Shown here: one piece after another, positions 1-64,000 of the stretch
How the letters are laid out: every line of letters begins with the position of its first letter
Numbering within the stretch: the first letter of the stretch is position 1
Assembly: GCA_041653515.1 (NCBI GenBank)
Contig: JBAZFG010000001.1
Span: forward strand, 74,332 to 138,331
Origin: Candidatus Nanoarchaeia archaeon
GTDB lineage: Archaea > Nanobdellota > Nanobdellia > WJKC01
DNA length: 64,000 nucleotides
Direction: 5' to 3'
The notes under the pieces: model-generated
What the model was told of the DNA's origin: nothing
What the model saw: the letters and a program-made list of their open reading frames with translations, nothing else
The model's database searches: none
Made by a program: the position numbers and the translations under genes

Positions 1-756
1 AAAGCAGTTTTAGAAGATGTTAGTTTGTTGAGGGATTCACTTGATACTGTTAGTAACTTCATTAATGAAGGAACGTTTACTTTGAGTAATAATGGCTTGT
101 CATTAGTGGCGATGGACCCTGCTAACGTGGCAATGGTCTTATATGACTTATTGGCAAGTGCTTTTGTTGAGTATGAATGCACGGCTGAGTCAAAATTAAC
201 AATTAATATTCCTTATTTAGTTTCAATCCTTAAGCGCTCAGGCGCTGGCGACCGAGTTGAGTTAAAATTACTTGATGGTAGTAACTCCATGACTATTAAG
301 ATGGTTGGCGATTCAACCCGTACTTTCACTTTGCCGTTGCTGGAAGCTCATGGCAGCGCGGTTAACCCACCAGCTAAATTAAGTGATGGCTTCAAGTCAG
401 AAGTTGAGGTAGAAGCGTCAGTCTTGCGTGAAGGCGCTAAGGATGCGTTAATGGTTAGTGACTGTGTTTTATTATCAAGCACTAATGACTCGTTTGTGAT
501 GAAAGCCTTGAGTGATACTAATGAAGTTAACTTACAGCTCGGCAAGGACTCGCCTAGCCTGTTAAGGCTTGAGTCAAAAGAGCCTGTGAAGAGCAAGTAC
601 TCATTGGAGTACATTGATAAGATGATGAAGGTTTCAAAGATTGTTAAGACAGTGACCATTAAATTCGCTAATGAGTACCCATTGCAACTTGATTACGCTG
701 CGATGGATAAACTAAAAGTCTCGTTCATCCTGGCGCCAAGAATAGACACTGAGTAA
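1..756 (+). CDS. pcna: DNA polymerase sliding clamp PCNA, 5'-partial (gene starts before the window)
   Basis: Protein matches archaeal PCNA from its N-terminal region (…KAVLEDVSLLRDSLDTVSNFINEGTF… in frame from position 1). The reading frame is open from base 1 and stops at TAA 756-758. Confidence 0.85.
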   Translation, partial: KAVLEDVSLLRDSLDTVSNFINEGTFTLSNNGLSLVAMDPANVAMVLYDLLASAFVEYECTAESKLTINIPYLVSILKRSGAGDRVELKLLDGSNSMTIKMVGDSTRTFTLPLLEAHGSAVNPPAKLSDGFKSEVEVEASVLREGAKDALMVSDCVLLSSTNDSFVMKALSDTNEVNLQLGKDSPSLLRLESKEPVKSKYSLEYIDKMMKVSKIVKTVTIKFANEYPLQLDYAAMDKLKVSFILAPRIDTE

Positions 757-2322
757 AATTTATAATAAAGTTTATTTTAATATTTTACAATGAATGAAGA
801 ATATTATAATTATTGTTTAAAAAATGAGTGCTTTACTAATACTGAATTTAGTGATTACCTTTATTTTAGAAAGATTCCTGATTATATCAAAAATGGGAAA
901 ATTAGGAATGGTTTAATTAAAATTCATAAGAAGTATATCAAATATGTTAAAAGTGAGAATTTTAGTTTTTTTGAAGAATTTAAAAAGTTTAAGATAAGTA
1001 CATCTGATAAATTAATTAAATTTAATGATTCTTTGTTAAAGTTAACAATTAATAAAGACGAATTAAAGTTTTTACTTGATGTTAAAATCTTTTTAGTTAT
1101 CTGCAAAAAAAGAATGGTTTGGCTTAAAAAAAATTTTGATAGTATATTTAATGATTTTAATGATTTCTTAATTGGTAATAAACTAGCTAAAAAGAAGCTA
1201 AAACCTATTGATTGGGGTTTTTTTAAATCAGTGGATTTTTCAGGCGCTTATGGCATGACTTCTCTTTTTTCAAATAAAACTTATTGGGGTCTTTTTTTAA
1301 TCTGCAGTCTTTTAGGATTAGGTGCTTTTAGTTTTGTTTTGTCTTTATTACAAAATTGGAGAAAAAAGTTTATCAGTATTGCTAATGATTTTGTTAGCAT
1401 TACTGATAATGGTGCTGTAAAAACAGGTGAAGTTAAATTACTTCAAGAAGGGACAATTGAATTAGTCTTGATTCATGAGCTCGCCCATTACTATTCAATA
1501 TCCATTTTAGAGACATTATATCAGACGGTTAAGGGTGGCTTAAAAAGATTTAAGGGTAAAGCAATTGATATCAATTCAGAGCAGGAGGGGCTGGCCGAAG
1601 CCTTTGCAATCAGTTTTGCTAAAGCAAAAGGGATAGATTATACTGAGTACTGGGATTGCTCAACTTTTGATTATAAAAGTTATTTTTTCGAAAGAGTTTT
1701 GAAATATGATTCAATTACTGCTATGAAGAAAGTCTTTAATTATGATGATTACAGAGCTTACTCTAAAGAGGTTGTTATTTACCTTGAGAATTTAAAAGTT
1801 GATAGTGAATATTTTAGTGAGAGAGTATCAAAAGGGGGCATATTGAACGGTTTTAAATTGATTAAATCTGGAAAAATGAAAGATGAAGATACTTTGCGTG
1901 TATTATTTGAGATAAAAGACTTATTTTTACGATTTAATCAATTCTTTAGATCATTGAGTTATTATTTAAGCGAAAACTCATATATTTTAAAAAGATTTTT
2001 ATGTGCTCTTGGGGTTACTAGAAATAAGGATTTTAAGAATTGTGTAGATGAATTACTTGGTTTGACTGAAAATCAATATTCTTTTTTAAAGAACAAGGAT
2101 CATAATACCTTTTTATCTGAAGATAACCAGATTACTTTTTTAAGTAATTTGAATAATTTAGTGCGTAAAGTTAATGAATTAGAAAAAAAGAAGTTAAATA
2201 TTGATGCTGACGTAATTAATATTGTTTTGAATGCTTTAAAAAATATTAAATTGTTATTGAAAGGTTAGTTTTTAAGATGGTAACAATATTTCTCTAGCGC
2301 CAAGAATAGACACTGAGTAAAA
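733..2322 (+). mobile_element. 1.54 kb AT-rich insertion flanked by a perfect 26-bp direct repeat (733-758 and 2297-2322) that duplicates the last 8 codons and stop of PCNA
   Basis: gcgccaagaatagacactgagtaaaa occurs twice and the second copy still encodes LAPRIDTE*. The interior is visibly more AT-rich than the flanks and carries one ORF (790-2268). Confidence 0.6.
790..2268 (+). CDS. hypothetical membrane-anchored protein with HExxH zinc-metallopeptidase-like motif (HELAHYY, downstream EGLAEAF); cargo of the insertion
   Basis: 492 aa ORF, Lys/Asn/Phe/Ile-rich with very low GC. It has one predicted TM helix (YWGLFLICSLLGLGAFSFVLSLL) and an HEXXH motif. Confidence 0.5.
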   Translation: MNEEYYNYCLKNECFTNTEFSDYLYFRKIPDYIKNGKIRNGLIKIHKKYIKYVKSENFSFFEEFKKFKISTSDKLIKFNDSLLKLTINKDELKFLLDVKIFLVICKKRMVWLKKNFDSIFNDFNDFLIGNKLAKKKLKPIDWGFFKSVDFSGAYGMTSLFSNKTYWGLFLICSLLGLGAFSFVLSLLQNWRKKFISIANDFVSITDNGAVKTGEVKLLQEGTIELVLIHELAHYYSISILETLYQTVKGGLKRFKGKAIDINSEQEGLAEAFAISFAKAKGIDYTEYWDCSTFDYKSYFFERVLKYDSITAMKKVFNYDDYRAYSKEVVIYLENLKVDSEYFSERVSKGGILNGFKLIKSGKMKDEDTLRVLFEIKDLFLRFNQFFRSLSYYLSENSYILKRFLCALGVTRNKDFKNCVDELLGLTENQYSFLKNKDHNTFLSEDNQITFLSNLNNLVRKVNELEKKKLNIDADVINIVLNALKNIKLLLKG

Positions 2323-2361
2323 GAAATTCTTATAATGCATTAGTCCTTTAATTAATATTTA

Positions 2362-2853
2362 ATGGGTTTGTTAAAGCAGTTATCATTGAAAAGGAAATTC
2401 AAGAAATTTGATTCTTTAGATTTATATGACTTAGTTCATAAGGGTATTAACCTTAAAGAGTTTGATGGACTTAAAATAGGCCGTCGGACTAACCGATTAG
2501 ATATTTTAGAATGGGTTTATAGGGATGCTGCGCCTGAATTAATTAATCAAGATGAGTTAACAGGCATGCTTAATTATTTTGAATTAAAATCACAAAAATC
2601 GTATGATGATTCACATTTATACTCTGACTTAAAACATGAGTTAACAATATGGAATGGTAGTGCAATCTCTTTGGCTGAGACAATTCACTCGCTTCATAAT
2701 AAAATGGTGCCTGTTGTTGAAGATTATATTATGAATAGAACTGTTAAGCGTTTCAGAGAGTTCTACCAGCAAGGCATTAGGGAGTATGATAATAATAAGT
2801 CATTTGATTTCCCTGACCCTGATTGGTGTTTTGACGGTCCGTGCACTTGCTAA
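2362..2853 (+). CDS. hypothetical protein (163 aa, Cys-rich C-terminus CFDGPCTC)
   Basis: ORF with coding-like composition and no recognisable family. Confidence 0.4.
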   Translation: MGLLKQLSLKRKFKKFDSLDLYDLVHKGINLKEFDGLKIGRRTNRLDILEWVYRDAAPELINQDELTGMLNYFELKSQKSYDDSHLYSDLKHELTIWNGSAISLAETIHSLHNKMVPVVEDYIMNRTVKRFREFYQQGIREYDNNKSFDFPDPDWCFDGPCTC

Positions 2854-2898
2854 GCCTGAATAACTTTTATATTAGGAGAATTAATTAAATCTTTAATC

Positions 2899-4536
2899 AT
2901 GAAAACAATTAAGGGTAATTTAGTTGATGTTGATAAGAATGAGATTTACCCTGTTATCATTAAGTATGATACTAAGGTGCGACAAATTAATCGCTTGAAT
3001 GAGCCTTGTGATAATTTCATCCTGCCCGGCTTGATTGACGCTCACATTCATATTGAGAGCACAATGCTCACGCCGAGCCGTTTTGCTGAAGTAGTTATCC
3101 CACATGGCACTGTGGCAACAGTCTCTGACCCGCATGAGATAGCTAACGTGGCAGGGGTTAAGGGGGTTAAGTTCATGATTCATGACTCGCCAAGAGAAAT
3201 GAAATTAAATTATACAGCACCCAGTTGTGTGCCTGCCACCCAGTTTGAGACTTCAGGTGCAGAACTTGATTCAAAAAAAGTCAAACAATTATTAAAACTA
3301 AAGCAAGTAGTCGCGCTCGGTGAAGTAATGAATTATCCTGGGGTGATTAATCGTGACCCTGAATTAATGCGCAAGATAAGATTTGCTCGTTTAGCTGGTA
3401 AAAGGGTTGATGGTCACGCGCCAATGCTAACTGGCTTAAACCTTGATAAGTATATTAGTGCTGGCATAACAACCGAGCATGAGTCAACCAGTTATAAGGA
3501 AGGGCTTGAGAAATTAAGGAAAGGTATGAAATTAATGATAAGACAGGGGTTCTCTGAGCATAACATGCCTGACTTAATTCAGTTAGCGCGCCAATACCCT
3601 GATGATTGTTTTATTGTCAGTGATGACCGACACGCGCCTGATTTAGTGAGAGGTCATATTGATGAATTATTACGGCAAGCAGTGGCTTTGGGTCTTGACC
3701 CATTAATAGCTGTTAAGTGCTGCACTAAGAACCCGTCAATTCATTACGGGTTGAATACTGGTTTAATAAGGGTTGGCTTATCAGCTGATTTCGTGGTGGT
3801 TAATGACTTATGCCACTTCTATGTTGAGCAAGTAATAATTAATGGCCAATTAGTGGCTGAAAAAGGTGAATGCTTGGTTAAGTTTAAACAACATAATTTT
3901 CCATTAAGAATTAATTATTACCCATTAAGGAGGGATGATTTTGTTATTAAAGCTGATAGTGATTTTGTTAACGCCCGCGTAATAGGTATAATTAGGCGTC
4001 AGATAATAACTAAGGATTTAACAATGCGATTAAAGGTTAAGAATGGTTTGTTAATGCCTGATGAAAGTAAGGGTGTTAGTTATCTGGCTGTTGTTAATCG
4101 TTATAAAAAAACTAGTCCTGCCATGGCTTTAGTTAAGGGCTTATGGGTTGACGGTGCTATTGCGAGCAGTGTTAGCCATGATAGTCATAATATTATTGTT
4201 ACAGGCAATGACCCTGATGACATGCTTAAAGCAGTTAGGTTAGTGATGCGTCACGGCGGCTTAGCTTTTGCCAGCGGCAAGAAATCCTTTGTTGTCCCGC
4301 TTGAAGTAGCTGGGTTAATGACTAATAAACCATTAAATAAATTACTTGATGAATTATCCACTATTAAGAAAATGGTGCGGTCAGCTGATTGCGCGCTTGC
4401 CTCACCGTTCATGCAATTAAGTTTCCTCGCGTTACTAGTTATTCCTGAATTAAAACTAAGTGATAAAGGCTTGTTTGATGCTAAACGTTTTTGTTTAATT
4501 AAGCCCGAACAACGATTTAAAGAAATTAATGATTGA
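2899..4536 (+). CDS. ade: adenine deaminase (amidohydrolase superfamily)
   Basis: LIDAHIHIES…PHGTVATVSDPHEIANV metal-binding motifs typical of adenine deaminase, with a ~545 aa length. Confidence 0.85.
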   Translation: MKTIKGNLVDVDKNEIYPVIIKYDTKVRQINRLNEPCDNFILPGLIDAHIHIESTMLTPSRFAEVVIPHGTVATVSDPHEIANVAGVKGVKFMIHDSPREMKLNYTAPSCVPATQFETSGAELDSKKVKQLLKLKQVVALGEVMNYPGVINRDPELMRKIRFARLAGKRVDGHAPMLTGLNLDKYISAGITTEHESTSYKEGLEKLRKGMKLMIRQGFSEHNMPDLIQLARQYPDDCFIVSDDRHAPDLVRGHIDELLRQAVALGLDPLIAVKCCTKNPSIHYGLNTGLIRVGLSADFVVVNDLCHFYVEQVIINGQLVAEKGECLVKFKQHNFPLRINYYPLRRDDFVIKADSDFVNARVIGIIRRQIITKDLTMRLKVKNGLLMPDESKGVSYLAVVNRYKKTSPAMALVKGLWVDGAIASSVSHDSHNIIVTGNDPDDMLKAVRLVMRHGGLAFASGKKSFVVPLEVAGLMTNKPLNKLLDELSTIKKMVRSADCALASPFMQLSFLALLVIPELKLSDKGLFDAKRFCLIKPEQRFKEIND

Positions 4537-6003
4537 GTCAAGAATTGTTGGTTGTGATAATGCTTCCAGTTCAGCGAACTCATCATACTCAGCTGATAGT
4601 GAGTCACTCGCCCCAACCATTGTCGGCGCTCTTTCAGCATTAAGGCTGGACGCTTGGTCAACACCTTTCAGTAAGTAGTAGTAAACATTGCCTGTAACAC
4701 TCATGTTTAATTCCCAGTCACTGGTTGTGATATAAGGGTTAATAAAATCCCTTAATTTTTCAACAGCTAGCGTCATGTTATTATCATCAAGGGTTACTGA
4801 TGAGTAAACCCTATCATTAGTTATAACAAAATTACTGCCCCAATAATAAGGTCGTAATAATAATTCATCATCACTAATGCTTCTAACACCGGTCTCAGGC
4901 GCGAACACTTGAATGTAGGGCTCTGTTATCGTAACTTGATAATTATCTTTATAATAAAAAGTATTCATTATATCCTTGCTTGAATCAAAATCACTTAATA
5001 GTGCTGTGTTAAAATTAAAGTTATCAATAATCACTTCACCCTGCAATGAGTAATCATCGCTTGTTAGAGTCAGGCTGTAACCAGGGAAGTACTCATTGAG
5101 CACTGAATTAACCCAGTCACTGATTTTTTGCGCATCAAGTTCCTCACCATAAGCGCTGGCAACTATTTTTCCTTTAGCGCCGATAATGCCATAAACATTC
5201 AGGTAAGCCTGGTCATTATAAGCTGAGAAATAAACTCTTGTTTTGTCCTTGTAAATACCATAACAATTAGTGTCAATTTCAGGATAATAATAATCCCTCA
5301 TGCTTAAGTCACAATTAAGGCTTGTTGATAATGAAGCTAAATCATAACTGCCAGTTGAGTAACCAGTGAATAAGTACTTGACTTCATCGCTGAAGTAATT
5401 AACGTAATCAACACTGCTAACAACGAATTCTTTAATCATTGAAGTGCTGGTCTTAATAACAATTGAGCAATAATCATTATTAAAATATTTTTCACCATTA
5501 AGTGTTTCATAATAACTTCTTAATTCATCGCAGTCACCGCTTAATTGAATGTAATACTCATCGTTTGTCCCATTAACAACGTAATCAGCGTATTTTTCTT
5601 TTAATGAATAACCAATCATATTCATTTCTCTGTCGTTAAATAAGACACTATAATCATTAGTGCTTGAAGTGTAGAATGAAGCGCTCACTGACTTACCAGT
5701 AATGCTTGACTCACTTTCCTTGAACAAGAAATTAATGTTAATGCTCTGGTAATCGCCATAAGAGTAACAGTAAGAATTAGTCACGTTGCTAAATGCGTAA
5801 GGGCTCATGTTTAATTCTTCAATTAACGGGCCTTTTATTGATTCAATGAAAACCGGTGAAACATTGCACTCACTCTCAACGCCTCTTGAATCAACTGAGA
5901 TTAATGCAGGGCTTGATGCGGTTGATTCAGCTAAGACAACGCTCATTAACATCAAAATAATTAGCAAGACTGCTTTTCTCATAGTTTTAGTAGTAATCAG
6001 CAC
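4495..6003 (-). CDS. secreted Tyr/Ser/Asn-rich protein with N-terminal signal peptide
   Basis: MRKAVLLIILMLMSVVLAESTASS signal peptide, followed by a 502 aa low-complexity extracellular-like sequence. Convergent 42-nt overlap with ade. Confidence 0.5.
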   Translation of the reverse strand: MLITTKTMRKAVLLIILMLMSVVLAESTASSPALISVDSRGVESECNVSPVFIESIKGPLIEELNMSPYAFSNVTNSYCYSYGDYQSININFLFKESESSITGKSVSASFYTSSTNDYSVLFNDREMNMIGYSLKEKYADYVVNGTNDEYYIQLSGDCDELRSYYETLNGEKYFNNDYCSIVIKTSTSMIKEFVVSSVDYVNYFSDEVKYLFTGYSTGSYDLASLSTSLNCDLSMRDYYYPEIDTNCYGIYKDKTRVYFSAYNDQAYLNVYGIIGAKGKIVASAYGEELDAQKISDWVNSVLNEYFPGYSLTLTSDDYSLQGEVIIDNFNFNTALLSDFDSSKDIMNTFYYKDNYQVTITEPYIQVFAPETGVRSISDDELLLRPYYWGSNFVITNDRVYSSVTLDDNNMTLAVEKLRDFINPYITTSDWELNMSVTGNVYYYLLKGVDQASSLNAERAPTMVGASDSLSAEYDEFAELEALSQPTILDSIINFFKSLFGLN

Positions 6004-6074
6004 TGTTATTTAAATTATACATATACTTTTGTTCATAACAAGCTATTTTAATAACTATTGAGTATAATCTCTTT

Positions 6075-6353
6075 ATGTTATCAAACATACCAATTGACTT
6101 GAAGAAAGTCAGTAGTAACAGCATTGATAAGGAAGTCCTGCGCCTTGGCATGATTGCTGAGCTTGACGCTGTCAGCTTATACGAGCAATTAGCTGCTATG
6201 GCTACTAATAATAAAGTAAAGAAAGTGCTTCTTGACATTGCTAAAGAAGAGAAAACTCATATGGGCGAGTTCCAAACACTATTGTTAGGGCTTGATAAAG
6301 AGCAGGAACAAGAGTTAAAGAACGGCGAGAAAGAAGTTAAAAGCCTAACATAA
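6075..6353 (+). CDS. small ferritin-like/rubrerythrin-type diiron-motif protein (EncFtn-like, 92 aa)
   Basis: AELDAVSLYEQ … AKEEKTHMGEF (E…EExxH) ferritin-like iron-ligand pattern. Confidence 0.5.
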   Translation: MLSNIPIDLKKVSSNSIDKEVLRLGMIAELDAVSLYEQLAAMATNNKVKKVLLDIAKEEKTHMGEFQTLLLGLDKEQEQELKNGEKEVKSLT

Positions 6354-6388
6354 GAGTTTTTAAACCACTGTGGATAATCTTTTTAATT

Positions 6389-7069
6389 ATGAAATTAGGT
6401 ATTTTATTCTCTGGCGGTAAGGATTCAACTCTAGCTTTGCTTAAAGCAAGAAAACAACATGAAATTGCTTGTCTTATTAGCGTTGTGTCAAGAAACCCTG
6501 ATAGTTATATGTTCCACGTCCCAAACATTCATTTAACACAGCTCCAATCAGAAGCGTTAAGCATTCCGTTATTAACACAAGAGACAAAGGGTGTTAAGGA
6601 ATTAGAGTTAGCTGACTTAAGAAAAGCATTCATTAAAGCCAAAACGGATTATGGTATTGAGGGAATTGTAACTGGCGCTATCAGGTCAGTTTATCAGGCG
6701 AGCCGCGTCCAGCGCTTATGTGATGAGCTTGGTTTATGGTGTTTTAATCCTTTATGGCTGATTGACCAGTTAGAGCTGCTTAACGAAACATTGCTTAATG
6801 GTTTTAAAACCATTATTTCAGGCGTGGCTGGTTACCCTTTTACTAAGGATTTTCTTGGCCAAATAATTGATGAAGGAATTATTAGTAAATTAAAGTCTTT
6901 TCAAGAAAAATTCCTTATTAACCCCGCTGGTGAAGGCGGTGAGCTTGAGACAACAGTTCTTGACTGCCCATTATTCAGTAAGCAAATAGAAATATTGGAT
7001 AGTGATACTTCATTTGATAATTACGCTGGTGTTTTTAATGTAAATAAAGCAAGGTTGGTGAGTAAATGA
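6389..7069 (+). CDS. dph6: Dph6-like diphthine-ammonia ligase / MJ0570-family PP-loop ATP pyrophosphatase
   Basis: SGGKDS PP-loop, EGGELET motif, ~226 aa; collinear with the MJ0570 family. Confidence 0.75.
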   Translation: MKLGILFSGGKDSTLALLKARKQHEIACLISVVSRNPDSYMFHVPNIHLTQLQSEALSIPLLTQETKGVKELELADLRKAFIKAKTDYGIEGIVTGAIRSVYQASRVQRLCDELGLWCFNPLWLIDQLELLNETLLNGFKTIISGVAGYPFTKDFLGQIIDEGIISKLKSFQEKFLINPAGEGGELETTVLDCPLFSKQIEILDSDTSFDNYAGVFNVNKARLVSK

Positions 7070-7509
7070 TTTTATTAATTAATACTTGCGCTGATAAGTT
7101 AAGCGAGCACGAATTTGTTAAGCCAATCAAAGCATTAGTTCATGATGAGTGTTTCATTAAGCATTACTCTGAATTAACTAATAATGATTTATTGGTTGCT
7201 GATAAAATAATTATTTGCGGCACAGCGCTAATGGATTTTGATTACCTTAAAGGTGATTGGTCATGGATTAAAGCTTTTAATAAACCAGTGTTGGGCATCT
7301 GCGCCGGCTTCCAAGTGATTGCCCTGGAACTAGGCAAGGAACTAGTTGATAAGAAAATGATTGGGGTCTTTGACCATAATTATTTTGTTACCTCAAAACT
7401 AGTTGAGGGTGGCGTTACTGAATTAAGGCAGGGCTTATTCACTGCTTACGCTTTCCATCCTGAAGTCCTTAACCCTGAGCTTATTTCAGGATTCTGCCGG
7501 TCTCAATAA
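7066..7509 (+). CDS. class I glutamine amidotransferase domain protein (short, 147 aa)
   Basis: GICAGFQ nucleophile-elbow Cys and FHPE His-Glu motif. ATGA 4-nt overlap with the upstream PP-loop gene. Confidence 0.6.
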   Translation: MILLINTCADKLSEHEFVKPIKALVHDECFIKHYSELTNNDLLVADKIIICGTALMDFDYLKGDWSWIKAFNKPVLGICAGFQVIALELGKELVDKKMIGVFDHNYFVTSKLVEGGVTELRQGLFTAYAFHPEVLNPELISGFCRSQ

Positions 7510-8086
7510 ACCAGAGAACCAAATCCAGTTCCGCTAAATTACTTCCTAATAACTTTAATTGTTCTTCAATCAGCAAGTAATTATTCTTGTTTAAGACTTT
7601 TGGCTTCTTTATTATTCCTTCCCGTTCAAGCAGGTCAAGTATGTGAAAATCAATTATTGCCACGTTATTAAAACCAATGTTTCTCATGAAGTGGCTTGCT
7701 TCTTTCATACCTAAACCCTTGACGTTCTTAACTAACCACTCGCGTAATTCTGGTTCATTAAGAGAACTTATTCTTTCTTTTAGTTGTTCTATTACTTTTC
7801 TTGCTCCAATAATGAACTCAGCTCTCTTATTTGGGAACCGGTGGCTTAATTCCTTAAGTCTTAATGATAATTCCTCTTGACTTAATTCAAGGAACCCATT
7901 ACCAATTAACTTTTGAATCCGAATGGACCGTTCAGCATTAAAATTAGCTGTTAATAAACAAAAGCATAATTCATTGAATAATTTCTTACTGCTGGCTTTT
8001 TTAAGAACTTGAAACTCGCTTAAACGCTGTTTAAGTAATCCATCTTGTTTAACTCTCACTTTTTGCATTTTTTCAAGCAGGCTCAT
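7481..8086 (-). CDS. ogg: 8-oxoguanine DNA glycosylase/AP lyase, archaeal Ogg2-type (HhH-GPD)
   Basis: ~200 aa; HhH segment LGMKEASHFMRNIG…DFHI and size match archaeal Ogg. Confidence 0.6.
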   Translation of the reverse strand: MSLLEKMQKVRVKQDGLLKQRLSEFQVLKKASSKKLFNELCFCLLTANFNAERSIRIQKLIGNGFLELSQEELSLRLKELSHRFPNKRAEFIIGARKVIEQLKERISSLNEPELREWLVKNVKGLGMKEASHFMRNIGFNNVAIIDFHILDLLEREGIIKKPKVLNKNNYLLIEEQLKLLGSNLAELDLVLWFIETGRILK

Positions 8087-8640
8087 TTCTTAACCTCAAC
8101 TACTTTTTTGTTTGGGAAGCAGGCTTCGTAGAGTAATGTGCCTGTTAATTTGGGAACTTTGATTTTTTTATTAACCCACTTATTGCCTTTGCGGTAACTC
8201 ATGATTCCTTTGATAAACAGATTATAAGCGCCTTCAACGCAACTGTCATACTTCCGTGATTTTAACAGCAGTTCCCCGGCGAATAATAATTCCTTGTCTT
8301 TCAAGTGCTTGTTAATGAAATCATTTAATTGCTTGGCTGCCTGTTCTTGTTTGTTATAATCATTAGTTATGCTCATCGGCACTGGGTCGCCGCGTGGCGT
8401 AATTATCAACTCGGTTTTTTTTGGTTTCACTTTGCTTAACCAAGCCTTAGTCTCACTTTCAGCTTCCTTTGAAGTGAACACTAATGAGTCATATTCCTTT
8501 AATGCTTTCTTAACGTTGGTTAAGTAACGCTTGTATGAACCCTTAAGGTTTTTATTAATCTTGAAAGTCCATTTATTAGTAAGTTCTTCTTTGAGCAGGT
8601 CACCGCTGTAACCAGGGTGAATCAGGATTAATAGTTTCAT
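8083..8640 (-). CDS. hypothetical protein (185 aa)
   Basis: ORF overlapping ogg by 4 nt. No family recognised. Confidence 0.4.
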   Translation of the reverse strand: MKLLILIHPGYSGDLLKEELTNKWTFKINKNLKGSYKRYLTNVKKALKEYDSLVFTSKEAESETKAWLSKVKPKKTELIITPRGDPVPMSITNDYNKQEQAAKQLNDFINKHLKDKELLFAGELLLKSRKYDSCVEGAYNLFIKGIMSYRKGNKWVNKKIKVPKLTGTLLYEACFPNKKVVEVKK

Positions 8641-8675
8641 AAACTAAAATTAAAAAAATAGGAGTTAAAATAGTT

Positions 8676-9056
8676 TTATGCTTGCCATAAGCCATGAATG
8701 TTGCATAATTCTCGTGCAGTAACTTTGGTTGCTTTAATGCAGAACGTTGCTTCAGGTTTATCGCCTGGTTTTAAATGCTTGCGGTAAACAATGTTGTCAG
8801 CGATTAATTCAATCCACTCAATGTAATGTTTCTCTTCCATTGGGTGCATTACTGAGCCAACCTTAATCTTGTAGCCATCAATGGTTTGCTCAATCACTGG
8901 CACATGCTTTTCAGCCCCAACATCTTTTATTTTCTCTTGTTTTAGTTCCATTGGTTGGCCGCAACAAACCAGTTCGCCAACACCTTTATGAATTACTTCA
9001 ACAATATTCCCGCAGACATTGCACTTATAGACTTGTTTAATTTCAGTCATAATCAA
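8676..9056 (-). CDS. dfx: desulfoferrodoxin (superoxide reductase, 2Fe-SOR)
   Basis: N-terminal CxxC…CC desulforedoxin-like site plus EKHVP / [17 protein letters not shown] centre; ~125 aa. Confidence 0.85.
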
Positions 9057-9131
9057 TTATTATAACAAAAATCTTTATAAAACTCTTTATTGCAGTTATA
9101 TTAATAAAAACTAATTATATTAATTAATCAA

Positions 9132-10076
9132 ATGATTAACATAATAATATTAATCCTATCACTTAGTGTCTTAATGTTCTCAAGCGGCAAGGCTGTTAAG
9201 TACGTGATGAAATTATCAAGAATTTTTGGCATTAGCGAAATGTCAGCTGGTTTCATTATTTTATCAGTGGCCACTTCACTGCCTGAATTAGTTGTTTCAA
9301 TTAATGCTGCGATGATTGGTGAGGGCGCGCTCGCTGTAGGCAACGTTCTTGGTTCAAATATTGCTAATATTACTATCATCCTTGGTTTAGCAGTGATTAT
9401 TAGTCGTAAGCGAAAAATTGTTTTCACCAAAAAAGTGTTTGATAACTTGATTGAATTCCTTTTTATTTCATCATTAATCCCATTGTTTATCTTGCAGACA
9501 GGCCATGTTAGTCTTGTGCTTGGCATAGTGCTTATCTCACTTTTCATTTTCTTCAGCTTTAAGACCCCTACAAAAGTTAAAGGCATTGAGGGCATTCATG
9601 TCGTGTTTAAGAAAGATAAGATATTAGTTATAATAAAATTCGTGATTGCCGTAATAATAGTAATTATTTCATCTAACTTTGTGGTTGATAGTAGTGTTAA
9701 TATTGCTGCGTTATTTTCAATCCCACCATCAATTATTGGCGCAACAGTTATCGCTCTGGGCACGTCACTGCCTGAATTAACCACTACTGTTCAGGCATTT
9801 AGGAAAAGATTATATAACGTTGGTTTAGGCAATGTTATTGGCAGTTGTATTACTAACCTGACTCTGATTCTTGGCATTACTTCAATATTTAATAATGTTC
9901 AATTAAACATTGTGTCTTTTACTTCACTTACTTTGTTTGCGATAATGGCTTCAATGATTACTTGGTATTTTGTCAGCACTGGCCGTCGCTTGGATAAACG
10001 CGAAGCATTCTTACTAATTGGTCTTTACACAATATTTATATTGCAAGAGCTTGGTTTCTCTTTGTTTGTATTATGA
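9132..10076 (+). CDS. CaCA-family cation/Ca2+ exchanger (YrbG-like) membrane protein
   Basis: Two alpha-repeats (GNVLGSNIANITIILG; GTSLPELTTTV) and ~10 TM helices. Confidence 0.7.
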   Translation: MINIIILILSLSVLMFSSGKAVKYVMKLSRIFGISEMSAGFIILSVATSLPELVVSINAAMIGEGALAVGNVLGSNIANITIILGLAVIISRKRKIVFTKKVFDNLIEFLFISSLIPLFILQTGHVSLVLGIVLISLFIFFSFKTPTKVKGIEGIHVVFKKDKILVIIKFVIAVIIVIISSNFVVDSSVNIAALFSIPPSIIGATVIALGTSLPELTTTVQAFRKRLYNVGLGNVIGSCITNLTLILGITSIFNNVQLNIVSFTSLTLFAIMASMITWYFVSTGRRLDKREAFLLIGLYTIFILQELGFSLFVL

Positions 10077-10930
10077 AAATAGGTCGAGTTAAACTTAATA
10101 GTAATTTATTGTTGGCGCCAATGCTTGGTTTCACAAATAGTGCTTTTAGGCACTTATGTCATGATTACGGTGCTGGCTTAGTTACTACTCCGTTAATCAA
10201 TGAGAACGCTGTTCTGAATAACCCTTTAATTATTGACGCGGTTCCGGGCGAAGCGGTTCAATTAATTGGCAGTGACCCAATTAAATTATCAAGAGCAGCT
10301 GTTATTGCCCAGCCTCATTGTGATTTAATTGACCTTAATTTTGGTTGCCCTGCTACTCGCGAAGCCGTTTGTGGGGTTGGTGCTATCCTCTTGAAGAAAC
10401 CTGCTTTGATTAAAAAATTAGTTAGCAGTGTTGTCAAGTCAGTTGATTGCCCAGTGACTGCTAAGATTCGCCTTGGCTTTGATAAGATTAACGTGATTAA
10501 AGTCGCTAAAGCAATTGAGTTTGCTGGCGCGTCAGCCATCACTGTTCACGCCCGGCTTGCTAGTCAGGATTATTCAGTGCCTGCTGACTGGCCTTGGATT
10601 AAGCGAGTTAAGGAATCAATCAGTATCCCTGTTATTGGCAACGGCGACGTTAAAAATCAGGCTGACGCTAATCAGATGATTAGTGAAACTAACTGTGATG
10701 CTGTGATGATTGGCCGGGCTGCTATTGGTAACCCGTTCATCTTTAAAGGGGTTGAGCCATCAGTCAAGGATCGTCGCATTGCTTTTAAGAAATTAGTCAG
10801 TTATGATTGTCCAATGCAGGACTTGAAATTACAAGCACTAAATTTTGTTAAAGGACTGCCCGGTGCTGCGCGAATAAAACAATCAATAATGAAAGCAAGT
10901 AATGAAAAAGAATTAATCAATTTCTTATAA
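10073..10930 (+). CDS. dus: tRNA-dihydrouridine synthase (Dus family)
   Basis: LAPMLGFTNSAFRHL… DLNFGCP … TIM-barrel Dus motifs. Confidence 0.8.
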   Translation: MKIGRVKLNSNLLLAPMLGFTNSAFRHLCHDYGAGLVTTPLINENAVLNNPLIIDAVPGEAVQLIGSDPIKLSRAAVIAQPHCDLIDLNFGCPATREAVCGVGAILLKKPALIKKLVSSVVKSVDCPVTAKIRLGFDKINVIKVAKAIEFAGASAITVHARLASQDYSVPADWPWIKRVKESISIPVIGNGDVKNQADANQMISETNCDAVMIGRAAIGNPFIFKGVEPSVKDRRIAFKKLVSYDCPMQDLKLQALNFVKGLPGAARIKQSIMKASNEKELINFL

Positions 10931-10931
10931 C

Positions 10932-11051
10932 CCCAATTATCCTTGGGCTTGTGTTATCATCCCAAGGCGGGGGACAGATTCCCCCTCCTCTAGGCTACTC
11001 CGCCCCTTTCTGCTTAATTATCCCAATTATCCTTGGGCTCGTGTTATCATC
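10932..11051 (+). repeat. 30-bp direct repeat (10932-10961 / 11022-11051, 1 mismatch) flanking a 60-bp GC-rich hairpin insert that contains the gattccccctc core
   Basis: cccaattatccttgggctYgtgttatcatc occurs twice. The insert carries a GGGGGA-cagat-TCCCCC hairpin. DR1 begins 1 nt after the dus stop; DR2 plus the insert encode the C-terminus of the minus-strand gene. Confidence 0.7.
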
Positions 11052-11888
11052 ATATATTACTGATGGCCCAATCAATACTATTGTTTTTTCAAGCATTACT
11101 TTATCTTTTAATTCTGCTTGCCTTGATAGTAAACCGTTGATGACCATGAATTTTTTTAACTCGCCTTTGAAGAATCTTGATTTAATTATTTCACCACTCA
11201 ATTCTTTTGTTTCTTTTAGCTCGTTACTTAAGATTGAGCCTCGCTCTAAGTCCTTCACATCGCAGTTCTTGAGCGAGACCCCAACCCGCGCGGGCCAATT
11301 AATCTCTTTATAATCAACGTCCATTGATTGCATGCTGTTTAATTGGGCTGGCCTGCCACCAGGCAATAAAACAAATTTATCCTTAACCTTGATTGTCCCG
11401 CCTTTAGTGAAACCAAGCGCTACTGTGCCAACATTCTTGATGTTAAAGAAGTGGTCAATGATGATTAATGGTTCATTTCCATACACTGGCTCAATCATCA
11501 GTAAATCATCTTTTAATTGTTTGATGTCATCATTATTGTTTATTATTCTAAAGTTATAATCAAGGCCAAAACTCTTGACTTGCTCAACTAAGTGTTGCTT
11601 GTCTAGCGGCACAATGAAACAGCCTTTCTTGCCCAGCAAGTCCAATAGTATTATTATCTCGCCAAAGAATTTGTCAACAGCGCTTAACTCAACCACGACG
11701 TAGTCAGTCATGTTAACTGCCTGAATCAGGGTCTTGATTTTTTCCGGAAAACCAATCGGCCTAACAATTGTTAGCACTGAATCAGTTTTCTTATAATGAA
11801 GAAATTCAAGGTCACTAACTGTTGCTTTATTGCCAAGCATTTTAGCTGTCTCGTCACTACCAATAAAACAAGCGCAAACATTTTTCAT
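10995..11888 (-). CDS. EF-Tu/aIF2-gamma-fold protein with degenerate (non-canonical) GTP-binding motifs
   Basis: Domain order is collinear with translational GTPases (G-like domain, beta-barrel domain II GTVALGFTKGGTIKV…, domain III). However, the P-loop GHVDHGKT is replaced by GSDETAKM and no NKxD is present. Confidence 0.5.
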   Translation of the reverse strand: MKNVCACFIGSDETAKMLGNKATVSDLEFLHYKKTDSVLTIVRPIGFPEKIKTLIQAVNMTDYVVVELSAVDKFFGEIIILLDLLGKKGCFIVPLDKQHLVEQVKSFGLDYNFRIINNNDDIKQLKDDLLMIEPVYGNEPLIIIDHFFNIKNVGTVALGFTKGGTIKVKDKFVLLPGGRPAQLNSMQSMDVDYKEINWPARVGVSLKNCDVKDLERGSILSNELKETKELSGEIIKSRFFKGELKKFMVINGLLSRQAELKDKVMLEKTIVLIGPSVIYDDNTSPRIIGIIKQKGAE

Positions 11889-11890
11889 AA

Positions 11891-12895
11891 TTAATTCAAT
11901 AATTCCTTCTTTTTTAATCTATTCTTAGCAAGCCAGTAGAAAGCGTAAGTCAATGGGAATGACAGTGTTAGGGCGAGCCATTCAGGCAGTGAGTTATTAG
12001 CGAATAAGTAAACCCATTTGAGCAGTAATAAATTATGGCTTAAGTAAAGGAATAATGATGATAAGCCTGCTATTGTTAATGCTTTGGTGAATCCTTTCTT
12101 CTTGTTATAAGCCATTAATATTAATGAGAAAGTTACCATACAAGCGCCGATGCCATAAAGAGTTAAGCTCATGTTCTTGCCATAATAATCAATTGGCATT
12201 ACAGTGAAGTTAATCACCAACGAAGCGATTAGTATTATTGAGCTGATTAATAACAATTTATTAACCCTCATTTTTCTCGTTGCCTTGTAGAATAATACTC
12301 CAGCAAACATTAATGGCAGTAAATTATAAACCGAAAACCAACCCCTATAAAGTGCGTTAACAAAAACACTACCCAGCATTAAACTAATATTATTAAGCGG
12401 TGGGTGATAAGGGAATAATTCGCCGAGCGGCTGGATTAACAATAAAAAATGCCTTGTTATTGTCAATAATGGAATGCTTAATAATAATTCATAATCCTTT
12501 GGCTTCCAGCAGAGTATTATTAAAGCTGTTATCATAGCTGATAAACCAATGCCTTGTATTGCTTCATTCCACTCTAAGTAAGTGCTAAAACCCCACATAA
12601 AAGTTGTAAACGGGATACTGATTAGTAAGTACTTGCCGTAAGTCCATAACACTTTCCTGATAACATTAGCTTTAGTGTCTTTTTTTAATTTATTCTTTAT
12701 CATTAAGTAAACGCTCATGCCTGTCACGAAACTAAATAATATTGAAGGGGGCAGTGGCGTTACTGTGTGGATTGCTTCAATAAAGAACGGCGGGTCAGTG
12801 TAAATACTTGAGTAAGCCAGTGAGTCATAGATTTGTATGAAAACCATTATTAGTAATGTTAAGCCCCTAAAACCATCAACGTAATCAACCCTCAA
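11891..12895 (-). CDS. acyltransferase family 3 (OatA-like) integral membrane protein
   Basis: N-terminal RVDYVDGFRGLTLLIMVF signature of acyltransferase_3 and ~10 TM helices. Confidence 0.6.
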   Translation of the reverse strand: MRVDYVDGFRGLTLLIMVFIQIYDSLAYSSIYTDPPFFIEAIHTVTPLPPSILFSFVTGMSVYLMIKNKLKKDTKANVIRKVLWTYGKYLLISIPFTTFMWGFSTYLEWNEAIQGIGLSAMITALIILCWKPKDYELLLSIPLLTITRHFLLLIQPLGELFPYHPPLNNISLMLGSVFVNALYRGWFSVYNLLPLMFAGVLFYKATRKMRVNKLLLISSIILIASLVINFTVMPIDYYGKNMSLTLYGIGACMVTFSLILMAYNKKKGFTKALTIAGLSSLFLYLSHNLLLLKWVYLFANNSLPEWLALTLSFPLTYAFYWLAKNRLKKKELLN

Positions 12896-13560
12896 TTAAC
12901 ATCCCTCACAGTCATTACTTTGGCGCCTGACCCCTTGATTACTTCAAGTACTTGCCTTAACTCGTCTGGTGTTATGTCAATTAATCCTCTAGGATTGTTA
13001 GTCACTCCATGAATAGTGACTGCGACCCATCCATCCTCTTTAAGCCAATCCTTAAGCCAATTAATTCTTTGCTCGAAGCGGTCATGAACAATAATTAACG
13101 CCTTAACATTAAAATCACTTTTATCATTAACTCCTTGTAAGACTAAGCGCGCAGAAGTAAAGTAATCCCTTACTATTGATTCCTTATCAATTCCCTCACC
13201 GTAAGGGTATGCAAAACTATCAGCATTAATTATTCGCTCGCAATCAATTAATTCCTGCCTGAACGCATCATCACTAACACTTGAAGCATTAATATGCGTC
13301 ATTGTATGGCAACCAATCTCATGGCCCCTTGATTGTAAATTAACTATTTGTTCCCAACTCATTAACGCATAACCCTCAAATTCATTGAGCCCTGGGCAGA
13401 TATAAAAAGTGCCTTTGTAATCATATTCATCAAGTATTAATGACGCGTTGTATTGTGATTCAAGCCCGTCATCAAAAGTAATTGAAACAATAGACTCACT
13501 AGGTGGGATTAATAAGACAATTAATAACAAGCCTGTTATTGATGTTAATAATAATTTCAT
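12892..13560 (-). CDS. polysaccharide deacetylase (NodB/CE4) with signal peptide
   Basis: ITFDDGLESQY … HTMTH NodB motifs; 4-nt overlap with the acyltransferase gene. Confidence 0.8.
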   Translation of the reverse strand: MKLLLTSITGLLLIVLLIPPSESIVSITFDDGLESQYNASLILDEYDYKGTFYICPGLNEFEGYALMSWEQIVNLQSRGHEIGCHTMTHINASSVSDDAFRQELIDCERIINADSFAYPYGEGIDKESIVRDYFTSARLVLQGVNDKSDFNVKALIIVHDRFEQRINWLKDWLKEDGWVAVTIHGVTNNPRGLIDITPDELRQVLEVIKGSGAKVMTVRDVN

Positions 13561-13629
13561 TCTTTAGTTTACTCAGATTTTTTGATTAATAAAAGTTGTT
13601 ATAAACAACTATTTCTTATTGTTAATTTA

Positions 13630-15618
13630 ATGATTAATACTATTATTAAGCGTGACGGCACACCAATGCCTTTTGATTCATTAAGGATTACTAACGCAAT
13701 CATTAAAGCCATGAATAGTGTTGGTCGCGTTAATGACTCGCTCGCGCTTAAAGTAACCCGCGACGTTATTAATAAATTAAAAAATAAGTCTAATGTTGAT
13801 GAAGTGCTTGACGTGATTGAGTTAGTGCTTAAAATTAATGATTCCATATCAGCTCAATCATTAAGTCTTTACCGAGCGCGCCGTTCACTGGCTCGTGAAT
13901 TCGCAAAATCAGCAGGCATTAAGGATGACTTAAAGTTAAGCCTTAATTCACTCAAAGTTATTGCTAGCCGTTATTTATTAAGAGATAAGACTGGCAGTAT
14001 AATTGAGTCAACGAGCGAGATGTTCCGCCGGGTCGCCAGGTCAGTCGCTGTTGCTGAAAAACAATATGGCGGTGATGCCCGCGCGTTGGAAGAAGAGTTT
14101 TATAATTTAATGATTAAACTTGAGTTCTTGCCTAATAGCCCAACTATCATGAATGCTGGCACGTCAATTAACCAATTGAGCGCTTGTTATGTCCTGCCAG
14201 TTAATGACTCGCTTGACAGTATTTTCTCAACTTTAAAGGATGCAGTCCTTATTCATCATAGTGGTGGTGGGGTTGGTTTTAATTTCTCTCATCTAAGACC
14301 AAATGGTGATGCTGTTAGCAGTACTAGCGGAGTTGCTTCAGGCCCAGTTAGTTTTATTAGAATTTATGATATGGCGACTAGCATTATTAAGCAAGGTGGC
14401 CGCCGTAGGGGCGCTAATATGGCTGTGCTTAACCATAATCACCCTGATATTATAGAATTCATTAATGCTAAGAAGAATGGTGGGTTCATTAATTTTAATT
14501 TCTCTGTGAGCGTGACTGACTCTTTTATTCGTAAAGTGATTAAAGGGGGTGATTACTGGCTTGTTAATCCAAAGGATAATAGTCATGTTAAGAAAGTTAG
14601 TGCGCAGAAAGTGTTTAATCAATTATGCGCCAACGCTTGGACTAATGGGGAGCCAGGTTTATTATTCATTGATGAGATTAATCATCATCACCCATTAAAA
14701 GAATTGGTTGATTGCACTAACCCTTGCGGTGAACAACCATTATTACCTTATGAGTCATGCAATCTTGGCAGTATTAATTTATCAAAAATGATTGTTAACA
14801 ATGATGTTGATTGGGCGCGGCTTAATCGCGTGACTCGTCTGGGTGTTAGGTTCCTTGATGATGTGTTAACAATTAATGAATTCCCTGTTAAGCTTGTGAA
14901 AGATTTAACAATGGCTAACCGCAAGATTGGTCTTGGGGTAATGGGTTTTGCTGATTTATTAATCAAGTTAGGCATACCTTATGATTCTAAGGAATCGCTT
15001 AAGTTAGCAGGTCAGTTAATGAAATTCATTAATGATAAAGCTCATGATGAGTCAATGCGTCTTGGGTTAAAGCGCGGCTCGTTTACTAATTTTAAGAAAA
15101 GCAGGTTATCCCGCAAGTATAAAGCTATGCGCAATGCTACCCTGACTACTATTGCCCCTACTGGTAGTATTAGTTTGATGGCTGATTGCAGTTCAAGCAT
15201 TGAACCATTGTTTGCAGTAGCGTTTTATCATTCAGTGCTTGATGGTGATAAGTTATTAAATGTTAATCATTACTTTGAGAATGAATTAGTTAAGCAGGGC
15301 TTGTACTCTAATAAATTAATCAATAATGTTGTTAATAATAAGATTGAATTACCAGCTCATATTAAGCGTGTTTTTAGGACTGCTTTAGATATTAAGCCTG
15401 AGTGGCACGTTCGGTTGCAAGCCATGTTCCAGAAATATGTTGATAACGCTGTGTCAAAAACAGTTAACTTACCTCATGAAGCAACAATTAATGATGTGAT
15501 GAAAGTATTCCTTCTTGCTTACAAGCTTAATTGTAAAGGCATAACTGTTTATCGGTATGGTAGTCGTGATAATCAAGTACTAACTATTGGTTCCTGCCCG
15601 ACTGGTTCTTGTGATTAA
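13630..15618 (+). CDS. nrdJ: adenosylcobalamin-dependent ribonucleotide reductase, class II (NrdJ) with N-terminal ATP-cone
   Basis: ATP-cone IIKRDGTPMPFD…; active-site CGEQPLLPYESCNLGSINL; C-terminal CPTGSCD. The ORF track starts at 13582, but the in-frame ATG at 13630 (MINTIIKRDG) gives the typical ATP-cone N-terminus. Confidence 0.85.
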   Translation: MINTIIKRDGTPMPFDSLRITNAIIKAMNSVGRVNDSLALKVTRDVINKLKNKSNVDEVLDVIELVLKINDSISAQSLSLYRARRSLAREFAKSAGIKDDLKLSLNSLKVIASRYLLRDKTGSIIESTSEMFRRVARSVAVAEKQYGGDARALEEEFYNLMIKLEFLPNSPTIMNAGTSINQLSACYVLPVNDSLDSIFSTLKDAVLIHHSGGGVGFNFSHLRPNGDAVSSTSGVASGPVSFIRIYDMATSIIKQGGRRRGANMAVLNHNHPDIIEFINAKKNGGFINFNFSVSVTDSFIRKVIKGGDYWLVNPKDNSHVKKVSAQKVFNQLCANAWTNGEPGLLFIDEINHHHPLKELVDCTNPCGEQPLLPYESCNLGSINLSKMIVNNDVDWARLNRVTRLGVRFLDDVLTINEFPVKLVKDLTMANRKIGLGVMGFADLLIKLGIPYDSKESLKLAGQLMKFINDKAHDESMRLGLKRGSFTNFKKSRLSRKYKAMRNATLTTIAPTGSISLMADCSSSIEPLFAVAFYHSVLDGDKLLNVNHYFENELVKQGLYSNKLINNVVNNKIELPAHIKRVFRTALDIKPEWHVRLQAMFQKYVDNAVSKTVNLPHEATINDVMKVFLLAYKLNCKGITVYRYGSRDNQVLTIGSCPTGSCD

Positions 15619-15825
15619 ATATGAGACGACTACGATAAACCAATAAATGATATAATAATAAATGGTGGAGACTGTTACGACTACACATTATTTTATGAAA
15701 ACTTAACAAAAGAATTAGGTTATAATACCACAAGAGTAGACTTACACTTCACAAATAACACACACAGACTATTAATCATCTATGACAAGACAAGCTATTG
15801 CACACTAGACTTAATAAACAAACCA

Positions 15826-16059
15826 TTATGCTACGAAAATGGAAAGTAAATAAACAATTACTATTATTAAAAATACAATAAATACAACTTTTTTAGGACC
15901 ATAAATTTTTAATTTTTCACCTATTTTTATTAATAACTTATCATCTTTCTTTTTTTGCGATACTCTTTTTGAATTAATCTTAGTATTAACACTCATTACA
16001 CCTTTCTTAACTATGCCTGCTGTTTGATTTGTACCTTTTTGAATTATACTATCGCCCAT
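15826..16059 (-). CDS. small membrane protein (77 aa)
   Basis: Single C-terminal TM helix; first gene of a minus-strand cluster. Confidence 0.35.
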   Translation of the reverse strand: MGDSIIQKGTNQTAGIVKKGVMSVNTKINSKRVSQKKKDDKLLIKIGEKLKIYGPKKVVFIVFLIIVIVYLLSIFVA

Positions 16060-16061
16060 AA

Positions 16062-16271
16062 TTATCCTCTTCTAACTTCCTTTAAGAATTCCTCAAAATT
16101 GAAATAATATTTTTTCTTACCCTTCTTGTTCCAATCAACTAGACCTTTTTCCTCCCAATTTTGCAATATTCTATTTACCATTTGTCGCGTTATTCCTAAT
16201 TCTGATGCTAGTTCATCAAGGTCTTTTTTACCCTTACATAAATTAAACTCGTCCCACGTGTTAAAATTCAT
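16062..16271 (-). CDS. small helix-turn-helix DNA-binding protein (69 aa)
   Basis: LASELGITRQMVNRIL HTH segment. Confidence 0.5.
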   Translation of the reverse strand: MNFNTWDEFNLCKGKKDLDELASELGITRQMVNRILQNWEEKGLVDWNKKGKKKYYFNFEEFLKEVRRG

Positions 16272-16277
16272 AAAACA

Positions 16278-17204
16278 TTATTTAATATTATACTCAAAAA
16301 GATAATCATTCCAATTACTATCATAACCTAACTCAAAAACTAATCTAGCAGAATTTAAATCCTTAGGGACTTCTTCAAATAAAACATAACCTTCTTGCTT
16401 AGTATTTTGGTACATATTTTTCCATGTATCTAGTGTTCCACCATAAGATTTTTCATATTGATTACCTTCTAAATCAAGAATAGCCATATTAGAAGGTGAA
16501 AAATAATCACTTTCAGAACCTATATTTTTTACAAAAAAATCAACTCTAAAGTATTCTTCAATAGTGAAATATGAACTTGTCTTAAAGAAACCAAAACTTT
16601 TTAATGTTACTTGAAAATTTCCTTTTGAAATAGTTTGATTAAAAATTGTTTTATTACTTTCATATTCTTCTTCGTATATTTGTTCTATCTCTTCATCAGT
16701 AAAAGAAGGAATTGAAACAAAACTATTATTAGCATTAAGATTCTTGCCATTAGAAGCTAAAAAAGTTATTTCAGCTTTACCATAAGTTGAAAATCCTTTT
16801 TCAATATCACTTTTTTGGACTCTCCATTCAAAAGCCTTGCCTATACTTTGTCCAGTTAATACAATCTGATAATCAACGAATTGAGAAGCAGTTACTGAAA
16901 ATGAATCTTCATAAAGCAAATTATTAAGGTTATCAAAAACTTTAAAGTTTAATTGACCATTAGCGGGTATTTTATTACCAGAAGCATCTTGCAACTGAAA
17001 ATAGAATCTTATTAAATCTGTTTCGTCAGCAGATGAAAAATCTATAATAGTAACTGGATTATACCTTGAATTAGTAACTGTTTGAGTAGTAGATTCTTGA
17101 TTATCAGGCAAATTATTAACAACACTATTACCAGTAGTGCCTGTGCAACCAGCAATAACTAACAAACCAAGTAAGCATAAAGAGGCTATGAGCTTATTAT
17201 TCAT
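16278..17204 (-). CDS. secreted lipoprotein-like protein (308 aa)
   Basis: Signal peptide with lipobox-like LVIAGC. Confidence 0.5.
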   Translation of the reverse strand: MNNKLIASLCLLGLLVIAGCTGTTGNSVVNNLPDNQESTTQTVTNSRYNPVTIIDFSSADETDLIRFYFQLQDASGNKIPANGQLNFKVFDNLNNLLYEDSFSVTASQFVDYQIVLTGQSIGKAFEWRVQKSDIEKGFSTYGKAEITFLASNGKNLNANNSFVSIPSFTDEEIEQIYEEEYESNKTIFNQTISKGNFQVTLKSFGFFKTSSYFTIEEYFRVDFFVKNIGSESDYFSPSNMAILDLEGNQYEKSYGGTLDTWKNMYQNTKQEGYVLFEEVPKDLNSARLVFELGYDSNWNDYLFEYNIK

Positions 17205-17363
17205 AAATAAGATATTAAATCATTATCTTTATTAAGCTTTTGTAAACTAAAAATTAATCATTCTATGGGTTTTATTTCTCAAATTAAGGTCTTGGTAATT
17301 CTTAGCTGGTAAATATTAGTCAGTTAAGAATAGCTGATAGTTTAATTATTGATTTTAAGATAT

Positions 17364-17765
17364 TTAAGTTATTTTCTTAAATTCCTCAATCCTTTTTGAA
17401 TGTTCAATTTCCCAGTCTTTATCAGACTCATTAGGCTTATAGCATTCTATAAATTCAATATTATTACTTATTGTTCTTAATAATTCTCTTGCTTTTTTTG
17501 TTGGGTGCGAAGCACATATGATTACATCACATCCTTTTTCTTTTAATGGAATTAAATATTTCTTTAGCCAAGCAGGAGCGTCTCCAACGCTACAAATCCC
17601 TATTATTTTTCCATTATGGATAAAACTTAAACAAAAATCTTTTCTTATTTTTGGTCTCAAAACACAAATACTTGATTTAAAATATTCTTCCAGAATTTTT
17701 TTTATTGTCGTGCTTTTACCAATTTTTGCTTTACCTTCAAAACAGATTATTTTAGGGTTATCCAT
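17364..17765 (-). CDS. mini P-loop NTPase / NMP-kinase-like protein (133 aa)
   Basis: Walker A GKAKIGKST right after the start MDNPKIICFEG. The ORF-track N-terminal extension (MLLNLVLI x3) is read-through of the tandem repeat and is rejected. Confidence 0.5.
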   Translation of the reverse strand: MDNPKIICFEGKAKIGKSTTIKKILEEYFKSSICVLRPKIRKDFCLSFIHNGKIIGICSVGDAPAWLKKYLIPLKEKGCDVIICASHPTKKARELLRTISNNIEFIECYKPNESDKDWEIEHSKRIEEFKKIT

Positions 17766-17790
17766 AAATAAATCAATAAAATCACTTTTT

Positions 17791-17886
17791 AAAAGCATTA
17801 TTAATACTAAATTTAAAAGCATTATTAATACTAAATTTAAAAGCATTATTAATACTAAATTTAAAAGCATTATTAATACTAAAAAA
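17791..17886. repeat. 24-bp tandem repeat, ~3.75 copies (aaaagcattattaatactaaattt), immediately upstream of the P-loop gene
   Basis: Perfect head-to-tail copies at 17791, 17815 and 17839, with a partial copy at 17863. Confidence 0.9.
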
Positions 17887-17937
17887 ACATTTCTTTTATA
17901 CTTCGTATGATGTTACTATAATAAATAGCTCCAAAAG

Positions 17938-18474
17938 TCACTTTAAAAGAATATTCATTAATTCACTTAAAGTCTTAAATCCATATTCTACTGCAAATTT
18001 ATCTCTTTTTACCTCAGGGTCTTTTGCTCCATGAAAAAGATTATTTCTAATAGCATACCAGAATTCAACCATGTTTTCCCAATCATCAATAGACCGTATA
18101 ACACCTTTTCTTTTTACAGCTTCTTGAGGTGTTTGCTGATTTAACTCATCATGAGAACAATTCCACCATTTAATCTCTTGAGTATTATCTAAATCTCTTG
18201 AAGCGTCACCTAAAGGAATTTTATTTAACTCTTCAATTATTGTTTCCCAATTATTTTTTAATTTTTCATTAGATTTAATCTCTTCAAAATAATCATTTTT
18301 TATATTAACATCTTGTTTAAGCTTCTGAATAGCTTGTCTATCCTGTTTGGCATCATGATACAGTTGTGTCTTTAAATGAGCAATAAAAGCGAGATATTCA
18401 AAAACAAATTTAGAAAAATAATCCTCTTCTGTTGCTTTAATATGCCAAGCATTAATTAATCTTTTATAATTCAT
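17938..18474 (-). CDS. hypothetical protein with C-terminal HEPN-like Rx4H motif (AIRNNLFHG), candidate RNase
   Basis: 178 aa, alpha-helical, with an RNxxxH motif near the C-terminus as in HepT/Abi-type HEPN domains. Motif-level evidence only. Confidence 0.35.
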   Translation of the reverse strand: MNYKRLINAWHIKATEEDYFSKFVFEYLAFIAHLKTQLYHDAKQDRQAIQKLKQDVNIKNDYFEEIKSNEKLKNNWETIIEELNKIPLGDASRDLDNTQEIKWWNCSHDELNQQTPQEAVKRKGVIRSIDDWENMVEFWYAIRNNLFHGAKDPEVKRDKFAVEYGFKTLSELMNILLK

Positions 18475-18611
18475 AAGTTAACTAAAGTAAAATTAACTTA
18501 TATCCTTTTGTTAAAATAAGATAGGAATTAATAAATTACTTAAACAACAAATTAATTAATATTATTTAGAGCCTTTAATATTTAATTGGGTAATTCCGAG
18601 TTGAATATACT

Positions 18612-19223
18612 TCATTCTAGCATATTACTTGTTTTGTCTTCACGCACGTGCCAGAAGTAAAGCCAGTCAGGCCCTGCGCTGAACTCTATTATGTGATTCT
18701 TGATTGGTAAGCCTTTTAGTTTATCTAACACACTAAGTAATTCTTTGTAAGGAATTACTTCCTGACCATGTTTTATTAATACCCTGCCATCAGCACCTAA
18801 TCTTATGTGTTCATGCATTATTCCTTCCCTGTTAAGTTTGCTGACTGGGCCCCCATGCATTGCCTCAATTATTATTGAGGTAGTAAACACTAATATGTTC
18901 CCTGAATATTTATTGTTGAGCGGCACGTAATCCTGAACTATTGCCACATAACCATCATTATTTAATTTGCTGATGAACTCGCGCGCTTCATAAGGGCTGC
19001 ACTTAAGTTTTCGCGGACAATTAGTTGACTGGCCTAAACGCTCGCTTCGGACCATAACTAACTCACGGTTCATTAAGAAATTATTAACCTCCTCTTTTTG
19101 TGACTCATGGTTATTAACAAATAAAGTGCTTGGTGTTGGTAGGCCCCACTCTTTTAGTTTAATAATCCCTTTTATCTTATCATATTCATCAAAATTCATC
19201 TTAATTTTTCTCTTAATAATCAA
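18612..19223 (-). CDS. hypothetical protein (203 aa)
   Basis: ORF with coding-like composition; no family recognised. Confidence 0.35.
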   Translation of the reverse strand: MIIKRKIKMNFDEYDKIKGIIKLKEWGLPTPSTLFVNNHESQKEEVNNFLMNRELVMVRSERLGQSTNCPRKLKCSPYEAREFISKLNNDGYVAIVQDYVPLNNKYSGNILVFTTSIIIEAMHGGPVSKLNREGIMHEHIRLGADGRVLIKHGQEVIPYKELLSVLDKLKGLPIKNHIIEFSAGPDWLYFWHVREDKTSNMLE

Positions 19224-19237
19224 GTATTATTTAAACC

Positions 19238-19927
19238 TTAACCATAAATGCCCAGTAACATCCAGATGCCTAAACCAATTAGTAATAGCCCACTCATTAA
19301 TTTCATCCAATCCTTATATTCCTCTTTTAGTTTGTCCGCTTTCTTATGATTGTAACCTAGCACTATTGCGGTGAACATTATTATTAATGGGAGTACGAAC
19401 ATTAAATTATATAAAAGTAAGTAATTAACTGCTGTTAAGTAAGTGCCTGACTGGCTTAGTAAAGCTAGTATGACAAAATAAACACTCCCTGTACAGGGCA
19501 ATTCAAATAATGAGACAAATAAGCCAAGCACTATTGCGGCAGGCACACTGCCCTTATGAACCCACTCGCTGATGCGGTTCTTCTGCGATTTAGGTATCCT
19601 TAGTGTTATGCCCTGACCATAATAAAAGAAGTCCTTAACATTTATCACGCCAGTTATTATTGCAATGAAAGCAGCCACTAAATAAACAGTGCTTGAGATA
19701 CTTGGTAGTTGGACCACTGATAATAACCCTAACCCTATCAGCATGTAAGAAGCGTAAACACTTATTATGTAGCAAACGCCTGTGATGATAATCATCTTCT
19801 TATCCTTAACTACTTTAGTTAAGTAACCCATCATGAATATTAGTACTGCGAAAGCGCAGGGGTTAATGCCATCAATTAATCCTGCGCCAATGATTAATGG
19901 GATTGATACTTCTGGTAATGCCATCAC
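19238..19927 (-). CDS. ccdA: CcdA/DsbD-family thiol-disulfide transporter membrane protein
   Basis: Conserved Cys within TM helices (GINPCAF…; ELPCTG) and ~6 TM helices. Confidence 0.75.
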   Translation of the reverse strand: MMALPEVSIPLIIGAGLIDGINPCAFAVLIFMMGYLTKVVKDKKMIIITGVCYIISVYASYMLIGLGLLSVVQLPSISSTVYLVAAFIAIITGVINVKDFFYYGQGITLRIPKSQKNRISEWVHKGSVPAAIVLGLFVSLFELPCTGSVYFVILALLSQSGTYLTAVNYLLLYNLMFVLPLIIMFTAIVLGYNHKKADKLKEEYKDWMKLMSGLLLIGLGIWMLLGIYG

Positions 19928-19930
19928 ATT

Positions 19931-20272
19931 TTAGATTGAGTTGTTAATTAAATCTTTTACCTCTGTTAGAGTAAACGCGCCAGTCAAGCGGTTGCCGTTA
20001 ACTATCAGTGTCGGCGTGAACTCAATATCATTTAAGACGAATGACTCAGGGTTTTCCCGCAGACTTATTAAGTTAACACTACAGCCACGCTCTATCATTG
20101 AATCTATTATTGGCTCAGTTAAACCACAGGCATGACAGCCGGGCTGGTAATAATAATCAATCTCAACCCCATCAGGACAAGTAATTTCAATACTTGCCGG
20201 TTTATTATTGAATATTAATGTTAATCCAGCGATTACTAAGAGCATTACTGACAAGTAAATAATTTTCTTCAT
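19931..20272 (-). CDS. secreted thioredoxin-fold protein with CxxC (CHAC) motif
   Basis: Signal peptide, YYQPGCHACG active-site-like motif; adjacent to ccdA. Confidence 0.65.
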   Translation of the reverse strand: MKKIIYLSVMLLVIAGLTLIFNNKPASIEITCPDGVEIDYYYQPGCHACGLTEPIIDSMIERGCSVNLISLRENPESFVLNDIEFTPTLIVNGNRLTGAFTLTEVKDLINNSI

Positions 20273-20307
20273 TGAATAATAAAACTAAATAATTGTTTTA
20301 TAAATCT

Positions 20308-20637
20308 TTACTTTTTCTTGGAGAATTTGACTTTTTCAAGCTTATTCTTAACAATACCAATACTAAACATTAAGGTTGCTGCCATTAAGAAGAACATTTC
20401 ATAGATTAGCATATTGTTTAATAATTCAGTTTCAGTTAATTGTGAGGACGCAGTTATTAAACCGCCAAACTCACTTACTACTAATAATACTGAGAAGCTT
20501 ATCATGCCTAATAACACTAATTCAATTGAGTAATTTTTTGTTTTGAACACTGCCGCAACAGTTAGCAACCCAATAGTGAATATTAAGAATATTGTGAAGA
20601 ATTGAATTAAGAAGCTGACAAAGACGCTAATGATCAT
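20308..20637 (-). CDS. small membrane protein (109 aa)
   Basis: 3 TM helices; 4-nt overlap with the next gene. Confidence 0.35.
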   Translation of the reverse strand: MIISVFVSFLIQFFTIFLIFTIGLLTVAAVFKTKNYSIELVLLGMISFSVLLVVSEFGGLITASSQLTETELLNNMLIYEMFFLMAATLMFSIGIVKNKLEKVKFSKKK

Positions 20638-20909
20638 TTCTTGACCTCCAAGTAATTGAATAAACTAAACATTATTACTGCTAAGCCAATTAATTCAATT
20701 ATCTTATGATAAGAGTAAATAACATTGTTTAATGAATAAAGGTTTACTAACATATTAACTAATTCATAAGCACCGATTATTATTATCCCAATCCCAAAAC
20801 GCCTTATTAATTTTTCATCACTCTTTAATTCCTTCTTCCATTGGATTAATAATGAACCTGCAATAAATAGCAAACCACTAATTGTTCCTTGTATGAAAAC
20901 CTCAAACAT
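20634..20909 (-). CDS. small membrane protein (91 aa)
   Basis: 3 TM helices. Confidence 0.35.
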   Translation of the reverse strand: MFEVFIQGTISGLLFIAGSLLIQWKKELKSDEKLIRRFGIGIIIIGAYELVNMLVNLYSLNNVIYSYHKIIELIGLAVIMFSLFNYLEVKK

Positions 20910-20917
20910 TGATTATT

Positions 20918-21454
20918 CTATAAATTATTCAGCGTATTTATACATTTCCTCATGCTAACAAAAGGATTATTCTCAATATAAAAGCGATAAGGCAAGTTAT
21001 CCCCCTTTTTTAATCCAATCCTAGTTGTTTGAATAACTTTTTTTGGTTTAATATTATCAAGTATTTTCATTTCATTACCAATAACTAATCCATTATGGTT
21101 TCTATTAATGCCTAATGCTTTGGTGGTTAATCCTGGACCATTGGTCTTAGCTTTGAAGTTCAATGGCTCAACTGCCCTGATTAATACTGCGCTAGGCAAG
21201 CCTTTTTTATCAGTCACAATGTTCATTAAATTATACACGCCATAGCATAAGTAAACGTACAAACAACCACCTTCATGAAACATTAATTCATTCCGTTTGG
21301 TCCTGCCTTTATATGCGTGGCTTCCTGGGTCATTAATCGTGTATGCTTCTGTTTCAACAATCATTGCTTCCTTGCCATTAAAAATTATTTTCTTGCCAAG
21401 CAATTCACGAGCAATTGTTATTGAGTCGCGCGTAAAAAAATCCTTGCTAATCAT
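20918..21454 (-). CDS. mpg: DNA-3-methyladenine glycosylase (AAG/Mpg family)
   Basis: ETEAYTINDPGSHAYKGRTKRNELMF…GGCLYVY…LIRAVEP hallmarks. Start placed at the internal Met (MISKDFF) to limit overlap with gltX. Confidence 0.8.
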   Translation of the reverse strand: MISKDFFTRDSITIARELLGKKIIFNGKEAMIVETEAYTINDPGSHAYKGRTKRNELMFHEGGCLYVYLCYGVYNLMNIVTDKKGLPSAVLIRAVEPLNFKAKTNGPGLTTKALGINRNHNGLVIGNEMKILDNIKPKKVIQTTRIGLKKGDNLPYRFYIENNPFVSMRKCINTLNNL

Positions 21455-23114
21455 GTGTGTAGATATATTTTCCTTTTCCTTCTTTCCTAACAAAACCGTA
21501 GCGCTCGAATTGTATTATCTCACCTTCTTTGACTTTACTTGCGTAATCCTCACAAAGCCCTTTATCAATTAAGCCATCTGGTTTGAGCACGCTGCACTCA
21601 TGATTGCTCTTAGTCACGAATTGCACTTTCCTTATTTTATAAACCTCATCCTGGTCTTTAGCGTAAACCGCTCTGATTTCTTTGCCAACGCTCTTAACTT
21701 CAATATTCATTGAGTCCTTTAACCTAACCTGACATTCATTCTTGAGCAATTCAACATCACTTTCACTAATCCAGAAAGTATTAACCCCCTTCTCAATAAC
21801 ATAACTTCTGCTCTTATTAATCACGTGATGTAATGGTATTACCGCTTTCTTTTCCGGGCAACCACTTACTAATAATTTGACTGGGTCCTTAACAAAGAAG
21901 TAGCGCAGGCTCGCTGCGTCAATTAACCGACGGTTAATAGTGTATAATTTATCAACCGGGACTTTAACTTCATTCTCAGTTAAACCAATATCAAGCACGA
22001 ATTGCCTGACTGCTTCAGGCTTAATCCCCCTGCGCTTAAGACTCTGCAAACTCCACGTTCGAGGGTCATCCCAACCAGTGTACTCACCGCTTTTTACTTC
22101 GCGACTACTCTTGCTCTTACTAATCTTAACCCCTTCAACGCTAACTAATGAACTATGAACAATGACTGGTTCCTTCCAGCCCAAAATACCCCAGATTAAT
22201 CGCTCCATTTCATCCTCAATATACAAGTCCTTACCCCTAAGTATGTGCGTGATGCCAAGCAAGTGATCATCTACTGCCCAAGAGAATTCAAGCATTGGCC
22301 AAACACAATATTTAATCCCTGTCTTTGGGTGCGCTCGTTTGCTAATCCTAAGCAATACGCGGTCCCTAAACGCAGGGTTTTTGTGCTTCAAGTCAGTTTT
22401 TATTCTAACACAAGCCTCACCTTCATCATAACCCCCTGATAGCATCTTCTTCCATAAACGCTTATTCTCACTTACAGTATTATTCCTATGAAGACACTCC
22501 TTGCTCTTGGCTCGGTAATCCCTTATTAATTCAGTTGGGCACTCACAAACATAAGCCGCGCCTTTATCAATTAAGCTGGCCGCATACTTATAGAATAATT
22601 CCATTCGGTCTGACTTATAGATTATTGTTGGGTCAAACTTTACGCCGAGCCACTTCAAGCCCTGCGGTATCAACCTGTAAGCTGCTTTATCAATTGGCTT
22701 AGCTTCACTGCCAATAGTATCATCAATCACTAATATTAACTTACCTTTATACTTCTTAGCGTACTCATCATTCAATACTGCGGGCAATGCATTGCCAATG
22801 TGTAATGGCCCGCTCGGGAACGGCGCGAACCGCATGACTACTTTGCCTTTAATGCCTGGTAATTCTTTCAGGCCTTTGATTTCTTCTTTCTTCTCAAGCA
22901 ACTCAGGTGCTTGTGACATTAACTCATTAAGAATATTCTCAGGACTTAACTTATTAACTTGAGTAATAACCTCATTAATCCGTTTTATTAAGCCTTTAAT
23001 ATCCTTCTTTGATTCAGGCAATTCACCAATCACTTTAGGCATGACCGCGCCAAGAATTGCTTTGCCATGCTCATGAGCGTTCTTAAGTGCATACTTACGG
23101 ATAGTCTCATTCAT
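21447..23114 (-). CDS. gltX: glutamyl-tRNA synthetase, archaeal type
   Basis: HIGH motif FAPFPSGPLHIGNA and class I catalytic core; 555 aa. Confidence 0.9.
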   Translation of the reverse strand: MNETIRKYALKNAHEHGKAILGAVMPKVIGELPESKKDIKGLIKRINEVITQVNKLSPENILNELMSQAPELLEKKEEIKGLKELPGIKGKVVMRFAPFPSGPLHIGNALPAVLNDEYAKKYKGKLILVIDDTIGSEAKPIDKAAYRLIPQGLKWLGVKFDPTIIYKSDRMELFYKYAASLIDKGAAYVCECPTELIRDYRAKSKECLHRNNTVSENKRLWKKMLSGGYDEGEACVRIKTDLKHKNPAFRDRVLLRISKRAHPKTGIKYCVWPMLEFSWAVDDHLLGITHILRGKDLYIEDEMERLIWGILGWKEPVIVHSSLVSVEGVKISKSKSSREVKSGEYTGWDDPRTWSLQSLKRRGIKPEAVRQFVLDIGLTENEVKVPVDKLYTINRRLIDAASLRYFFVKDPVKLLVSGCPEKKAVIPLHHVINKSRSYVIEKGVNTFWISESDVELLKNECQVRLKDSMNIEVKSVGKEIRAVYAKDQDEVYKIRKVQFVTKSNHECSVLKPDGLIDKGLCEDYASKVKEGEIIQFERYGFVRKEGKGKYIYTHD

Positions 23115-23140
23115 AATAAAAAAGAGGAATTGTTTTGGAT

Positions 23141-24469
23141 TTATAAATCCAATTCTTGACCATCTTGAAGCAAGTGAACATCCTCGCCCAGTTTATACCC
23201 TAACTCATTAGCTAGTTTAACTGCACTGCTTAATTTCAGTAAGCCGCCATGACTTGGTATGTAATGCTGTGGCTTAATCATCTTCAAGAATTCCCGCATG
23301 CCTTCTCGGGCAACGTGACCACTAACGTGGACATCATCAAATATTCTTACTCCATGGCTTTTCAAGCTCTTAATTAACCGACTCTTGTTAGCTTCATTAA
23401 TCGGGCTTGGAATAGTCTCACTGCAGAAAACAACAATGTCATCTGGCAGTAATTTAAAACTCATTGTATCCTGAGATAACCTGACTAACATACTATTCGG
23501 CTCGCCTTGGTGGCCTGTCATTATTAAGAAATAATTACCCCTGCCATTGCGCTCTATTTCTTTAAACATCTTATCATTCTGCCTTGGGTGAACTAATATT
23601 GCTTCTTTAGTTATGTTAACCAAACCAACATTCTCAGCCGCAGTCACGTAATTAAACATGCTTCGACCAAGCAATACTGGCGTTCGTTTCATCTTAATAG
23701 CTGTTTTTATTAGTGTTGTTAACCTTGCTATATGACTAGCAAAAGTAGTGGTTATTACTGCTTTATTTTTTGAGTCAATAAAACTAAAAGTGTCTTCAAT
23801 CATGTTATTAAAAACACTTTCACTGTAAGTCCTGCCATCACGGTCAACCCTAGTTGAATCAGTGATTAAAGCTTTAACGCCTTTAGCAGCTAACTCCCTT
23901 AATCTTTTGTAATCAGTTTTCTGGCCTAACACTGGGTGTTCATCAAACTTAAAGTCAACTGCGTACAATAAATCACCTTCCGATGTATGTAAACAACTCA
24001 TCACTGTTTGAGGAATACTATGCGTAGCGTAGATGAATTCAACGCTTAATTTATCACTTATCTTGTAAGTGCTCTTAGCATTCAATTGAACTAAGTGCTT
24101 GAATAAACGGCTTTTCTTGCCTAATTTCTGTTTTAGTACTTCAAGTGTGAAAGCAGTCGCGATAACTGGTACGTTATATTTCTCAGCTATCTTATCAGCG
24201 CCCGCAACGTGGTCGAGGTGCGCGTGGTCAATAACTATTGCCTTGACTTGCTTGCCATACTTCTTGAAAAAAGCCCTATCATCAGGGATTACTTCCTCAA
24301 CATATAATGCTTCAGGAGGTAATTCCTCAGGATTAACACCTCTTTCTTGCAGTCTGATTAATTGGTCGACTGCTACACCAATATCAAATATCACTGTTTC
24401 ATTTCCGACAGTTACTGCGGTCATGTTCCTACCGAACTCGCTGTAACCACCTATTGCGTGTATTTTCAT
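23141..24469 (-). CDS. rnj: beta-CASP metallo-beta-lactamase ribonuclease (archaeal RNase J-like)
   Basis: HxHxDH motif (VIDHAHLDHVAG) and beta-CASP C-terminal His motifs; 442 aa. Confidence 0.8.
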   Translation of the reverse strand: MKIHAIGGYSEFGRNMTAVTVGNETVIFDIGVAVDQLIRLQERGVNPEELPPEALYVEEVIPDDRAFFKKYGKQVKAIVIDHAHLDHVAGADKIAEKYNVPVIATAFTLEVLKQKLGKKSRLFKHLVQLNAKSTYKISDKLSVEFIYATHSIPQTVMSCLHTSEGDLLYAVDFKFDEHPVLGQKTDYKRLRELAAKGVKALITDSTRVDRDGRTYSESVFNNMIEDTFSFIDSKNKAVITTTFASHIARLTTLIKTAIKMKRTPVLLGRSMFNYVTAAENVGLVNITKEAILVHPRQNDKMFKEIERNGRGNYFLIMTGHQGEPNSMLVRLSQDTMSFKLLPDDIVVFCSETIPSPINEANKSRLIKSLKSHGVRIFDDVHVSGHVAREGMREFLKMIKPQHYIPSHGGLLKLSSAVKLANELGYKLGEDVHLLQDGQELDL

Positions 24470-24585
24470 TTTAATATATCACCTTCATATTCTTTTATTA
24501 TTTAATAAGGTTTAGAATTTTTTCTCAAAACCCGTCTTATGGAAAAAGAATGCAATAACCTGTTTATAAGCTTTTTCATAAAAAT

Positions 24586-25086
24586 TTAATGGTTATTAAT
24601 AGATGGAACTGTTCCGTCATCAACTATTATTGAACTAATGTAATCATTTATTACTTTATAGTATAATTCGAGTTTTTTCTGTTTTTCAATACAATCATCG
24701 CATAACTTATTAGTGCAGGCGTCAATTATTGGCTGATAGGAATCTACAATCTTATCATATAATCTTTTGTAATTAACTAAGAATTCATTCTTGTTCTTTA
24801 TGTGCTCATTAGCTTTCCCACCATTATTAATATCTAAATGGTCTTTTATTATTTTATAAAGCACTTCATCAACGTTGGATAACTCATTAAATTCATAACA
24901 TAATTCATTTAGTGTTGTTAAGCAAATATCAAGCGTGTCAAACCTATCAAAACCTTTTATAGACTGACATTGCTTAACCCTTTTATAAGATTCTTTGTAA
25001 TTAATTATAAAATTCGCTATTGATAACCTTGCCTCGCCTTTCTTAAGCTCTATTCTGCCAAAAGGATTTTTATTCCTTGGTTTCAT
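24586..25086 (-). CDS. hypothetical Cys-containing protein (166 aa)
   Basis: ORF only. Confidence 0.35.
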   Translation of the reverse strand: MKPRNKNPFGRIELKKGEARLSIANFIINYKESYKRVKQCQSIKGFDRFDTLDICLTTLNELCYEFNELSNVDEVLYKIIKDHLDINNGGKANEHIKNKNEFLVNYKRLYDKIVDSYQPIIDACTNKLCDDCIEKQKKLELYYKVINDYISSIIVDDGTVPSINNH

Positions 25087-25158
25087 TAAGAGATTTTATT
25101 ATTATAACATTATAAAGATCATTGTAATTCAGTTCTCATTTTATCCCTGAACGCGCGA

Positions 25159-25340
25159 ATCATTAATGGGTGTATTAGTGGGTTCTTATCATACTCGACC
25201 GCAGGGAGAAGTATCCCCCTTCAGTCTTGAGAAACCCTGATTCCCCCTCTACGTTTATTTTGTCTTAATGGCGTTACTGATTAATTCCTTGAATTTTCTT
25301 ATCATTAGTGGGTGGATTAATGGGTTCTTGTCGTAATTGA
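25159..25340 (+). repeat. ~40-bp imperfect direct repeat (25159-25198 / 25301-25340, ~85% identity) flanking a GC-rich core (25199-25254) that contains ctgattccccctc
   Basis: The copy inside the gene encodes …YDKNPLIHPLMI of the radical-SAM/ArcS protein. The distal copy encodes the same peptide followed by an alternative tail, RAFRDKMRTELQ*. Confidence 0.65.
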
Positions 25341-26514
25341 TTTTATTCATTAATTGCTCGTCGCATAAATCTACTAATTTTATCCCCAGTTCCTTGCACG
25401 CGTTCTTCAAGCACTGACCTGACTCACTCTTTGGTTTATAATAAGAGAATACTTGCTCGTACTTATGAGCTGTTAAGTAATCCTTGACCCGTTGAGTGTT
25501 AATCCTAACATACTCTTTCATTACTTCTGGCGTCTCGTTCCGCTCATCCCAGTCGTAAGCGTTGAATGGGTACTTGTCAGCGAACTCAATTGGGATAACC
25601 CCTGGGTTGCTGATAACAATAATATGAGTATTCTTATACCAATCAAAACCAGTAATAGCGCGCCTGATTGAAACATGCGTCCGACTATTATAATAAGGCT
25701 TCTTCTTACTGCAAGGCAAGAACAAAGCAATAGTTTTGTTCAACGGCTTATTATACAAACGAACCAAGTAATCCTGCCAAACGTTAAAGTGAGGGTGAGT
25801 CACGAACTCAACCCCAACGCCATTTAAATCAGCCTTCTTCTCTAACGGGAATTTAGGCACGAACGCATAATTATTCGGCTCTAACTGAACGCTCTCATAC
25901 TTTTTTGTTCGCTTAAAAAACTCTTGCTCACTAATAGGCTTCCACTCACCTGCCACCCATAAATCAAACAAGCCTGACCTGGCGTGAGGAAAAGTATTAA
26001 TCAACACTATTTCATTACTATACTCGCGCGCTAAGGCAACGCTTTTATCCAATAACCCATCATAATCAAACGGGTGATTAATCAATAAGTATGACTTAAC
26101 TTTGAAGCCATGAGCGTGAACTCGCTCACAAGCCCTCTTATAAGCCTCAACCGTGATGCCCTTGTTTAATTTCTTCAATACTTCATTATCACCAGCCTCA
26201 AGCCCAATCGCCACTACTAATTTGACACCTTTGAACAAAGAGAGTTTCTCGTCAGTCACGTACTCTGGTCTTGACTCAATATACAAGACTCGACCCTGCA
26301 TTACTTTAGCCACATGAGTCTGGAATTTAATTGGGAATTGACAGTCATCCAATAATGAGCCACTGCAGAATAATTTAACATCACCCTCACCACTCTCCCT
26401 ATCAAACCTGTCAATTAACTCATTAGCACTAATATTAACATCATCCTTACCCCAACCACAAAACAAACACTTACCCCAAGAGCACTTGCCGGCGTTTAAC
26501 ACAATCTCTTTCAT
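25255..26514 (-). CDS. radical-SAM domain protein fused to an ArcS-type catalytic domain (PC-X3-KPY-X2-S-X2-H); putative archaeosine (G+) synthesis enzyme
   Basis: N-terminal Cys cluster CSWGKCLFC (Cx4Cx2C) and C-terminal LPCSKKKPYYNSRTH matching the ArcS signature. Divergent from arcTGT. Start placed at Met 26514 (MKEIVLNAGKC) to avoid overlap with tgtA. Confidence 0.6.
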   Translation of the reverse strand: MKEIVLNAGKCSWGKCLFCGWGKDDVNISANELIDRFDRESGEGDVKLFCSGSLLDDCQFPIKFQTHVAKVMQGRVLYIESRPEYVTDEKLSLFKGVKLVVAIGLEAGDNEVLKKLNKGITVEAYKRACERVHAHGFKVKSYLLINHPFDYDGLLDKSVALAREYSNEIVLINTFPHARSGLFDLWVAGEWKPISEQEFFKRTKKYESVQLEPNNYAFVPKFPLEKKADLNGVGVEFVTHPHFNVWQDYLVRLYNKPLNKTIALFLPCSKKKPYYNSRTHVSIRRAITGFDWYKNTHIIVISNPGVIPIEFADKYPFNAYDWDERNETPEVMKEYVRINTQRVKDYLTAHKYEQVFSYYKPKSESGQCLKNACKELGIKLVDLCDEQLMNKINYDKNPLIHPLMIRKFKELISNAIKTK

Positions 26515-26566
26515 AAAAAAATGGAATCCGTAACACTTTTTAAATACCTTGCGTATCACTTTGTTC

Positions 26567-28216
26567 ATGTCATTTGAAATCAAGGACCACGACGGCCTCG
26601 GCCGATTAGGCGTACTGACTGTTAACAATAAGTCAATCACTACACCTAACATTGCGGTAGTCATTAACCCTAATGACTTAACCATCCCCCCTGAAGAAAT
26701 GATGCGTGACTTCGGGGTTGATTTAATTATCACTAACGCCTACATTATTAAAAACTCAAAAAAAGCCAAGGACATTGAAGCTAAAGGATTGCACGAATAC
26801 CTTAATTTCCCCGGCATTATTTACACTGACTCAGGCACTTACCAGATGTTTAGCAAGGGCGGTGCTGCCATCACTAACGAGGAAACACTCGCTTACCAAA
26901 CTAAAATTGGGAGTGATATCCACACGCCACTTGATTTATTCACACTGCCAGATGATGACAGGGCAACCGCAGTCAGCAAACTTACTGAAACAATCAAGCG
27001 GATTAAAGCCATAAGAACAACTAATTTCTCAGCCCCAATACAAGGCGGCTCGTTCATGGACCTGCGAGCTAAAGCCTGCAAAGAACTAGCCAAGGTTAAA
27101 CCAACTGTTTACCCAATTGGCGGTATCGTACCATTAATGATTAGCTATGATTTTAAACGATTAATTGAAGTAATCCTTGAGTGCAAAAAACACTTACCCT
27201 TAAACACACCTGTTCACGCTTTCGGCGCTGGTCACCCGCTTATCTTTGCCTTACTCGCTTACGCAGGAGTTGACTTATTTGACAGCGCTAGTTACGCGTT
27301 ATACGCCAAGGAAGCTAAGTACATCACTGAGACTGGCACAATGAAAGTGGATGAGTTAGTCTCACTGCCTTGTAATTGCCCTATTTGCGCTAAGCATAAG
27401 CCAAGCGATTTGCGCGACGTTGGCTTACTAGCCCGACATAACTTGCACGCCTTAATGAGAGAAGTAAGGTTAGTTAGACAAGCCATTCAGCAAGACCGAT
27501 TATTTGAATTAGTAATGTCAAGAGCGATGAGCCACCCAAACGTTTACTTTGCGTTTAAACGATTGCTTGAGTATAAAGAATTAATCAGCGAGCATAACCC
27601 TATTCGTAAGAGAAACGCTTTATTCTGGACTGGAGCTTTGAGTAGTGAGCGACCTGAGATTAATTATGCTAATAACCAACTTAAATTACTTAAACTAAAA
27701 AAAGCACCCAAACCATTAAAACTAGTTTACCCTTTTGGTCAGAACGTTGGCTGGAGTATTGATTATTCAGTAAAAAATTATGATGACTTAGCAACCCTTC
27801 GATTAATGGCTGATTACCAATTCGGTGCTGGCGCTGGACTAAAATTAATCCCTGACAATGTCACCATTATTAAAAGCCGTAACCAGCGATTACATGAAGT
27901 ATTACTTAAAAATGAATTATTATTCATCGTCCGCGCCCGTGATGGTTACTTTGCACTACATAAAGCTGGCGCGAAACGATTAAAACAATACTTAAAAAAA
28001 GTGGTCGCGCCAGATGAATATAAAGAGTTTTACCAAAAAGGCGGCGACGTGTTCGCCAAACACGTGCTTAAAGCAAACAACATTAAGCCGCGCGAGGAAG
28101 TCGGTGTTTATTGCGGCAAAGAATTAGTCGGGGTCGGCGAGGCAACACTATCAAGCCGTGAGATGATTGTTTTTGATAAAGGCGTGGCTGTTAAGACACG
28201 TGAAGGAATAAAATAA
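26567..28216 (+). CDS. tgtA: archaeosine tRNA-guanine transglycosylase (arcTGT) with C-terminal PUA domain
   Basis: MSFEIKDHDGLGRLG N-terminus, Zn site CNCPICAKH, ~550 aa. Confidence 0.9.
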   Translation: MSFEIKDHDGLGRLGVLTVNNKSITTPNIAVVINPNDLTIPPEEMMRDFGVDLIITNAYIIKNSKKAKDIEAKGLHEYLNFPGIIYTDSGTYQMFSKGGAAITNEETLAYQTKIGSDIHTPLDLFTLPDDDRATAVSKLTETIKRIKAIRTTNFSAPIQGGSFMDLRAKACKELAKVKPTVYPIGGIVPLMISYDFKRLIEVILECKKHLPLNTPVHAFGAGHPLIFALLAYAGVDLFDSASYALYAKEAKYITETGTMKVDELVSLPCNCPICAKHKPSDLRDVGLLARHNLHALMREVRLVRQAIQQDRLFELVMSRAMSHPNVYFAFKRLLEYKELISEHNPIRKRNALFWTGALSSERPEINYANNQLKLLKLKKAPKPLKLVYPFGQNVGWSIDYSVKNYDDLATLRLMADYQFGAGAGLKLIPDNVTIIKSRNQRLHEVLLKNELLFIVRARDGYFALHKAGAKRLKQYLKKVVAPDEYKEFYQKGGDVFAKHVLKANNIKPREEVGVYCGKELVGVGEATLSSREMIVFDKGVAVKTREGIK

Positions 28217-28241
28217 AAAAAAATAAAAAATTAATTAAGAA

Positions 28242-28523
28242 CTATTTCCGCTTGGCTTTACGCTTTACTTTCCTGCTTGTTGTTTTCTTAACAACTACTC
28301 TCTTATAGCAGACCTTACCTAATATTAGTCCCGCTACACCAGCACTAACTAAGTTTAGTATTGCCATATCTAACAAGTTGCTCATAAAACCCTCAACAAC
28401 TAATAACACTACACCAGCGATATAAGTGATTAAAAACCACTTATTTAGCTCCTTGCCTTTAGTTAATTGTATAATCCAGCTAACTATTATTAATAGTAAG
28501 CCACTTATTGATATAAAACTCAT
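28242..28523 (-). CDS. small membrane protein with Lys/Arg-rich C-terminal tail
   Basis: 2 TM helices followed by KKTTSRKVKRKAKRK. Confidence 0.35.
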   Translation of the reverse strand: MSFISISGLLLIIVSWIIQLTKGKELNKWFLITYIAGVVLLVVEGFMSNLLDMAILNLVSAGVAGLILGKVCYKRVVVKKTTSRKVKRKAKRK

Positions 28524-28673
28524 TAGGATTAAGTAATCATCATTCTGTTATTAAAGTTTTTTATTAACATTAATGCAAAAGTATTAAAAAAACAATCCTT
28601 GTCTTAAAGAATCAAAAGCGACTGTAGTCCAAGCTTTTCTTAGCAAGAAAACCTTGACCAAAAGAACTAAAAG

Positions 28674-28681
28674 TTATATTA
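28674..28681 (+). promoter_or_regulatory. TATA-box-like element (ttatatta) with upstream A-rich BRE-like sequence ~20 nt before tRNA-Gly
   Basis: aaaagttatatta lies ~18-25 nt upstream of the mature tRNA 5' end. Confidence 0.35.
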
Positions 28682-28698
28682 CAGTCAATGTAAGAAAA

Positions 28699-28769
28699 GC
28701 GTTCGTAGTCTAGTGGTAGGATCTCAGCCTTCCAAGCTGATGACCTGGGTTCGAATCCCAGCGAGCGCA
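28699..28769 (+). tRNA. tRNA-Gly (anticodon UCC)
   Basis: Cloverleaf read by eye: acceptor GCGTTCG/CGAGCGC, anticodon loop CUUCCAA, T-arm GGGTTCGAATCCC; no encoded CCA. Confidence 0.85.
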
Positions 28770-28850
28770 TCAAAGATGCGAACTGATGGGCTCTGTGCGA
28801 GACTGAGCTGAAAGCGAAGAGCAAAGCGCACAGCAATCCCAGCAGTCGCA
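28754..28850 (+). repeat. partial duplication of the tRNA-Gly 3' end (aatcccagcgagcgca / aatcccagcagtcgca) flanking a 65-bp GC-rich hairpin insert
   Basis: 13-14 of 16 nt identical. The insert (28770-28834) has a CTGTGCG…CGCACAG inverted repeat and is unusually GC-rich for this genome. Confidence 0.45.
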
Positions 28851-28912
28851 GACACTTGCTCATTCTTGTTTGATAGCAATCTTTAATAAGTATTAGTTGT
28901 TAGTATTCTTTT

Positions 28913-29689
28913 ATGCCAGTTGCTAAAGAATTAACCCCTGTTAACGTGGTTGATAAAATTAAACTAGTGATTAAGAAAGGAATTACATTCAAGAACCCAG
29001 TTATTATTGAAGGGTTTCAAGGCGTCGGGCTCGTAGGCACCTTAGCAGCTCAATACTTATCATCCAAGAAGGATTTTGAAACCATTGGTTACGTTGAGAG
29101 TGAAGGTATTCCACCAATAGCCTTACTAGTTAATGGAGAGATAAAAAACCCAATTAAGATACTATCAAATAAGAATCATGATATAATTATTATTGAATCA
29201 GAGTTATCCATCCCGCGCGGAATAATTTACGAGCTAAGTGATGAGATTGCTAAATGGGCTAAACGAATTAAAGCCCGTGAAATAATCTGCTTAGAAGGCA
29301 TTAACGTGCCTGAATCAGAACGTGATTATGAGATTTTTGGCATGAGCACTGATAAAAAGATTATGGCATCACTTATCAAAAAAGGCGTTAAGAAACTTGA
29401 GAACGGAATAGTTATTGGTATGAGTGCAGCATTATTATTAAAATGCAAAGAGTATAACTTGCCAGCGACTTGCTTAATGGTTGAGAGCAGACCTGAACTA
29501 CCCGATGGCTTGGCCGCAGCTGCTGTTCTTGAAACACTTGGCAAAGTTCATTCTTTTAGCATTGATGTTACTGACTTAAAGAAACAAGCAAGTGTTTTTG
29601 AAAAGAAGATGCAGAAAGTTATTAGTCATGCTGACCACTTTAAAATAGATGAAGGAAAAAATCCTAATAAAACATCAATTTATGGTTGA
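28913..29689 (+). CDS. PAC2-family proteasome assembly chaperone (PbaA/PbaB-like)
   Basis: IIEGFQGVGLVGTLAAQ…IGYVESEGIPP matches the PAC2 N-terminal signature. Confidence 0.75.
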   Translation: MPVAKELTPVNVVDKIKLVIKKGITFKNPVIIEGFQGVGLVGTLAAQYLSSKKDFETIGYVESEGIPPIALLVNGEIKNPIKILSNKNHDIIIIESELSIPRGIIYELSDEIAKWAKRIKAREIICLEGINVPESERDYEIFGMSTDKKIMASLIKKGVKKLENGIVIGMSAALLLKCKEYNLPATCLMVESRPELPDGLAAAAVLETLGKVHSFSIDVTDLKKQASVFEKKMQKVISHADHFKIDEGKNPNKTSIYG

Positions 29690-29695
29690 TTAAAA

Positions 29696-30325
29696 TTGAA
29701 AGCCTTAATCCTTGATTTGGACGGGACTCTAATTGACTCCCATGTTGCTCATACTAAATCTTATGTTAATGCATTAAAAGGCCGCGACTTAGTTATTGAC
29801 AAAACTAAGATAATTAACCTCTTTGGCATGACAGCTGAGAACATACTCAAAACATTATTCCCTAAATTAACTAAGCGCGATATTGACCAAATAGTTAATG
29901 ATAAACGAGAACGATACCTTAAATTAATAAAATTAATTAAAGCACAACCTTGCGCTGATAAATTCATTAAGTCAATGAGTAATAAATTTATTTTAGCTAT
30001 AGCGAGCAGCAGCTCAATGATTGAGATTAAGCGATTACTCGACCAGTTTGGTTGGACAAATCACTTTAAATTATTAATGTCCAGTTATGATGTGCCTAAA
30101 CCAAAACCAGCACCTGATTTATTAATAGCTGTAGCCAAAGAACTTGACTTAAAGATTAGTGATTGCTTGTTTGTTGGTGATAGCCTCTTTGACGCTTTAA
30201 GCGCCCGCTCAGCAGGAATGACTTTTAAAGGAGTTGAGACCGGTAGTTTCACGAAGAAGGATTTTTTGAACAAAGGCTTTAATTCTTACTCGAACCTTTG
30301 TTCTTTATTGAAAGCCTTAACTTAA
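29696..30325 (+). CDS. HAD-superfamily hydrolase (beta-PGM/phosphatase-like)
   Basis: Motif I LDLDGTLIDS and motif IV GDSLFD. Confidence 0.8.
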   Translation: MKALILDLDGTLIDSHVAHTKSYVNALKGRDLVIDKTKIINLFGMTAENILKTLFPKLTKRDIDQIVNDKRERYLKLIKLIKAQPCADKFIKSMSNKFILAIASSSSMIEIKRLLDQFGWTNHFKLLMSSYDVPKPKPAPDLLIAVAKELDLKISDCLFVGDSLFDALSARSAGMTFKGVETGSFTKKDFLNKGFNSYSNLCSLLKALT

Positions 30326-30704
30326 AATGCGCTTCAAGGTCCTTGTAAATGATTAACGGAATCGAAGAAAACATTACTATCATACCAATAGCTGATAAGA
30401 AATAACCAAGCGTGAGTGAATAAAGCAGTGTTACGTCATAATAAATTGAATCCTTGTTAGTTAACACTAAGTAATTACCAATAACAAAAAAAATTAAGCC
30501 AGTGATTAATAATGCCCTAAAAGTATTGAGTTCATCCCGCTTGATTTTTTTACAAATAATTAACACTAATAACCCAGCAATACCGCAGAGTATGAACGTG
30601 ATTAATTGGGTGTTAAGTAAACTATCAATAACCATGTAACTAATAATTGTTAACATAACAATAGTCATGCCCTTGAATGAATCCATACCAATCTCTTGCA
30701 TCAC
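30279..30704 (-). CDS. membrane protein (141 aa, 4 TM)
   Basis: Hydrophobic ORF. Confidence 0.35.
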   Translation of the reverse strand: MMQEIGMDSFKGMTIVMLTIISYMVIDSLLNTQLITFILCGIAGLLVLIICKKIKRDELNTFRALLITGLIFFVIGNYLVLTNKDSIYYDVTLLYSLTLGYFLSAIGMIVMFSSIPLIIYKDLEAHFKLRLSIKNKGSSKN

Positions 30705-31474
30705 TTTTTAGATGTGTTCTTCTTTTTTATTCGTTTCCAGACGCGCTCCCAATCAACCATTATTAATAACATTGTTATTACAAAAGTTACTGTTAAAGTT
30801 ATTGTTGACACAAAAGTATTACCTGCACTAGTAACAGTCCCGTTACTAATATCAAGCCCGAATAAGTAGAGCACTACTTGGCCAATAAAAGTGTTCTTAG
30901 CTATGAATACTGCGAATATTAATGCGAGTACCATTAATAGTTTACCAATGAACGAGGCGATTAACGAGTTCTTTAATGAATATTTCTTCATGCCTAACGC
31001 GATTAATAAAATATCATCAGGCAATGGGGTTGCAGCGTAAAGGATTATTAATGGGAAACCATAACCTTTCTCAATAAGTGACTCAAGCCCCTTTATCTTA
31101 CCCATATAACGCTTCTTATCAATTAATTCAGCCGCGCCACGACCTAATAACCAAGCGCTTAATTCGCCAATACTAGCGCCCAACGCCGCGAACACAGCTA
31201 ATATTAATGGGTTAACAGGCATTACTAATAACGCAGTCATTATTGTTAGCATATAAGGCACTGGCAGTATTATGGTGAAGTTACCAAAAATACTGATTAA
31301 AAAAATACTAATGTAAATACCCCAAGGCCCTAGTAAGTTATAGAAATAATCATTAACGTTAATCATAGCCCCTATCAAGTCAATCCCGCTAAAACCAAGC
31401 AATAAGAATAAGCTTAATAAAACGATTACAATTATTATGCTAAGAGTCTTACTTAGTTTCATTTGATTAGTCAT
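30701..31474 (-). CDS. integral membrane protein, possibly DedA/TVP38-like
   Basis: Multiple TM helices; weak resemblance only. Confidence 0.3.
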   Translation of the reverse strand: MTNQMKLSKTLSIIIVIVLLSLFLLLGFSGIDLIGAMINVNDYFYNLLGPWGIYISIFLISIFGNFTIILPVPYMLTIMTALLVMPVNPLILAVFAALGASIGELSAWLLGRGAAELIDKKRYMGKIKGLESLIEKGYGFPLIILYAATPLPDDILLIALGMKKYSLKNSLIASFIGKLLMVLALIFAVFIAKNTFIGQVVLYLFGLDISNGTVTSAGNTFVSTITLTVTFVITMLLIMVDWERVWKRIKKKNTSKK

Positions 31475-31488
31475 TAATTGTTATTCAA

Positions 31489-32964
31489 TTAAAAGTCTAT
31501 CCTGCCCTCAATTGCTTTGTCAAGTAATTCCTCTAACTCATCAATTTTAACTATTAATTGTTTCATTGAGTCCCGGTCCCTAAGCGTAACCGTGTCCTTC
31601 TCTAACGTATCATGGTCTATTGTGATGCAGAAAGGCACGCCTTCCTCATCAGCCCTGCGGTAACGCTTACCAATACTACCTGTTTCATCGTACTCAGCAA
31701 ACAACCCTTCCTCAAGTAATAATTTATGCACTGCCCTAGCTTTATTATCAAGCCCGTCCTTCTTCATTAATGGCAGTACTTTGGCTTCGATTGGCGCGAT
31801 AACCGCTGGCAGTCTGAGAACTTTTCGCTCTTTTTCTTCCTCGTAAGCCTGCTCGAGCGAGACGTATAATAATCGCTCAACACCCAAAGCTATCTCTAAT
31901 ACATGAGGCGTTTCTTTCTTACCATCAACCTTAATTGTTAAGTCCTGACCAGAGTACTTGCTGTGTTGTTTTAAATCATAATCACCTCTGTCGTGGACGC
32001 CGCCTAACTCAATCCAACTAAAACAATCTGTCTCGTACTCAACATCCCAAGCGTCAAGCGCGTAGAAAGCGCGCTCATTAGGGTGGTGCTGTCTTAACCT
32101 TATTTTATCCTCTTTTAACCCTAACCCTATTATTGTCTTATAAGCAATGCCAATACTAGTAGCATAAGCTTTATTCATGATTATCTTCTTCTTGATGGCT
32201 TCCTTGAGTGTCATCTTGACTGGTTTATTATCCTTATAAGACATTAATGGTAATTCTAGTTCTGCATAATCATTAAACTTAGCGTACTTATTCTTATCAC
32301 TTTTTAATATGAATAATTGGGCTTCAGCTTGGTTGAACTCCCTGCCACGCAATAAACCTTGGCGCGGGCTAATCTCATTCCTGAACGCCTTGCCAATCTG
32401 GAACACGCCAAAAGGCAGTGTGCTCCTAAAGAAATCATAGTAACGCTTGAATTGTAAATAAGTAGTAGTCGCTGTCTCAGGTCGCAGGAATGCTTCAGTG
32501 TTAATACCAATAGTAGTCTTGAGCATCATGTTGATTGGCTCAGCCTTGCTTAATTGTGACTTGCACTTTAAGCACTTAATGCCTAGTTGGTCAATCTTTG
32601 TGTCATACTCCTCGTAAGTTAAGCCGTCAACTAATTCTTTTGGGTATAACTCACTTATCAGTTTGTCAGCCCTGTAATAAGCCCCGCATTTAGTGCACTT
32701 AATTAGTGGGTCTGTAAAACCACCCACGTGGCCGCTCGCCTCCCATACTTTGCGCGGCATGATTATTGGCGCACTAACTTCATAATAACCCTCCTCGAAG
32801 TATGATTCCCTGATAGTGTTAGCTATGTTGTGCCATAGCATTGTGCCGTAAGGCCCTAAGTCGTAGAAGCCGGCCAGGCCGCCCTCATAAATTTCAGGGC
32901 TCGGACCCCAGATAAAGCCCTTGCGCTTGAATAAAGAGGTAATCTTATCATAATCCTTCTTCAT
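31489..32964 (-). CDS. glyS: glycyl-tRNA synthetase (archaeal/eukaryotic-type alpha2)
   Basis: N-terminus KRKGFIWGPSPEIYEGGLAGFYDLGPYG and class II motifs. Confidence 0.9.
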   Translation of the reverse strand: MKKDYDKITSLFKRKGFIWGPSPEIYEGGLAGFYDLGPYGTMLWHNIANTIRESYFEEGYYEVSAPIIMPRKVWEASGHVGGFTDPLIKCTKCGAYYRADKLISELYPKELVDGLTYEEYDTKIDQLGIKCLKCKSQLSKAEPINMMLKTTIGINTEAFLRPETATTTYLQFKRYYDFFRSTLPFGVFQIGKAFRNEISPRQGLLRGREFNQAEAQLFILKSDKNKYAKFNDYAELELPLMSYKDNKPVKMTLKEAIKKKIIMNKAYATSIGIAYKTIIGLGLKEDKIRLRQHHPNERAFYALDAWDVEYETDCFSWIELGGVHDRGDYDLKQHSKYSGQDLTIKVDGKKETPHVLEIALGVERLLYVSLEQAYEEEKERKVLRLPAVIAPIEAKVLPLMKKDGLDNKARAVHKLLLEEGLFAEYDETGSIGKRYRRADEEGVPFCITIDHDTLEKDTVTLRDRDSMKQLIVKIDELEELLDKAIEGRIDF

Positions 32965-32999
32965 AAGATGATTTAGAACAAAATAGTCCTTTTTAAGGT

Positions 33000-33713
33000 T
33001 TATTTAAATTTTTGAAGAGTTTTAGAGAATATTTTCTTACTTTTTTTATTTAAACTTTCTGTGAAGTTAGCGAGTTGTTTCTCATAATTATTATTGTTTA
33101 GCTTTTTTAGTTCAAATAACATTTTAAGAAGTTCCATGTTTTCCTTTCCATTTTCAAGGCTTTCCTTAATACTCTCAAAATCTTTTGTTTTCCTATATTC
33201 ATCTACAAATTCAGATATATTTTTAATGTCTTCTGCGCTTTCATTTTTGTTACGCATATCAATCATCCACCCTAAAATCCACGCATCTTCATTTAACTTC
33301 TTTTTTTTATCTTCTTCATCAATAATACCACAGACCTTTCTATATAACTCTTTGTTATAATCACGTCTAATCATTAATGTAGTTGATGTTGATATCATTG
33401 TAGCCGCAACTACTGGCAAGAAGAGTGTTAGTATTCCTCCACCTATCATTAGACTACTACTTATATCTTTCTTTTTAGACTTCAACTCCTTGCCATTCAA
33501 GAATCCTTTTATTTCATTCCGAGTTTCTGTTTTAGAAAGTCTGTAAAAAATTCTAAATACCTCCAGTGCTAGTGTGTCATCTTTAAATTTATCTAAATTT
33601 TCAAACGCTTGTTTTTGTAATGGACTTAATTTATTTTCATCAATTACTTTTTTATATTGTTTTACAAGTTTTTTAATTATACTCATCTTTATTTTCTTGC
33701 CAAGACTAAACAT
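33000..33713 (-). CDS. hypothetical coiled-coil protein with one TM segment
   Basis: ORF only. Confidence 0.35.
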   Translation of the reverse strand: MFSLGKKIKMSIIKKLVKQYKKVIDENKLSPLQKQAFENLDKFKDDTLALEVFRIFYRLSKTETRNEIKGFLNGKELKSKKKDISSSLMIGGGILTLFLPVVAATMISTSTTLMIRRDYNKELYRKVCGIIDEEDKKKKLNEDAWILGWMIDMRNKNESAEDIKNISEFVDEYRKTKDFESIKESLENGKENMELLKMLFELKKLNNNNYEKQLANFTESLNKKSKKIFSKTLQKFK

Positions 33714-33893
33714 ATTATTCTTTTTTTAGTTTAGTAAACTATTTAAAACTATCTTTGCGTTCAATTGTTCACCACTGTGTCACCCCAATAATACAGTGAT
33801 GGGAAGCCATTCGTGGCTTCCCACTGTTTTATATTTATTTACCACTATTAGTGGTGCTAATGTTTATAAAGTGATTATTTACTAATTCATTTA

Positions 33894-34586
33894 ATGGATT
33901 TAATTGAATTATTGAAGGATAAGAAGGCTATCTTGTTTGATTGGGATGGAGTCTTGTTTAATTCATTGCCTGCTCATTTGAAGCACGCTAAGCATTGCTG
34001 TGAGGCGCGCGGCATTATTAATCACCCTGTTTTTGAGTCAATGAAGGCTTATCGTGAGTTCCTGAGTGATTGCCCGGGCCATTTCTCTGAGATTTATAAA
34101 AAACTAGGCATTGATTACATGCTTAATCATGAGCAAATAACTAATGATTTCATTAAGTTCATGAATGATTCTTCTCTTGAATTATTTGACGGCGCTTATG
34201 AATTGCTTTGTGATTTAAAAGAGCATTACTTGGTTGGCTTGGTTACTTCATCATTCCGCGAGAGTGTTATCCCGCGTTTGCCTTATGGTTTTAATTTTCA
34301 TAGTGAAGTTTTTGCTGGCGAGGCAGCGTCAAAACCAGCGCCTAACGGCATCATTAAGTGCTTGGCTGAGCTTGACGTTAAACCTGAGGAAGCGGTTTAC
34401 GTTGGTGACATGATTAGTGATGCCCAAGCAGCTAGTGCTGCAGGGGTTAGTTTCATTGGTGTGACGTATGGTTATAATAATCATCAAGCACTGGCAGCCC
34501 AACCGCACTTATTAATTGTTGACAGTGTCGAAACGCTTAAAAAGACCCTGCTTACTTATAGTAGATTGTCAGCGACCATAACTTAA
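33894..34586 (+). CDS. HAD-superfamily hydrolase
   Basis: Motif I LFDWDGVLFNS and motif IV GDMISD. The 3' end overlaps the 5S rRNA. Confidence 0.75.
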   Translation: MDLIELLKDKKAILFDWDGVLFNSLPAHLKHAKHCCEARGIINHPVFESMKAYREFLSDCPGHFSEIYKKLGIDYMLNHEQITNDFIKFMNDSSLELFDGAYELLCDLKEHYLVGLVTSSFRESVIPRLPYGFNFHSEVFAGEAASKPAPNGIIKCLAELDVKPEEAVYVGDMISDAQAASAAGVSFIGVTYGYNNHQALAAQPHLLIVDSVETLKKTLLTYSRLSATIT

Positions 34587-34682
34587 GGGGTACCACCCGT
34601 TCTCATCCCGAACACGGAAGTTAAGCCTTTAAGTGTTATAACCTGTACTGTGTAATACATGGGAACGTTATAAGTTGCCGAC
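34568..34682 (+). rRNA. 5S ribosomal RNA (stand-alone)
   Basis: CCACCCGTTCTCATCCCGAACACGGAAGTTAAGC matches the universal 5S helix II/III-loop C region. Terminal helix GTCAGCGAC/GTTGCCGAC; ~115 nt. Confidence 0.8.
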
Positions 34683-34751
34683 ATCTATTTTTTTTTAAAT
34701 TACACTAGTGCTAACTAAGAACTTTTATAAAATAGTACATTTTACTATAGA

Positions 34752-35729
34752 ATGATGACTTTATCTGAGACGCTCCCCGGTGTTAATCAAGGTAATCTGA
34801 AAGACATTTATAATTACATTTCACGCTCAATTAATGAGGATTATGTATGTGTTATCAAGTTAAAAAATGATGATGAGTTATTAATCCTTTTTGATTTAAT
34901 TACTAGGCTTTTTGCTTACACCAAAGAATCTGATAGTAAGGATGATGATATTAAGAAGTACATTTTAAGTAAAATTGAACATAAGTCAGGCTATGGCTTT
35001 TTGGTGAAATTATTTAGACTTGCTAACGATTGTTATAAAAAGTATTACAATAAAATTCCAAAAACCGTTTATAAAAACCTTATAGAAATAATTTATGATA
35101 ATAGAATATTTGATTCGGATGAGGGAAGTGGTTATGATACTAATTTAGAAAGTTGTTACGTCATTGCTGCCGAGCTTGTTGGTGATAATAAATTGTATCT
35201 TAATGATAACCCTGTTAATAAATGGTCTTTAGAACAAAAAAGGGTTTATGTTCATAAGAAATTGAAAGAAAAGATTGATTCAATAAAGACTTCCGATGAC
35301 TTGAATAAGTACTTCTTTAATAATTATAAAAAATTTAGTGATGAAGAAAGTTATCATGTGTTAAAAATGCCTTCTATGTTAATCTTCTTTGGTGGCGATA
35401 TTTATACCTTTAATAAGGAACAGCAAAGTGCTGTACTAGATAATTTCTCTTATTTTGTTAAAAAGATGCAACAGATAATTGATAGTATCAATAGTATTGA
35501 GGATTTGTATAAAGCTTATTACTTAACCCAGTCTGTCATTTCTGATGCTAAGGAATTGTATTATACATTTGATGCACCTGATTTTAAAGAAACGCTAAAG
35601 TTTAAAGAAAAGCTAAAGAATACTTATAAGTCACTTGAGGAATCACTTAATGATAAACTAAAGAGTTTAGGGCCTTTCCTTAACAGTTCGTATGAAAAAA
35701 GGATTAATAAAATTAAGAAATCTAAGTAG
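34752..35729 (+). CDS. hypothetical protein (325 aa)
   Basis: ORF only. Confidence 0.4.
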   Translation: MMTLSETLPGVNQGNLKDIYNYISRSINEDYVCVIKLKNDDELLILFDLITRLFAYTKESDSKDDDIKKYILSKIEHKSGYGFLVKLFRLANDCYKKYYNKIPKTVYKNLIEIIYDNRIFDSDEGSGYDTNLESCYVIAAELVGDNKLYLNDNPVNKWSLEQKRVYVHKKLKEKIDSIKTSDDLNKYFFNNYKKFSDEESYHVLKMPSMLIFFGGDIYTFNKEQQSAVLDNFSYFVKKMQQIIDSINSIEDLYKAYYLTQSVISDAKELYYTFDAPDFKETLKFKEKLKNTYKSLEESLNDKLKSLGPFLNSSYEKRINKIKKSK

Positions 35730-35731
35730 TT

Positions 35732-36358
35732 TTATACTTCGCAGTTCCACTCTGCTAAGAATCTTTTAACAAATTCTTTAACGTACTCGTATCGCTCTCG
35801 GGCTAGTTCTTGTCCTTTCTTAGTGTTGAATGTCTCTGGTTTTATCTTTAGTATTTTCTCATAAAAGTGATTAATCGCGGTAGTGGTGTTAGCCGCGCCC
35901 TTGTACTCACCTGCAGGTATGCTCGGGTCATGCATTGAGCCGTGGTGCTTGCCTGCTTGATAAAAAACCCTTGCTATTATCATCGCGCCCAAAGCGTCCA
36001 GTCGGTCAGCGTCCTGAAGTATTCCTGCTTCAATAGTTTCAGGTTTTATTTGAGTTGAGTAACGGTGAACTCTTATTGAGTGAACAATGTTATCCTGCTG
36101 TGCTGGGGTGTAATCATATTCTTTAAGTAACTCGCGCGCCATCTCAGCCCCTTGTTCAGCGTGACAAGGACCGTTTGGGTTGCTTTCATCAAGGTGTCGG
36201 GCAATATCATGCATTAACGCTGCTGCCTTTACTACTTCAACATCGCATTGCTCTATCTTAGCTATTCTTAAAGCATTATTATACACCCTGTTTATGTGCT
36301 CGGTGCCGTGACCGCCAGCGCTGTAATAATCCTTAAGGTCAGATAATTTTACTTTCAT
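35732..36358 (-). CDS. HD-domain phosphohydrolase
   Basis: HDIARH … DADRLDALGA HD motifs. Confidence 0.8.
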   Translation of the reverse strand: MKVKLSDLKDYYSAGGHGTEHINRVYNNALRIAKIEQCDVEVVKAAALMHDIARHLDESNPNGPCHAEQGAEMARELLKEYDYTPAQQDNIVHSIRVHRYSTQIKPETIEAGILQDADRLDALGAMIIARVFYQAGKHHGSMHDPSIPAGEYKGAANTTTAINHFYEKILKIKPETFNTKKGQELARERYEYVKEFVKRFLAEWNCEV

Positions 36359-36489
36359 CTTAAGACACTTAAGTTAATAAGTAGTATAAATATAATTTCA
36401 AGGCGACCGAAGCCGCCCTGAAACAGCGTTTGAGGGATAACAACACACTTTTGACAAGGAGCGTTGTTACAAGAATAGTTCTGTTTTAA

Positions 36490-37002
36490 TTACTTTATAA
36501 AGTTTTCGGGTGAGTGTTTTTTTAGTATTTTGCCTTGGATTATTTGTTGAGCTAATTCATTCATTGAGTAATTCTTTAATTGCTCGGCCACTCGCTCGTG
36601 CTCTTTTAATTCCTTAACTAATGGTTCAACGTTGCTCTTGGCCACGTAATCCCATTTATTGCTTGGCACGCCCTTGCAGCCATTATTCAACTCAAGTTTC
36701 ATTACTTCTGGGTAGAATATCATGAACGGGTAAGCGCGGCAAACTAACGGTCGGTCAGCGTAACGACTACATAAACCATCCTTTAGTAATGGGCATTTGC
36801 CGTTCTTATTAAGCAAGCCGTAAGGCAGGCCAGAGCGCTGGTCAAAAAATAAATCAATCTTTACGTTATTAACATAATAATTGCCTGCTTTGAAAATAAC
36901 ACCAAGTCGTTTCATATCAAACACTGATAGTTTAATCTCGCCTGAGCAACAAGTATTAACACATTCAGGGCCACTGCACTTAAAATCACGGCTTAATTTC
37001 AT
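36490..37002 (-). CDS. YkgJ/UPF0153-like Cys-cluster (putative Fe-S/Zn) protein
   Basis: N-terminal CSGPECVNTCC cluster plus CPLLKDGLC, ~170 aa. Confidence 0.45.
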   Translation of the reverse strand: MKLSRDFKCSGPECVNTCCSGEIKLSVFDMKRLGVIFKAGNYYVNNVKIDLFFDQRSGLPYGLLNKNGKCPLLKDGLCSRYADRPLVCRAYPFMIFYPEVMKLELNNGCKGVPSNKWDYVAKSNVEPLVKELKEHERVAEQLKNYSMNELAQQIIQGKILKKHSPENFIK

Positions 37003-37057
37003 GATAATATTAATATGAATAGTTTTTTATTTAAGCATTACATTATTCTTTTACTTA

Positions 37058-37297
37058 ATGAATGTTGGTTTTAAAATCGCTGGCGTTATCTGTTTAGTCC
37101 TAGGTGTTATTGGCGCCTTAGGTGTTTTAGGAACAACTAACCCATTGAGCATTATTAGTGACCCATTATTTAACCTAACTAAATTATTCCTCACTGACAG
37201 CGGCTCATTCTTCCTATGGGTCTTTATCATCGTGCTTGGCTTAACGCTCGTTGGCCCAAGTAAAGGTTTTATTAAAGGCATGGCTACGCGAAAGTAA
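37058..37297 (+). CDS. small membrane protein (79 aa)
   Basis: 2 TM helices. The stop codon lies inside DR1 of the downstream element. Confidence 0.4.
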   Translation: MNVGFKIAGVICLVLGVIGALGVLGTTNPLSIISDPLFNLTKLFLTDSGSFFLWVFIIVLGLTLVGPSKGFIKGMATRK

Positions 37298-37369
37298 GCT
37301 TTATTAAAACAAAGGGGCTGTGCCCCTCTTGACTCCCCCTTTCTTTGAAAGTAAGCTTTATTAAAACAA
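37290..37369 (+). repeat. perfect 23-bp direct repeat (37290-37312 / 37347-37369) flanking a 34-bp GC-rich hairpin insert containing cttgactccccct
   Basis: gaaagtaagctttattaaaacaa occurs twice and includes the stop codon of the upstream gene. The insert has an AGGGGC-tgt-GCCCCT hairpin. Confidence 0.75.
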
Positions 37370-37389
37370 GACTACTATGTTCTTAATCA

Positions 37390-37662
37390 ATGGGGCTTGA
37401 TGATTGGGAAGATATTATTCCAGGGATTGTTATTGTAATATCCATTTTAGCTTTAATTGGTGGGATAGCTAATTTCGTGCCAGCCATTAAGTCAGTGACT
37501 TGGCTTTATACTATCACTAATTTTTTCAACAATATCTTCATGTATGTAGCAGCTGTAATAACACCTTACATACCACTTCAAGCAATCTATATGGCAATAA
37601 TTATTGAGATATTAATGATAATATTTAGCATCATCTTCATACTAAAAGTAACAGTCTTATAG
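37390..37662 (+). CDS. small membrane protein (90 aa)
   Basis: 3 TM helices. Confidence 0.4.
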   Translation: MGLDDWEDIIPGIVIVISILALIGGIANFVPAIKSVTWLYTITNFFNNIFMYVAAVITPYIPLQAIYMAIIIEILMIIFSIIFILKVTVL

Positions 37663-37699
37663 TAAGGATTATTAAATCATCCTTCTTTCTAATTAAATC

Positions 37700-37924
37700 A
37701 TGGCGTCAAGAGTATTAGGGTTCTTCCTTGGTTTATTATTCATTGCCTTGTCATTAGTGCCTTTCGTTGACTCATACTTGAAGAACACTGTAATAACAAC
37801 CATTGCTGGTTATTACAGAACTTACTCATTATGGGTATTGCCAATACCAAGCATTGTATTATTCTTAGTAGGATTATTCTGCTTACAGAGTGCAATTAGG
37901 GATACATGGCCCTTTTATGGTTAA
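37700..37924 (+). CDS. small membrane protein (74 aa)
   Basis: 2 TM helices. Confidence 0.4.
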   Translation: MASRVLGFFLGLLFIALSLVPFVDSYLKNTVITTIAGYYRTYSLWVLPIPSIVLFLVGLFCLQSAIRDTWPFYG

Positions 37925-37936
37925 AAAAAAAAGAAT

Positions 37937-38701
37937 TTATTTATTGTAAGTTATTTTATCAGCCATCTTCATACCGTTATTAATATCACTTGATGTGACA
38001 GCGGTACCAAGATCCATTATTGGCACGTTAATAACTTTATCAGTTAATATTTTTTTATTAGTGAAAGAACCTTGGTCAAAGAATACAAAAATTCTTACAG
38101 TATTCTTTGTTTCAAAATCAATTATTGGCACAAATAAAGGCATTTGACCTGAATGGATTATTTTAAATAGATTAGGTTTAGTAACTGTTTTCTTACCCTC
38201 TTTGAATACTTTTCTTAAACCAACTGCTGGTTTATCAAAGTCATTTAAAACCTTTTCAAAATCACCTTTAGTTCCATAAGACTTGAAAATAATCTCAATA
38301 GCCCTTTGGCCCAAGCCTCTCTTCTTATTTTCCAATTTCTTCCAAGCTTTTTGTATATCATCACCAATTAGGTCATACAAATCAGCAGAAGGCCCTACTT
38401 TTAATTGAGGTATTGAGATTAATCCATTCTTTACAGATTCTTTAAAGTAATCTCTATTCTTGACACCTGAAATATCACTTGATACATCAATTAATACTAT
38501 TAAAATTGCTGTATTATGTTCTTTAGTTTCAGCGTAAATTACTGCAAAATTTTTGTAAGCTTCATCAAAGTGGTAATCAACATTTTTTAAGCCTCTGCCA
38601 ATACCAAATTTTTTCCCTTTAAGGTCACTAAGAACACCTTGCATATCGCCTGGGTTCTTAAAAGTAAATACCATGGTTTTTAATTCATTTAGGGCAACCA
38701 T
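37937..38701 (-). CDS. hypothetical protein (254 aa)
   Basis: ORF only. Confidence 0.4.
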   Translation of the reverse strand: MVALNELKTMVFTFKNPGDMQGVLSDLKGKKFGIGRGLKNVDYHFDEAYKNFAVIYAETKEHNTAILIVLIDVSSDISGVKNRDYFKESVKNGLISIPQLKVGPSADLYDLIGDDIQKAWKKLENKKRGLGQRAIEIIFKSYGTKGDFEKVLNDFDKPAVGLRKVFKEGKKTVTKPNLFKIIHSGQMPLFVPIIDFETKNTVRIFVFFDQGSFTNKKILTDKVINVPIMDLGTAVTSSDINNGMKMADKITYNK

Positions 38702-38781
38702 GTTTTATTCAAAGTTCTCTCTTTCTTATATATCTTTCTTTTAGAAATCTTTAAATAATTCATTGTCATTTCTTTTTCGGA

Positions 38782-38949
38782 ATGAAGTGCGAGTTATGCT
38801 CCCGTGAGGTTAGTCAGGTGATTCGGTGTCAAATCTGTGATACTCGTTTCTGCCCTGATTGTGGTGATTATGAGCGCTCGCTGTGCAGGGATTGCATTGA
38901 TTTTAATGACGCGCTTGACGGTGACATAGGCGACCTTAATGAATCGTAA
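38782..38949 (+). CDS. small double zinc-ribbon protein (55 aa, four CxxC pairs), absent from the ORF track
   Basis: MKCELCSREVSQVIRCQICDTRFCPDCGDYERSLCRDCIDFNDALDGDIGDLNES; GC-richer than its surroundings. Its 3' end overlaps the hydrolase gene start by 11 nt. Confidence 0.45.
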   Translation: MKCELCSREVSQVIRCQICDTRFCPDCGDYERSLCRDCIDFNDALDGDIGDLNES

Positions 38950-39607
38950 AGAATTAATTGATAGTAATGGTTTTAGGGTTAAACTAAATATTCATAACCC
39001 TTCAGCTAGGAAGACGGTTATTTTTAGTCATGGTTTTCTTAGTAATAAAAACAAATACTTTCTTCAGAGCACTGCTAAAGTAATGGCTCGGCGTGGTTAT
39101 CGTTGTGTTCGTTTTAATTATAAGACTGAGGATATTAGTGACCGATTATTAATTCTTGACGCAGTATTGAATCATATTAGTAAGTCCAGTGACTCAGTGG
39201 GTTTGGTTGGCTCTAGCTTGGGTGGTATGGTGTCCCTTATTACTGCTGTTAAACCAATCATTAAGTCTTTAGTTTTATTAAACCCAGTTTATTATCAGGA
39301 TAAAGTTTATCGTAATTACGTTGCTCATCACTCATTGCTTAAGCGATTGTTTAACAAAAAAGTAGGGTTAGAATTCTTTAAGTATGACTTGCAATCAATT
39401 GTTAAGCGATTAAATAAACCAGTATTAATTATTACTGGGGGTAAGGATGATATTGTTGATTACCGCACAATGAATGGTTTGTATAACGACCTTAAGGGTG
39501 AGAAGCGATTAGTAGTGCTTGATGATTGCGGTCACTCTATCTGGCGCCCAGACCACGTTAGGATTACTCGTAGAGAAATAATTGATTGGTTCAGGAAAAC
39601 ACTCTAA
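38939..39607 (+). CDS. alpha/beta-fold hydrolase
   Basis: GSSLGG nucleophile elbow and a C-terminal DDCGHS His region. Confidence 0.7.
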   Translation: MNRKELIDSNGFRVKLNIHNPSARKTVIFSHGFLSNKNKYFLQSTAKVMARRGYRCVRFNYKTEDISDRLLILDAVLNHISKSSDSVGLVGSSLGGMVSLITAVKPIIKSLVLLNPVYYQDKVYRNYVAHHSLLKRLFNKKVGLEFFKYDLQSIVKRLNKPVLIITGGKDDIVDYRTMNGLYNDLKGEKRLVVLDDCGHSIWRPDHVRITRREIIDWFRKTL

Positions 39608-39849
39608 TTTATTACATACTGTTTTCAGATGAATTACTTGATGTATATTTTAAAACAATTAAATAGCTTATAACTATTATAAGTCCAATTATTCCAATTA
39701 TTATCGAAAAACCGATTATATTCATAATATTTAAAAATATATCCAAGAAAAGTTTAGTCATGTCCATCATATTATTCTATGAATTATAGTTTATAAACTT
39801 TATTTTAGAATTGGTATATTTGTGTAATTCTTGCCGTCTTTTAGTGTCT

Positions 39850-40110
39850 TTATCCAAGGTCTTCTTCTTGGATGACAACGAAGTCGCCGACTGCAATAAC
39901 ACTGCTAAAAGGTATCTGGATGATGCCATCCTTATTGGCTTCTAATTCAAAAGTGCTGGTGTAAGATGTAGGTGAATCAAGCAGTATGTAGATTAACTCA
40001 CCAGTTCTCGTCTCAAAGACTACATCACCGACTTTACCGAAAGTCTTGCCAGTCTTACTGACAACTGTTTTACCAATAATATTCCTTGAGATTATTCGCT
40101 CATCAGCCAT
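39850..40110 (-). CDS. PRC-barrel domain protein
   Basis: 86 aa; IIGKTVVSKTGKTFGKVGDVVFE pattern typical of archaeal PRC-barrel proteins. Confidence 0.55.
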   Translation of the reverse strand: MADERIISRNIIGKTVVSKTGKTFGKVGDVVFETRTGELIYILLDSPTSYTSTFELEANKDGIIQIPFSSVIAVGDFVVIQEEDLG

Positions 40111-40159
40111 AAGAATTAATTATTGGCTCTTTTTATTTAAACCTTTCGAGAACTATTAG

Positions 40160-40816
40160 TTAAAAATCCTTGAAATAAGTTAAGAATAACATGGCAACCA
40201 TCACTATTAACCCGATGACCCCAGCGATTAAAGGGTTGATTAATAGTGTTAAACCAAAGATAACACTGGTTGAGATAATCATTGAAATCCAGACCATTCG
40301 TGACCACATAATTATTTTACTGCCGTCAAGCGGTGGGAACGGCACTAAGTTGAATAAAGCCAGGATGAAGTTAAGGGTGACGCCATAAATTAGTATAGGG
40401 TAATAAGGCGCTAATAAAGCACATATAACACCCATTAAAACATTACTTGCCGGGCCAGCCAGACTAATCTTACCCATTTCCTCAAGCGATAAATTAACAA
40501 ATTTATAACCAAGCCTTGTCTGGTAATAAGTGCTGATGCTAACAAAACCAAGTGCGGCGAAAATAAAGTTACCCCTAGTGATTAAACTAATAATTAAAGA
40601 GAATAATACTCCTTGCGGCCATAAAACGTACTCAGCTTTACAATCAAATGATTCAGCCACTAATTTATGGCTTAACTCATGAATAATAAAAGCTGTGCCA
40701 GCAATAATTGTTATTGGGAGAAAATAATTAAAGTTATTCATTGAGAAGATGAAGCCTAAAACCAAGGTTGATACTAATAAACTACCTAATTCCCGCCAAG
40801 TGAATGTGAACCTCAT
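40160..40816 (-). CDS. site-2 protease (M50) family membrane metalloprotease, minimal form
   Basis: HELSHK in a TM helix and PFPPLDGSKI second motif. Confidence 0.65.
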   Translation of the reverse strand: MRFTFTWRELGSLLVSTLVLGFIFSMNNFNYFLPITIIAGTAFIIHELSHKLVAESFDCKAEYVLWPQGVLFSLIISLITRGNFIFAALGFVSISTYYQTRLGYKFVNLSLEEMGKISLAGPASNVLMGVICALLAPYYPILIYGVTLNFILALFNLVPFPPLDGSKIIMWSRMVWISMIISTSVIFGLTLLINPLIAGVIGLIVMVAMLFLTYFKDF

Positions 40817-41661
40817 TTAATCACGCTGTTAATATAATAAATCTCTGGTTGCCCGAACCGATGCGTTATCTTACCGCATAATAAAATTACATCCCCATTG
40901 CTTAAATTGTTTTCCAACACCCACAAGCCTTTCCAGACAGTAATATTACTTGTCTCATCACATAGTTTGAATACTTGATATTCATTACCGCTTGATGAGT
41001 TAGTTAAGTTAATCTCACTACAAATAGTAGCGTTAACTAATACGTTATTCTCACCTGGTAATAAACTAATTAAATTAATTTTCATTAAGTCAGCGTTACA
41101 ACCAGTCACAGGATAAAAGAATAATATTGCTAACCAACTAATCATAAAAATATTAACCCCCCAGAAAGCCCTACCTTTTTTTAATGAAAACAAGAACTCG
41201 CTGATACTATCCTTATTAATTATTACGATAATAGCGCCAAGGATTAACCCGCCATTAACTAATAAGTCATCCCAAGAGGCTAGGTTGAAACTATAATTAG
41301 GCCCAATTGGCCATAATAACGGCACGCCCATTGGCGTTATGGTGTCAAGCATTAAGTGCGATGCTAAACCAATCAGTAACGCGTAACCGCTTCGCTTGCC
41401 TTTAAACTTCCATACAACTAAGCAAGTGATTATTACGAATAATAATGAGTGGGTAATTGTTCGGTGCTGGATGCCAATAACATAATCAAGGTCAGGTATT
41501 ATTGCGCCAAGAATAACAGTAATAGGATTAAGCATTAACGCCTCGCTTAATGCAACCCCAATTATTGCGTGAGTGATTAAGTTCACGTCAGGCTTCGCCT
41601 TCCTCTGTCCTGTCGGACAGCCATCACCCTCTCCAGTCGCTCCTTTGTTCCTGTTGGACAA
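40813..41661 (-). CDS. membrane-bound metal-dependent hydrolase (YdjM/COG1988-like) with extracellular C-terminal domain
   Basis: ITHAIIGVALS…IPDLDYVIGIQHRTITHS motifs. The N-terminal 30 codons are GC-rich and palindromic, so the true start may be the internal GTG (~41571). Confidence 0.5.
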   Translation of the reverse strand: MSNRNKGATGEGDGCPTGQRKAKPDVNLITHAIIGVALSEALMLNPITVILGAIIPDLDYVIGIQHRTITHSLLFVIITCLVVWKFKGKRSGYALLIGLASHLMLDTITPMGVPLLWPIGPNYSFNLASWDDLLVNGGLILGAIIVIINKDSISEFLFSLKKGRAFWGVNIFMISWLAILFFYPVTGCNADLMKINLISLLPGENNVLVNATICSEINLTNSSSGNEYQVFKLCDETSNITVWKGLWVLENNLSNGDVILLCGKITHRFGQPEIYYINSVIK

Positions 41662-41683
41662 CCGTTAACAATCACTTCTAGTA

Positions 41684-42184
41684 TCATAAGTACCTCAGCG
41701 AGTTTAATGCATTGAAACCATCCATGCCTGGTATTGGCAGTAAATTAATTATTGCTAACCACCAATTAATCACCCTTAATGAGTTAATAAAATCAGCGTT
41801 AGCCTGAACCCAGTTAACGTTGTTGAACTTTTTTAATAAGAGTGTTGTGATGCCAAAGATTGCTAAGTTAGTGAGTGGTCCTGCGAGCGCTGTTAAAACG
41901 TAAACTAATGCGCTAGCGTTACCACTAATACTAACGTAAGCTGGGACAAAAAATACTGGTGCTCCAATAAACCTAAGCACTAAGCCTAACCCCAACCCTT
42001 GATAATTAGCGTGGTAAACTGCTTGCAAGCCACCCGCTATTGCAACAAACTTATGACCTAACTCATGCAATACAATGCTTAAGCCTGCGAGCAGGAATGA
42101 TTGTTTTGGCTTGCCTTTAACTAAAGGCATTAGTATGAAACCCGCAGCTATGATTGTGATTATTATTTCAATTATTTCGAGCAT
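41684..42184 (-). CDS. M50-family (site-2 protease-like) membrane metalloprotease, short paralog
   Basis: LHELGHKFVA and LLPIPGMDGFNAL motifs. Confidence 0.6.
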   Translation of the reverse strand: MLEIIEIIITIIAAGFILMPLVKGKPKQSFLLAGLSIVLHELGHKFVAIAGGLQAVYHANYQGLGLGLVLRFIGAPVFFVPAYVSISGNASALVYVLTALAGPLTNLAIFGITTLLLKKFNNVNWVQANADFINSLRVINWWLAIINLLPIPGMDGFNALNSLRYL

Positions 42185-42275
42185 AAAAATAATTGATGTG
42201 TCATTTCATTAAAAGATTTTTCAAAAAAAACAGTTTAAGTAACATATATATTGTAAAAAGCATTATTTAATTACT

Positions 42276-43019
42276 GTGAGGGTGGAACCACACTTGCGTA
42301 TAAGCAAAGGTGATATTAATGAGCGTTGTATAATCGTTGGTGACCCTAGTCGAGTCCTTAAAATAACTAAGCACTTAAGCGATGTTAAAAAAATTGGTGA
42401 TAACCGCGGTTTCATCACTTATAATGGTGTTTATTCTGGTGTGCCAATAACTGTTGCTTGCACTGGCATTGGTGGCCCAAGCGCGGCTATTGTTATCGAG
42501 GAATTAATTAATTGCGGGGCTAAAATTATTATTCGCGTTGGCAGTGGCGGGGTGATGCGCGAGGAGATTGAAACCGGTGATTTAGTGATTAGTACTGGTG
42601 TTTGTAAAGAAGAGAAATCAACCAAGGCTTACGTGCCTCATGGTTTTGCAGCAGTGCCTAATTATGACGTGCTTAACGCTTTGATTAATAGCGCTTTTCA
42701 GTCAGGTAAGCGTTTTTATTATGGCTTAACTATGTGCACTGATTCTTTCTATGCTAAAACACATCATGATAAAATGGTTGAGTGGGGAGCGTTAAATGTA
42801 ATTGGCAGTGACATGGAGTCATCAATGTTATTCACTTTAGCTGCGATTAAAGGTGTTAGAGCAGGATTCATTTTTTATGCTGGGCTTAATATTTCACGCA
42901 AACAAAAACATGGTGATATTATTAAGCAGGAATCAAAGCGTTTAGCTGGTGAGGAAAACGCTATCATGGTTGCGCTTAATGCAATGAAGAAATTAAAAGG
43001 AGGTGATTTAATTGGCTAA
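42276..43019 (+). CDS. purine/uridine nucleoside phosphorylase (PNP/UDP family 1)
   Basis: GDPSRV…GIGGPSAAIVIEEL…SGGV…DMESS motifs. Confidence 0.8.
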   Translation: MRVEPHLRISKGDINERCIIVGDPSRVLKITKHLSDVKKIGDNRGFITYNGVYSGVPITVACTGIGGPSAAIVIEELINCGAKIIIRVGSGGVMREEIETGDLVISTGVCKEEKSTKAYVPHGFAAVPNYDVLNALINSAFQSGKRFYYGLTMCTDSFYAKTHHDKMVEWGALNVIGSDMESSMLFTLAAIKGVRAGFIFYAGLNISRKQKHGDIIKQESKRLAGEENAIMVALNAMKKLKGGDLIG

Positions 43020-43695
43020 GAAAAAGAGTAAGAAAGCAGTTGTTAAGTCAAAGAAAAAAGTTGTTGCTAAGTCAAAGAGCAAGACTGTTGCTAAGAAAGG
43101 TCTTTGGAATAAACTTAAAGCTGAGTTCACAACTACCGCAATAGTCCTGATACCAATCGCTATTGGTATTAATCAAGTTGGCAGGCTTATTTCAACAGCA
43201 CTTGGACTACCTATATTCCTTGATACTATCGGAACCGTTTTCATGGCAATGCTAGCCGGCCCTTGGGTTGCAGGCGTTGGTGGTTTCTTAACTAACGTGG
43301 TAACCGCTATTGCTTACGGTCGAGCGACATCAATTTTCTTTGGTGTAGTTCAGTTATTCGTTGGTTTGATTGCAGGATGGTTTGTCTATAACGGTTGGCT
43401 TAAGAAACTATGGTCTGTGTTCACGACTGGTGCTTTGATTGCAGTAATAGCTTCACTAGTTAGTGCTTTAATGGTTGTTGCAGTCAGGGGCGGAGTGTCA
43501 GGCACAGGTGTTGATGCTGTAGTAGCATTCTTCCTGGCTTCAGGAACTGGTTTCTGGACTTCAATAGTGTCTGCAAGGATTATTACTGAGATGATTGATA
43601 AGATTATTGCAGTGTTCGTTCCTTGGATTTCAATCAAGAGACTACCTGAGAAATACGCTAGATTGTTCAAGTACACTAGTAAGATTAGGGATTAG
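43012..43695 (+). CDS. ECF-transporter S-component-like membrane protein with Lys-rich N-terminal tail
   Basis: 6 TM helices, immediately upstream of ecfT/ecfA/ecfA'. N-terminus KKKSKKAVVKSKKKVVAKSKSK. Confidence 0.5.
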   Translation: MAKKKSKKAVVKSKKKVVAKSKSKTVAKKGLWNKLKAEFTTTAIVLIPIAIGINQVGRLISTALGLPIFLDTIGTVFMAMLAGPWVAGVGGFLTNVVTAIAYGRATSIFFGVVQLFVGLIAGWFVYNGWLKKLWSVFTTGALIAVIASLVSALMVVAVRGGVSGTGVDAVVAFFLASGTGFWTSIVSARIITEMIDKIIAVFVPWISIKRLPEKYARLFKYTSKIRD

Positions 43696-43719
43696 ACTAA
43701 ATAAGATACATTAATTAAG

Positions 43720-44520
43720 TTGTTTTTATTTTATTATTATTATATGGCGCGAGTTATACTTCTATCCTACATGTATAAGAATTCTTTTTTTCACAAGCTT
43801 AACCCATTAACTAAATTATTAATCACTACTTGCGTTATCATCCTTACTTTTATTCTGAGAAATTTTATTCATAACTTAATATTATTCGCATTATTCCTGC
43901 CAGTGGCTTATTACTCAAAAGTCCTAAGCAAGGTCTTTAAACCACTTAAGTACTTGTTCATTATTTTTGTAATACTATTTGGTATTCAATCATTTTTTTA
44001 CCCCTTTGGTCAGACCGTGCTGGTTGAATTGCCCTTTGGTTTTCATATCTGGCTTGAAGGGATATTATACGCTGCTGACGTGTCAGCCCGTTTGTTAGTC
44101 ATGATGATTTGTGGTTACTGGTTTGTCCTAACCACCCACCCCGGCGACCTTGTGTCTGCTCTTAGGAAGATTGGAATACCGCACGCTTTTGGTTATATTA
44201 TTATTACAACCCTGCAATTAATCCCTAAAGTCCAGTCGCAGATGGAAGTGATTATTGATGCTCAGAAGAGTCGCGGTTTAGAAACACAAGGCAGTGTGAT
44301 TAATAAACTAAAAGCATACACTCCTTTGCTTGGGCCATTATTTATGGGCTCGGTTCAGCAGGTAGTTGAGCGCTCAATGGCTCTTGAAGCAAGGGCTTTT
44401 AGCGCTGACTGCCCTAAGACTAGTTTTAGAAAAACAAGCATTAAGCGCGTTGATAAAATAATCATGGTTTCAGTAGTAATCGCATCAATTACAGGAGGAG
44501 TCTTATCATGGGTGTTGTAG
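43720..44520 (+). CDS. ecfT: ECF transporter transmembrane component EcfT (CbiQ family)
   Basis: AQKSRG signature; ~5-6 TM helices. Confidence 0.7.
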   Translation: MFLFYYYYMARVILLSYMYKNSFFHKLNPLTKLLITTCVIILTFILRNFIHNLILFALFLPVAYYSKVLSKVFKPLKYLFIIFVILFGIQSFFYPFGQTVLVELPFGFHIWLEGILYAADVSARLLVMMICGYWFVLTTHPGDLVSALRKIGIPHAFGYIIITTLQLIPKVQSQMEVIIDAQKSRGLETQGSVINKLKAYTPLLGPLFMGSVQQVVERSMALEARAFSADCPKTSFRKTSIKRVDKIIMVSVVIASITGGVLSWVL

Positions 44521-45356
44521 AATTCAAGGATTACTCATGGACTTATGCTGGTTATAAAAAACCAACACTTAAGAACATTAATCTTGAGGTTAAGAAAGGT
44601 GAGTTTATTGGCTTAATTGGCCGCGTTGGCTCAGGTCGTACATCGCTTTGCTCGTCACTGCTTGGCTTAATACCTCATTTCTATCCTGGTAATACTTCTG
44701 GCAAATTAATTGTTGATGGCTTGAATGTCAGTGAGTCAAGTATTGCTGAGTTATCACAACATGTTGGTCTTGTTTTCCAATCACCAATCAATCAGTTAAG
44801 TGGTGCTGGCACCACGGTTGAGGAAGAACTGGCTTTTGGGCTTGAGAACTTGGGTGTGCCCCGCAGTGAGATGATTAAGCGAATTGATGCGATGATTAAA
44901 TTAATCGGGCTTGAATCATTTAATAAGCGAAGCCCGTTCGAGTTATCTGGTGGTCAGCAACAAAGAGTGGCTATAGCTAGTGTAATGATTATGGAACCTA
45001 ATGTTTTAGTGCTTGATGAACCAACAGCCCAGCTTGACCCATTGGGCACTGAGCAAGTGTTTAGTTTTATTAAAAAATTAACGCGCAAAGGCATCACTAT
45101 TATCATGGCATCTAATAAGATTAATTATTTAGCTGAGTTCGCTGATAAAGTCGCGTTGCTTGATAATAAAATAATCGCGTTTGATGACGCGCGAAAAGTG
45201 CTCACTAATATTGAATTATTAAGAAAGCATAAGTTAACTCCTTCTGATTTAACAATACTTTCTTATAAGTTGAAATCACGAGGTTTGTGGAAAGGGCCAT
45301 TAGCACTTAACATGGCTGACGCTAAAAAAATGATTAAGCAGGTGACGCGCAAATGA
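44508..45356 (+). CDS. ecfA: ECF transporter ATPase EcfA
   Basis: Walker A GRVGSGRTS, LSGGQQQRVAIAS signature, Walker B LVLDEPT. Confidence 0.85.
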   Translation: MGVVEFKDYSWTYAGYKKPTLKNINLEVKKGEFIGLIGRVGSGRTSLCSSLLGLIPHFYPGNTSGKLIVDGLNVSESSIAELSQHVGLVFQSPINQLSGAGTTVEEELAFGLENLGVPRSEMIKRIDAMIKLIGLESFNKRSPFELSGGQQQRVAIASVMIMEPNVLVLDEPTAQLDPLGTEQVFSFIKKLTRKGITIIMASNKINYLAEFADKVALLDNKIIAFDDARKVLTNIELLRKHKLTPSDLTILSYKLKSRGLWKGPLALNMADAKKMIKQVTRK

Positions 45357-46165
45357 TTAGTGTTAATAACCTGACTTTTACTTACCCAATTGGCGTGACT
45401 GCTTTGCGTAACATTAATCTTGAGATTAAACAAGGCGAGGTAGTAGCGATTATTGGCCAGAACGGCAGTGGCAAGACAACACTGGTTAAGCACTTTAATG
45501 GCTTGTTATTACCTACTACTGGCGACGTTTTAATTAATGGCAAGTCAACGTTTAATTCAACCACTGCTCAATTATCCCGCGAGGTTGGTTACGTGTTCCA
45601 GAACCCTGATGACCAGATTTTTAATAACACTGTTTTTGATGAAGTGGCTTTTGGCCCAAAGAATCTTGGCTTAAATAAGCGCGAGGTCAGTAAGCGGGTT
45701 AATGACGCGCTTGAGGTTGTTGGGCTGAGTGCTGTTAAGCGCAAACACCCATTAGACCTTGATTTGAATCAGAAGAAATTAGTGGCTATTGCGAGTATAC
45801 TTGCCATGCACCCACAAGTGCTTATACTTGATGAACCAACCACTGGTCAGGACCATGAAGGTTTAATTAGAGTTGAGTCATTAATTAAGACTTTAAGGAA
45901 GGATCATACTATTATCATGATTTCCCATGACATGGGTTTAGTTGCCCGCGCCGCTGACCGCGTGGTGATGATGTGCAATGGTGGTATTATTTTTGATGGC
46001 TCACCGCGCGAGGCGTTCACTAAGAATGATTTGTTAAAGCGAACTTATCTTCAGCCACCATTAGTCACGCAATTAAGTCAGTCACTTGGCTTAAAAAAGG
46101 ATGTCTTAACTATTGATGAGTTCATTGATAGTATTCATTCTTCCAAACCTCGCTCAAAGGTCTGA
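45353..46165 (+). CDS. ecfA: ECF transporter ATPase EcfA'
   Basis: Walker A GQNGSGKTT, Walker B LILDEPT; 4-nt overlap with the upstream ATPase gene. Confidence 0.85.
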   Translation: MISVNNLTFTYPIGVTALRNINLEIKQGEVVAIIGQNGSGKTTLVKHFNGLLLPTTGDVLINGKSTFNSTTAQLSREVGYVFQNPDDQIFNNTVFDEVAFGPKNLGLNKREVSKRVNDALEVVGLSAVKRKHPLDLDLNQKKLVAIASILAMHPQVLILDEPTTGQDHEGLIRVESLIKTLRKDHTIIMISHDMGLVARAADRVVMMCNGGIIFDGSPREAFTKNDLLKRTYLQPPLVTQLSQSLGLKKDVLTIDEFIDSIHSSKPRSKV

Positions 46166-46646
46166 GTTTTTTCTTCACTGGTTTCTGGTCCGGGTAACCA
46201 ACGGTTATTAGGCAGACTACTTTAACGTGCTTTGGCGTTTTGAACGCCTTGCTGATTGACTGCTCTATTTCCGGGAATCCTGGGTCAAAGGCGCCAATAT
46301 AACAGGCACCCAGTTTGAGTGCGTGGGCCGCAAGCAGTATGTTCTCGGCTGCGACTGCCACGTTCTCAAGGTCATGGCTAGTCGCTCTTGATTTTTTCTT
46401 ATCATAACCGCAAGCGATTATTAATGGCGCTGTCTTGATGAACTGGCTTTTCTGGCTCTTCACGGCCGCGATGGCGTCCTTGACTGATTGTTTGGTTGAT
46501 GTGATGAATACCCAAGGCTGGTCGTTGTAGGAGCTTGGCGCGTTCCGGCCGGCAATGATTAGTTTTTTAACAAGGCTCTTAGGTACTTTCTTAGGCAAGT
46601 ACTTCCTGATGCTCCGTCGAGTATTGATGGCCTCAAGCGCTTCCAT
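46122..46646 (-). CDS. nitroreductase-family flavoprotein
   Basis: N-terminal RRSIRKY…, nitroreductase fold, ~174 aa. Confidence 0.8.
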   Translation of the reverse strand: MEALEAINTRRSIRKYLPKKVPKSLVKKLIIAGRNAPSSYNDQPWVFITSTKQSVKDAIAAVKSQKSQFIKTAPLIIACGYDKKKSRATSHDLENVAVAAENILLAAHALKLGACYIGAFDPGFPEIEQSISKAFKTPKHVKVVCLITVGYPDQKPVKKKLRPLSEVWKNEYYQ

Positions 46647-46731
46647 GGCTTAGGATGAAGCATTTATCTGCTAAATAAGTTACTATATAATATAGAAATA
46701 CTTTTAACCAACTAAGTTTGAGAATTCAATT

Positions 46732-47340
46732 ATGGGTGTTGAAGTTACTGATGGAGTAAACACTTTAGGGTCTAGGACTGGTCTTGACATTATGCTTGGG
46801 ATAATGGAGAAACTTGAGCCAGCAGATAAGCAGATTACTCCTTGTATTGAGGTTTATCAAACTGGTATGGCCGTAATCTGGAATGGTAAGGAGAACGCTT
46901 ATGTTTTTTCATGTGATAATGTTGGTTGGGATATCAATGATAGGATAAGCGCGGTTGAAGTATCTGATGAGACTCATAATATAAGGGTTGCTCGTTTAGG
47001 AACAAGAGAGTACACACCCTGCCTTGTTGAAAAAGAAGTTTCATATGCTTCTCTTGATTCTGTTATTGATCTTCTTAAACAGTCAGAGGAAAAGTTTGTT
47101 ACTAATGGTAAACCTGGGATTGATCTTGAGATAAGAAATCCAATAATTTCTTTAAAATTTTGTGATAGTGGCAGACCGTATACTTTTGATAAAGCTGAAA
47201 ACATCCGGTTAGATTTGTTGTATACAACGACTTTTGCAGAAGATGTTGGCCGTATGATTAAGTTCTTCCATGTACTTAAAGAGTATGAAGTTGACATGAG
47301 AGTGTTACTTGGGTCTTATTCAAAAGCTTTGAACAAATAG
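46732..47340 (+). CDS. hypothetical protein (202 aa)
   Basis: ORF only. Confidence 0.4.
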   Translation: MGVEVTDGVNTLGSRTGLDIMLGIMEKLEPADKQITPCIEVYQTGMAVIWNGKENAYVFSCDNVGWDINDRISAVEVSDETHNIRVARLGTREYTPCLVEKEVSYASLDSVIDLLKQSEEKFVTNGKPGIDLEIRNPIISLKFCDSGRPYTFDKAENIRLDLLYTTTFAEDVGRMIKFFHVLKEYEVDMRVLLGSYSKALNK

Positions 47341-47372
47341 TTTTTATTAACTAAATAACTTACTACTCACTT

Positions 47373-47777
47373 ATGGACTGGTTGTTTTATACCCTGCTCG
47401 CAGTTATTTTCATGGGACCTAATACTTTTATTGTTAAGAAACTCACTAAGACTATTAAGTGCCCGCAAGTAGTATTGTTTTACCAGTTCTTGACCGCAGT
47501 CATCGTGGTCTTCTCTTATGTGTTAATCACTGGTTTCTCTGATTTATCAGTCTTTGCTTTATTGTTGGGTGTGGCTTACTTCATCGCATTGACCTTATTT
47601 TATTTTGGTTTAAGCAAAGGTGATTTATCCAAAGCCAGCCCTGTTTTTAATATGAACCTGCTTGTAACCGCAGTCCTTGGCTTAGTCGTGCTTGGCGAGC
47701 AATTAACATTCAATGTTATTATTGGATTAGGGCTTGGCGTGTTAGGTATTTACTTATTAGGTGGTGAATCAAAATGA
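47373..47777 (+). CDS. EamA-like half-transporter (DMT superfamily, 4 TM)
   Basis: Paired with the next gene; 4-nt overlap. Confidence 0.5.
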   Translation: MDWLFYTLLAVIFMGPNTFIVKKLTKTIKCPQVVLFYQFLTAVIVVFSYVLITGFSDLSVFALLLGVAYFIALTLFYFGLSKGDLSKASPVFNMNLLVTAVLGLVVLGEQLTFNVIIGLGLGVLGIYLLGGESK

Positions 47778-48187
47778 ATGAATGGTTAAAGTACGTGCTC
47801 TTAGCATTATTAATTCAGGGCACAGTGGTATTCTTTGTTAAATTATTATCATTAACTATTAACCCACTATCAATATTATTAGCCCAGTACGTTGGTGCTT
47901 TAATCAGCACAGTCATTTACTTGTCAGTCAAACGGGTTAAGCCTTCTGTTAATAAGCGCGAAGCATTACTCGCAGTACTATCAGGTTTCTTGTTAGCAAC
48001 TGGTTTATCTTTTTATTACACTGCGATTAGTCTAGGCAGTGTGTCAGTGGTCACGCCAATACAGAGCGTTGGCGTCTCATTAGTGCCAGTCTTACTCGCA
48101 ATAATATTCTTAAAAGAGCGATTAACCAAGCGACTCGTTATTGGTTTAGTGTGCTCATTAGCAGGCATAATACTTTTAACAATTTGA
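47774..48187 (+). CDS. EamA-like half-transporter (DMT superfamily, 4 TM)
   Basis: As above. Confidence 0.5.
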   Translation: MNEWLKYVLLALLIQGTVVFFVKLLSLTINPLSILLAQYVGALISTVIYLSVKRVKPSVNKREALLAVLSGFLLATGLSFYYTAISLGSVSVVTPIQSVGVSLVPVLLAIIFLKERLTKRLVIGLVCSLAGIILLTI

Positions 48188-48203
48188 GTCATTATAATTA
48201 ATC

Positions 48204-49052
48204 ATGTTAGATGTACTATCTGTAGGGAATGCTAACGTAGACTTGATTGTTAATTCTGATAAGATAATCAGCGCCGAGCCATTAGTCATGCCTGGCGGCA
48301 GTGCTTGTAATTTTGCAGTTGGTTGCGCGCGACTAGGTTTGAAAGCAGGTTTTTTAGGTTATACTGGCAAGGACTCTTTTGGAGAATTAATTAAGGCTTC
48401 ATTGAAGCGCGAAAGAGTCATGCCTTTCATTAAAGTGGTTGACGAGCACACTGGTCTCGTGCTAGTGTTCACCAAGAAACGATTCAAGAAATTCATCAAG
48501 TACGCCGGCGCTAACAAGCGGCTTGAATTATTAAGGATTAGCCAGTCAGCTAAGCACTTGCACTTAGCGACCCCGCCATTATCCTTATTGAAACAAGCGC
48601 GCGGCAGCGTGTCAGTTGACCCTGGCGCTAGTCTATCAAAATACTCACTCGCAGAGTTAAAACCTTACTTAAGTAAAATCAATGTGTTCTTGCCTAACGA
48701 AGCTGAAGCCAAAGCAATCACAGGTCATTCCTATAAAAAAGCAGCTAATGATTTATTGAGCGCTGGGATTAAAATTGTTATAATCAAACTCGGCCGGGGC
48801 GGTTGTTACTTAAAGACAAGTGATGAATCAATTCGGTTACCATCAATTGATTACCCTGCGGTTGACACGACTGGTGCTGGCGACGCTTTTGATAGCGCTT
48901 TTATATCAGCGTGGCTTAAAGGCAAGTTACTACGAGAGGCCTGCCAGTGGGGTATTATCTCCAGTAACGTTTGCGTGACCCGATTAGGCGCGCAGAACTC
49001 AGCCACCATGAAGGAATTAAATGCTATTAAGGCATTACTAAAAACTTATTAA
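48204..49052 (+). CDS. PfkB-family carbohydrate/nucleoside kinase (ribokinase-like)
   Basis: GGSACNFAVG and DTTGAGDAF motifs. Confidence 0.85.
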   Translation: MLDVLSVGNANVDLIVNSDKIISAEPLVMPGGSACNFAVGCARLGLKAGFLGYTGKDSFGELIKASLKRERVMPFIKVVDEHTGLVLVFTKKRFKKFIKYAGANKRLELLRISQSAKHLHLATPPLSLLKQARGSVSVDPGASLSKYSLAELKPYLSKINVFLPNEAEAKAITGHSYKKAANDLLSAGIKIVIIKLGRGGCYLKTSDESIRLPSIDYPAVDTTGAGDAFDSAFISAWLKGKLLREACQWGIISSNVCVTRLGAQNSATMKELNAIKALLKTY

Positions 49053-49077
49053 TGAGTTCAACCAATAATGATTATTA

Positions 49078-49533
49078 ATGCATTTCATTTACGACCTGCT
49101 TAACCTTAAAGGAATACTCGAGTACGCTGAGATAAAACTAAGCTGGCTGGATAATAAGCGCTTCGAACATAATTGGGGTAAGTTAGCGCGCGAGAATAAT
49201 GATTATGCTTCACTGGTTGAGTTAATTAGTGAGTGCTTGCCAAATAAAATCAGGCCAGTCTTTGATGAGAAAGTTGTTGAGTTAGACTTAACTCAGAAAT
49301 TAGATAATGCTAAGGGTAGGGCTTATCGCTTACTAGCCACTGATCCTGTTACTGGCCGATTAAGTTTTGGCTTGATGGGTAACCTGGTTGATTTCACTAA
49401 AGGAATTGATGACCCTTATCACGAGTTCTTCTCGCCGAAACGAATGAAGCAATTAATAGAACCTATAAGTGAATCAACTTTTGATGTGTTAGGCCGTTAC
49501 TTTGAAGATAAATTCTCATTCTTAACAAAGTAA
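49078..49533 (+). CDS. hypothetical protein (151 aa)
   Basis: ORF only. Confidence 0.4.
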   Translation: MHFIYDLLNLKGILEYAEIKLSWLDNKRFEHNWGKLARENNDYASLVELISECLPNKIRPVFDEKVVELDLTQKLDNAKGRAYRLLATDPVTGRLSFGLMGNLVDFTKGIDDPYHEFFSPKRMKQLIEPISESTFDVLGRYFEDKFSFLTK

Positions 49534-49726
49534 TTAAACAATCCATTAATAATGTTATTTTAATGAAAAAATCATTGCTCTGCCGATTAGGTCTTCACCG
49601 CTGGGGTGTTAAGATTAATTACAATGACCCTAATAATAGTTTCATTCAACACTGGGAGCAAGAATGCACTGTTTGCGGTGTCAAAAGAAAAGGCACTAAT
49701 AAGATGGACTGGGATTACAGTTAGTA

Positions 49727-50092
49727 TTATTTGATGAAATTAATCTTATCCCCTTTTAATGTTCCTTTAGCGTTAAGAACTTCTATCACGTACTTAGCTG
49801 GCTTGTCAGGCATGTAACAACGCCACGTTAATGGGTTAAGAGTTGCTCGTCGGCACTTCTTAACGCTAACAACACGATGGTCATCATCAACCCAGATAAT
49901 ATGTAAGTCCTGGGGCACGAAGAACATGTGAATGCTCGCTGACAAAGCGTCCCGGCAGTCATTGGTTAACACGCAAGCGTCATCACTACTGATTCGCTTG
50001 AACATTAAGCCCTTGCAGTTCTCAAAAAAAGACTTGCAGAGCCAAGCGTTAGAAGCAAGAGTCTTATTGTTAGATTCGTTCATAATAATCAT
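49727..50092 (-). CDS. DUF192 (COG1430) domain protein
   Basis: KGLMFKR … IHMFFVPQDLHIIWVDDDHRVV motifs. Confidence 0.55.
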   Translation of the reverse strand: MIIMNESNNKTLASNAWLCKSFFENCKGLMFKRISSDDACVLTNDCRDALSASIHMFFVPQDLHIIWVDDDHRVVSVKKCRRATLNPLTWRCYMPDKPAKYVIEVLNAKGTLKGDKINFIK

Positions 50093-50162
50093 ATTACTAC
50101 TTAGTTAGTACAGTAATAATTATTAAGTTATTCATCCTATTAATATTACTGGGAGTGGTTTT

Positions 50163-50525
50163 ATGATGAGTGCTTTAGCAAGTACTGCGGAGTGGATTAG
50201 TAGTTCACTGCCAGTACTGGAAGGGTTAATAAGTGAGTGTAAGCAGGAACAGGATGACTTAGCTATTAGTGACTTCATTGAGTTCGCGAATGATTTATTT
50301 GACCAATACTTGTTCTTCAGCAAGTATTACCAAGACGAGATACCATTATTTACTAAGGCTTACAAAGACAGCCTTGACTTAAGCTTTAAATTATTAAATG
50401 ATGGTTTAATCACCAAAAATCGGTTAAAACAATTAGGCGGTTACTCAAAAAACATTAAAAGTTTATTCAAGACTTACACTAAGAGTTTCAATAACACTCT
50501 TAGAACACTTAACAAATACTTTTAA
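50163..50525 (+). CDS. hypothetical protein (120 aa)
   Basis: ORF only. Confidence 0.35.
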   Translation: MMSALASTAEWISSSLPVLEGLISECKQEQDDLAISDFIEFANDLFDQYLFFSKYYQDEIPLFTKAYKDSLDLSFKLLNDGLITKNRLKQLGGYSKNIKSLFKTYTKSFNNTLRTLNKYF

Positions 50526-50583
50526 TTCTTTTTTCCTTTTTTTATTAAATAACTTAATAAAGGGGTAATAGTCAGTTATTAGT

Positions 50584-51036
50584 GTGGACCGATTAAATGA
50601 AGTGGCGAACTTTTATGATTCAATAGATGACTTGCTCATAAAGATTAGTGATTCATCATTAAAGTTCAATAGGACTAATGAAATTGATACTAGTTTCATT
50701 GACGAGGCTTACAGTTTTTTTAATGAATACATAACTGAGCGATACTACGTTAATCTTGATAAGGACTGCGTGGTTAAGTGCACCGATGTTTACGAACGCG
50801 CCTTAAGACTTGCTGGTTATATAGGCACTCTTAATGTTCGCCTTAAAGCCCGAAAACTAATCAAATTAAAACCATTAATTGAAGCTGTTTATACCAGCAA
50901 TATTAAGACCTTAACAAGCGACTTGCATAATTCTTACAACCAATTAATTCACTTCCCTTGGCGCAAGGACCCTGTTTACAAGTGTAAGAAATTCATTAAT
51001 AAATTAATAAGGAATAGAAACCAATCTTTGAGCTGA
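50584..51036 (+). CDS. hypothetical protein (150 aa)
   Basis: ORF only. Confidence 0.35.
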   Translation: MDRLNEVANFYDSIDDLLIKISDSSLKFNRTNEIDTSFIDEAYSFFNEYITERYYVNLDKDCVVKCTDVYERALRLAGYIGTLNVRLKARKLIKLKPLIEAVYTSNIKTLTSDLHNSYNQLIHFPWRKDPVYKCKKFINKLIRNRNQSLS

Positions 51037-51483
51037 TTTTGAAGCCATTAATTGCTCTTGCTCAAGAATACTAGTAACCTTATTATTTGATAAATGGTCT
51101 TTATATAAATCAAATAACTGCCAGTAAGTAGGGCAACCCTTAACGTGCTCAATTGCAACACCTAAGTCAGTCTTTAAGTTATCGCAATTAATCGTTGTTG
51201 AATAATTATTACCCTCCTGGCTAATATTCTCAATATTCATTAAATTATTAACATACTTAACAGCAATGTCATTGAACTCGCATAACTTATCATAATCACT
51301 TAACAAGTAAGATAAGTATTTTTCAGGCATTATTAAACTAACAGCTGAGTCAACATCAACACTTTTATTGTGCGAAAAAATCATGTTTGACAGAATCAAG
51401 TCTAGGTTTGATTGTTTATTCTTATTAAGCGTCCTCTTAAAACCAAGTTTCTTAAGATAATCCATACCAAGTTGATTGGTCAA
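51004..51483 (-). CDS. hypothetical protein (159 aa)
   Basis: ORF only. Confidence 0.35.
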   Translation of the reverse strand: MTNQLGMDYLKKLGFKRTLNKNKQSNLDLILSNMIFSHNKSVDVDSAVSLIMPEKYLSYLLSDYDKLCEFNDIAVKYVNNLMNIENISQEGNNYSTTINCDNLKTDLGVAIEHVKGCPTYWQLFDLYKDHLSNNKVTSILEQEQLMASKSAQRLVSIPY

Positions 51484-51501
51484 AAGGGTTTAAAAGCGTT
51501 T

Positions 51502-52335
51502 CTAATCAAATATTATTGATGCATAAGAGACTACGTTCTTGTAGTCCTTGGTCTTGTCAGCGCTCGTTGAGTACTCAAGGAAACGGCTTTTAGCGCCTCG
51601 CCCTTTCATAGCTTCCAATAACACTGTGATTGGTTTATAACCGCAAATAGTTGATTGCTCGCCTAATGCGTGAAACTCATCAACCCTTAATTCTTGAATT
51701 AACTCAATCGCTTTCATGTCATGCTCCCGTAATTCTAATTTAATATTACTAAAAGGATTATAACCATAAACCTCGCCATGATGAGTGAAATCACTACTAA
51801 CAATAATAGTCGCGTCCAAACCAGTGAGTGCTAAACCAAGTCGTTTTAAGTCAGTGAGCGGTGCGTCACCAATAATAATAGGTACAATACTAAGCTTATC
51901 ACCATAAAGCGATTGAAGGAAAGGCAATTGAACCTCAACCGAGTGCTCATGAGAGTGCGCAAGGAAGTCATTAGTCAAGCCCATTGACTTGCAAAGACCA
52001 CGAGCCATTAACTGGTTAGTCTTAACTTTACCTAAAGGGGTTTTGTAACCAGCATTATACATAATGCTAATCGGGTCACCTAAACCTGAATGGCTTGGGC
52101 CAATAATTATCATAGTCCTTGGTTCATGCTTGCTTAACTCATAAAAGCCCCGCGCCATAGTCCTGCCAGAATAAGTGTAACCGGCGTGAGGTGAAATTAA
52201 GCCATTCATAAAACCAGCCCGCTGAGAATAAGGTTTCTTGCTAAATAAACCCTTTATTTCATCCTTTAACTCATCAGGGTCAGCTGGGTAAAACGAGCCG
52301 GCTGCAACCATATCACGAGTGTATAATAAGCTCAT
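51502..52335 (-). CDS. Memo-like protein (AmmeMemoRadiSam system protein B)
   Basis: GSFYPADPDEL… SPHAGYTYSG motifs. Confidence 0.85.
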   Translation of the reverse strand: MSLLYTRDMVAAGSFYPADPDELKDEIKGLFSKKPYSQRAGFMNGLISPHAGYTYSGRTMARGFYELSKHEPRTMIIIGPSHSGLGDPISIMYNAGYKTPLGKVKTNQLMARGLCKSMGLTNDFLAHSHEHSVEVQLPFLQSLYGDKLSIVPIIIGDAPLTDLKRLGLALTGLDATIIVSSDFTHHGEVYGYNPFSNIKLELREHDMKAIELIQELRVDEFHALGEQSTICGYKPITVLLEAMKGRGAKSRFLEYSTSADKTKDYKNVVSYASIIFD

Positions 52336-52359
52336 AATAAATAATTAGTTAATCATCCT

Positions 52360-53091
52360 TTAAGAAAATTGCTCAAGCGTGTAATTAAAAGGCAAACCAT
52401 TAGCTTTACAGTAATCACGTGCAATAATCCAATAAACTAATGATAAACTCTTATGGCCCTTATTATTACAAGGCATAATAACATCAACGTTACTAATAGC
52501 AGTATTAGTATTGCAAAGAGCAATAACTACTGCGCCACTCTTAACTGCGTCAGTTAACGCTTGCTTGTCATACCAGACGTCAGTGATAATAACCACTTTT
52601 GGTTCAATAAAATCATCATAATTAGGGTTAGTCATAGTGCCTGGTAAGTAACGACCAGTAATAGTCTTAATGCCAGTTGCCATTGATAATAATTTAAGTG
52701 GTTTAGTAGCGTTATCACGCTTGCAAACAATTAATAACTCACTAGGCTTGAAGTTAGTTAAATAATTATTAATATCCCTTAACCGTTCATCAATCTTCTC
52801 AACATTAAGGATTGCAAGACCATCAGGTCTGACTTTGAAAATATAATCACTCATTGATTTACTCCTAAATTTAGTGCCAATGTGAACCCCTGCGCTCAAG
52901 TAAGTATCATTAGGTGCGAGCATTCGTGATTCATCATTAACTTTCTGCTCATCATCAGATTTATTAACAACCTTAACTGGCTTCTCGGCTTTTTTAATAG
53001 GCTTATCAGTAACCTTACACTTATGTCGTTCTAAGTTCTTGAAGTGCTTGCCACAAGTCGGGCAGTCACCCTCACCTTTTAATTCAGCCAT
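52360..53091 (-). CDS. rps2: 30S ribosomal protein uS2 with ~55-aa N-terminal extension carrying a Cys2-His-Cys motif
   Basis: YLSAGVHIGTKF…YIFKVRPDGLAILNV matches the archaeal S2 core. The in-frame N-terminal extension contains CPTCGKHFKNLERHKC. Confidence 0.8.
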   Translation of the reverse strand: MAELKGEGDCPTCGKHFKNLERHKCKVTDKPIKKAEKPVKVVNKSDDEQKVNDESRMLAPNDTYLSAGVHIGTKFRSKSMSDYIFKVRPDGLAILNVEKIDERLRDINNYLTNFKPSELLIVCKRDNATKPLKLLSMATGIKTITGRYLPGTMTNPNYDDFIEPKVVIITDVWYDKQALTDAVKSGAVVIALCNTNTAISNVDVIMPCNNKGHKSLSLVYWIIARDYCKANGLPFNYTLEQFS

Positions 53092-53180
53092 GGTAGTCTT
53101 TTCAAAAACTAATAGGGCTTTTTAAGCCTTACTAAAAATAATAATAATAATAAAAAAAGAAAAAGAAAGAAAAAGCAAAG

Positions 53181-53369
53181 TTATTGCGGTCGCTCAACGT
53201 TAATAGGTATTTTACCCGCTTCAAACTCTTTAATAGCGATATCAACCGGGTCCATTAACTTCTTAACAATAGCGATTGCGATTAGTGGCGGAGCGCCCTG
53301 ACTAATTTGTAGGGATCTAGCACCAATAATCCTCGCAATTTCATACTTTGTTAATTCAATCTTACTCAT
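53181..53369 (-). CDS. rpoK: DNA-directed RNA polymerase subunit K (Rpo6)
   Basis: YEIARIIGARSLQISQGAPPLI. Confidence 0.85.
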   Translation of the reverse strand: MSKIELTKYEIARIIGARSLQISQGAPPLIAIAIVKKLMDPVDIAIKEFEAGKIPINVERPQ

Positions 53370-54136
53370 TTCTTAACACCTAATGCTTTTTCAAGAACCT
53401 TTCTTATCTTAAAAGACTTTTCTATTAGTTCTTTGACCTCGTCAACAGTGAAACCACCACTACCACTCTTTTGTAAAGCGTTGATTGAGTCAACACCACT
53501 AGTAGTGATGCTAAGCCTAGCGTCCATTAACTCCTCTTCCTTCAAGCCAGGGTCAACCACTAAGTGTTTACCTACCTTGACGAAACTAGTAGTTAGTGGA
53601 ATCTTATCCACTGGTAATTTCTTGTCAGTTAACTGACCATAGAGCACTTTGTCGTTCTCAACTTTAGGCATTCGGGCGTTAAGTATTGCCGCAACTGCTG
53701 CAAGCGATGAAGCGTCAATAATGTTGCCATCATAGTTCAATGGGTACACATCAATGAATACTTTCCAGATTAACTCTCCTTTCCTGATGCATAATTTCTT
53801 GAAGTCAACCATTTTACTTTCCCTAATGCCTCGGTCAACTGTTCGGGCAATCTCTATTGTCTCATTACTTGGCGGACCACCTTCCCATTCTGAGAAAGCT
53901 ATCTGTAATCGGTCAGTGTCAACCATTAACGCACCTTCGTCTGGTGTGTCACTGAACGGTTCGCCTAAAGCCATTTTAACACCAGCAATCACTTTAGTGT
54001 CGCCGATAGTTACCATGGCTGAGCCCTCAGCTTTCTTGGCAACGCCTAACTCAATTTTAATGTCACGAAAGTCATCAAAGCCTCGGCCATCAATCCTTAA
54101 GTTCTCATTACCTATTTTCTTAATGTAGTTCTTCAT
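53366..54136 (-). CDS. rrp42: exosome complex component Rrp42 (RNase PH-like)
   Basis: RNase PH fold; position after rrp41 in the conserved operon. Confidence 0.8.
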   Translation of the reverse strand: MKNYIKKIGNENLRIDGRGFDDFRDIKIELGVAKKAEGSAMVTIGDTKVIAGVKMALGEPFSDTPDEGALMVDTDRLQIAFSEWEGGPPSNETIEIARTVDRGIRESKMVDFKKLCIRKGELIWKVFIDVYPLNYDGNIIDASSLAAVAAILNARMPKVENDKVLYGQLTDKKLPVDKIPLTTSFVKVGKHLVVDPGLKEEELMDARLSITTSGVDSINALQKSGSGGFTVDEVKELIEKSFKIRKVLEKALGVKK

Positions 54137-54849
54137 TTAATAACACCTCTTGAATACTTTTTCTTTAAGGCTTCTTCCTGAACACTAACTATTTCAGTAG
54201 CTGACTTGATACCCATATCAAGTGCTTTGAATAAGTCCTTCTTACTAATCTCACCATCTAATTGTAGGTGGGTGATTAAACCTGTTTTAGGGCAGTAAGT
54301 TAACGGTATGTCCGTTGCTCCTTCAGCCCAATCTTCTTCTTCTTTAGTTAAGTCAACAACAACTGTGCTGCCTATCGCGCCAACACTAATACTGCCAGCT
54401 AACCCTTTCATTGGGATGCCTGCATCAGCTAAGGCGAGGCTTGCAGCGCAGATGCCTGCGCAACGAGTACCAGCGTCAGCCTGAGGTATTTCTATGAATA
54501 CATCAATAACTTGCTTTGGGTACTTATCAAGGAATACGATATCAGATAACGCATTGCTACTGACAAGGCTTAACTCCTTATCACGCCTTGATGGGCCAGG
54601 TCTCTTTCGATCAGTAACTGAAAAACTCATTAAGTTGTAATTACACCTTAATAAGCCTATGTCAGCTAATTGAATCCTTCTGGGGTGCAGTTCTCTTGGA
54701 CCGTAAACACCAGCTATTGCTATTGTTTCACCAATCTTGAACTTAGCACTACCATTAGCGTTCTTAATAACACCTAACTCAATCTCTATTTTCCTCGCAT
54801 CCTCTACTTTTCGACCATCAGGTCTAACATTTTTTGTCATTTCTTCCAC
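54133..54849 (-). CDS. rrp41: exosome complex exonuclease Rrp41
   Basis: RPDGRK…GSAKFKIGETIAIAGVYGPRE catalytic RNase PH subunit. Confidence 0.85.
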   Translation of the reverse strand: MEEMTKNVRPDGRKVEDARKIEIELGVIKNANGSAKFKIGETIAIAGVYGPRELHPRRIQLADIGLLRCNYNLMSFSVTDRKRPGPSRRDKELSLVSSNALSDIVFLDKYPKQVIDVFIEIPQADAGTRCAGICAASLALADAGIPMKGLAGSISVGAIGSTVVVDLTKEEEDWAEGATDIPLTYCPKTGLITHLQLDGEISKKDLFKALDMGIKSATEIVSVQEEALKKKYSRGVIK

Positions 54850-55529
54850 TCTCCTATTTTTTCTTTTATTGTATCAGTTAATCCTTTGAGGTGAGCGTTC
54901 TCTTCAATGAATTTCAAAGCCTTAACAGCTAATAATTCCTGCTTCCTAGTCTCACCTTTTATCCAAACAATGCCGTTCTGCCCGATGATGAAGAAACAAC
55001 CGGTCTCGTCTTTCAACGTGTTAACCATGCTGCCTTTCTTACCAATAACCCTTGGCACTTTCATTGGGTTTATTTCAACTACTAAACCGCCTTCAAGTTT
55101 CTTGAACATCCGATCTTTCATGTTTAATCTAATAAACATTGGTTTGCTGACGCGCTCAACTTCAGCGTACACATAGTCATTAATGGCGTAATACCTGGAC
55201 AAATCCTCTCCTAATTCAATATACGTGTTGGTTGCCTCAGCAACCCCTAGAATTGCCTTCACTGGGGCCTTAATATCAACATCCCACACAGAATAACCAG
55301 TGTCAATAACTTTGCCGATGACTTTATCGCCTGGTCGGGGCATGTAAGCGCCTTTCAGAGGGATTACTCTGATAACGCTGCCCTTAGCATCGACTAAGCC
55401 TAGCACTGACGAGCGAATCTCTTCGCTAATCCTGTGAGTTCCGTGGCCTGGAAGGAATTCCATTCCCTGAGCAATAACGTCGCCAGGGATTACCAGGTTC
55501 TTATCTTCTACTAAAATTCCTTTACTCAT
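54837..55529 (-). CDS. rrp4: exosome complex RNA-binding protein Rrp4 (S1 + KH)
   Basis: S1/KH architecture and operon position. Confidence 0.8.
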   Translation of the reverse strand: MSKGILVEDKNLVIPGDVIAQGMEFLPGHGTHRISEEIRSSVLGLVDAKGSVIRVIPLKGAYMPRPGDKVIGKVIDTGYSVWDVDIKAPVKAILGVAEATNTYIELGEDLSRYYAINDYVYAEVERVSKPMFIRLNMKDRMFKKLEGGLVVEINPMKVPRVIGKKGSMVNTLKDETGCFFIIGQNGIVWIKGETRKQELLAVKALKFIEENAHLKGLTDTIKEKIGEWKK

Positions 55530-55534
55530 TTTTT

Positions 55535-56236
55535 TTATTCCTCCTTTATTTTTATTAAACCGTGACTAAGACTTTTTAGCTTATCACGTAATTCATTAAG
55601 ATAACCTGCTGATAATTTAGCTGTAATACTCAGCGAACCATCTGGCAGGTAATCCTGTCCAATTACTTCAGCGCCTTTCTTAACAAGTGAGAACACTTGT
55701 CCCATGAACTGCGCAGGTGAAGTAATAATGACTGTTAAATCAGCGAATGATATTGGCATGACCTTCTTTAATTCATCCATTAACTCTTTGGCTTGCTCGT
55801 TAACTGTTTTATCAAAACGAATCTTATAACCAGTCTTTTCCATACCAAGCTCAACTCGTTGTCTTGGGATAGGATAATGCGTTTGCGGGTCAGATGCCTT
55901 GCTTGAGACTTCTTCTAATACTTGATTTCTTTTCTGCTCAACGATTTTATGGCGGTACTCCTCACTTAATTGTATCTCGCCTTTCTTAATAATTTCATCA
56001 GCAATTACTAGAATATCATTTGTGCCAAAGGACTCAATTAAATCACCAGCTAAATCACCAGTCCGCGCGTCCTTGAATATTTTATCAACTAATAATACAT
56101 CACTGATATTATTCTCGCCCCGCCTGAATTTAAGCGCTGCTTCAGAATCAATAATAATCTCATAATCCTCACCGTTCTTTTTTAACCGAGCAATATTCAG
56201 ATCGCTCTTCTTGTGTTCTGGCTTATACATAGTCAT
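55535..56236 (-). CDS. sdo1: ribosome maturation protein SBDS/Sdo1
   Basis: N-terminal ARLKKNGEDYEIIIDSEAALKFRRG FYSH domain. Confidence 0.85.
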   Translation of the reverse strand: MTMYKPEHKKSDLNIARLKKNGEDYEIIIDSEAALKFRRGENNISDVLLVDKIFKDARTGDLAGDLIESFGTNDILVIADEIIKKGEIQLSEEYRHKIVEQKRNQVLEEVSSKASDPQTHYPIPRQRVELGMEKTGYKIRFDKTVNEQAKELMDELKKVMPISFADLTVIITSPAQFMGQVFSLVKKGAEVIGQDYLPDGSLSITAKLSAGYLNELRDKLKSLSHGLIKIKEE

Positions 56237-56243
56237 AAGAATT

Positions 56244-56954
56244 TTATGCTTTCAACTGTTTTTCGATTTCAGTTTTAGAGTACTTCTTGAATTCACCATC
56301 AATAACCACTATTTCAATGTGGTCGCTGCTAAACTTATTTTTTAAGTAATACTTTAACGCGTTGATAGCCAGATTAATTGTTTGTTCAGTAGTTAATCCT
56401 TCCTTGTAATTTTTTTCTAAGTACTTATTAACAACACTACTACCCTCACCGATTGATATAGCTTTGTACTTAAAGAAAATGCCTGCTGGTTCAGTAACAT
56501 ATAACCTTGGCCCGTTTGAATCAATTCCACCCACTAATAATGATACTCCGAAAGGCCTTGTACCTCCATATTGTGTATATAATTGCTTGTAGTCACAAAC
56601 CCTGCTCACAAGGGTTGATAACTCTATAGGTTCATCATACATTAATTGATGTTTCCTAGCTTCATCCTGGGCTTTTTTAATTAATACTCGGGCGTCACCC
56701 AGTAGCCCTGAGCCCGCGCCAGCAACATGTGAGTCAATCTGGAATACTTTCTGCGAGCCTTCATCATCCATTAAAATAGTGGGGATTATTCGTTCAGCGA
56801 TGAATATAACACTATTCTTTGCTGTAATGCCTATTACTGTCGCACCTTTCTTAACTGTCTCACGAGCATACTCTACTTGTAATAACCTGCCGTCAGGCGA
56901 GAAGACCGTAATAGCGCGGTCATATCCTAACATATCAGTTGGTAAATTTGGCAT
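56244..56954 (-). CDS. psmA: proteasome subunit alpha
   Basis: YDRAITVFSPDGRLLQVEYA signature. Confidence 0.9.
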   Translation of the reverse strand: MPNLPTDMLGYDRAITVFSPDGRLLQVEYARETVKKGATVIGITAKNSVIFIAERIIPTILMDDEGSQKVFQIDSHVAGAGSGLLGDARVLIKKAQDEARKHQLMYDEPIELSTLVSRVCDYKQLYTQYGGTRPFGVSLLVGGIDSNGPRLYVTEPAGIFFKYKAISIGEGSSVVNKYLEKNYKEGLTTEQTINLAINALKYYLKNKFSSDHIEIVVIDGEFKKYSKTEIEKQLKA

Positions 56955-56957
56955 TTT

Positions 56958-57272
56958 TTATTGTTCCCCTATCATTATTTTCTTAGCTTTTTTTAATGAG
57001 CCTGTTGTTTTTATTGTTTTGGTTTTCATACCTTTAATCAAACCGAGAACGATTTTGAGCTCGTTAACCATTAAATAATTAACCCTTACAATTCCTCTTT
57101 TATTACTCCAGTGTTCTGGGAGGAATATCAAACCCATTTCCCCGGTTCCTTTCTCACCTAAGAACGCAAGGGACTCCTTATAAATGTTATCTTTCACTGT
57201 TTCGTAAGCCTTATCCTCAAGTGTTTCAAAGACAACGTAACGTTTTTTCTCCCGCAAAGCTGGGTCTAACAT
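56958..57272 (-). CDS. rnp2: RNase P protein component Pop5 (Rnp2)
   Basis: REKKRYVVFE N-terminus, ~104 aa, operon position upstream of psmA. Confidence 0.7.
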   Translation of the reverse strand: MLDPALREKKRYVVFETLEDKAYETVKDNIYKESLAFLGEKGTGEMGLIFLPEHWSNKRGIVRVNYLMVNELKIVLGLIKGMKTKTIKTTGSLKKAKKIMIGEQ

Positions 57273-57280
57273 AAAATTAT

Positions 57281-58063
57281 ATGGAAAATAAAAGACTTTA
57301 TAAATCCTGTTATCTAAGAGTATATCCTATGCTAACACAGCAGGATTTATTAAACACTAATAAAAGCTTTTTATTAAGTGATCTTAGGCAAGTTAAAGTC
57401 TTTAATGAAGTAATTGATTTATTACCCAAACCTGAGTTAGAATCTATTGCTGATTACCTTAACTTAAATTATGTTAAAAAAACTATATGGCCAACAATTT
57501 CTAAGAGCGAAATCGCGGCTAATGAAGAACCATTTGTTGATTTTATTAAAGCTTCAATGGATTGTTTAAAAACAGATGAATTAACTGCTTATTCAACAAT
57601 AATTGATTTAATTGATAACGCAAGCTTTAGGCTTCTTAATAAAGAATCATTAAAAGATAATCACTTGTTTGATTTTTATGCTAAGAAAAAAGAGCTTTTT
57701 GAATTAATTGACTCAGAGTCATTTGATGAAGTAAGAACTACACTGGGCTTTAATCTTGGCGCTAGCCAAGAATCAATTGATAATTATTTGGATAAAATAA
57801 TTAATTATTACGCTGCCAGCGCAACTTATGATGTGTTAAGAAAGAAAAATGTTAAGCATAATCATAAACTTCTTGATGATTGCATTAAACCTCTCGCTGC
57901 TGACGCTTACAGCCACTTCGTTAATATAATGACTGTTTACTCAAGCGGGCTTGAAGTTAAAGCAATAACTGCAACTAATCAAGGCGTGTTTGACATGTAT
58001 TCTGATGCGAAAGAAAATATTGAAAAAACTATTAGTTTAATGAAACCTTATCTCGCGAAATAA
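57281..58063 (+). CDS. hypothetical protein (260 aa) on the opposite strand inside the exosome superoperon
   Basis: ORF only. Confidence 0.4.
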   Translation: MENKRLYKSCYLRVYPMLTQQDLLNTNKSFLLSDLRQVKVFNEVIDLLPKPELESIADYLNLNYVKKTIWPTISKSEIAANEEPFVDFIKASMDCLKTDELTAYSTIIDLIDNASFRLLNKESLKDNHLFDFYAKKKELFELIDSESFDEVRTTLGFNLGASQESIDNYLDKIINYYAASATYDVLRKKNVKHNHKLLDDCIKPLAADAYSHFVNIMTVYSSGLEVKAITATNQGVFDMYSDAKENIEKTISLMKPYLAK

Positions 58064-58730
58064 TTTTTTCTTGAGCGTAATTTAATGCTTTCTTTGACTC
58101 GTCAGGCTTAAGACCAAGTAATTCACCCATTGCTAAGAGTGATTGAGCGCACGCTAAATCAGCTTCTTTTTCAGCCCCACTCGAAATAATGATTGGCACT
58201 TTTTTCTTAACACAAATCATTATCTCCTGCTTCATTCTGCCCCAGACTAGGGCTCGTTTTTGTCCATTAGTGCTTCTTAGCTCATTGAAAGTGAATAATA
58301 AACAAACTTTGTTGTGACTCATTATCTTAGCCGCAACATTATCAATAAGGGTCCATCGGTGATGAAAATAATCATGACCACTTAATCTGTTTGGCAGTAC
58401 TGCGTCAACCAATGATTTTTCAATCGCGTGCCTGAATACTTTTTCATCCGGGTGTTTTAGTACAATAAAGCCCTTAACCTCTGCAGTCTTGTTTTTTAAC
58501 TCCTTAATTGATTTAGCAGTAATGATTACTGGCTTCATAAACCCTTTAAAACCATACCAAGCGGTTTTAACAACTGTTGGGCTAAAATCATAAAACTTCA
58601 TTGAACCATAACTAATAATAGTAATCTTTAAAAAACCTTCATCGCTTCTGTTTTCTTTATGGCTAAGAAGTTCAAGGAAGCTCAGGACCGGTTGTTTGCC
58701 GGTGTCTTTGTCTGCCGTAAGTGCAAACAC
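58032..58730 (-). CDS. rnp3: RNase P protein component Rpp30 (Rnp3)-like. Start uncertain; likely the internal Met at ~58598
   Basis: C-terminal KKVPIIISSGA segment typical of Rpp30, and operon context. The N-terminal 44 codons of the tracked ORF overlap the eL40 gene on the other strand. Confidence 0.55.
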   Translation of the reverse strand: MFALTADKDTGKQPVLSFLELLSHKENRSDEGFLKITIISYGSMKFYDFSPTVVKTAWYGFKGFMKPVIITAKSIKELKNKTAEVKGFIVLKHPDEKVFRHAIEKSLVDAVLPNRLSGHDYFHHRWTLIDNVAAKIMSHNKVCLLFTFNELRSTNGQKRALVWGRMKQEIMICVKKKVPIIISSGAEKEADLACAQSLLAMGELLGLKPDESKKALNYAQEKIISRDKVSLN

Positions 58731-58835
58731 AAAGTTAAGAGCAGTCCTATGCGCGTTAAGGATGGTAAGACTAAGTGTCGTTTCTGTGGTCGACGCGCTC
58801 TTAGGCCTAAAAAGAAAGAAAAGAAAGCAGTCTAA
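58659..58835 (+). CDS. rpl40e: 50S ribosomal protein eL40 (58 aa), missing from the ORF track
   Basis: MAKKFKEAQDRLFAGVFVCRKCKHKVKSSPMRVKDGKTKCRFCGRRALRPKKKEKKAV carries the eL40 pattern RLF…CRKC…KCRFCG…LRPKKK. Confidence 0.6.
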   Translation: MAKKFKEAQDRLFAGVFVCRKCKHKVKSSPMRVKDGKTKCRFCGRRALRPKKKEKKAV

Positions 58836-59080
58836 ACCGTTTCTTTTAGTACAAGTAAGTTCTTTAGTTCCTTTTTGAGTTTAGCTCTGACAGGCACGAT
58901 AGATTGGCCGTACTCAAGTGATTCATCAAGGTTGTTAATCATAGTCTGTAATTGATTAATTAATTCATCAAGTTTTTTACCAAGCTTAATAGCATCCCTT
59001 AATTCACTTATATTAAGGTCACCCTTAACGCTTTTAAAAGCAGAGTAATCCTTTTTTAGTAAGGCAAGCTCTTTTTTCAT
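58832..59080 (-). CDS. small coiled-coil protein (82 aa)
   Basis: ORF only. Confidence 0.35.
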   Translation of the reverse strand: MKKELALLKKDYSAFKSVKGDLNISELRDAIKLGKKLDELINQLQTMINNLDESLEYGQSIVPVRAKLKKELKNLLVLKETV

Positions 59081-59118
59081 TAGCTTTAATTAATACTGTT
59101 GATTATTTTAAGACTTTA

Positions 59119-59865
59119 CTAAACTAAAGCTTCAATTGACTTTGCTTGTTCTTTAATCATTTCTGAGATGTTATTTATTTGGTAATTAATGCTTTTTTCA
59201 ATCTCTTCTCTTTTTGCCTTGTTAAACATTTTTTGGAGCCCTTCTCTCATTTCATTTAGAACTTCAGACTCACTCACCGCAGTCATGCCGGTTAAGTATT
59301 CATTAATCAGTACTTCTTTGTTACTTTCAAGTTGTTCTTTAAAAGATTCTAATACCCTAACCATAACTGTTAAGGATATCTTGTAAGTTTCTTTATACTC
59401 ACTTATATTAGATTTTAGTTTATCAAAAACATTTTTTCTAGCAATTGGGTCTGGCAAACTGTACAAATTATAAATTGTTTCCACAATAATCTTAATGAAA
59501 TTATCATCATCATAGCGGTTCATGTTGCGGAATTTATCTGTTAGTTTTTTTAAATTATTGGCTGGTTTCTTTATATCTTCAAACAACTTGTTGAGCTTCT
59601 CTACTTTTTTACTAACTAGACCATCCTTTAGTTCATTGGTTATTACTATCTCGTTTAATTCTCCTTTAACCTTAAGCTCGGATTTTATTAACATGTTACC
59701 AAGCCGGCCCATTTTTTTTGATAATTTGCCAATAATCTCCTTTGAGTCTGAAGACTTCTTAATGTTTTCAAGTAAATCTTCAAGCACATCAAGATGCTTC
59801 TTTAATCCTTCAGAGAATTCTTTTATTGATTCCTTGAGTTCTTCTAAGTTATCAATTAATTCCAT
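59119..59865 (-). CDS. coiled-coil protein (248 aa)
   Basis: Lys/Glu-rich heptad-like sequence. Confidence 0.4.
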   Translation of the reverse strand: MELIDNLEELKESIKEFSEGLKKHLDVLEDLLENIKKSSDSKEIIGKLSKKMGRLGNMLIKSELKVKGELNEIVITNELKDGLVSKKVEKLNKLFEDIKKPANNLKKLTDKFRNMNRYDDDNFIKIIVETIYNLYSLPDPIARKNVFDKLKSNISEYKETYKISLTVMVRVLESFKEQLESNKEVLINEYLTGMTAVSESEVLNEMREGLQKMFNKAKREEIEKSINYQINNISEMIKEQAKSIEALV

Positions 59866-59884
59866 ACAATATTAAAATAAACCA

Positions 59885-60121
59885 TCAATTTAAGTAATTT
59901 TCATTTTCAAGCAAATCAGTTTGTAGTAAACAATAATATGCTAGTAATAACTCGTTAGGCAAGTTATCAACCTCTTTTAATTGATTAGAATCAATCATTA
60001 ATTTGTAATCCAAATCCTGCTTGTCAAGAAATTTAAGGCCATCAGTAATGTTATTCATTAATCGCTGGTTATCAATCAATAAGCCAATACTCTTAGTTAT
60101 CTTAGACAAGTAATTGTTCAT
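59885..60121 (-). CDS. hypothetical protein (78 aa)
   Basis: ORF only. Confidence 0.3.
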   Translation of the reverse strand: MNNYLSKITKSIGLLIDNQRLMNNITDGLKFLDKQDLDYKLMIDSNQLKEVDNLPNELLLAYYCLLQTDLLENENYLN

Positions 60122-60157
60122 TAATTTTAATGACTTGACTAGCTCTTTTATAAGCTT

Positions 60158-61000
60158 TTACGTTCTGATGCTTGCGCTTGTCTTTCCTGTCACACCGCTT
60201 AGTAAGTCAAGCATTGAGTAAGTGCTGCCATGCTCAATGATTATTGGCTCAGTCACAGCGCCCAGCTCAATTGACTTATTTAAGGCTTCAGGCCAGCCGC
60301 CGAGCTCATCAATTAAGCCGTATTCAAGCGCTTCATAGCCCAGGAAGAAGGAGCCGTTAGCATAAGTTAGGAAATCAGTCTTGTTCATGCCCCTGTACTC
60401 AGCTGTCTTGTTAACAAATGAATCATAAACCATTTCCAATTTATTAATAATCCACTCGCGCTCCTCATCAGTGAGCGGGCGGTAACTGCTCATAATATCT
60501 TTATGCTCAGGATAAGATAAGTTAACATAAGTAATGTTATAACGCTCCATTAAACCTGAGTACTCAAGGTAATCCATAGCCACACCAATACTACCAACAA
60601 TACTGTATTCATGAGCCACTATGTAATCACAAGCACTCGCAATCAAGTAAGCCCCACTAGCACCTGCGTCCCTGATTAATGCTACAGTTGGTTTGCCAAG
60701 TTCACTAACTGCCCGCGCTATCTCAGCACTACCAACACTTGAGCCCCCACCACTATTAATATCAATAATAACTGATTGAATGATGGGGTTAGCCTTAATA
60801 TCAGCTAATTGTGATTCAATTGTTTTTAGTGAAGTGCCACTTGACAGTAAGCCTGAACCAGTAGTGGTTATCTCGCCAGTAATGCTGATTACAGCGATAG
60901 TGCCATAAGGCACTTGGAAGATTAAGCCAAGAGTGAAGCCGAGTAATACTGCGAATGATAATAATATTATGAAAACACTTAACACGCGGCCTAAATTCAT
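60158..61000 (-). CDS. sppA: signal peptide peptidase SppA (S49 family)
   Basis: SGGGSSVGSAEI…DAGASGAYLIASACD…GSIGV motifs and an N-terminal TM anchor. Confidence 0.85.
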   Translation of the reverse strand: MNLGRVLSVFIILLSFAVLLGFTLGLIFQVPYGTIAVISITGEITTTGSGLLSSGTSLKTIESQLADIKANPIIQSVIIDINSGGGSSVGSAEIARAVSELGKPTVALIRDAGASGAYLIASACDYIVAHEYSIVGSIGVAMDYLEYSGLMERYNITYVNLSYPEHKDIMSSYRPLTDEEREWIINKLEMVYDSFVNKTAEYRGMNKTDFLTYANGSFFLGYEALEYGLIDELGGWPEALNKSIELGAVTEPIIIEHGSTYSMLDLLSGVTGKTSASIRT

Positions 61001-61505
61001 ATTAATCCCTCAATTAGATTGATTCGCTTCTTGTATAAAACATTAACTCCAATTGATTGGTCAATCAATCGTTTGTTGTAAACCAATAAGCCTAACAAAT
61101 CAAACGGCAACGCTATTATCAGAGTTGATTTCAATAAGTTTCTTGCCACAAAAGACCATAAACTAGCTTTGCCCTCAACCCATATGTTCATTAATTCTTC
61201 CCAATCGTCCGACCAAAATAATACTCGCTTAAAGCCATGTAAAAACAAAAGATTACTGTAGCTGATAACAGTACGCCAAACATCACTGAAATAATGCTTT
61301 GGTTTAACAATAAGTAATCAACAGTCATTAACTCACTTGTCAACCCACTTGTTGATTGAAACACTGACATAAACGGTGTGTAGAATAATACATTAAAAAC
61401 TAATAAATCAATGAATAAAGCCAATGCTCGGCGCCATAAAGGTGCTGTGCCAGCCAGTAACTGTTCATCTGGTAATTCATAAGAATAATAATCAGGCTCA
61501 TCCAT
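60997..61505 (-). pseudogene. RDD-family membrane protein gene split by a 1-nt frameshift in a short A-run (61191-61505 N-part; 60997-61248 C-part)
   Basis: N-part carries the RDD motif (WRRALALFIDLL…GRTIGK). After a +1 shift the C-part continues with ELMNIWVEGKASL…RLIDQSIGVNVLYK. Restoring one A in gggaagaa(a)ttaatg gives a contiguous ~170-aa RDD protein. Confidence 0.6.
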
Positions 61506-61556
61506 TGAAGAAAGTTAAGTAACAATCTTTAAAAAACCTTGTCTTAATCCTCTATA

Positions 61557-63017
61557 TTGATGGACGCGCGCGAAATAGCAAAACAATTAGATGCTGGTTT
61601 AATAACTACTCGCCGAGCGCTTCATAACGCTTGCAAGAGCATTAAGTATACTGATGTGATGAAATGCGTTAAAAAAGAATCATCTCGTTACTTGCTTCAA
61701 CGAAAACCAACCCGTTCAATGAGCGGTGTTAGTGTTCTTGCGTTAATGTGCGCGCCTCACGATTGCCCTGGTAAGTGCGTTTATTGCCCTAAAGGTGATA
61801 ATGCACCCCAGTCTTACACTGGCTTAGAGCCTGCTGCGATGAGAGCAATTAATAATAATTACGACCCTTACAAGCAAGTAATTGACCGGTTAAAACAGTA
61901 TGAAGCAACAGCTCATGATAGTACTAAAATAGAAGTGGTGATAATGGGTGGTAATTTCTTAAGCACGCCAATTAATTATCAAACTGATTTTATTAAGAGT
62001 ATTTATCAAGCGCTTAATAACACTAAGACTGATAATCTGAGTGAATTAAAAAAAGAAAATGAGACTGCCCTTCATCGTTGTGTTGCAATGACTGTTGAGA
62101 CTAGGCCTGACGTGTGCGCTGATAGTGATATTAAACGATTGCTTGATTATGGCGTGACGCGGGTTGAACTTGGGTGTCAGAGTGTTTATGATAATGTTTT
62201 GGAAGAAGTTAATCGCGGTCATAACGTTAAGTGCGTTAAAGAAGCCATTAAGCGATTAAAGGATGTTGGCTTGAAAGTTGATTTGCACGTGATGATTGGC
62301 TTGCCTGGCTCAAGTGCTGAGATGGATGTTAATATGTTTAAAATTTTATTCACTGACCCTGATTTTAGTCCTGACGGATTAAAAATTTATCCCTGCTTAA
62401 TTGTTAAAGGCACTAAATTGTATGATGATTGGTTTGCAGGTAAATACACTGCTTTAACTGATGAAAAAGCAGCGAGCATTATTGCTCAAGGTCTTGAGTT
62501 CATTCCGCCTTGGGTTAGAGTTAAACGCGTGATGCGCGACATACCGACCACTGCGATTAGTGCTGGGCCTAAATTAAGTAACTTGCGCGAAGTGGCTTGG
62601 GCTAAGATGATTGTTGAGTGTAATTGTATTCGTTGCCGTGAGACTGGTCGCAAACGAACCGCGGTTAACCCATCATTAAGTGTTATTGATTACATAGCGA
62701 GTGGTGGTCGTGAATTCTTCATTAGTTATGAGGACTTTAACACTGGCGCTTTAGTTGGGTTTGCCCGATTAAGGCTTGGCAGGGAAGCTTTTCTTAGGGA
62801 ATTGCATGTTTATGGCAAGACCACACCAGTCGGGCTTCCAGCAAATGACTGGCAGCATAAAGGTTATGGAGCTCTTTTGTTAAAAGAAGCAGAATTAATT
62901 GCGTTTGCTAATGGTTACAAATCAATTAACGTGATGAGCGGTGTTGGTGTTAGGGGTTATTACAGAAAACATGGCTACTTGCTTGAAGGTGACTTCATGG
63001 TTAAGTATAATAATTAG
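61557..63017 (+). CDS. elp3: Elp3-type tRNA uridine(34) acetyltransferase (radical SAM + GNAT)
   Basis: CPHDCPGKCVYCP radical-SAM cluster and a C-terminal GNAT domain (HKGYGALLLKEAE). Confidence 0.85.
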   Translation: MMDAREIAKQLDAGLITTRRALHNACKSIKYTDVMKCVKKESSRYLLQRKPTRSMSGVSVLALMCAPHDCPGKCVYCPKGDNAPQSYTGLEPAAMRAINNNYDPYKQVIDRLKQYEATAHDSTKIEVVIMGGNFLSTPINYQTDFIKSIYQALNNTKTDNLSELKKENETALHRCVAMTVETRPDVCADSDIKRLLDYGVTRVELGCQSVYDNVLEEVNRGHNVKCVKEAIKRLKDVGLKVDLHVMIGLPGSSAEMDVNMFKILFTDPDFSPDGLKIYPCLIVKGTKLYDDWFAGKYTALTDEKAASIIAQGLEFIPPWVRVKRVMRDIPTTAISAGPKLSNLREVAWAKMIVECNCIRCRETGRKRTAVNPSLSVIDYIASGGREFFISYEDFNTGALVGFARLRLGREAFLRELHVYGKTTPVGLPANDWQHKGYGALLLKEAELIAFANGYKSINVMSGVGVRGYYRKHGYLLEGDFMVKYNN

Positions 63018-63036
63018 TGTTTTCTATTAATTATTG

Positions 63037-64000
63037 ATGATTGTTTCTGAAATAATGGTCACCGATGTTAAGATTATTAATGGTGACGCTCAAGTATCTA
63101 AAGCTTTATCTTTAATGACTCGTGAGCACGTGAAGGAATTGCCAGTAGTTAATAATGGCGTGGTCGAGGGTTTGATTACTGTTCATTCAATCATTAGTCA
63201 CTCGGGCGCTGATATTAAAATTAATAAATTAATGTTCATGCCACCGGCGCTTAATGAAAATGATGACTTACTGACTGCGCTCAGGTTAATGAAAGAAGCA
63301 GGGGTTCAAGGTTTGCCTGTGATTAGTGATACTTTATTGGTTGGTTTCATTAGTGATTATGATATTATTAACGCGTTAAAGAGCGAACTGAAAGGATTCA
63401 CTGTTAATGATTTAATGAGGCAGTTACCTTCATCACTAAAACCTTCTGATAATATTGCTCATGCTAAACAATTAATGGCTCAGGAAAAAGTTACAGCCTT
63501 ACCAGTAATAAGTGATTACAGATTAGTCGGCGTGTTAAGTGAGGATGACTTGCTTGATTTTTATAAGCCAGCTGAGAAAATGGGTTATGGTGCTGGTGGT
63601 GAGGGTAACTCAGTTAAAACCCTTAACGCGATTATTAAATCAGTTATCCCTAAGAATTTTGAGTCAGTGCGCGTTGGTGAGAAACTAACAAAAGCAGTTG
63701 ATTTAATGATTAATCATCATTTATCAATGTTATTCATTGTTAATGACTCTGACGAGCCGGTTGGGTGCTTGAATCGTTTTGAGTTAATCAGGCGCTTGTA
63801 TGATGAGCACCAACCAAAGGATTTAATGATTAACTTATCAGGCTTGGAGCTTGACTCAGTGACTAACGCGTTATTAATTAAAGTGGTCAATGACCACTTA
63901 GCGCGGATTAATTATTTAGCTAAGAGCATTAAAGAGATTAGTGTTTATATCAAACCATTGCACGCTGGTGAAGGCGTGCGCAAGTTCGAGCTTGACTTAA
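63037..64000 (+). CDS. CBS-domain protein, 3'-partial (runs off the window end)
   Basis: Tandem CBS pairs (…LPVVNNGVVEGLITVHSII…; …LPVISDYRLVGVLSEDDL…). Open frame to base 64000; start at 63037 or 63055. Confidence 0.7.
   Translation, partial: MIVSEIMVTDVKIINGDAQVSKALSLMTREHVKELPVVNNGVVEGLITVHSIISHSGADIKINKLMFMPPALNENDDLLTALRLMKEAGVQGLPVISDTLLVGFISDYDIINALKSELKGFTVNDLMRQLPSSLKPSDNIAHAKQLMAQEKVTALPVISDYRLVGVLSEDDLLDFYKPAEKMGYGAGGEGNSVKTLNAIIKSVIPKNFESVRVGEKLTKAVDLMINHHLSMLFIVNDSDEPVGCLNRFELIRRLYDEHQPKDLMINLSGLELDSVTNALLIKVVNDHLARINYLAKSIKEISVYIKPLHAGEGVRKFELDL

Follow-up and report, generated by a model that had tools for sequence, protein, structure and literature searches.

Gene Location and Domain Organisation

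The window analysed here is a 64-kb stretch of DNA from a Candidatus Nanoarchaeia archaeon. The locus of interest (10995–11888, minus strand) is occupied by a single ORF with an ATG start, 297 aa and a stop codon. Based on this ORF, the best PDB match (MM1309) and an AF2 model searched with Foldseek, it is the complete CDS of a divergent aSelBL, i.e., a SelB-like pseudo-GTPase. The gene for an HGSNAT-like membrane acyltransferase ends 2 nt before its start. No other aSelBL paralogue, tRNA-Sec or other Sec component was found within the window, and an Rfam scan of the whole window returned only a tRNA-Gly and a 5S rRNA; the hairpin that follows the aSelBL gene gave no match.

The protein consists of three domains, all features described below lying on the minus strand. 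According to DSSP of the model, domain 1 (residues 1–138; 11475–11888) has a G-domain fold in which the nucleotide-binding loops have been pared away. Domain 2 (residues 139–225; 11214–11474) is a beta-barrel with a predicted pocket for the aminoacyl/CCA end and shows the highest conservation within the protein; it gave a weak match to Pfam GTP_EFTU_D2, and NCBIfam selB/EF-1alpha models also matched the protein. Domain 3 (residues 226–297; 10995–11213), delimited by the model and Foldseek, is a second beta-barrel, after which the ORF stops with no domain IV or SECIS-binding extension. The degenerate N-terminal motifs were kept in 11 orthologues, and an independent assembly (L010) carried an identical copy of the gene; the altered G motifs therefore do not stem from faulty sequencing or assembly.

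The original prediction described such proteins as rarely annotated, which was accurate only for part of the family: Nanoarchaeia members are labelled "hypothetical protein" by NCBI, whereas members in Thermoplasmatota and Methanomicrobiales are named "EF-Tu/IF-2/RF-3 family GTPase" or, by JGI, "selenocysteine-specific translation elongation factor". Annotation pipelines overlook aSelBL under the first of these labels and misname it under the last.

Family Membership and Fold

The aSelBL family was first described by Atkinson, Hauryliuk & Tenson (2011, BMC Evol Biol 11:22; PMC3037878). It is counted among the trGTPases, as the sole translational-GTPase paralogue gained by archaea after their split from eukaryotes (PMC4342817), and would represent an old paralogue, within archaea, of SelB, the elongation factor for selenocysteine. 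The window protein is a member of the divergent clade of this already described family and not a new kind of protein. In a phmmer search against PDB sequences, the best match was MM1309 (E = 3.2e-24), followed by aSelB (8.4e-9) and aEF1A (2e-8). A family profile gave the same order (MM1309 217.7 bits, aSelB 126, aEF1A 77, eEFSec 69; best E = 2.4e-63). At E ≤ 1e-30, relatives formed 216 clusters (50% identity) of uniform length (ca. 290–330 aa). Taxa with relatives included Nitrososphaeria, Thermoplasmata, Methanomicrobiales, Methanotrichaceae, Bathyarchaeota and Altarchaeum. These taxa include the main aSelBL lineages previously reported, namely Thaumarchaeota, Thermoplasmatales, Methanomicrobiales and Methanosaeta (PMC3037878), which supports aSelBL membership. 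The same study found aSelBL in ARMAN lineages, with Nanoarchaeum equitans lacking it, and reported a ferrochelatase gene placed directly upstream, as we observed for a Thermoplasmatales member. In an NJ tree, aSelBLs were separate from the aSelB outgroup, the tree being fragment-based with bootstrap values of < 50% at deep nodes.

The AF2 model (pLDDT 94.8, pTM 0.92) shows a G domain of topology b1-a1-b2-b3-a2-b4-a3-b5-a4-b6-a5 followed by the two beta-barrels; in domain 1, DSSP assigned b1 to residues 2–9, a1 to 12–18, b5 to 89–94, a4 to 99–105, b6 to 112–116 and a5 to 119–130. Foldseek aligned the model along the entire length of 3WNB, SelB, EF1A, EF-Tu and aIF2-gamma, the top match being 3WNB (MM1309; TMq 0.83, 24% identity). 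The Foldseek order agreed with the profile scores in placing aSelB and aSelBL nearer to the window protein than EF1A, EF-Tu or aIF2-gamma. The predicted collinearity with translational GTPases across domains I–III was thus confirmed by phmmer, profile, model and full-length structural alignments, far beyond chance, and the structure search recovered similarity over the entire G domain. TM scores were 0.75–0.83 against GTP-form or closed structures and 0.43–0.48 against open GDP-form EF-Tu/EF1A, although AF2 training data may favour the closed form.

The closest characterised relative, M. mazei MM1309 ("EF-Pyl" or aEF-X; PDB 3WNB, 3WNC, 3WND, 2ELF), is a conservative aSelBL that protects Cys-tRNACys from deacylation and binds GTP (Kd 0.43 µM) with no GTPase activity (PMC4329189). 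The earlier statement that the function is unknown still applies to the divergent clade; a crystal structure and Cys-tRNACys binding data have been published for this conservative member of the family. MM1309 is the best match to the window protein in both sequence and fold, and the two share the closed three-domain arrangement and a conserved aminoacyl pocket. In contrast, MM1309 is 350 aa long and has a P-loop (with Arg for Lys), a TRSD G4 motif, the G5 Thr and GTP binding, whereas the window protein lacks these motifs. Archaeal SelB (M. maripaludis, PDB 4AC9/4ACB), from the parent family, is the second-best match in profile and fold and has the same D-H…R pocket, but it also has canonical G1–G5, a longer switch I and a C-terminal domain IV, and it needs the Sec machinery. 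The aEF1A, EF-Tu and aIF2-gamma proteins share the EF1-family fold and recognisable domain 2 motifs but possess true GTPase switches, with profile scores of ≤ 77 bits.

Loss of the Nucleotide-Binding Site

The positions that correspond in structure to G1 (GxxxxGK[ST]), G3 (DxxG), G4 (NKxD) and G5 (SAx) carry none of these motifs. When the window protein was scanned with regular expressions, neither Walker A ([GA]xxxxG[KR][ST]) nor [NT][KR]xD was found, and a single DxxG (D83-LLG) turned up, within helix alpha3 rather than after beta3. Pfam GTP_EFTU (PF00009) gave no match even at E ≤ 10. The absence is a property of the family: Walker A was found in 0 of 270 relatives, and canonical G motifs were likewise missing from all 270 orthologues and wider relatives.

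All seven nucleotide contacts of MM1309 that could be mapped (R14, T15, S16, D46, R101, D103 and T136) are substituted or deleted in the window protein (S11, D12, E13, R43, K97, a deletion and N118, the N118 position itself being deleted in most members). At the G1 position (11838–11861), residues 10–17 read GSDETAKM, as originally predicted, and S11/D12/E13 replace MM1309 R14/T15/S16; the sequence is kept as GS[DN]ET in orthologues, and in the model beta1 and alpha1 are linked by two residues only (G10, S11). The G4 position (residues 94–98; 11595–11609) reads PLDKQ, with deletion of a 9-residue segment that includes the guanine-specificity Asp103 of MM1309, a gap shared by 57/60 family members. 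At the G5 position (IINNN, residues 115–119; 11532–11546), a segment of ca. 14–18 residues that carries MM1309 T136 is deleted. Correspondingly, MM1309 showed insertions of 9 residues at G4 and 18 residues at G5 relative to the family profile, and the beta5-alpha4 and beta6-alpha5 connections in the model comprise four and two residues, respectively. Divergent aSelBLs are defined by a 4–5-aa P-loop deletion and a 10–14-aa deletion of the G5-bearing segment (PMC3037878); the window protein has both, the latter in agreement with the deletion at its G5 position. As the P-loop, G4 and G5 loops are cut to minimal beta-alpha turns, the sequence suggests that the window protein is most likely unable to bind guanine nucleotides or to work as a GTPase switch.

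Atkinson et al. left open the possibility of a cryptic NTPase (PMC3037878), in which a non-canonical site would bind and hydrolyse nucleotide, for example with the conserved GKKGT-like strand standing in for the phosphate loop. The family motif KKGTxSD is indeed strongly conserved and superficially resembles GK[ST], and strong purifying selection on domain 1 would also fit. However, the motif reads NKAT in the window protein and is modelled as a beta-strand (residues 20–24), the equivalent MM1309 segment is strand beta2, which lies far from the nucleotide, bridges to domain 2 and lines the aminoacyl pocket (PMC4329189), and deletion has removed G4 and G5, the loops that recognise guanine. We therefore consider cryptic NTPase activity very unlikely.

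Switch Remnants and the Aminoacyl Pocket

Alignment and model identified the switch I equivalent as NKATVSD (residues 20–26; 11811–11831), corresponding to the family "KKGTxSD" strand, in which D26, T23 and S25 were present in 59, 44 and 38 of 60 sequences, respectively. The counterpart of this strand in aSelB was the RGITI motif at about chain residue 57. G10 and K21-A-T are 11 residues apart, and MM1309 shows identical spacing between G13 and K23-G-T. Switch I is therefore shortened relative to aSelB, as aSelBL requires: the published traits are a switch I deletion of ca. 15 aa relative to true aSelB, G2 as KGTxx, G3 as (E/D)Pxxx and a non-conserved catalytic His (PMC3037878). In the window protein, G2 reads NKATV and G3 reads RPIGF, with Pro retained and the acidic residue replaced by Arg. 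The G3/switch II equivalent (RPIGFP, residues 43–48; 11745–11762) aligned R43, F47 and P48 with MM1309 D46, Y50 and P51; thus, the Mg-binding Asp is replaced by R43 and the catalytic His position by F47 (Tyr or Phe in the family), while P48 is kept (Pro in 54/60). At the lid, F29 aligned with MM1309 M32 (position 67) and L30 replaces Y33 (position 68), so that the Phe/Tyr lid trait is present through position 67 only. The MM1309 pocket residues G25, S27 and M32 correspond to A22, V24 and F29.

The pocket in domain 2 is nearly invariant. The segment DHFF (residues 145–148; 11445–11456) contains the pocket Asp/His equivalent to aSelB D191/H192 and MM1309 D178/H179, plus F181. The pocket arginine R201 (11286–11288) corresponds to aSelB R247 and MM1309 R234, and R216 (11241–11243) corresponds to MM1309 R249 and EF-Tu R300. 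The R216 equivalent binds the tRNA 5'-phosphate, and in MM1309 this residue (R249) forms a salt bridge with D29 (PMC4329189). D145, F148 and Q187 were conserved in 60/60 sequences, R201 and V156 in 59/60 and L158 in 58/60; position 216 was basic in 56/60 (R 51, K 5). H146 was found in 35/60, and several relatives from Nanoarchaeia carry D, Q or T instead. The interdomain residues T26/S28/D29/P51/R249 of MM1309 correspond to T23/S25/D26/P48/R216. Replacement or deletion of all nucleotide contacts alongside this pocket supports the original proposal of a pseudo-GTPase that retains tRNA- or ribosome-binding domains.

Of the two ligands named in that proposal, the ribosome alone could in principle suffice, with domain 2 in the factor-binding site of the ribosome and the protein acting, without tRNA, as a regulator or hibernation-type blocker. 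Conservation of the domain 2 patches that touch 16S rRNA in EF-Tu (PMC3037878) and the strongest constraint falling on domain 2 are in keeping with such a factor. The invariant residues (D145, F148, Q187, R201, R216), however, line the A76 pocket and the 5'-phosphate site and would be needless for ribosome binding alone, and the His contacting the sarcin-ricin loop has been lost, which makes this explanation unlikely.

Purifying Selection and Proposed Function

Purifying selection acts strongly on the degenerate G domain. Compared with an orthologue at 85% identity, pN/pS values were 0.081/0.72 for domain 1, 0.048/0.75 for residues 1–50 and 0.139/0.66 for domain 3, and domain 2 (pN 0.037) was the most tightly constrained of the three domains. 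These values ruled out a pseudogene. More broadly, loss of the G motifs might indicate a decaying relic of SelB or EF1A, and the JGI label would imply a genuine SelB. Both ideas are extremely improbable, given the intact ORF, the high-confidence model, the strong selection and the uniform lengths across the clusters; neither frameshifted or truncated orthologues nor dN/dS near 1 were observed, and the protein has neither the domain IV nor the G motifs of SelB, and the 64-kb window contains neither tRNA-Sec nor any further Sec component. Constraint falls on the tRNA pocket and the interdomain contacts, not on the nucleotide site, and the nucleotide-free aSelBL persists under this selection even in very small DPANN genomes.

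Taken together, the three-domain protein with trimmed nucleotide loops probably acts as a nucleotide-independent aminoacyl-tRNA binder locked in a closed shape, which we regard as the most likely function. The switch I/II remnants (D26, S25/T23, P48 and R216) could serve as a conserved interdomain "glue" that holds the protein permanently in a closed, "GTP-like" conformation, and it is in this conformation that the pocket receiving the aminoacyl-A76 and 5' ends of a tRNA would be formed. Residue conservation and the relative MM1309 point to tRNA binding; since MM1309 itself binds GTP, nucleotide-independent binding would be an extrapolation from it. The leading candidate ligand is Cys-tRNACys, as measured for MM1309. 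Once bound, the labile ester or thiol of the aminoacyl-tRNA might be protected, or the tRNA might be handed on or delivered without GTP hydrolysis.

Gene Neighbourhood

The original prediction also called for examination of neighbourhood conservation, which did not hold up. A block comprising RNR/CobA and Dus/Na-Ca exchanger/SOR/Ogg is common to relatives at ≥ 53% identity, gone at 44% and absent in other phyla. A conserved functional neighbourhood was accordingly rejected; as the block dissolves with divergence, it reads as inherited synteny rather than an operon. No support for a translation-related neighbourhood was seen in this lineage. Oxidative-stress genes (SOR, rubrerythrin and Ogg) occur near aSelBL.

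DPANN genomes are very small and densely packed. The aSelBL gene lies directly behind the membrane acyltransferase gene in three lineages: besides the abutment in the window, the acyltransferase orthologue abuts aSelBL with a 4-nt overlap in L006 and a 6-nt gap in L003. A polysaccharide deacetylase gene is also upstream in this tightly packed group. Such packing would fit a supply of aminoacyl-tRNA outside translation, for example for envelope or lipid aminoacylation. However, the acyltransferase-aSelBL pair is absent in L001, L004, L091 and L092 and in other phyla, abutting genes are weak evidence in genomes of this density, and neither neighbour belongs to a known aminoacyl-tRNA transferase family. 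An extra-translational role is thus quite improbable, and aminoacyl-tRNA binding by a closed, nucleotide-free protein is still the preferred reading.

Nanoarchaeia Subclade

The window protein shares with the divergent aSelBLs described in 2011 (PMC3037878) a length of ca. 300 aa, three domains with no C-terminal SECIS domain, the P-loop and G5-segment deletions, KGT and (E/D)P-type remnants at G2/G3, loss of the catalytic His and retention of the pocket Asp/His/Arg. It differs in belonging to a Nanoarchaeia (DPANN) subclade that was unsampled at that time, and in the changes found there: KKGT to NKAT, E/D to R/K before Pro, replacement of the lid Tyr and a 4-residue insertion at G5. What is new here is modest, namely this well-supported subclade (NJ bootstrap 96.5%; < 50% for the deep placement of the clade), whose members carry the "hypothetical protein" label. 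Our result aids annotation and supports a published hypothesis; it opens no new question.

A signature of the subclade is [RK]P at the G3 position. R43 would face the acidic D12/E13 at the old phosphate site, and a salt bridge could fill the former nucleotide site. R/K at position 43 was accompanied by an acidic residue at 12/13 in 17/19 sequences, but this match carries no weight, since every class often has an acidic residue at 12/13 (197/284). The pocket wall is also remodelled in the subclade (A22, V24, F29 and L30, with H146 variable). Because Leu replaces the lid Tyr (MM1309 Y33) and A22, V24 and F29 replace G25, S27 and M32, Cys specificity is uncertain in this clade. Arg in place of the Mg-binding acid, the remodelled pocket and the oxidative-stress and acyltransferase neighbours could together reflect a shift in aminoacyl specificity or a function peculiar to DPANN archaea, in envelope chemistry or redox protection, which we consider rather unlikely.

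G Motifs and Family Assignment

The gene at 10995–11888 (minus strand) is a single ORF with an ATG start, encoding 297 aa. Its P-loop is replaced by GSDETAKM, exactly as residues 10–17 had originally been read, and the NKxD element is likewise absent, as a motif scan of the protein found neither [NT][KR]xD nor Walker A. The sole DxxG (D83-LLG) lies within helix alpha3 and not after beta3. Pfam yielded only a GTP_EFTU_D2 match below threshold, with no match to the GTP_EFTU G-domain even at E ≤ 10, and the NCBIfam selB, EF-1alpha and EF-Tu models matched in domain 2 only. Canonical G motifs in orthologues would imply a sequence error in this gene; none was found, GxxxxG[KR][ST] being absent from the first 60 residues in all 270 retrieved relatives. 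The degenerate N-terminus, CF-IGS[DN]ETxKLLGNKATxSD, is common to 11 orthologues (44%–85% identical, plus one at 31%–33%), and the gene recurs unchanged in an independent assembly (Logan SRR18595300). A sequence error was thus excluded.

An exhaustive HMMER search with an orthologue profile retrieved 2614 relatives at E ≤ 1e-3, of which 216 reached E ≤ 1e-30, counted as representatives of 50%-identity clusters; among the best matches listed, nearly all were 290–330 aa long with alignments starting at residue 1. Named members came from Methanoregula, Methanospirillum, Methanomassiliicoccales, Thermoplasmatales, Acidiplasma and Thermoplasmatota, and a GTDB genome scan added Nitrososphaeria, Bathyarchaeota, Methanotrichaceae and Altarchaeum. 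These taxa include the main lineages of the archaeal SelB-like (aSelBL) family of Atkinson, Hauryliuk and Tenson 2011 (PMC3037878), a SelB paralogue lacking domain IV. Its G domain is disrupted by a 4–5-aa P-loop deletion, with a further 10–14-aa deletion in a “divergent” clade; KGTxx remains at G2 and (E/D)Pxxx at G3, the catalytic His is lost, and the D-H...R aminoacyl pocket and ribosome-contact patches are conserved (PMC3037878). That study already describes for aSelBL what the original prediction noticed here. The family profile scored Methanosarcina mazei MM1309 (“EF-Pyl”/aEF-X, a conservative aSelBL) at 217.7 bits, aSelB at 126 and aEF1A at 77. At a Thermoplasmatales locus (L070, 4067–5852), ferrochelatase and the start of the aSelBL homologue share 8 nt, the same hemH linkage as reported for Picrophilus and Ferroplasma (PMC3037878). 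Given these scores, the ferrochelatase context and the absence of GxxxxG[KR][ST], the window protein is a divergent member of this known family.

In a neighbour-joining tree (41 sequences, 200 bootstraps), the protein fell into a 12-sequence clade (bootstrap 96.5%) with two named Candidatus Nanoarchaeia proteins and Ca. Tiddalikarchaeum anstoanum (Tiddalikarchaeales, Nanoarchaeia); support was confined to shallower nodes, and the deeper branching order was not recovered. Clade signatures were KKGT to NKAT and (E/D)P to [RK]P. Its DPANN members are labelled “hypothetical” or “uncharacterised” at NCBI and SelB at JGI. In 2011, aSelBL was reported from ARMAN lineages and not from Nanoarchaeum equitans (PMC3037878); the Nanoarchaeia subclade therefore extends the known family and is not a new kind.

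Predicted Fold and Nucleotide Site

The proposed collinearity with translational GTPases across domains I–III was borne out, the whole protein being collinear with EF1-family factors. Against PDB sequences, phmmer matched MM1309 (3WNB/C/D; 3.2e-24) in two stretches covering domains 1 and 2, followed by aSelB (8.4e-9) and aEF1A (2e-8). An AlphaFold2 model built from 46 homologues (mean pLDDT 94.8, pTM 0.92) had the complete G-domain topology b1-a1-b2-b3-a2-b4-a3-b5-a4-b6-a5, then two beta-barrels. Foldseek ranked 3WNB first in the PDB (E 2.7e-24, TMq 0.83), then archaeal, bacterial and human SelB, then aEF1A, EF-Tu and aIF2-gamma, confirming GTPase-domain similarity. The model resembled closed, GTP-type structures (TM 0.75–0.83), whereas open GDP-form EF-Tu/EF1A reached only 0.43–0.48.

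For residue-level comparison, MM1309 residues 13–337 were rebuilt from the HMMER alignment and aligned with 60 diverse family members; the numbering agreed with every residue within that span named in the crystal-structure paper. MM1309 contacts nucleotide through R14, T15, S16, D46, R101, D103 and T136 (PMC4329189). In the window protein, R14 (equivalent to the P-loop Lys) becomes S11, T15 (Mg2+ ligand) D12, S16 (P-loop) E13, D46 (G3, Mg2+) R43 and R101 (G4) K97; D103 (guanine specificity) is deleted, with a gap in 57/60 members, and T136 (G5) becomes N118, with a gap in 46/60. In the model, the beta1-alpha1, beta6-alpha5 and beta5-alpha4 links measure 2, 2 and 4 residues; all three nucleotide-pocket loops are gone.

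tRNA Pocket, Selection and Possible Function

Among the predicted aminoacyl/CCA-end and 5′-phosphate contacts, D145, F148 and Q187 occur in all 60 family members, R201, V156 and D26 in 59, and L158 in 58. Position 216 is R or K in 56/60 and position 23 is T or S in 52/60; the pocket His (H146) occurs in 35/60. By alignment, these contacts are retained. The MM1309 switch I/II equivalents T26, S28, D29 and P51 make no nucleotide contact and bridge to domains 2 and 3 (e.g., D29 to R249, S28 to H179; PMC4329189); their counterparts T23, S25, D26 and P48, together with R216, rank with the best-conserved positions in the 60 members.

Compared with the 85%-identical orthologue in a related locus (L006), synonymous sites were near saturation (pS 0.65–0.75) and non-synonymous differences were few, which excludes decay of the gene. 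pN was 0.081 in domain 1 (0.048 in residues 1–50), 0.037 in domain 2 and 0.139 in domain 3; the “dead” G domain is therefore constrained at least as strongly as domain 3. The protein is under strong purifying selection.

The original proposal of a pseudo-GTPase retaining tRNA- or ribosome-binding domains is supported: the EF-Tu/SelB fold is intact, the nucleotide site removed and the tRNA-end pocket conserved. The former switch elements most likely lock the protein in the closed conformation, and it would bind an aminoacyl-tRNA without nucleotide control. MM1309 has no detectable GTPase activity and protects Cys-tRNACys from deacylation, extending its half-life from 80 to 300 min (PMC4329189). 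Divergent forms might guard a labile aminoacyl-tRNA, deliver it non-enzymatically to the ribosome or supply another pathway. Specificity for Cys is less certain in the Nanoarchaeia clade owing to differences at several pocket-wall positions: G25, S27, M32 and Y33 of MM1309 correspond to A22, V24, F29 and L30, and several Nanoarchaeia relatives carry D, Q or T in place of the pocket His. A literature search found no later functional work on aSelBL; an uncultivated DPANN orthologue makes its function no more testable and would not surprise a specialist.

Genomic Context

The aSelBL gene is the third and last of a tightly packed co-directional trio. A polysaccharide deacetylase gene (12892–13560, minus) overlaps by 4 nt that of an HGSNAT/Acyl_transf_3-like membrane protein (11891–12895, minus), and the latter gene stops 2 nt short of the aSelBL start. 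The related loci L006 and L003 have the acyltransferase–aSelBL junction too (−4 to +6 nt); no acyltransferase orthologue abuts the gene in L001, L004, L091 or L092. Divergent from the trio is a gene for a 678-aa ribonucleotide reductase with an ATP-cone (13582–15618, plus); a CobA/CobO/BtuR-family gene (PF02572) adjoins the reductase at related loci. Neighbourhood conservation held in relatives at least 53% identical, which share a larger block: class II RNR and CobA lie to one side of aSelBL, and to the other are Dus, a Na/Ca exchanger, desulfoferrodoxin, rubrerythrin and Ogg. The block had disappeared by 44% identity and was also missing from other phyla. In these phyla, unrelated genes surround aSelBL, and an aminoacyl-tRNA synthetase turns up now and then (GluRS in Methanomicrobiales; in Bathyarchaeota, a class II enzyme two genes away), in agreement with the mostly unconserved aSelBL context reported previously (PMC3037878). 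We treat the shared block as inherited synteny and not as functional.

Oxidative-damage genes (Ogg, desulfoferrodoxin/SOR, rubrerythrin) lie within about 5 kb of aSelBL in several Nanoarchaeia loci (window 7481–9056, minus; L001, L003, L004, L091, L092). They are noted because a role as “guardian against oxidation” was proposed for aSelBL. In L092, Ogg is still nearby with the rest of the synteny lost. The association may be residual synteny.

Rfam/ARAGORN matches within the 64-kb window were limited to tRNA-Gly(TCC) (28699–28769, plus) and 5S rRNA (34568–34683, plus). A 35-nt direct repeat (10927–10961 and 11017–11051; 91% identical, 90-nt spacing) flanks the hairpin GGGGGACAGATTCCCCC (10969–10985). 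One copy codes for the last aSelBL residues (DDNTSPRIIGI); the other lies just beyond the hairpin, inside the 64-nt gap before the convergent tRNA-dihydrouridine synthase (Dus) gene. The duplication is also present in the independent assembly (L010), and L006 has the hairpin, lacks the duplication and stops the ORF 6 codons earlier. This pattern suggests that a short stretch around the shared terminator-like hairpin was duplicated locally.

Follow-up and report, generated by a model that had tools for sequence, protein, structure and literature searches.

A 142-nt segment with a second gene end and GC-rich hairpins at the 3′ end of an archaeosine-pathway gene in a nanoarchaeal genome

A displaced gene end behind a radical-SAM/DUF5591 gene

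The sequence analysed here, called the window, is a 64,000-nt stretch of the low-GC (36%) core genome of an uncultured Candidatus Nanoarchaeia MAG; all coordinates refer to it. Its minus strand carries, in gene order, glutamyl-tRNA synthetase, RNase J, a 166-aa hypothetical protein and a radical-SAM/DUF5591 fusion. By exact-sequence look-up the fusion protein is MFA5405845.1, from a Candidatus Nanoarchaeia MAG with WC307_ locus tags, on a contig of 232,779 nt. The same radical-SAM plus DUF5591 architecture occurs in 229 homologues. According to Pfam, DUF5591 is the archaeosine synthase C-terminal domain, and the gene is assigned to the archaeosine pathway. The 3′ end of this gene contains the element described below, E1, which is flanked by syntenic housekeeping genes. 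The 166-aa neighbour is syntenic in two orthologous loci (L001 and L002), so nothing further has been inserted at the locus. The features are as follows.

24586-25086, minus strand: hypothetical protein of 166 aa (MFA5405844.1), downstream neighbour of the fusion gene
25119-25193, minus strand: distal copy of the gene end, original but no longer translated, YDKNPLIHPLMIRAFRDKMRTELQ followed by TGA (from comparison with L001)
25194-25335, minus strand: E1 insertion, 142 nt, made up of gene-end copy, new tail, stop and GC-rich core (from alignments with L001)
25194-25254, minus strand: GC-rich core, 61 nt, 56% GC, with the motif TAGAGGGGGAATC common to other family members
25197-25226, minus strand: hairpin 2, GACUG-A-AGGGGGA-UACU-UCUCCCU-G-CGGUC (from folding)
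25229-25246, minus strand: hairpin 1, weak and G-U-rich, GGGGAAU-CAGG-GUUUCUC (from folding; on the gene-sense strand only)
25255-25296, minus strand: new C-terminal tail, KFKELISNAIKTK, and TAA stop (ORF list and translation)
25297-25335, minus strand: proximal (inserted) gene-end copy, encoding YDKNPLIHPLMIR (from translation)
25255-26514, minus strand: radical-SAM (RaSEA-like)/DUF5591 fusion gene, 419 aa (ORF list; Pfam PF04055 and PF17884)
26549-28216, plus strand: archaeosine tRNA-guanine transglycosylase gene, divergent to and upstream of the fusion gene

The fusion gene ends on the minus strand in ...NYDKNPLIHPLMIRKFKELISNAIKTK, followed by TAA-ACG-TAG: a second in-frame stop, TAG, lies two codons past TAA at the start of the core. 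Both gene-end copies encode YDKNPLIHPLMIR. Read through, the proximal copy gives KINYDKNPLIHPLMIRKFKELISNAIKTK, stop, T, stop, and the distal copy gives stop, RGILLPAVEYDKNPLIHPLMIRAFRDKMRTELQ, stop, in agreement with the translations of an earlier sequence-only reading. The distal copy lies in the +1 frame relative to the fusion gene, with no start codon between the upstream in-frame TGA and the copy.

A repeat search delimits a direct repeat of 64 nt with 72% identity (25135-25198 versus 25277-25340, spacing 142). The stretch coding for YDKNPLIHPLMIR is identical at 31 of 39 nt (~79%) in the two copies, and the longest identical run that they share is 9 nt (AAGAACCCA). The best 39-nt window between them has 32 matches; 300 dinucleotide shuffles of positions 24500-26000 gave 26 at most, never 32. 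The repeat and the displaced tail are thus confirmed as real. The 40-bp diverged duplication of the sequence-only reading stands, with its identity, given there as ~85%, slightly too high. The core is not repeated after the distal copy, as a simple tandem duplication would have it.

Synteny extends to both sides at L001, the closest orthologous locus, whose protein, P0001, has 87% amino-acid identity. L001 lacks exactly 142 nt, corresponding to 25194-25335, and both pairwise and global alignments show this as a single clean gap whose boundaries are ambiguous by 2 nt (TA). The gene end of L001 is uninterrupted, running to ...RALRDKMRIELQ and a stop, and the C-terminus of P0001, ...NYDKNPLIHPLMIRALRDKMRIELQ, is a tail of the distal type. 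At its start the distal copy matches L001 in 35 of 35 nt, and in its tail in 37 of 42; close to the insertion site the identity is 58/60, against ~80% for DNA over the gene as a whole. Because L001 is free of the 142 nt and ends like the distal copy, the distal copy is the native gene end, displaced downstream. The 142 nt are either an insertion in the window lineage or a precise loss in L001. The fusion protein is now terminated by the upstream copy, a new tail of 13-14 codons and a stop. The sequence-only reading had taken the distal copy for the displaced original end and credited the element with 14 new codons and a stop; the empty site and the compared C-termini of orthologues bear out both statements.

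The distal copy is also identical at 33-37 of 39 nt to L001, L002, L006 and L011, and across lineages the synonymous sites of the native 35-nt segment have changed unusually little. With a degenerate pattern coding for NPLIHPLMI, 17 metagenome loci were retrieved, five of them true orthologues; a second gene-end copy is absent from all five.

The segment between the copies, which contains ctgattccccctc, peaks at 47-52% GC, well above the window (36%) and the neighbouring sequence (20-35%). Hairpin 2 has a 12-bp stem, built from 5 outer base pairs, a 1x1 A/G mismatch and an AGGGGGA/UCUCCCU inner stem, which is closed by a 4-nt loop. Three nucleotides separate its end from the distal copy, and the hairpin is preceded by a TGA in frame with that copy. 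On the sense strand the core folds at −23.3 kcal/mol (z −2.4); as several pairs are G-U, the antisense strand reaches no more than −10.1 to −11.2 kcal/mol. Apart from the core hairpins no structure is conspicuous: neither strand of the 231-nt region as a whole is more stable than shuffled sequence (z −0.3). Each half of the core is single-copy in the window, even at 3 mismatches.

Each AGGGGGA unit lies directly 3′ of a stop codon in the frame of the adjoining gene-end copy.

No known RNA was recognized: Rfam 15 has no match in the window at the gathering score, nor in 25100-25400 when the limit is relaxed to E<=10, and the sole tRNA that ARAGORN detects in the window is tRNA-Gly at 28699, outside E1. 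The hairpins were also considered as a native 3′ UTR of the gene in other lineages. This was rejected, as L001-L006, L011 and L021-L024 have no GC-rich hairpin after the gene and carry AT-rich sequence instead.

Repeat-hairpin-repeat units at other loci

Searching the window for GC-rich islands with local direct repeats revealed two further units, E2 and E3; a fourth, E4, is found in a related genome.

10927-10961 and 11017-11051, minus strand: direct repeats of E2 flanking a GC-rich core (unit 10927-11051; repeat and hairpin scans)
37290-37312 and 37347-37369, plus strand: identical 23-nt repeats of E3, GAAAGTAAGCTTTATTAAAACAA (unit 37290-37369)
L031:8893-9116, related genome: E4, a 28-nt near-perfect palindrome between two identical 84-nt repeats

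The E2 repeats are 35 nt long and 91% identical, and their inner 31 nt differ at one synonymous position. Its hairpin (10964-10990, GAGG-A-GGGGGA-AUCUG-UCCCCC-G-CCUU) has the architecture of hairpin 2 of E1. The unit lies within the 3′ end of an EF-Tu-domain-2-like gene (10995-11888, minus strand) that converges on a Dus gene. In a relative with 85% identity the hairpin occupies the same site, directly after the TAG stop, and of the second repeat no more than 5-6 nt remain; the hairpin is absent at the loci of more distant relatives. The polarity of E2 differs from that of E1: its gene-proximal copy is native-like, against the foreign-looking one of E1.

The repeats of E3 flank a 34-nt core, AGGGGCTGTGCCCCTCTTGACTCCCCCTTTCTTT, and span the stop codon of the gene at 37058-37297 as well as the TATA-like box of the next gene. 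At the same site relatives have spacers of 31 and 42 nt, with neither core nor repeat, that is, an empty site. Subtraction of the 57-nt element from the E3 spacer leaves 35 nt, within the 31-42 nt of the relatives. On this evidence the units are lineage-specific and insertion-polymorphic. The 84-nt repeats of E4 include the 3′ end of a 5S rRNA gene; both E3 and E4 are situated outside coding sequence. Over the four units the flanking duplications measure 39-64 nt (E1), 31-35 nt (E2), 23 nt (E3) and 84 nt (E4).

We scanned the window and ~75 kb of related archaeal loci for G4-loop-C4 patterns with a stem of at least 6 bp (L033 and L034 were screened separately). The sole matches are E2, E3, E4 and the E2 orthologue, and three of these four have long flanking repeats. 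E1, found separately, falls outside this pattern through its imperfect C-run, UCUCCC. The cores share motifs of the AGGGGGARTC type in one orientation, with pairwise p values of 0.0005-0.03 against shuffles. E1 and E2 further have a common hairpin design, namely an outer stem, a 1x1 A/G mismatch and a GGGGGA inner stem. The comparison was made by explicit hairpin and repeat scans, as five short sequences hold little information for a covariance model. Altogether, E1 is best grouped with the other units as one of several tiny hairpin elements, rich in GC, of Nanoarchaeia genomes, a grouping that consists of five loci (E2 being counted in two lineages) with core similarity over 10-15 nt only.

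Origin of the insert and of its new tail

The proximal and distal copies differ at 8 of 39 nt, and all eight differences are synonymous. Random placement of 8 substitutions gave an all-synonymous outcome in 0 of 200,000 trials (P<5e-6); the proximal copy must therefore have a coding history separate from that of the native one. Its identity to the sampled orthologues is much the same for all of them (29-33/39). The new tail is nearest to tails of the L021/L006 type (33/49-50), the native distal tail being farther away (27/48). L021 ends in RKFKENISKELI, which is similar to the new tail at both the protein and the DNA level. Through its resemblance to the tails of other lineages, the new tail RKFKELISNAIKTK looks like part of a xenologous gene end, and the simplest reading of the inserted copy would be just that, a gene end whose lineage has not been sampled. 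No donor lineage for E1 turned up in exact-match scans of viral, genome and metagenome collections.

We favour the reading that E1 is a MITE-like hairpin of the kind that inserts with long target duplication, and that a foreign gene end came in with it; our confidence in it is divided about equally for and against. Hairpin units may enter at widely staggered breaks, or through template switching, and a long stretch of target would be duplicated in the process. Such a duplication would keep both neighbours functional in a very compact genome, the upstream copy retaining the gene end and stop and the downstream copy the start of the next unit. In the case of E1, the unit of gene end and hairpins most likely formed in a related nanoarchaeon and would have been brought in by recombination, either Campbell-type or one-sided, within the homologous gene end. 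Formation elsewhere would account for an upstream copy that looks foreign and a downstream copy that is native from its first base. The net effect would be the exchange of the last 12 residues, RAFRDKMRTELQ, for RKFKELISNAIKTK, together with a 3′ UTR rich in hairpins and an old end left behind. The swapped 12-residue tail lies beyond the Pfam match to DUF5591. The long duplications that other units make of their own targets favour insertion with long target duplication over classical site-specific integration.

Such integration is nonetheless the first alternative to be weighed. E1 could be the relic of a site-specific integrative element, a virus or plasmid with a tyrosine or serine integrase, whose attP mimicked the gene end and of which nearly everything was deleted, leaving attL, ~60 nt and attR. 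Such an element would leave foreign DNA between direct repeats (here of 64 nt) at the 3′ end of a gene, and L001 has the empty site; the element-borne copy preserves the reading frame and provides a family-like tail; and, like good att sites, the target varies very little in nucleotide sequence from lineage to lineage. Against this, the insert has no ORF and is non-coding apart from the copied gene end, and E1 has neither an integrase nor kb-scale cargo. A Pfam scan of ~54 ORFs of the window gave no integrase, transposase, recombinase or reverse transcriptase. As for an identical core of attL and attR, the longest run common to the copies is only 9 nt, and the junction can be placed only to within 2 nt (TA).

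No viral or plasmid relative came to light either. Exact scans of IMG/VR returned nothing, a single palindrome match met in the search for a viral origin is due to chance, and blastn against phage and plasmid collections gave nothing relevant; exact scans with the E1 core gave one chance match among genome contigs, in a Bacteroidota genome with no flanking similarity, and none in metagenomes. These viral, genome, metagenome and phage/plasmid searches thus found no second E1 core, larger relative or autonomous partner. Finally, the three other loci with a tiny hairpin at different targets would demand four independent decays to a remnant of 28-61 nt. We consider the integrative relic unlikely. 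The sequence-only reading had suggested that the element carried its own att-like copy of the gene end. Its premise, a diverged copy of that end, is retained in view of the eight synonymous differences; the att role is unproven for a 142-nt segment with no ORF, integrase or larger relative.

A second alternative, also improbable in our view, has the gene end duplicated in situ when the hairpin inserted, the upstream copy and tail then diverging fast and the downstream copy being held by a nucleotide-level function. The repeats of E2, E3 and E4 are near-identical, as for fresh target duplications. Many lineages show little synonymous change in the native 35 nt, so the contrast between the proximal and distal copies could partly reflect release from constraint after such a duplication; and 8 synonymous changes in 13 codons are not far above the divergence implied by the ~80% DNA identity of this lineage to L001. 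However, the tail has diverged at about half of its positions and changed in length by 2 codons, compared with 87% identity to P0001 in the remaining protein. The resemblance of the new tail to those of other lineages at the DNA level and the lack of the whole insert in L001 also speak against duplication in place.

Thirdly, the event may have involved no mobile element. A break between ...AAT and TAT... would have been repaired by copying an imported foreign gene end with its 3′ UTR hairpins, followed by end-joining, as in homology-facilitated illegitimate recombination or templated insertion. It would fit this that the start of the insert coincides exactly with that of the homology to the gene, that it ends 3 nt past the hairpin, as a fragment at a transcript or DNA end might, and that the flanks are otherwise undisturbed. 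But GC-rich hairpins are missing after the gene at every orthologous locus sampled, and the related hairpins of the same layout at unrelated loci suggest that the hairpin itself is the moving part. We hold this for quite unlikely.

A function of the insert in RNA or translation is very improbable. A bulge-helix-bulge (BHB) intron or a translational bypass ("hop") would restore the ancestral tail, with both tails or only the old one being made. Excision of exactly 142 nt does bring back the ancestral frame, the distal ORF is unbroken, stop codons lie directly 5′ of both hairpin units and the hairpins are stable on the sense strand only. The BHB motif was sought exhaustively, as a 4-bp helix between two 3-nt bulges with outer helices, formed by both boundaries; no candidate has an intron length of 142 (E1) or 90 (E2), and the AT-rich matches of other lengths that did appear are consistent with chance. 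The absent Rfam match and the fold of the whole region, no better than shuffles, also count against it, as do E3 and E4, which lie outside coding sequence. Besides, recoding is not needed, since an ordinary family-like tail and a stop are already in place in the upstream copy.

Least likely of all, and close to negligible, is an assembly artefact in the form of a chimeric join of gene ends from two strains: the copies do look like alleles of different lineages, but neither allele is related to the 61-nt core, two more units of the same layout lie on the same contig, and an independent Logan assembly is identical over the whole region. Misassembly of the E1 region, on which the sequence-only reading had made its observation depend, is thereby unlikely. 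The Logan contigs L030 (window 22267-26364) and L029 (8225-17817), from run SRR18595300, are 100% identical to the window and cover E1 and a second element of the same kind. They possibly derive from the same reads, being an independent assembly rather than independent sequencing; their identity makes an artefact of the assembler very unlikely.

A diversity-generating retroelement was rejected separately: the mismatches (T>C, C>T, A>C, T>A, C>A) run in both directions and are not adenine-specific, and the window ORFs include no reverse transcriptase.

Returning to insertion with long target duplication, a bolder proposal extends it to all four units. E1-E4 could be minimal mobile elements of Nanoarchaeia that have not been described before: GC-rich hairpins of 28-61 nt that insert at gene ends with duplications of 23-84 bp and swap tails between lineages with no element-encoded enzyme. 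We put this forward tentatively, as a possibility with the balance against it. As the units travel with one gene-end copy, they could transplant a C-terminal tail into the orthologue of another lineage. An autonomous partner, if any, would be a protein-coding element ending in inverted repeats of the AAGGAGGGG type.

The effect of E1 on the protein is probably small, as 12 poorly conserved C-terminal residues of a tRNA-modification enzyme are exchanged. E1 is nevertheless a clean natural example of non-disruptive replacement of a gene end, in which the earlier and the later state are both preserved. From the family context it would seem that archaeal genomes of ultra-small size, having almost no intergenic space, tolerate small hairpin inserts only with a long target duplication. 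If the hairpins are truly mobile, their mode of insertion, with variable duplications of 23-84 bp and no linked enzyme, is one so far described only for bacterial restriction-modification units, and such tiny elements would make it far easier to study. In practice, stranded gene ends can mislead gene callers and the detectors of pseudogenes and frameshifts in MAG annotation.

Comparison with known systems

Integrative elements target the 3′ ends of tRNA genes and some protein genes and carry a replacement end, the attP mimic. E1 resembles them in supplying a homologous 3′ end that leaves the gene intact and in displacing the original end as a partial duplicate; unlike them, it is only 142 nt long, with no integrase or cargo, and the same hairpin occurs at unrelated targets.

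Two parallels come from fungal mitochondria, whose elements can insert into a gene 3′ end with a foreign C-terminal segment (Allomyces atp6) and which also carry mobile GC-rich double-hairpin elements. In common with E1, the Allomyces case presents a hybrid gene with a foreign in-frame C-terminus and the resident segment left downstream, and the GC-rich hairpin elements reside in an AT-rich, compact genome. Unlike Allomyces, in another domain of life, E1 has no endonuclease ORF.

REP/RAYT and IS200/IS605-derived hairpin elements are characterized by a conserved tetranucleotide 5′ of an imperfect palindrome and by a Y1 transposase in the genome; GTAG, CTAG and CAAG precede the G-runs of our units. 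No target duplication is expected for those elements, in contrast to the long ones seen here, and the ORFs of the 64-kb window include no Y1 transposase. MITEs make target duplications of 2-10 bp that are fixed per family, and they are reported to be dense in some DPANN genomes (PMC11602168). E1-E4 share with MITEs and small hairpin repeats a short, non-coding, GC-rich sequence with palindromic or TIR-like structure, diverged copies and a location at gene ends and in spacers. There are three such hairpin units in 64 kb, whose shared motifs extend over 10-15 nt only. They differ from MITEs in cores shorter than most and in duplications of 23-84 bp that vary with the locus (23, 31-35, 39-64 and 84 nt). 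The fixed 2-10 bp of MITEs and the integrase and kb-sized element of site-specific integration both fail to fit four tiny hairpins at four unrelated targets.

Long, variable direct repeats are made by IS1634 and IS1549, which are autonomous bacterial IS with a DDE transposase. The same holds for the repeats of IS1630 (PMC2853133). All three are a precedent for target duplications of long and variable length; unlike at such elements, the window displays no DDE transposase and no matching terminal repeats.

The closest parallel to our preferred reading is found in bacterial restriction-modification units, which are known to insert with long target duplication and whose repeats may overlap gene 3′ ends (Furuta, Abe and Kobayashi 2010, PMC2853133). 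Those cases are kb-sized units, and no archaeal case survived the screen (PMC2853133). E1 differs in being no restriction-modification gene unit and in its upstream repeat, which is diverged and apparently foreign; our units consist of a non-coding hairpin of 28-61 nt in a DPANN archaeon. The likeness lies in the insertion itself. As in the bacterial cases, E1 is absent from a related genome and has a repeat of more than 30 bp that matches a single-copy target in the relative, with no mobility gene. E4 (84 nt) fits the same description, and so does E3, apart from a repeat (23 nt) below the 30-bp cut-off. The E1 family and the bacterial inserts also have in common that no transposase or integrase lies in the insert and that the length of the repeat varies from locus to locus.

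Repeat-hairpin-repeat units in and beside genes

Three further units, each built of repeats around a GC-rich hairpin, were likened to E1, the 142-nt insertion in the 3' end of the radical-SAM/DUF5591 gene.

Window 10927-11051: E2, the second unit; its host gene, whose 3' end it occupies, is EF-Tu-domain-like (10995-11888, minus strand).
Window 37290-37369: E3, the third unit, with identical 23-nt repeats around a GC-rich core of 34 nt.
L031:8893-9116: E4, the fourth unit, on the related Nanoarchaeia contig Ga0180433_10000318.

The host gene of E2 is convergent with a Dus gene (10073-10930, plus strand). The E2 hairpin is also present in an 85%-identical relative (L027/L025), immediately 3' of the TAG stop codon there; 21-22 nt between two G-runs are missing from that copy, as is the greater part of the second repeat. 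Where the relative has this TAG, the window has CAG, so that the host reading frame is lengthened by QKGAE and reaches into the element.

The repeats of E3 cover the stop codon of one gene and a TATA-like box of the following one, and the E3 sites are empty in relatives. Since the host protein is on record for NCBI and JGI and absent for Logan, an independent assembly of run SRR18595300, the latter may be broken at the perfect E3 repeat.

The core of E4 is a near-perfect palindrome of 28 nt, CTCTAAGGAGGGGTTTCCCCTCCTTGAG, flanked by identical 84-nt repeats that take in the 3'-terminal ~30 nt of the 5S rRNA gene. Just 3' of E4 (L031:9094-9156), two identical copies of a 27-nt repeat, ATCTTGCAGTTCCATTCCTTAAGGAAC, lie 9 nt apart, each forming a small hairpin.

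Candidate small RNAs and a tandem array

Upstream of the 5S rRNA gene, in both the window genome and L031, lies a two-hairpin small-RNA candidate, CACUGUGUCACCCCAAUAAUACAGUG followed by GGGAAGCCA-UUCG-UGGCUUCCC (window 33765-33830, conserved at L031:8715-8775). Its second stem has apparent compensatory changes between the two, GGAGUGGC/GCCACUCC, as judged by eye. A GC-rich (56-58%) stretch at 28770-28860, immediately 3' of tRNA-Gly(UCC) (28699-28769), contains CUGA and UGAUG-like boxes; a C/D-box sRNA is one possible identity, a tRNA trailer another. Neither candidate has an Rfam match at gathering score.

Separately, a 24-nt unit, TTTAAAAGCATTATTAATACTAAA, is repeated in tandem at 17764-17883 (four perfect copies and a degenerate one), overlapping the reading frames 17364-17870 (minus strand) and 17518-17910 (plus strand).

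The gene-end segment at the E1 site and the archaeosine neighbourhood

Window 25155-25193 and 25336-25360: gene-end segment GAYAARAACCCACTAATACACCCAYTAATGAT, also found in orthologues.

Around the E1 insertion site, identity to the closest orthologous locus is 58/60, against about 80% gene-wide. Within the segment, synonymous sites are kept across lineages with a protein identity of only about 69%, and a 9-nt direct repeat, CCCAYTAAT, recurs with 12-nt spacing. The segment may be a nucleotide-level signal, either a recombination site or a regulator site; alternatively, its conservation may reflect no more than codon usage in the PLI/PLMI peptide repeat.

The gene itself encodes a single 419-aa protein that fuses radical-SAM (RaSEA-like) and DUF5591 (ArcS C-terminal) domains, and it adjoins, in divergent orientation, the gene of an archaeosine tRNA-guanine transglycosylase (window 25255-28216). 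This fusion is common to >200 homologues from DPANN and other archaea.

Follow-up and report, generated by a model that had tools for sequence, protein, structure and literature searches.

A single gene in the 64,000-nucleotide stretch of DNA that we analysed (the window) joins a radical-SAM core of RaSEA type to the C1 catalytic domain of ArcS, and it probably encodes a minimal single-polypeptide archaeosine synthase. The fusion itself is real and widespread in small-genome archaea, and from homology and genomic context we infer that it catalyses both reactions, using lysine as donor and acting on tRNA. The gene and its parts are as follows.

25255..26514, minus strand: RaSEA-core/ArcS-C1 fusion gene, 419 aa, stop codon at 25255-25257
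25900..26514, minus strand: radical-SAM core, RaSEA-like, aa 1-205, from TIGR01210 and Pfam Radical_SAM
26458..26484, minus strand: [4Fe-4S]/SAM cluster motif C11-x4-C16-x2-C19, read from the sequence as C11-SWGK-C16-LF-C19
25822..25899, minus strand: inter-domain linker, aa 206-231, structured in the model (pLDDT 84-96)
25360..25821, minus strand: ArcS C1 catalytic domain (Pfam DUF5591), aa 232-385, from PF17884 and hhalign
25675..25716, minus strand: ArcS signature P267-C268-x3-K272-P273-Y274-x2-S277-x2-H280, read from the sequence
25258..25359, minus strand: C-terminal helical tail, aa 386-419, with AF2 helices at 386-391 and 402-417

The mechanical open reading frame at this locus (25255..26733, minus strand, 492 aa) begins with a GTG at 26733. 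This start was dropped, as homologues begin at the ATG at 26514 (MKEIVLNAGKCSWGKCLFCGWGK), which is the common start in 39 of 39 aligned homologues, and the extension overlaps arcTGT. The extent 25255-26514 is therefore correct, and the first-pass annotation was right to treat it as a single gene, given the family alignment and a frame that is uninterrupted, with 0 internal stops. Its claim that two catalytic modules share one polypeptide also holds, with Pfam Radical_SAM and DUF5591 both matching in this one frame. The structure prediction that it had recommended yielded an AlphaFold (AF2) model of a compact two-domain chain (pLDDT 94.7, pTM 0.89) in which both domains fold together confidently. 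By this model, the RaSEA-type core and ArcS C1 are physically associated, covalently and within a single confident fold. The linker was bounded by the end of the RaSEA profile match at aa 193 and the onset of the confident ArcS C1 alignment at about aa 232. The tail is basic by composition (aa 386-419, pI about 9.9), and is also found in the viral C1-only homologue of locus L085.

A displaced second copy of the 3' end of the fusion gene lies directly past the stop codon, which indicates that the locus has undergone rearrangement and could raise the suspicion of mis-joined genes, a chimeric assembly or a decaying pseudogene. Such an artefact is effectively refuted, and its probability is negligible: the frame is uninterrupted, the catalytic residues are invariant, the two-domain model is confident, and a domain scan found the identical N-to-C architecture in 132 of the 267 retrieved proteins (median 428 aa), which come from many independent assemblies and phyla.

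In the N-terminal half, Pfam Radical_SAM matches aa 11-148 (E 1.2e-11, 45.5 bits against a cutoff of 29.5), and among NCBIfam models the RaSEA family TIGR01210 (E 1.4e-27, aa 4-193 against profile positions 18-229 of 313) surpasses the next radical-SAM family by about 19 orders of magnitude. With this partial profile coverage, the fusion misses the TIGR01210 equivalog cutoff (96.8 bits vs 212.15). The Cys triad with Cx4Cx2C spacing, described on first reading as radical-SAM-like, is plain in the sequence, and C11, C16 and C19 are invariant in 40 of 40 aligned family members. Residues SGS51-53, E80/R82/P83, GLE104-106, K118 and N173 are invariant in alignment A2, which takes in five stand-alone proteins above the RaSEA cutoff, and the nearest stand-alone relatives of the N-domain score 301-358 bits against the RaSEA cutoff of 212. 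Stand-alone RaSEA proteins carry the triad at the equivalent position (Cx4-9Cx2C), the spacing in P0160 being that of the fusion. The Cys spacing of archaeal Elp3 (KCPHGKCIFC) is identical to it as well, and the Foldseek and phmmer matches of this half are radical-SAM structures of archaeal Elp3, Mmp10 and MiaB.

All five stand-alone RaSEA proteins examined (P0160, P0171, P0177, P0189 and P0208) possess a C-terminal HNCxxC...CxC module. Alignment with these five did not reveal this module in the fusion, where DUF5591 stands instead, and C268 is the sole invariant Cys besides the triad in the 40-sequence alignment. Of the comparisons that the first-pass annotation had suggested for this half, the Radical_SAM profile search thus came out above the Pfam threshold, and that with RaSEA succeeded for the core (best match to TIGR01210, common residues) but failed for the C-terminal Cys module. 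Judged by its sequence, the N-terminal part is specifically RaSEA-like, yet it is an incomplete RaSEA without the Cys-rich C-terminal module.

The ArcS signature had been noticed in the C-terminal half, and residues 266-280 (LPCSKKKPYYNSRTH) are indeed an exact fit to PC-X3-KPY-X2-S-X2-H, the ArcS motif as defined in PMC10516641 and PMC5699537. The motif is conserved across the family: C268, K272, P273, Y274 and S277 are invariant, and P267 and H280 are found in at least 90% of 40 homologues. The profile search proposed for DUF5591 exceeded the Pfam threshold (PF17884 over aa 246-384, E 1.8e-17, 64 bits against a cutoff of 26), and the proposed alignment to ArcS matched the fusion C-domain to C1 of the canonical ArcS-type protein P0267 (574 aa; itself at 425.8 bits on NF040592, slightly below the cutoff of 440) with an hhalign probability of 99.3% and the motif in register. 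PDB 2q07 (AF0587) matches the C-terminal half both by structure and by sequence. The NCBIfam ArcS models NF053620 and NF040592 also match at aa 218-362 (E 8e-17 and 4e-15), the match covering their central region only and missing their equivalog cutoffs (60.8 vs 600 and 55.4 vs 440 bits, respectively). The fusion protein gave no Pfam match to the TGT, TGT_C2 or PUA domains, in agreement with the earlier observation that PUA and TGT-like domains are lacking, and it does not have the four-domain ArcS architecture Nt(TGT-like)-C1-C2-PUA.

The phylogenetic survey that had been called for shows that the architecture recurs in many archaeal phyla. More than 130 full-length homologues (410-455 aa) carry both motif sets invariantly, and the fusion occurs in 163 species-level genomes, whose lineages are DPANN, Korarchaeia-like and other Thermoproteota, Methanomethylicota, and one Asgard MAG. 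Both active sites appear to be under purifying selection, since the triad, SGS, GLE and C268/K272/P273/Y274/S277 are invariant among 40 aligned sequences with 40-87% identity to the window protein.

Fusions of opposite order are also present, in P0168 (C1-C2-PUA-RaSEA) and P0144 (DUF5591...Radical_SAM). The radical-SAM parts of these two proteins cluster with stand-alone RaSEA, apart from the family of the window protein, and they therefore represent independent fusion events. According to Yokogawa et al. 2019 (cited in PMC11298593), ArcS associates with RaSEA in a complex, and the two enzymes work one after the other by way of preQ0-Lys. The joining of two subunits already known as a tight complex is a natural event, and the fusions, including those of opposite order, provide Rosetta-stone support for the ArcS-RaSEA partnership. 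In the window, tblastn searches with canonical ArcS and RaSEA found no further ArcS or RaSEA gene, and otherwise gave only weak matches of TGT- and PUA-type regions to arcTGT.

This arcTGT gene is the immediate neighbour of the fusion gene.

26515..26566, no strand: divergent intergenic region, 52 bp, with a central TATA-like element TATTTAAAAA at 26537-26546
26567..28216, plus strand: arcTGT (TgtA), tRNA-guanine(15) transglycosylase with C2 and PUA, from TIGR00432 and Pfam

It scores 441 bits on TIGR00432 (cutoff 350), with Pfam scores of 224 bits for TGT, 73 bits for TGT_C2 and 34 bits for PUA, and its start was placed at ATG 26567 rather than TTG 26549, since the alignments to homologues begin at residue 1-3 of the protein read from the ATG. 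The two genes are divergent with an ATG-to-ATG spacer of 52 bp, so that the divergent pairing reported in the first-pass annotation is borne out by a neighbour above the TIGR00432 cutoff, in an arrangement that recurs. The TATA-like element lies about 26-27 nt from either ATG, and the spacer may act as a shared bidirectional promoter producing near-leaderless mRNAs. AT-rich spacers of 34-60 bp with TTTAAA-type elements are found at the syntenic loci L001, L002, L012, L016, L032 and L034.

Among 80 species-representative loci, arcTGT is located within 6 kb of the fusion in 25, in varied arrangements, whereas by our own estimate chance would place a single-copy gene this close in ~1% of cases if the genome measures about 1 Mb. 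It is directly divergent in 7 of these 25 loci (gap of 32-208 bp) and co-directional in two Thermoproteota loci with an 11-nt gap between matches, in one of which (L039) the ORFs overlap by 23 nt. No conserved partner was found around the fusion in Altiarchaeota, in Methanomethylicota and on one further contig (P0030, L094). In the window, the surroundings consist of housekeeping genes (GluRS, RNase J, ProRS, PAC2) whose synteny is kept in related genomes, and a tRNA-Gly with A14-G15, which fits the proposed substrate, is encoded 480 bp away from arcTGT. Across the window, Rfam models matched tRNA-Gly and 5S rRNA only, with no riboswitch close to the two genes. Pfam searches for QueC, QueD and QueE found none of them in 20 flanking ORFs (12.9-21.5 kb and 28.9-37.0 kb) or in the three ORFs that separate the fusion from GluRS. 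The absence of preQ0 biosynthesis genes within about 12 kb counts against the synthase reading.

Since the PUA, C2 and TGT-like domains are all missing, the substrate of the enzyme might alternatively be preQ0 in the form of free nucleoside or nucleotide, or a non-tRNA RNA, with a role in salvage or on another RNA target. The T. kodakarensis ArcS accepts the preQ0 nucleoside and its 5'-monophosphate (PMC11298593), and the authors of that work themselves considered that substrates might not be limited to tRNA. However, ArcS has a very high Km (433 uM) for 5'P-preQ0 and does not use the free preQ0 base, and the recurrent tight linkage to the tRNA-specific, PUA-bearing arcTGT points to preQ0-tRNA, which makes such substrates quite improbable in our view. 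It seems still less credible that the gene belongs to a dG+ DNA-modification module of a mobile element or of a defence/anti-defence system, comparable to viral ArcS2 with DpdA. The C-domain (aa 219-417) is 38% identical to a viral C1-only protein, and the viral C1 gene of L085 overlaps a 308-aa gene that appears DpdA/TGT-like by sequence inspection alone, but the radical-SAM half is covered by 0 of 7 viral matches, the neighbour scores above the equivalog cutoff for TgtA and contains C2 as well as PUA, and the surroundings are conserved syntenic housekeeping genes. This reading was dropped, the viral contigs having given C1-only relatives and no full fusion.

For the archaeosine synthase that we favour, the following route is proposed. 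ArcTGT, the divergent neighbour, would swap G15 of tRNA for preQ0, and the ArcS-C1 domain would then attach L-lysine at the preQ0-15 nitrile, producing preQ0-Lys. With C11, C16 and C19 holding the [4Fe-4S] cluster, the RaSEA-type domain would cleave SAM reductively, and the resulting 5'-deoxyadenosyl radical would remove the lysine moiety to leave the formamidine of archaeosine (G+15). Covalent fusion would take the place of the non-covalent ArcS-RaSEA complex of Euryarchaeota, and ArcS would have shed its tRNA-binding parts (Nt, C2 and PUA) and RaSEA its Cys-rich C-terminal module.

Some features of the protein count against this reading. The TIGR01210 and ArcS scores do so, although they are below the cutoffs partly because domains are missing, and the lyase step may differ if the HNCxxC...CxC module of RaSEA is needed for catalysis. 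G15 is buried in folded tRNA, and the loss of every recognisable RNA-binding domain also weighs against a synthase. Loss of the tRNA-binding domains would still be compatible with activity, since ArcS is active on minimal substrates (PMC11298593). As a tentative extension, and one that we regard as rather unlikely, the fusion might dock on ArcTGT, which would account for its missing tRNA-binding domains, and borrow both its C2/PUA and a remodelled lambda-form tRNA with exposed position 15, so that three activities (base exchange, lysine addition and radical cleavage) are channelled within a single complex. If this were true, the fusion family would represent the ancestral or most reduced archaeosine machinery and would be the likely source of viral C1-only ArcS2.

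The same enzyme family could also perform other chemistry, with a non-lysine amine donor or direct amidation of preQ0 by C1, while the RaSEA-like domain processes a different adduct or adds a further modification; the product would then be a G+ derivative or another 7-deazaguanine. HMM scores far under the equivalog cutoffs and the lost RaSEA Cys module are consistent with this, as is the variation of donor use among ArcS proteins. In vitro, the ArcS of M. jannaschii accepts NH4+, Gln or Asn, and C1-only viral ArcS2 yields dG+ in E. coli without any RaSEA (PMC10516641), from which it follows that C1 chemistry is not uniformly lysine-dependent. Nevertheless, both the complete ArcS motif and the residues common to the family and stand-alone RaSEA are invariant, the next radical-SAM family trails RaSEA by about 19 orders of magnitude, and exactly these two partners are joined in three independent fusions. 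The known two-step route fits best, and we consider a different chemistry improbable.

Literature searches found no description of this fusion; an earlier mention is possible in Yokogawa 2019 and Phillips 2010 and 2012, which lay beyond the search. If the single-chain synthase is active, it would constitute a minimal core for archaeosine synthesis of about 420 aa, compared with >900 aa for ArcS plus RaSEA, and it would follow that ArcS can do without Nt, C2 and PUA, just as RaSEA can do without its Cys-rich tail. The lysine/radical-SAM route, so far described for Euryarchaeota, would then reach DPANN and Thermoproteota, as well as Methanomethylicota and one Asgard MAG. A natural single-chain version would offer a compact target for structural work (Fujita et al.). 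More specific names could be given to database entries such as 'DUF5591 domain-containing protein' or 'radical SAM protein'.

Among known systems, the Elp3 / MnmL (YtqA) radical-SAM branch supplies the closest solved structures and the second-ranking families for the N-domain, but these matches are much weaker (E 1e-7 to 1e-8 vs 1e-27 for RaSEA), and the fusion differs from Elp3 in having no GNAT domain and another partner domain. QueF-like and GAT-QueC are the alternative archaeosine-forming enzymes of Crenarchaeota. They carry out the step proposed for the fusion, preQ0-tRNA to G+-tRNA, with unrelated folds (T-fold in QueF-like, QueC plus GATase in GAT-QueC), and no similarity to either was detected in the fusion protein.

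The C1-only ArcS2 proteins of Vibrio phage nt-1 and STSV-2 and the archaeal stand-alone C1 proteins (PMC10516641) resemble the fusion in having a minimal DUF5591 domain without tRNA-binding domains, and the similarity of the L085 viral homologue to the C-terminal half of the fusion (38% identity) includes the C-terminal tail. ArcS2, however, has no radical-SAM domain, pairs with DpdA and acts on DNA, whereas the fusion combines a RaSEA core with a tRNA-type arcTGT; it has a radical-SAM domain and TgtA in place of the C1 alone and DpdA-type partner that define ArcS2. P0168 and P0144 are, like the fusion, covalent joins of both archaeosine synthase subunits, in reversed domain order, and P0168 keeps C2 and PUA, unlike the fusion.

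The classical ArcS-RaSEA pair of Euryarchaeota (T. kodakarensis, M. acetivorans, T. acidophilum) is made up of separate chains, one of roughly 575 aa and one of 300-350 aa, whereas the fusion is one 419-aa chain in the order RaSEA then C1, without the Nt, C2 and PUA domains of ArcS or the Cys module of RaSEA, and its hosts are mainly DPANN, Thermoproteota and Methanomethylicota, with one Asgard MAG, and not the classical Euryarchaeota. Both systems have the same catalytic modules, the C1 motif and the Cys-triad core, and in both these modules are physically coupled and linked to arcTGT. The same preQ0-Lys chemistry is therefore expected of the fusion.

The reading frame delimited mechanically spans 25255-26733 on the reverse strand, and the gene proper begins within it at the ATG at 26514 and encodes a single protein of 419 aa. 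The start was chosen by family alignment. A GTG start at 26733 was ruled out, as it would overlap the divergent arcTGT gene, and all 39 aligned homologues begin at the position of ATG 26514, which we therefore regard as the true start. The first-pass annotation had proposed that a radical-SAM module and the archaeosine synthase ArcS signature share one chain lacking PUA and TGT-like domains; sequence, Pfam and NCBIfam bear it out in every detail, and re-inspection of start and stop did not split the frame into two genes. The Cys triad C11-SWGK-C16-LF-C19 (26458-26484) has the spacing Cx4Cx2C, and LPCSKKKPYYNSRTH at P267-H280 (25675-25716) is a perfect match to PC-X3-KPY-X2-S-X2-H. Pfam places Radical_SAM at residues 11-148 (E 1.2e-11) and DUF5591 at residues 246-384 (E 1.8e-17), both above the gathering score, and finds no TGT, TGT_C2 or PUA domain in the protein.

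The top NCBIfam model for the N half is that of RaSEA, the beta subunit of archaeosine synthase (TIGR01210, E 1.4e-27; next radical-SAM family 2.8e-08), and for the C half two models of the alpha subunit, ArcS (E 8e-17 and 4e-15). All three scores lie under the equivalog cutoffs, which is attributed to the fact that the profiles are matched only in part, and there is no NCBIfam model whose cutoff the protein reaches. The assignment of both halves also held in alignments. The stand-alone proteins nearest to the N half (P0160, P0171, P0177, P0189, P0208) score 301-358 bits on the curated RaSEA model against a cutoff of 212, and an alignment of these five with the fusion shows a common Cys triad, SGS, ESRP, GLE, K118 and N173. 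All five carry at their C-terminus a conserved Cys-rich module (HNCxxC ... CxC), which may form a Zn site or bind a second cluster. The fusion family lacks it entirely, and this absence could be relevant to catalysis. In a profile-profile comparison, residues ~232-359 align with residues 260-384 of P0267, a canonical ArcS-type protein of 574 aa (425.8 bits on NF040592, slightly below the cutoff of 440), with a probability of 99.3%; the alignment keeps in register both the motif and, downstream of it, the H-x-V-I-S/T-x-P-G-V-P-x-E ... YD block. These two comparisons give the following domain map.

Domain map of the fusion protein
Residues 1-205, reverse strand, RaSEA core (the RaSEA-like part ends near 205 in the alignment with stand-alone RaSEA)
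Residues 206-231, reverse strand, linker, structured in the AlphaFold2 model
Residues 232-385, reverse strand, ArcS catalytic domain C1 (DUF5591 and the P0267 alignment)
Residues 386-419, reverse strand, basic helical tail

A search of 5.8 billion proteins yielded 229 matches, and the 120 listed are 400-455 aa long with query coverage of 89-100%. Public databases name them only in general terms, as 'DUF5591 domain-containing protein' or 'radical SAM protein', and occasionally as 'archaeosine synthase'. Both precomputed Pfam domains are present in all but four of the 120, and one of these four, P0067, has the Cys triad in the 40-sequence alignment described below. With HMMER, 795 matches were obtained when 1.84 billion cluster representatives were scanned exhaustively. 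Re-scanning 267 retrieved proteins with domain HMMs resolved the architectures below.

Architectures among 267 retrieved proteins
N then C (the fusion architecture), 132 of 267, median 428 aa
Radical-SAM only, 79 of 267, median 330 aa
C1 only, 54 of 267, median 242 aa
C then N, 1 of 267
N then N, 1 of 267

Conservation was assessed over 40 sequences with 40-87% identity to the window protein. Invariant columns include C11, C16, C19, S51-G52-S53, E80, G104-L105-E106, K118 and N173 in the N half and C268, K272, P273, Y274 and S277 in the C half, while P267 and H280 are kept in at least 90% of sequences. With the same alignment AlphaFold2 placed both domains in a single compact model (mean pLDDT 94.7, pTM 0.89) with no segment under pLDDT 50. 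Foldseek against the PDB found archaeal Elp3, Mmp10, MgmA and MiaB, all radical-SAM enzymes, for the N half and AF0587 (2q07) for the C half; a PDB sequence search agreed, and archaeal Elp3 also has the Cx4Cx2C spacing. No solved ArcS-RaSEA structure was among the matches of either search.

A survey of one genome per GTDB species recovered 163 loci with relatives; the 80 best were examined. Within these 80, the closest belong to Candidatus Parvarchaeota or unclassified DPANN archaea (55-64% identity), and the other DPANN groups represented are Micrarchaeota, Iainarchaeum, Woesearchaeota, Aenigmatarchaeota, Nanoarchaeota, Nanohaloarchaea and Altiarchaeota; relatives outside DPANN occur in Thermoproteota (a Kor1 MAG, Desulfurococcales, Thermofilaceae, Thermodiscus), Methanomethylicota (Culexmicrobium) and one Asgard MAG. 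The divergent pairing with arcTGT that had been proposed is likewise genuine: the forward-strand neighbor (26567-28216) has TGT, C2 and PUA domains and scores 441 bits on TIGR00432 (cutoff 350). By tblastn with this gene, arcTGT lies no more than 6 kb from the fusion in 25 of the best 80 of 163 loci, is directly divergent in seven (32-208 bp between matches) and follows immediately on the same strand in two, both from Thermoproteota. We estimate the chance of finding a single-copy gene within 12 kb in a genome of ~1 Mb at about 1%. The neighborhoods of the nearest relatives are syntenic with the window (PAC2, HAD, arcTGT, fusion, a variable slot, RNase J, GluRS). No conserved partner was seen in the fusion contexts of Altiarchaeota, Methanomethylicota and an unassigned contig (P0030, L094), where the context differs.

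The tandem arrangement of the Kor1 MAG (L039), found also in L033, is unlike the divergent DPANN pair, yet represents the same linkage: in L039 the fusion (5983-7329) is followed by a same-strand TGT of 554 aa (7307-8971), the frames overlapping by 23 nt. Only the TGT catalytic domain of this protein attains Pfam significance. A MarC-family membrane protein gene lies upstream of the L039 fusion.

ArcTGT inserts preQ0 at G15, ArcS attaches lysine to it, forming preQ0-Lys, and RaSEA, bound to ArcS, turns this intermediate into G+ (PMC11298593). In light of these published steps, the window gene most likely encodes a bifunctional, single-chain archaeosine synthase. The product of the divergent arcTGT would be its substrate, on which the fusion would perform both later steps, addition of lysine to preQ0 and then conversion of preQ0-Lys to G+, in the order of the published scheme. 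Position 15 of tRNA is buried, and it is an attractive, if hypothetical, idea that the fusion, having no RNA-binding domains, docks on ArcTGT-bound tRNA to reach it. ArcS is active on the preQ0 nucleoside and 5'-monophosphate, not on the free base (PMC11298593); catalysis therefore does not require tRNA architecture. M. jannaschii ArcS accepts ammonium, Gln or Asn in vitro (PMC11298593) and in E. coli the C1-only viral ArcS2 forms dG+ although no RaSEA is present (PMC10516641), which indicates that donor chemistry in the ArcS family is not fixed.

Within the 52-bp spacer between fusion and arcTGT lies one TATA-like element only (26537-26546), at a distance of ~26-27 nt from either ATG, and related loci have similar short AT-rich spacers; we infer a shared bidirectional promoter producing near-leaderless mRNAs. 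A tRNA-Gly(UCC) gene (28699-28769, forward strand), ~480 bp downstream of arcTGT, has A14-G15 and is a potential archaeosine substrate. An ORF of 83 aa (28612-28863, reverse strand) is merely antisense to this tRNA.

In one viral contig from IMG/VR (L085), a C1-only gene (3162-3758; 198 aa, motif LPCAAIKPYNNSPLH; 38% identity to the C half of the fusion, tail included) overlaps a gene of 308 aa (3755-4681; CxCxxC) judged DpdA/TGT-like by inspection of its sequence alone. The two look like an ArcS2-DpdA pair, apparently kin to the fusion-type C1 lineage. For the fusion itself a role in DNA modification is unlikely, as the relatives found in viral contigs are all C1-only and the window gene adjoins a tRNA-type TgtA in housekeeping surroundings.

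In two metagenomic proteins the ArcS part precedes the RaSEA part. P0168 contains partial DUF5591, TGT_C2, PUA and Radical_SAM, i.e. C1-C2-PUA-RaSEA (202 bits on the RaSEA model, 184 on the ArcS model), and P0144 has DUF5591 followed by Radical_SAM. A neighbor-joining tree of radical-SAM domains places the 36 N-to-C fusions sampled, without exception, in a single clade, whose other seven members are five short sequences (probably fragments), P0169 and P0142. The radical-SAM parts of P0144 and P0168 group with stand-alone RaSEA, their nearest neighbors, which argues for independent fusion events; on this phylogeny at least two, and probably three, separate events joined the synthase subunits. 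In P0142 (544 aa) an uncharacterized N-terminal region of 316 aa precedes the fusion-type radical-SAM domain.

The window is housekeeping DNA of a low-GC (about 36%) DPANN-type archaeon, and gene order in its 12-37 kb portion closely matches that of Parvarchaeota-labelled MAG contigs (L001, L002, L092). This portion encodes a ribonucleotide reductase with ATP-cone (13582-15618, forward strand), MPG glycosylase, GluRS, RNase J, ProRS, PAC2, two HAD hydrolases and VTT- and HD-domain proteins; about a third of 23 scanned flanking ORFs have no Pfam family. The ORF of 166 aa between fusion and RNase J (24586-25086, reverse strand) matches no Pfam or NCBIfam family, and in syntenic genomes this slot holds an opposite-strand ORF of 204 aa (L001), an ORF of 141 aa with a PBP-family gene (L002) or PBP alone (L092). 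A stand-alone 5S rRNA gene (34568-34683, forward strand, Rfam 72.8 bits), belongs to no rRNA operon in the window and covers the final 19 bases of a HAD-family ORF (33894-34586). Directly past the stop codon of the fusion gene lies a displaced second copy of its 3' end, a 64-nt direct repeat (25135-25198 versus 25277-25340; 72% identity, 142-nt spacing). Its translation (25122-25214, reverse strand) ends in ..YDKNPLIHPLMIRAFRDKMRTELQ and a stop and is similar to the C-terminus of P0001, the closest homologue, while the tail now used, KFKELISNAIKTK, resembles those of P0003 and P0006. This looks like the outcome of a recombination in which the 3' end was replaced or duplicated and the ancestral tail persisted beyond it.

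We found no description of the fusion in the searchable literature, whose coverage of key primary work is incomplete, and an earlier mention is possible. The joining of two tightly bound subunits is in itself unsurprising. If active, the fusion would delimit a minimal catalytic core of archaeosine synthesis and broaden the known range of the lysine/radical-SAM route, and it offers a compact target for structural work. In its predicted working it is comparable to the ArcS-RaSEA complex, but by curated criteria it is a full member of neither family, as its scores lie below the cutoffs and defining domains are missing.
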